A DNA stretch of 6,430 bases from a virus, in the IMG/VR virus record IMGVR_UViG_3300045988_030010. The stretch is one strand, 5' to 3'. Each line of letters starts with the position of its first letter. Within the stretch, counting starts at the first letter, position 1. The notes beneath the pieces were generated by a model. The model saw nothing but the letters and a program-made list of their open reading frames with translations. It was not told where the DNA came from and made no database searches. A program made the position numbers and the translations under genes. Shown here piece after piece: positions 1 through 6,430 of this stretch.

Positions 1-99
1 GATTTTTTTATTATCTTTGTAGTGTAACAAAAAAACAACAAGATTATGAAAAAAAAATTCTATCAGCTAGAAGTAACAATCAAGGGAACAAAAAAAAAC
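1..99. repeat. Terminal redundancy: 1..99 is identical to 6332..6430, so the sequence is circular or tandem. Unit genome length is 6331 nt.
   Basis: Direct comparison of the first 99 nt (gatttttttattatctttgtagtgtaacaaaaaaacaacaagattatgaaaaaaaaattctatcagctagaagtaacaatcaagggaacaaaaaaaaac) with the last 99 nt of the window gives an exact match. The repeat runs through non-coding sequence into the 5' end of a CDS, as expected for a circular genome cut with overlap rather than for att sites. Confidence 0.9.
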
Positions 100-231
100 C
101 ACCACGCCGTATTGATTAACCGATACGAAGACCTCGAAAACGCGAAAAGATTTCTCGAAACGTTAAAAGAAGAAATTAAAAACGATATCGAAAACGTAGT
201 AATCAAATCAATAAACCCAAAAATATTATGA
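46..231 (+). CDS. Small hypothetical protein (61 aa), member 1 of the tandem paralogous small-protein family.
   Basis: ORF MKKKFYQLEVTIKGTKKNHHAVLINRYEDLENAKRFLETL... Its stop overlaps the next start (ATGA at 228..231). It carries the family motif RYEDLENAKRFL. First gene after the promoter. Same strand as all structural genes. Confidence 0.55.
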   Translation: MKKKFYQLEVTIKGTKKNHHAVLINRYEDLENAKRFLETLKEEIKNDIENVVIKSINPKIL

Positions 232-425
232 ATCTTACAAAGTTAGACACAATATACATCGTAGAGATTCGCTACAATGTAAAACAAACAAAGTATAAAA
301 CAATCTCACGATATCGATACTATTCGTTGGAAAAAGCAGAAGAGGGCGCCAGGTTTTTTAAAGCGCAGCTAGGAAACCTAATAGACAGTATAATAATAAC
401 AAAGGAACATTTAGAGATATTATGA
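228..425 (+). CDS. Small hypothetical protein (65 aa), member 2 of the tandem paralogous small-protein family.
   Basis: ORF MNLTKLDTIYIVEIRYNVKQTKYKTISRYRYYSLEKAEEGARFFKAQL... ATGA overlaps at both ends (228..231 and 422..425). Family motif RYRYYSLEKAEEGARFF. Confidence 0.55.
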   Translation: MNLTKLDTIYIVEIRYNVKQTKYKTISRYRYYSLEKAEEGARFFKAQLGNLIDSIIITKEHLEIL

Positions 426-607
426 GTAATCACAGGTGGAATATCGAAATATCATACTATAAGTATCAGTTCGACGGAACAATAAAAAAAATAAGATACT
501 TCACCCACAGCGATAGTAAAAAAGAAGCGTTAAAAGTTCTAAATAAAATCGATGATGAAAGAATAAAATCACTAACTTGGAAACACTATATTTATAAGAT
601 ATATTAA
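422..607 (+). CDS. Small hypothetical protein (61 aa), member 3 of the tandem paralogous small-protein family.
   Basis: ORF MSNHRWNIEISYYKYQFDGTIKKIRYFTHSDSKKEALKVLNKI... ATGA overlap with the upstream ORF. Family motif RYFTHSDSKKEALKVL. Confidence 0.55.
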   Translation: MSNHRWNIEISYYKYQFDGTIKKIRYFTHSDSKKEALKVLNKIDDERIKSLTWKHYIYKIY

Positions 608-624
608 TCTCAAAAAAAAACATT

Positions 625-804
625 ATGAAAGAATGGTTCAAACAACATTGGAAAGACTTACTAATTGCAGTATTAACAGCCATAATAGCAGTACTTAGCG
701 CATGCGGAAGCGCATGGACGTTAGAAGGTAATCAAATAAACGTAAACAATCAAAAAAAATGTCAAAATGATACCATCAAAAACGAAGTACGGAAAGTTCC
801 GTAA
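625..804 (+). CDS. Small putative lipoprotein (59 aa precursor; mature peptide about 34 aa after Cys27). Absent from the supplied ORF track because it is under 60 aa.
   Basis: Translation from ATG 625 is MKEWFKQHWKDLLIAVLTAIIAVLSACGSAWTLEGNQINVNNQKKCQNDTIKNEVRKVP, stop TAA 802..804. It has a basic n-region, a 13-residue hydrophobic h-region and a canonical lipobox L-S-A-C, a classic SPase II signal. The upstream leader is A-rich (A9 at 612..620). It sits between family members 3 and 4. Confidence 0.5.
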   Translation: MKEWFKQHWKDLLIAVLTAIIAVLSACGSAWTLEGNQINVNNQKKCQNDTIKNEVRKVP

Positions 805-835
805 GAGAGAATGGATAAAAAACGCAAAACTGCCT

Positions 836-1024
836 ATGGAAAAATTCAGCGTAGGACAATGGAATTTACTATACGAAGCAGTAGACATCGACAATGGTAC
901 AATACTCACCGGATTTAAAGGTGCAATGAATTGTTGTTTATATTCAGAAGCTATCAACCTCGAAGAAGATATGAGAAAAAAACATATTATTTTATTAACA
1001 ATTAAAGCAATTAAAATTAACTAA
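836..1024 (+). CDS. Small hypothetical protein, member 4 of the paralogous family. Start taken as Met836 (62 aa). The longer track ORF 767..1024 would overlap the lipoprotein ORF.
   Basis: MEKFSVGQWNLLYEAVDIDNGTILTGFKGAMNCCLYSEAINLEEDMRKK... aligns with the others: WNLLYEAV versus WNIEISYY, DGT turn, ILTGF versus FILTLG, LYSEAINL versus FDSQKEAEDFL. Starting at 836 avoids an out-of-frame overlap with 625..804. Choice between 767 and 836 is uncertain. Confidence 0.45.
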   Translation: MEKFSVGQWNLLYEAVDIDNGTILTGFKGAMNCCLYSEAINLEEDMRKKHIILLTIKAIKIN

Positions 1025-1026
1025 TT

Positions 1027-1299
1027 ATGATTCAAACATTAGAAGACTGGCTTGAAAGACAAGATGTCGTACACGTTCGGGCAATCAAACAAGGGGAAGA
1101 AGATAAGTTTATCCTAACACTAGGACAATACAATGTATCACCCATGACATTCGATTCTCAAAAAGAAGCGGAAGATTTTCTAACGGAACATTTTAAATTC
1201 AATAACTTCGAGTTATCCATTATCGGAGCAATGTGCTCACTATTAAGAGACTTAGAAATACAAGATGAATTAAAAAACTCTAAAAAAGAAGAAAAATGA
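1027..1299 (+). CDS. Small hypothetical protein (90 aa), member 5 of the paralogous family. Its stop overlaps the VP1 ORF start (ATGA at 1296..1299).
   Basis: ORF MIQTLEDWLERQDVVHVRAIKQGEEDKFILTLGQYNVSPMTFDSQKEAEDFLTEHF... Family motif MTFDSQKEAEDFL. Longer C-terminal extension than the other members. Confidence 0.55.
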   Translation: MIQTLEDWLERQDVVHVRAIKQGEEDKFILTLGQYNVSPMTFDSQKEAEDFLTEHFKFNNFELSIIGAMCSLLRDLEIQDELKNSKKEEK

Positions 1300-3377
1300 A
1301 AGTAAGTATCGGGAAAAACACCCTCGGAGGTGGTAAAAAAATGATGACACGGTTAAATAATTATAACCGTAGTACACACGACCTTAGCTATGTTTGTCGA
1401 ACATCAGCAGCCGTAGGAACTCTAATTCCTACATTCTATCAATTAGTATTACCAGGAGATACCTTTCCTATACAAACTAGATGTCACACATTGACTCACC
1501 CGACAATCGGACCTTTATTCGGAAGTTTTAAGCAACAAAATGATTTCTTCTTCTGTCCTATGAGGCTATACAATGCCATGCTGCATAATAATGCGTTAAA
1601 TATAGGGTTAAATATAAAACAAGTAAAATTTCCTATATTTCCAATATCTTATAGACTTTACACCGATAAGAGTAAAATGAAAGGAAGTAATGAATCTCTA
1701 TTCAACGAGGTAAATCCAAGCTCACTAGTCGCATATACAGGAGTAAGAGCGCTCAAAACCTTAAAACCGTATGGTACTAACATGAAGGCTTACAACTGCA
1801 TTAAATTAATGATGTATTACGACATTTTTAAAAATTATTATGCAAATAAACAAGAAGAAAATTTTTATGTAATATCTGGAAATACCTACTATACATATAA
1901 ACAAATAGCAACCTCTCTTGTAGCGGGCAATATATCTTTAACAATTGCAAATAGTTCCGATTCCCAAAATAAATGGAATATCGTTACTACGGGTCTGCCA
2001 AACACAAAAGGTAGTACGGGTGATTATCCTAAAGTAAATAAGAATCACCAAGCATGGGTGTTAGCAATTAATCCTTACACACAAGATAAAAAAATTGGAC
2101 AAATCGAGGTAAAAGTAAACTTTAACACAGGGTGGCTAACCGAAACAGGAGGTAACGTAGGAGGTTTAAAAACAATTGCTATCTATGGAACAATAAACAA
2201 CCTTACAGAAAATAAAATTTTAACAAATATTACGGAAAAAGTGGAGACCCCTGTCGAGGGGGTAGAATATTACAAAATAAATACAACTACATTTCTACCA
2301 ACAGAACAAACATTTAGAACATACTTCTACATAAACGAACCAACTATGGCAGCAAGTGTAGAAGCGAGATATAACAGCTATAAGTTAGAGACAATTGACG
2401 ATATGAGAGAAAATATACTCTCAGCGGGAAAGACACAATATGTATCACAAGACCCGTTTATAGTCGATATTTTCAAACCAATACAAACAGAGAACGGTGT
2501 AGCACCAAGTTGCTCGCAACCATTAGTAGGGCTTGCTCTTAAAACATATCAAAGCGATATCAATACAAACTGGGTTAATACCGAATGGATTGACGGAGAA
2601 ACAGGAATTAATGCAATAACAGCTATCGACACATCGGGAGGAAGCTTCACACTCGACACCTTGAATCTTGCGAAAAAAGTATATACCATGCTTAACAGAA
2701 TTGCAGTAAGCGATGGAAGTTATAACGCATGGATTCAAACAGTATATACCAGCGGAGGTTTAAACCATATCGAAACACCTCTATATCTCGGAGGTAGCTC
2801 CCTCGAAATTGAATTTCAAGAAGTTGTAAACAACAGTGGAACGGAAGACCAACCATTAGGTACACTAGCAGGTAGAGGTATTGCAACCAGTCATAAAGGC
2901 GGCAATATCGTATTCAAAGCAGATGAACCCGGATACATATTTTGTATCACTTCTCTCACTCCAAGAGTGGATTATTTTCAAGGTAACGAATGGGATAATT
3001 ATTTATCGACACTAGACGATTTGCACAAACCACAACTTGACGGTATAGGCTTTCAAGACAGATTGTACCGAAGCATAAATGCAAATACATCTTACGAAAT
3101 GTCGAGCATGTCAATCGGTAAACAACCTGCATGGATTGAATACATGACAAATGTTAATAAAACATACGGAAATTTCGCACTTGTAGAAAACGAAGGTTGG
3201 ATGTGCCTCAACCGCATATTCGGAGATATCGATACATATACTACTTATGTATTTCCGCATTTATACAACAACATCTTCGCCGATACAGATATAACTGCGC
3301 AAAATTTTTGGATTCAAATTGCATTTAATACGAAACCACGACGAGTTATGTCAGCAAAAGTTATTCCTAACATTTAA
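1296..3377 (+). CDS. VP1: Microviridae major capsid protein (VP1 / F-protein family), 693 aa from ATG1296. Alternative start ATG1341 gives 678 aa.
   Basis: Longest ORF. The N-terminal region ...RSTHDLSYVCRTSAAVGTLIPTFYQLVLPGDTF matches the conserved Microviridae capsid N-terminus pattern (basic residues, S-x-H/F-D-L-S, hydrophobic stretch, LPGD). The size is typical of the large VP1 of Bacteroidetes-associated Microviridae. GGAGG at 1326..1330 precedes ATG1341, while ATG1296 is coupled to the upstream stop. Confidence 0.9.
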   Translation: MKVSIGKNTLGGGKKMMTRLNNYNRSTHDLSYVCRTSAAVGTLIPTFYQLVLPGDTFPIQTRCHTLTHPTIGPLFGSFKQQNDFFFCPMRLYNAMLHNNALNIGLNIKQVKFPIFPISYRLYTDKSKMKGSNESLFNEVNPSSLVAYTGVRALKTLKPYGTNMKAYNCIKLMMYYDIFKNYYANKQEENFYVISGNTYYTYKQIATSLVAGNISLTIANSSDSQNKWNIVTTGLPNTKGSTGDYPKVNKNHQAWVLAINPYTQDKKIGQIEVKVNFNTGWLTETGGNVGGLKTIAIYGTINNLTENKILTNITEKVETPVEGVEYYKINTTTFLPTEQTFRTYFYINEPTMAASVEARYNSYKLETIDDMRENILSAGKTQYVSQDPFIVDIFKPIQTENGVAPSCSQPLVGLALKTYQSDINTNWVNTEWIDGETGINAITAIDTSGGSFTLDTLNLAKKVYTMLNRIAVSDGSYNAWIQTVYTSGGLNHIETPLYLGGSSLEIEFQEVVNNSGTEDQPLGTLAGRGIATSHKGGNIVFKADEPGYIFCITSLTPRVDYFQGNEWDNYLSTLDDLHKPQLDGIGFQDRLYRSINANTSYEMSSMSIGKQPAWIEYMTNVNKTYGNFALVENEGWMCLNRIFGDIDTYTTYVFPHLYNNIFADTDITAQNFWIQIAFNTKPRRVMSAKVIPNI

Positions 3378-3388
3378 TACTTACGATT

Positions 3389-3724
3389 ATGATTAAACCA
3401 ACTTTTTTTGCAAGACCAATAAAAACAAATTACGAATACCAAGAAGGCGAAAGCATAGAAGACAAAGTTCGTAGAATCACCGAAAACAATGAACCAATTA
3501 CCGATGGTGCACCGATTATCTATACCAATAGAGATGACGGAGTGCTACCAGCATATAATATCCGTACAGATAGGTGGGACGTGGCACAGTCAGCTATGGA
3601 TGCAGTTAATCAAGCAAACCTTGCGAAATCTAAAAACTACGGAAAAATAGAACAACAAGAACAAAATGCCCTCGAATCAAAGGAGATTGGGGATACTCCT
3701 TCGCAACAGGATTCGGTGGGATAA
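3389..3724 (+). CDS. Hypothetical acidic protein (111 aa) between the capsid and pilot-protein genes. Possible internal scaffolding (VP3-like) analogue.
   Basis: ORF MIKPTFFARPIKTNYEYQEGESIEDKVRRITENNEPITDGAPIIYTNRDDGVLPAYNIRTDRWDVAQSAMDAVNQ... It is net acidic (about 20 D/E versus about 12 K/R), on the same strand, immediately after VP1, and followed by a terminator-like hairpin. The function is inferred from position and charge only. Confidence 0.55.
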   Translation: MIKPTFFARPIKTNYEYQEGESIEDKVRRITENNEPITDGAPIIYTNRDDGVLPAYNIRTDRWDVAQSAMDAVNQANLAKSKNYGKIEQQEQNALESKEIGDTPSQQDSVG

Positions 3725-3744
3725 ACCACACATCTAAAAGGCTG

Positions 3745-3780
3745 GGAGACAGGAGTTTAACTCCTTCTCCCTCCATTTTT
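3745..3780 (+). terminator. Intrinsic-terminator-like hairpin GGAGAcAGGAG-tttaa-CTCCTtCTCC followed by CTCCATTTTT.
   Basis: Arms 3745..3755 and 3761..3770 are reverse complements (10 bp with one bulge) with a 5-nt loop. A T5 run at 3776..3780 lies about 5 nt downstream. It sits 21 nt after the stop of the 111-aa ORF and before VP2, like the attenuating terminators between Microviridae genes. Confidence 0.5.
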
Positions 3781-3826
3781 CACAAAATGGTACGCATGTA
3801 GCATATATTATCTAGTATAGGTATAA

Positions 3827-3848
3827 GCCCTTGTAAAATTACAAGGGC
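3827..3848. repeat. Perfect 22-nt palindrome GCCCTTGTAAAATTACAAGGGC (10-bp stem, 2-nt loop) in the VP2 upstream region.
   Basis: Positions 3827..3836 are the exact reverse complement of 3839..3848. It is followed by GAAAAATT, not a U-run, so it is not a canonical terminator. Possible operator, RNA-processing or regulatory hairpin. Confidence 0.5.
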
Positions 3849-3872
3849 GAAAAATTAAACAAATAGAACAAT

Positions 3873-5006
3873 ATGGAATTCAAAAAATCATTCATAAGTG
3901 GATTAGGAAGCTCTGCAGCTAGTACAGGAATAGGATTTATTGGAAATGCATTAAGTCAAGCATTCGGGCTAAGTTGGTCACCCGAAAGAGCTATGAGAGA
4001 GCAAGAAGCTTATAACAAAAGAATTATGGCTTTACAAAACCTATATCAACAACAAGCTGCCGCACAATCTCAGCAATATGCAAAAGATTATTGGGATTAC
4101 ACCAATGCGGAAAATCAAGTAAGACACTTGAAAAATGCAGGATTAAATATCGGCTTAATGTATGGACAAAGCGGAGCCGGTGGTATGGGAGCTAGCGGAG
4201 GGGCTCGACAAGAAAGTCCAGACCAAGCACAGGGAAATCCAATAGGAATGGCCTTACAAGTTCAACAACTCGAACAACAAAGAAGAATGAATGACGCTCA
4301 AATTGCACTAACAGAAGCACAAGCTAATAAAGCAGGAGCAGAAGCTAATAAAATTACTGGTGTAGATACACAAGAAGCCTTAAAGAGAATTGAAGAAGCT
4401 GGTTCTCGAATAGATTTAAATCTAAAAGAAGGTAATTACAAAGACGCTCTAACAGATTTAACAAAAGCTGAAAAAGAGGCTACAGACGCTCTAAAAGCAC
4501 TTAGAGAAATGCAAGAAGGTTTAACAAAAGCTGAAATAAGTCAAGCCTTCGCCATAGCAAGCTATTATAGCGAAAAAGCTAATACAGAGTATTGGACAAA
4601 AGAAAATGAAAAAATTCAAAATGAATATCTAAAAGACACTTACTATGACAGAGTAGACGCAGCATATTATAACAATGCCGTAGCAATAACCTTAGCAGCA
4701 AAATACAAAAGTGATAAGGAAGTCAACGAACAACAGATAAAACATCTTCAAGCAAGTATCAAAGAACTGGAAGCTCTCGCCGATAAACATAATTGGGATA
4801 AAGAAACGTACCGTAAACATGTCGAAGGTATGATTGAACGTTGGGAAGAACAAACCTTTAACGAAAGAATCGGACTAGGCCTGGAATTCGGAGAAAACAT
4901 TGTAGAAATGCTGTACAAAGGACGCAGAAGGAAAAGCAGTGTAAAAACCAAATCAACCAGACAAGGCAAGACGGTAACAACAGAAACCTATACAGAATCT
5001 TATTGA
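3873..5006 (+). CDS. VP2: Microviridae VP2-like minor capsid / DNA pilot protein (377 aa).
   Basis: Position immediately downstream of VP1 and upstream of Rep. Small-residue-rich N-terminus SFISGLGSSAASTGIGFIGNALSQAFG. Gly-rich tract GLMYGQSGAGGMGASGGARQ. Long predicted coiled-coil (EAQANKAGAEANKITG...KAEKEATDALKALREMQEGLTKAEI). Basic C-terminal tail. These are the hallmarks of gokusho/alpa-type VP2 pilot proteins. Confidence 0.7.
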   Translation: MEFKKSFISGLGSSAASTGIGFIGNALSQAFGLSWSPERAMREQEAYNKRIMALQNLYQQQAAAQSQQYAKDYWDYTNAENQVRHLKNAGLNIGLMYGQSGAGGMGASGGARQESPDQAQGNPIGMALQVQQLEQQRRMNDAQIALTEAQANKAGAEANKITGVDTQEALKRIEEAGSRIDLNLKEGNYKDALTDLTKAEKEATDALKALREMQEGLTKAEISQAFAIASYYSEKANTEYWTKENEKIQNEYLKDTYYDRVDAAYYNNAVAITLAAKYKSDKEVNEQQIKHLQASIKELEALADKHNWDKETYRKHVEGMIERWEEQTFNERIGLGLEFGENIVEMLYKGRRRKSSVKTKSTRQGKTVTTETYTESY

Positions 5007-5007
5007 T

Positions 5008-6138
5008 ATGTGTCTATATCCCACTTTTATTAAAAACCCAAAGTATAAACCTAATAAAAAAAATAAAGGGAAACCTCCTGTTTGTAAAGATAGGAGGCTT
5101 CTCTATATACCGGTGAAGTGTGAGTGCTGTATCGAATGCAGAAAACAAAAGCAAAGAGAATGGAGAGTCAGATTAGAAGAAGAGTTACGGTCGAACTTCG
5201 GATATTTCGTAACCTTAACCATTTCTCCAGAAGGTATCGAAGAATTAGAGCAAAAGACTGGATTAAAATGGAAAGAAAATCCAAACGAAATCGCTTCGAA
5301 AGGGCTACGATTATTTTTAGAAAGAGCCCGAAAAGATACAAAAAAGAGCATACGTCACTGGTGTGTCACAGAACTCGGAGAGGATAACGACCGAATTCAT
5401 TTACACGGCATTTTTTTCGGGCAAAAAAGTGCAGAACTGATAAAAAAACATTGGAAATACGGATTTTCATTTATCGGACGATATTGTAGCAGCAAGAGTG
5501 TCAACTATATCACAAAGTACATGCTTAAAGTCGATATTAAACACCCAGAATTTAAACAAATTGTATTAGCCAGTGCAGGAATTGGAGCAGGATACATGGA
5601 TAGACTAGATTATCTATGGCAAAAACAGAATTATAAAAATATCAACATAGCCACCTATACATTCAGAAACGGTACAAAAATGGCCATGCCAAAATACTAT
5701 AAAAACAAAATATTCACGGAAAAAGAGTGTGAAAAAATGTGGATTAATAATCTTAATAGAGGGTTATTGTGGATTTATGGAGAAAAAGTAAAAGCTGACG
5801 ACTGGAAAACTATCGACAATCTCAGAGAATATTGGCAAAGATATGGACGCGAAACAATGGGTGACAATCCTATCGCATGGAATGCTATGAAAGAACGAAG
5901 AAAAGAGGAAAAACAACGAAAAGCTATCGCCGAAGAACGTCGAAAAGCTGAAAAATTCAGCACGGAAAATCTAACAGAGTTACCGTTACAGGTCGATTTT
6001 CCTATGCAAGAGAAAGAGGAAAAATGGAAAGATATTATCAATCAAAATGTTAAAGATAATATGTGGACATTTGAACAAGTGAGAAGGTGCACGACAGCAG
6101 AGCATTACGACGCTTTGAGTGAAATTGAGGTAGCGTGA
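5008..6138 (+). CDS. VP4: Microviridae replication initiation protein (VP4 / gene A-like HUH rolling-circle endonuclease), 376 aa.
   Basis: Rolling-circle motifs: motif I FVTLTI (nt 5206..5223); motif II HLHGIFF (nt 5398..5418; HUH); motif III with two tyrosines, YITKYMLK (nt 5506..5529), matching the Microviridae Rep pattern Y-x-x-K-Y-x-x-K. The N-terminus MCLYP... carries the cluster C26, C38, C40, C41, C44. A K/E/R-rich C-terminal segment follows. The start is 2 nt after the VP2 stop. Confidence 0.9.
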   Translation: MCLYPTFIKNPKYKPNKKNKGKPPVCKDRRLLYIPVKCECCIECRKQKQREWRVRLEEELRSNFGYFVTLTISPEGIEELEQKTGLKWKENPNEIASKGLRLFLERARKDTKKSIRHWCVTELGEDNDRIHLHGIFFGQKSAELIKKHWKYGFSFIGRYCSSKSVNYITKYMLKVDIKHPEFKQIVLASAGIGAGYMDRLDYLWQKQNYKNINIATYTFRNGTKMAMPKYYKNKIFTEKECEKMWINNLNRGLLWIYGEKVKADDWKTIDNLREYWQRYGRETMGDNPIAWNAMKERRKEEKQRKAIAEERRKAEKFSTENLTELPLQVDFPMQEKEEKWKDIINQNVKDNMWTFEQVRRCTTAEHYDALSEIEVA

Positions 6139-6181
6139 AATACTACCAGACAGTAAACAGACAGTATTTTTAAATGTTTAA

Positions 6182-6275
6182 GGCGGAAAACTTCGTTTTC
6201 CTTAGTCGCTTCGCTCTGAAGTACGCTCTCGACGGCGGAGCCTGTTCGCTGTCAGCCTTGCAGGCTGGCGCGCAA
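6182..6275. other. GC-rich (about 60-65%) structured island in the main intergenic region of an otherwise AT-rich genome. Hairpins: GGAAAAC-ttc-GTTTTCC (6185..6201) and CAGCCT-tgc-AGGCTG (6253..6267), plus CGCTC direct repeats.
   Basis: Stems verified by reverse complementarity. The composition contrasts sharply with the rest of the genome. It lies 45 nt after the Rep stop and before the promoter. It is a candidate Rep terminator, replication origin / nick-site hairpin, or packaging signal. Confidence 0.45.
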
Positions 6276-6294
6276 TAGTTAAAAATGTTAATAA
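6267..6294. other. 28-bp dif-like motif GGCGCGCAATA-GTTAAA-AATGTTAATAA, a possible XerC/XerD recombination or integration site.
   Basis: Compared from memory with E. coli dif GGTGCGCATAA-TGTATA-TTATGTTAAAT. The left arm matches 8 of 11. The right arm contains the ATGTTAA core but offset by 1 nt. It is located in the non-coding region, abutting the GC hairpin. Low confidence, because the arms lack strong internal symmetry. Confidence 0.25.
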
Positions 6295-6319
6295 CACAAG
6301 TTAAAAGGGGAAAAAAGAC

Positions 6320-6350
6320 TTGACAAAAGGGGATTTTTTTATTATCTTTG
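6320..6350 (+). promoter_or_regulatory. Candidate promoter for the small-ORF operon, reading across the genome junction. As a Bacteroidetes type it is cTTG(6319..6322)-20 nt-TATCTTTG(6343..6350, repeated at 12..19). As a sigma70 type it is TTGACA(6320..6325)-17 nt-TATCTT(6343..6348).
   Basis: Motifs read directly in the sequence. The spacings fit the Bacteroidetes -33 TTTG / -7 TAnnTTTG architecture (19-21 nt) and the canonical 17-nt -35/-10 spacing. It lies about 25 nt upstream of the first ORF start at 6377 (repeated at 46). The downstream leader is A-rich with no Shine-Dalgarno sequence, as is typical for Bacteroidetes. Confidence 0.45.
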
Positions 6351-6430
6351 TAGTGTAACAAAAAAACAACAAGATTATGAAAAAAAAATTCTATCAGCTA
6401 GAAGTAACAATCAAGGGAACAAAAAAAAAC
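6332..6430. repeat. Second copy of the 99-nt terminal redundancy, identical to 1..99.
   Basis: Exact identity to positions 1..99. Contains a repeat copy of the promoter -7/-10 element and the first 18 codons of the 46..231 ORF. Confidence 0.9.
6377..6430 (+). CDS. Second copy of the 5' end of the 46..231 ORF (first 18 codons), truncated by the window end. An artefact of the circular overlap.
   Basis: Identical to 46..99 (MKKKFYQLEVTIKGTKKN...). Confidence 0.6.
   Translation, partial: MKKKFYQLEVTIKGTKKN

What the first reader, a model, noticed from the sequence alone, without database searches (positions are those of the whole stretch)
625..804. Unannotated 59-aa lipoprotein ORF embedded in the small-gene array, a candidate single-gene lysis / BRP-like or exclusion protein
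MKEWFKQHWKDLLIAVLTAIIAVLSAC|GSAW... is a textbook lipoprotein signal with a lipobox (LSAC). The mature peptide is only about 34 residues. Microviridae outside the phiX174 group have no known lysis gene. Very small lipoproteins, such as colicin release (BRP/Kil) proteins and entericidin-type peptides, cause envelope permeabilisation or lysis. The ORF is missing from the 60-aa-minimum ORF track, which makes it an easily overlooked candidate for the missing lysis function. A superinfection-exclusion lipoprotein is the alternative. It also interrupts the paralogue array between members 3 and 4, and out of frame it overlaps the longer 767 start of member 4.
Basis: partly seen in the sequence, partly recalled or inferred. 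Interest (0 to 1): 0.7.

Follow-up and report, generated by a model that had tools for sequence, protein, structure and literature searches.

The report
Small conserved lipoprotein in gut microvirus
A 59-codon gene in this small gut bacteriophage is real, conserved in thousands of relatives that infect Bacteroides-type bacteria, and encodes the virus's only membrane-targeted product, which makes it the best candidate for the unknown factor that bursts the host cell, although no function has been tested.

Summary
ORF 625-804 (+) encodes a 59-aa protein with a charged N-terminus, a hydrophobic helix and a canonical lipobox (L24-S25-A26-C27). A lipobox ORF alone arises by chance in about 7% of shuffled windows, so conservation is what makes it a gene. 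Homologues fill 820 protein clusters on microvirus-sized contigs and sit in the same slot upstream of the capsid gene. dN/dS is 0.07 (signal) and 0.11 (mature, non-overlapped). Cys27 is invariant, and position -1 is G/S/A in 158 of 159 members.

- Most relatives have Glu at -2, which is non-canonical.
- The last 12 codons are constrained by the overlapping downstream gene, whose 767 start is genuine.
- A related family (3354 clusters) matches NCBIfam "smalltalk".
- Chromosomal smalltalk genes in gut Bacteroidales lie directly upstream of signal-less Amidase_2 genes, a holin-endolysin-like layout.

The window has no muralytic enzyme and no other membrane protein. Related microviruses that do carry endolysin-like genes lack this ORF, but they form a separate clade.

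Lysis is the best-supported function (about 0.4) and is untested. Exclusion is less likely. No homology to BRP, Rz1, entericidin or protein E was found.

The parts
625..804 (+). Gene for a 59-aa small pre-lipoprotein (the finding)
   Evidence: The ORF is. It has 28 close clusters and 820 family clusters. dN/dS is 0.175 overall in this frame, against 0.50 and 1.78 in the other two frames. Gene callers predict it in relatives.
609..624 (+). A-rich translation-initiation context (CAAAAAAAAACATT) directly upstream of the ATG; no Shine-Dalgarno sequence
   Evidence: The sequence is. The context TATTAA(T/C)CTCAAAAAAAACA(C/T)TATG is conserved in L098, L099, L102 and L103, and a related A-rich tract is present in L100, L101, L104 and L105. 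That A-rich, SD-less starts are typical of Bacteroidota is general knowledge, not tested here.
625..702 (+). Signal-peptide or membrane-helix module: n-region M1-D11 with W4 and W9, then h-region L12-A26
   Evidence: The Kyte-Doolittle maximum of 2.64 is. AlphaFold2 predicts a helix over residues 2-30. This is the most strongly constrained part of the gene, with dN/dS 0.07.
694..705 (+). Lipobox L24-S25-A26-C27; the Cys27 codon is 703-705
   Evidence: The PS51257-type rule is met. Cys is invariant in alignments A1, A3 and A4. Across 159 family members, -1 is G/S/A in 158 and -3 is hydrophobic in 149.
703..750 (+). Conserved core of the mature peptide, C27-GSAWTLEGNQINVNN-42
   Evidence: C27, G28, W31, N36 and N41 are invariant across divergent members, including MG945502 and Dulem virus 224. 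dN/dS is 0.11 for codons 27-47. AlphaFold2 gives no confident fold, with pLDDT below 50.
767..804 (+). 38-nt out-of-frame overlap with the downstream gene; here selection acts on the downstream frame
   Evidence: dN/dS is 1.41 in the lipoprotein frame and 0.065 in the +1 frame. This rests on 12 codons and 5 genomes, so it is tentative.
767..1024 (+).
   Evidence: The N-terminus MIPSKTKYGKF(R/K) is conserved in all relatives. The internal Met at 836 is replaced by Phe in L100 and L101. Gene callers give 85 aa.
6320..6350 (+). Likely promoter for the small-gene block, including the finding: TTGACA-17 nt-TATCTTTG. It is repeated at 12-19 because the window overlaps itself by 99 nt.
   Evidence: It is the only + strand TAnnTTTG motif that lies in an intergenic region. 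No separate promoter-like site lies directly upstream of 625. This is a consensus match only.

Best explanation
ORF 625-804 is a real gene of a 6331-nt circular microvirus of Bacteroidales.

Product. It is a 59-aa precursor made of three parts: a conserved Trp-containing charged N-terminus, a membrane helix ending in the lipobox LSAC, and a 33-residue polar tail whose conserved part is C-GS(A/T)W-x-(L/I)-x-GN-x-(I/V)-N-V-N-N.

Most likely processing. The precursor is inserted through Sec. Lgt lipidates Cys27 and signal peptidase II cleaves before it. This leaves a short lipopeptide tethered on the periplasmic side; there is no acidic surface-export signal after the Cys. The unusually conserved signal helix stays in the inner membrane.

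Most likely role. It is the phage's envelope-disrupting (lysis) factor. It would be co-expressed with the capsid gene from the single upstream promoter and would accumulate until it permeabilises the membrane, or releases or activates a murein hydrolase. This is functionally comparable to bacteriocin-release (BRP/Kil) lipoproteins or to a holin-like trigger.

Shown: the gene is real, is under purifying selection, is widespread and syntenic, has membrane-targeting and lipobox features, and is the only such product in a genome with no muralytic enzyme.

Inferred: lipidation, localisation and the lysis function itself.
For: 1. The gene is real. dN/dS is 0.07 for residues 1-26 and 0.11 for residues 27-47 in this frame, and at least 0.5 in the other frames. 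The wider family gives 0.20.
2. The family is large and virus-specific. It comprises 820 clusters, and the 120 listed are all on contigs of about 7 kb or less.
3. Small lipoprotein-like ORFs are near-universal in the clade. One sits on the coding strand in 71 of 92 distinct related contigs, against 1 hit on the reverse strand. Every complete genome (with terminal repeats) of the 5.8-6.5 kb clade has one.
4. Lipidation is the most economical reason for the invariant Cys. Position -1 is G/S/A in 158 of 159 members and -3 is hydrophobic in 149 of 159. A distant homologue, MG945502, has an unrelated signal ending in a canonical LTSC before the same CGSTW motif. The related TMS-type family has no second Cys in its tail, so an intramolecular disulfide cannot explain the invariance.
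5. This is the only membrane-grade hydrophobic ORF in the window. No peptidase, amidase or lysozyme domain is present.
6. Endolysin-like genes occur only in related genomes that lack the lipoprotein ORF. These are M15_3 in L057, L094 and L035; a LAS-type 108-aa peptidase in L062, L073 and L082; and Amidase_2 in L034. The contingency is 0 of 71 against 5 of 21. The hypergeometric p of about 4e-4 is my own arithmetic and is not corrected for phylogeny.
7. There is a link to a lysis-like cassette. The sister TMS-type family matches NCBIfam smalltalk above its cut-off, at 50.6 and 29.6 bits against 24.7, and hhalign gives 97% probability. Chromosomal smalltalk genes lie immediately upstream of Amidase_2 genes whose catalytic domain starts at residue 2-3, so they have no signal peptide. 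In one case the two genes overlap (L130, L163, L166, L167).
8. The small protein does not co-vary with the capsid (r = -0.06 over 210 pairs). The mature motif stays constant across capsids of 50-90% identity. This fits a conserved host target better than a variable receptor.
9. The one integrated prophage of this lineage, L036 in a Phocaeicola MAG, lacks the gene.
Against: - There are no experimental data.
- No similarity to any characterised lysis protein was found.
- The mature part has no confident predicted structure.
- The endolysin-lipoprotein exclusivity is largely a clade effect. The endolysin-bearing genomes form a separate small-genome clade, and several complete genomes there have neither gene.
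- The window's own family matches smalltalk only weakly: hhalign 52% against chromosomal smalltalk and 85% against the TMS-type family, in comparisons dominated by a membrane helix. There is no HMM hit.
- Most family members have Glu at -2, which the standard lipobox rules do not accept. Lipidation of the family as a whole is therefore unproven.
- Characterised small phage lipoproteins more often act in exclusion (Llp, Cor) than in lysis.
Confidence: 0.4

Rival explanations
1. Superinfection-exclusion or receptor-masking lipoprotein, like T5 Llp or phi80/N15 Cor. The lipopeptide would bind and block the outer-membrane receptor. This would protect infected or lysogenic cells from further infection and stop progeny being lost on cell debris.
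For: Small phage-encoded lipoproteins with known functions are often of this type (general knowledge). Alpavirinae-like phages can be temperate: prophages were found in Phocaeicola and Dysgonomonas. The tail sequence diverges strongly between sub-families (GSTW-type against TMS-type), as might be expected in an arms race.
Against: - The mature conserved core is only about 16-21 residues and is predicted to be disordered. That is much smaller than the folded exclusion lipoproteins.
- The strongest constraint is on the signal helix, not on the exported part.
- There is no co-variation with the capsid, which carries receptor specificity.
- The mature motif is constant across capsids of 50-90% identity.
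- The gene is near-universal in a clade with tiny genomes, but absent from the one integrated prophage of the lineage.
- There is no hit in PADLOC.
Confidence: 0.2
2. Not a lipoprotein. It would be an uncleaved, N-in/C-out single-pass membrane peptide whose invariant Cys at the periplasmic end of the helix forms intermolecular disulfides. It would act as a holin-like or membrane-depolarising peptide.
For: - Glu at -2 in 94 of 159 members, and N, K or R at -1 in a few distant variants, are poor signal peptidase II sites.
- The n-region is long (11-14 residues), carries an invariant Trp and is highly conserved. The helix is 15-18 residues long. These features suit a functional membrane helix better than a disposable signal.
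- Chromosomal smalltalk peptides end 1-4 residues after the Cys, so the helix must be the functional part there.
- Small membrane peptides directly upstream of Amidase_2 are typical of holin-endolysin cassettes, as also seen in L106-L114.
Against: - Positions -1 (small) and -3 (hydrophobic) follow the lipobox rule almost without exception.
- Independent lineages have re-created canonical boxes in front of the same Cys or just upstream of it: LSAC, LTSC, VAAC, IIGC and VISC-QGC.
- Canonical holins have a charged cytoplasmic C-terminus, which this protein lacks.
Confidence: 0.15
3. A membrane-anchored accessory factor with another role, neither lysis nor exclusion. Examples are tethering replication or assembly to the membrane, modulating host envelope physiology, or acting as a signalling lipopeptide.
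For: Function is unknown for every member, including NCBIfam smalltalk, which is typed 'hypoth_equivalog'. Complete microvirus genomes exist that have neither this ORF nor an endolysin (L059, L077, L081). Lysis can therefore be achieved in other ways in this group, for example by overprinted genes.
Against: No positive evidence points to any specific alternative role. The absence of any other lysis candidate in the window leaves lysis as the unassigned essential function.
Confidence: 0.15
4. A chance ORF that is not expressed.
For: A lipobox-bearing ORF of this kind arises by chance in about 7% of shuffled windows.
Against: There is frame-specific purifying selection. There are hundreds to thousands of conserved homologues at a syntenic position. 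The reverse-strand control gave 1 hit against 71 on the coding strand.
Confidence: 0.01

Closest known systems
NCBIfam NF033879 'smalltalk protein' (30-35 aa peptides of Bacteroidales chromosomes; function unknown)
   Same: Same host group. Same architecture: K-rich N-terminus with Trp, a helix, then a small residue followed by Cys. The window has WKDLLIAVLTA...SAC; smalltalk has WKSILQIIVTVLTA...TSC. The sister microviral family (TMS-type) scores above the family cut-off and hhalign gives 97% probability.
   Different: The window protein itself does not reach the model: 9.5 bits for its N-terminus and none for the whole protein. hhalign gives only 52%. It carries a 33-residue tail after the Cys, whereas smalltalk has 1-4 residues. 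It is not next to an Amidase_2 or HU-HIG gene.
Bacteriocin-release / colicin lysis proteins (BRP, Kil; Pfam Lysis_col)
   Same: Both are very small lipoprotein precursors with a polar mature lipopeptide of about 28-33 residues. In BRP the signal peptide is itself functional and stable. That parallels the unusually strong constraint on the signal helix here. Both are candidate envelope permeabilisers encoded by a small mobile genome.
   Different: There is no sequence similarity. The genetic context is different: a phage, not a colicin operon. The host phylum is different. Dependence on outer-membrane phospholipase A is unknown.
Phage o-spanin Rz1 and unimolecular spanins
   Same: Both are small phage-encoded lipoproteins with a lysis role. 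A partly conserved second Cys (Cys46) could allow intermolecular disulfides, as in Rz1.
   Different: There is no partner inner-membrane spanin and no C-terminal membrane helix. The mature part is not proline-rich. No endolysin or holin is present to act with. The PHROG spanin hit (E = 0.006) covers only the signal region.
T5 Llp / phi80 Cor exclusion lipoproteins
   Same: Both are phage-encoded lipoproteins exported to the envelope.
   Different: The mature part is much shorter and has no predicted fold. The second Cys is not conserved. There is no co-variation with the receptor-binding capsid. No homology was detected.
phiX174 protein E and ssRNA-phage single-gene lysis proteins
   Same: Both are small membrane-targeted products of a minimal phage genome that lacks a muralytic enzyme. 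In both, the membrane helix is the most constrained part.
   Different: The gene is not overprinted inside another gene; it has only a 38-nt terminal overlap. The topology is lipoprotein-type (N-in, C-out, with a lipobox). There is no sequence similarity. The target is unknown.

Membership tests
Bacterial lipoprotein precursor (signal peptidase II substrate; PROSITE PS51257-type rule) | Lys or Arg within the first 7 residues | tested here: met
   K2 and K6 are present.
Bacterial lipoprotein precursor (signal peptidase II substrate; PROSITE PS51257-type rule) | Uncharged h-region followed by a lipobox [LVI][ASTVI][GAS]C, with Cys at position 15-35 | tested here: met
   The box is L24-S25-A26-C27, preceded by the uncharged stretch L12-V23. 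The same rule is met by chance in 7% of shuffled windows.
Bacterial lipoprotein precursor (signal peptidase II substrate; PROSITE PS51257-type rule) | Lipobox conserved in homologues | tested here: inconclusive
   Cys is invariant. Position -1 is G/S/A in 158 of 159 members and -3 is hydrophobic in 149 of 159. However, -2 is Glu in 94 of 159, which the rule does not allow. Canonical boxes occur in the window clade (LSAC) and in distant members (LTSC, VAAC, IIGC).
Bacterial lipoprotein precursor (signal peptidase II substrate; PROSITE PS51257-type rule) | Call by dedicated predictors (SignalP 6, LipoP) and actual diacylglyceryl modification and cleavage | not testable with these tools
   No such predictor is available here. 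Lipid labelling and globomycin tests are needed.
NCBIfam NF033879 smalltalk protein | HMM score at or above the curated cut-off of 24.7 bits | tested here: not met
   The whole window protein has no hit. Its N-terminal 29 aa score 9.5 bits (E = 0.82). None of the 24 members of alignment A4 hits at E <= 0.01. The related TMS-type microviral proteins do pass, at 50.6 and 29.6 bits.
NCBIfam NF033879 smalltalk protein | Length of about 30-35 aa, ending 1-4 residues after the Cys | tested here: not met
   The window protein continues for 32 residues after Cys27. Chromosomal members end at ...SC plus 1-4 residues.
NCBIfam NF033879 smalltalk protein | Remote homology of the N-terminal module (profile-profile comparison) | tested here: inconclusive
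   hhalign of A4 against chromosomal smalltalk gives 52% probability (E = 1.5e-4), with Trp, Lys and Cys in register. A4 against the TMS-type family gives 85%. The TMS-type family against smalltalk gives 97%. Membrane helices inflate such scores.
NCBIfam NF033879 smalltalk protein | Neighbourhood: adjacent to HU-HIG and/or signal-less Amidase_2 genes (as observed here in gut contigs) | tested here: not met
   The window has no such genes. The neighbourhood was seen in L130, L163, L166 and L167.
Bacteriocin-release / colicin lysis lipoproteins (Pfam Lysis_col) | Sequence membership in the family | tested here: not met
   There is no Pfam hit even at E <= 10.
Bacteriocin-release / colicin lysis lipoproteins (Pfam Lysis_col) | Small lipoprotein with a mature peptide of about 28-35 residues | tested here: met
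   The predicted mature peptide is 33 residues. This is a resemblance in form only.
Bacteriocin-release / colicin lysis lipoproteins (Pfam Lysis_col) | Causes quasi-lysis or release dependent on outer-membrane phospholipase A | not testable with these tools
   This needs expression experiments.
Spanins (Rz/Rz1 or unimolecular) | Partner inner-membrane spanin gene, or a C-terminal membrane helix in the same protein | tested here: not met
   There is no other membrane-grade hydrophobic ORF in the window and none at the C-terminus of this protein.
Spanins (Rz/Rz1 or unimolecular) | Sequence membership | tested here: not met
   The only hit is a PHROG Rz-like spanin match at E = 0.006 over residues 7-35, which is the signal region. 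There is no Pfam hit.
Exclusion lipoproteins (Llp / Cor type) | Folded mature domain able to bind a receptor; linkage with the receptor-binding protein | tested here: not met
   The mature part has pLDDT below 50 and no secondary structure. The second Cys is variable. Identity of the small protein and of the capsid are uncorrelated (r = -0.06).
Exclusion lipoproteins (Llp / Cor type) | Blocks adsorption or DNA entry of the cognate phage | not testable with these tools
   This needs infection assays.
phiX174 E-type single-gene lysis protein | Sequence membership; gene overprinted within another gene | tested here: not met
   There is no Pfam or PHROG hit to protein E. The ORF is free-standing except for its last 38 nt.

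The most novel reading that the evidence does not exclude
The smalltalk-like lipopeptide is the single lysis gene of the large Bacteroidales microvirus clade and defines a new class of single-gene lysis protein of lipoprotein type. It may carry only the trigger. As a viral homologue of the chromosomal smalltalk peptide, it would release or activate the host's own signal-less Amidase_2, which is encoded next to smalltalk in many Bacteroidales genomes. The phage would then borrow its endolysin from the host.
Probability: 0.15. Interest if true: 0.85.

Novelty: new variant of a known kind. Interest (0 to 1): 0.62.

Why it matters
Microviruses of this type are among the most abundant phages of the human gut, and how they leave their hosts is unknown for those without a peptidase gene.

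This work turns an unannotated 59-codon ORF into a defined family: 820 plus 3354 protein clusters, present in most genomes of the clade. It has clear testable features: Cys27, the lipobox, the CGS(T/A)W...GN...NVNN motif and a conserved signal helix.

If it is the lysis factor, it would be the first lipoprotein-type single-gene lysis protein in Microviridae. It would also be a new handle on envelope weak points in Bacteroidota.

The link to chromosomal smalltalk peptides next to signal-less amidases gives a first functional hypothesis for that orphan bacterial family.

If it is instead an exclusion factor, it would bear on phage-phage competition in the gut.

Tried and rejected
- Nucleotide search of the whole genome against GenBank phages found no match. 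The closest deposited capsid is 58% identical.
- tblastn of the protein against phages gave one weak, unannotated hit in MG945502. That hit proved to be a true homologue.
- Pfam, PHROGs, NCBIfam, PADLOC and PDB sequence searches of the window protein found nothing meaningful.
- AlphaFold2 with a 24-sequence alignment gave only the membrane helix. The tail is unstructured, so no fold search was run.
- A profile search of 1.84 billion representatives found only 13 hits. Twelve are small proteins; the 11 whose sequences were read, and P0002, carry the CGS(T/A)W motif. The thirteenth, P0158, is an 848-aa repetitive protein without the motif, probably spurious. No informative distant relative emerged.
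- tblastn of a smalltalk-like N-terminus against plasmids and phages found no match.
The full 65-aa query worked.
- Amidase-based retrieval from IMG/VR returned amidase cassettes flanked by other small membrane ORFs, with no smalltalk-like ORF beside them.
- I considered the endolysin-lipoprotein exclusivity as strong evidence and downgraded it. The endolysin-bearing genomes form a separate clade.
- I considered an intramolecular C27-C46 disulfide as the reason for Cys invariance and rejected it. Cys46 is variable in the window clade and absent from TMS-type tails.
- I considered 836 as the start of the next gene and rejected it in favour of 767.
- Literature searches for a microvirus lipoprotein, lipobox or lysis gene found no prior description.
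Full report
**What the window is.** The 6430-nt window overlaps itself by 99 nt, so it represents a 6331-nt circle. All recognisable genes lie on the + strand:
- a block of small ORFs (46-231, 228-425, 422-607, the finding at 625-804, 767-1024 and 1027-1299);
- the major capsid protein at 1296-3377 (Pfam Phage_F; PHROG major head protein);
- a 111-aa ORF at 3389-3724;
- a pilot-like protein at 3873-5006;
- the replication initiator at 5008-6138.

This is a Microviridae genome of the Bacteroidales-associated, Alpavirinae-like kind. No GenBank phage matches it at the nucleotide level, and the closest deposited capsid is 58% identical. Integrated relatives occur in an uncultured Phocaeicola MAG and in two Dysgonomonas genomes.

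**Check of the observation.** The ORF is exactly as described: 625..804, ATG start, 59 aa, MKEWFKQHWKDLLIAVLTAIIAVLSACGSAWTLEGNQINVNNQKKCQNDTIKNEVRKVP.
- It passes a PROSITE PS51257-type lipoprotein rule with Cys at position 27.
- It is the only + strand ORF with a membrane-grade hydrophobic segment, 2.64 against 1.24 for the next best.
- The predicted mature peptide is 33 residues.
- On its own the lipobox is weak evidence. Seven per cent of shuffled windows contain such an ORF.

**Conservation makes it a gene.**
- A word-indexed search found 28 clusters at 73-95% identity. Cys27 and L-(S/G)-A-C are invariant, and WTLEGNQINVNN is nearly invariant.
- Gene callers predict the 59-aa product at the same position in full-length relatives, in the order small genes - lipoprotein - 85-aa gene - 88-94-aa gene - capsid.
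- In five distinct genomes of the window's sub-clade, dN/dS in the ORF's frame is 0.07 for codons 1-26 and 0.11 for codons 27-47. The other two frames give 0.5-3.4.
- In 24 IMG/VR relatives the pooled value is 0.20.

**Two corrections to the anatomy.**
- In the last 12 codons, which form the 38-nt overlap, dN/dS is 1.41 in the lipoprotein frame and 0.065 in the frame of the downstream gene. The sample is small. The C-terminal NDTIKNEVRKVP is therefore probably shaped by its neighbour.
- The neighbour's long 767 ATG is its real start. The N-terminal extension MIPSKTKYGKF... is conserved, whereas the internal Met at 836 is replaced by Phe in L100.

It is only partly supported. Iterative search links 46-231 with 228-425 but links none of the other small genes.

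**The wider family and the lipobox question.**
- Homologues occur in 24 of the first 29 related IMG/VR loci.
- Most are 72-aa proteins of the form MKEEIKQFLKENWKTVAGIIGAAILLAISYIFEGC-GSTWRISGNTVNVNNKC... Here the residue at -2 is Glu, which the standard lipobox patterns exclude.
- A profile search returned 820 clusters. The 120 listed are all on contigs of about 7 kb or less, and none carries a name other than 'hypothetical protein'.
- Across 159 retrieved members, -1 is G/S/A in 158 and -3 is F/I/L/M/V in 149. Position -2 is E in 94, S in 27 and G in 25.
- Distant members keep the motif C-G-S-T-W-x-(I/L)-x-(G/D/E)-N behind quite different signals, several of them canonical: LTSC in the unannotated MG945502 ORF 1410-1583, plus VAAC, IIGC and TGSC.
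- A sub-clade has acquired a canonical VISC three residues upstream of the original Cys.
- I therefore regard lipidation at this Cys as the best explanation of its invariance. It is textbook only for the window's own sub-clade and unproven for the Glu(-2) majority.

**A larger superfamily and the smalltalk link.**
- Microviruses with capsids only 38-50% identical to the window's carry, one or two genes upstream of the capsid gene, a 60-72-aa ORF of the same build. It has a K/E-rich N-terminus with an invariant Trp, a helix, a box such as (V/L)Q(S/A)C, LGGC, ITGC or GVSC, and then a tail of the form TMS(L/M)S(I/V)xKNN...DSTxIN.
- A relaxed detector finds exactly one such ORF in 71 of 92 distinct contigs on the coding strand, against one hit on the reverse strand.
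- This TMS-type family has 3354 clusters at E <= 1, and the 120 best listed are all on microvirus-sized contigs.
- Profile-profile comparison aligns it with the window's family with the Cys in register, at 85% and 76% probability.
- Five of ten TMS-type members match NCBIfam NF033879 'smalltalk protein'. Two are above the curated cut-off, at 50.6 and 29.6 bits against 24.7. The window's own family does not match.

**Genomic context of chromosomal smalltalk.**
- A metagenome scan recovered chromosomal smalltalk genes on gut contigs of up to 105 kb. They are 30-35-aa ORFs such as MKKETWKSILQIIVTVLTALCTSLGVTSCM and end 1-4 residues after the Cys.
- They are homologous to the TMS-type N-termini (hhalign 97%) and only possibly to the window family (52%).
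- In four independent contexts (L130, L163, L166, L167) the smalltalk gene lies directly upstream of an Amidase_2 gene whose catalytic domain begins at residue 2-3, so there is no signal peptide. In one case the genes overlap. An HU-HIG gene is usually on the other side.
- A small membrane peptide immediately upstream of a signal-less muramidase or amidase is the classic holin-endolysin layout. This is an inference from gene order, not a tested function.

**Evidence bearing on function.**
- The window encodes no peptidase, amidase or lysozyme domain and no other membrane protein.
- Among related genomes, endolysin-like genes occur only where the small lipoprotein ORF is absent. These are M15_3 in L057, L094 and the Dysgonomonas prophage L035; a 108-aa LAS-type peptidase that hits Pfam HH_signal in L062, L073 and L082; and Amidase_2 in prophage L034. 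These genomes form a separate small-genome clade, so this is clade-level rather than repeated replacement.
- Some complete genomes in that clade have neither gene.
- Similarity of the small protein is uncorrelated with capsid similarity (r = -0.06 over 210 pairs). For example, window against L001 is 90% for the capsid and 43% for the small protein, while window against L102 is 62% and 85%. The modules therefore recombine. The conserved mature motif is kept across very different capsids, which fits a conserved host target better than a strain-specific receptor.
- The integrated Phocaeicola prophage L036 lacks the gene.
- The only convincing promoter-like element on the + strand is TTGACA-17-TATCTTTG in the intergenic region upstream of the small-gene block. 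This suggests co-expression with the structural genes.
- AlphaFold2 predicts a helix over residues 2-30 and an unstructured tail.

**Interpretation.**
- Shown: a real, strongly constrained, widespread and syntenic gene for a small Cys-anchored membrane peptide with lipoprotein-type signals. It is the only envelope-directed product of this genome.
- Inferred: Sec export, Lgt and signal peptidase II processing at Cys27, and periplasm-facing tethering. The last rests on the absence of an acidic lipoprotein export signal after the Cys, as known for Bacteroidota surface lipoproteins (general knowledge).
- Inferred function: envelope disruption at the end of infection. The very low dN/dS of the signal helix and its invariant Trp suggest that the helix itself is functional, as in bacteriocin-release proteins with a stable signal peptide and as in chromosomal smalltalk, where the helix is almost the whole protein.
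- I put lysis at about 0.4, exclusion at about 0.2, an uncleaved holin-like membrane peptide at about 0.15 and another role at about 0.15.

**Comparison with what is known.** In form the protein resembles BRP/Kil lysis lipoproteins, Rz1, Llp/Cor and protein E. It fails the sequence-membership test for all of them and lacks a spanin partner. Its nearest named relative is NCBIfam smalltalk, of which it is not a member by score, length or neighbourhood.

**Literature.** Searches found no description of a lipoprotein or lipobox gene in microviruses. Published views are:
- only phiX174 lysis is understood, and some Alpavirinae and gokushoviruses carry M15 peptidases as possible endolysins (PMC3394797);
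- lysis-associated accessory genes occur in some families, and small peptides of about 65 aa remain unassigned (PMC9239249);
- the first Bacteroides microvirus isolate, phiHBP1, has an M15A peptidase (PMC13064476).

**Verdict.** The lipoprotein reading is well supported for the window. The lysis reading is plausible, now has an independent lead through smalltalk and amidase, and is directly testable, but it remains unproven.

Noticed in passing
window 1-99 and 6332-6430: There is a 99-nt terminal redundancy, so the window is a circular 6331-nt genome read slightly more than once.
   Followed up: yes
window 6320-6350 (= 12-19): TTGACA-17 nt-TATCTTTG combines a sigma-70-like -35 element with the Bacteroides-type TAnnTTTG -7 motif. 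It is the only such + strand site in an intergenic region and is probably the promoter of the small-gene and capsid block.
   Followed up: partly
window 767-1024: The downstream 85-aa gene really starts at 767. Its N-terminal 13 codons, not the lipoprotein's C-terminus, are under purifying selection in the 38-nt overlap.
   Followed up: yes
window 46-1299: Within the small-gene array, only 46-231 and 228-425 are detectably paralogous. The 1027-1299 family is found in about 98 ORFs across the fetched loci, so it looks like a near-core gene just upstream of the capsid gene. 46-231 has a weak sub-threshold Pfam SPOR hit (E = 0.008).
   Followed up: partly
window 5136-5387: An 83-aa, very basic ORF lies in an alternative frame inside the replication-initiator gene. 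It has 45 iterative-search hits in relatives. It could be an overprinted DNA-binding protein or merely a shadow of Rep conservation.
   Followed up: no
L032 (MZ089806, Microvirus mar60) 5927-6004; L086 1408-1506: Two microviruses carry 25-32-aa ORFs that consist of little more than a smalltalk-like helix ending at or just after a lipobox Cys (MKDWVKALLQAIAAAIGALLGGVSC*, ...LLIIYLLACIMLERYFSA*). These are short forms resembling chromosomal smalltalk.
   Followed up: partly
L130 2198-2769; L163 102-601; L166 2961-4927; L167 11-1350: In gut Bacteroidales contigs the 30-35-aa smalltalk gene sits between an HU-HIG DNA-binding gene and a signal-less Amidase_2 gene. This holin-endolysin-like cassette was not mentioned in any paper that the two smalltalk literature searches returned.
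   Followed up: partly
L034 3511-3936 and 7408-7551; L035 7576-7992: Dysgonomonas microvirus prophages carry an Amidase_2 or an M15_3 peptidase directly upstream of the capsid gene, plus separate small ORFs of 47-86 aa with membrane-grade hydrophobic segments and no Cys anchor. This looks like a different lysis solution in the same genomic slot.
   Followed up: partly
L062 5240-5566, L073 1870-2196, L082 107-433: A 108-aa protein of small-genome microviruses hits Pfam HH_signal above threshold and has the H-x6-D...H-x-H pattern of LAS/M15 zinc peptidases. It is probably a minimal endolysin.
   Followed up: partly
window versus L001, L102 and others: Capsid identity and small-lipoprotein identity are uncorrelated (r = -0.06). 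This indicates recombination between the small-gene module and the structural module.
   Followed up: yes
window 3827-3848: A perfect 10-bp hairpin (GCCCTTGTAA..TTACAAGGGC) lies in the 148-nt intergenic region between the 111-aa gene and the pilot gene. It may be a terminator or an origin element.
   Followed up: no
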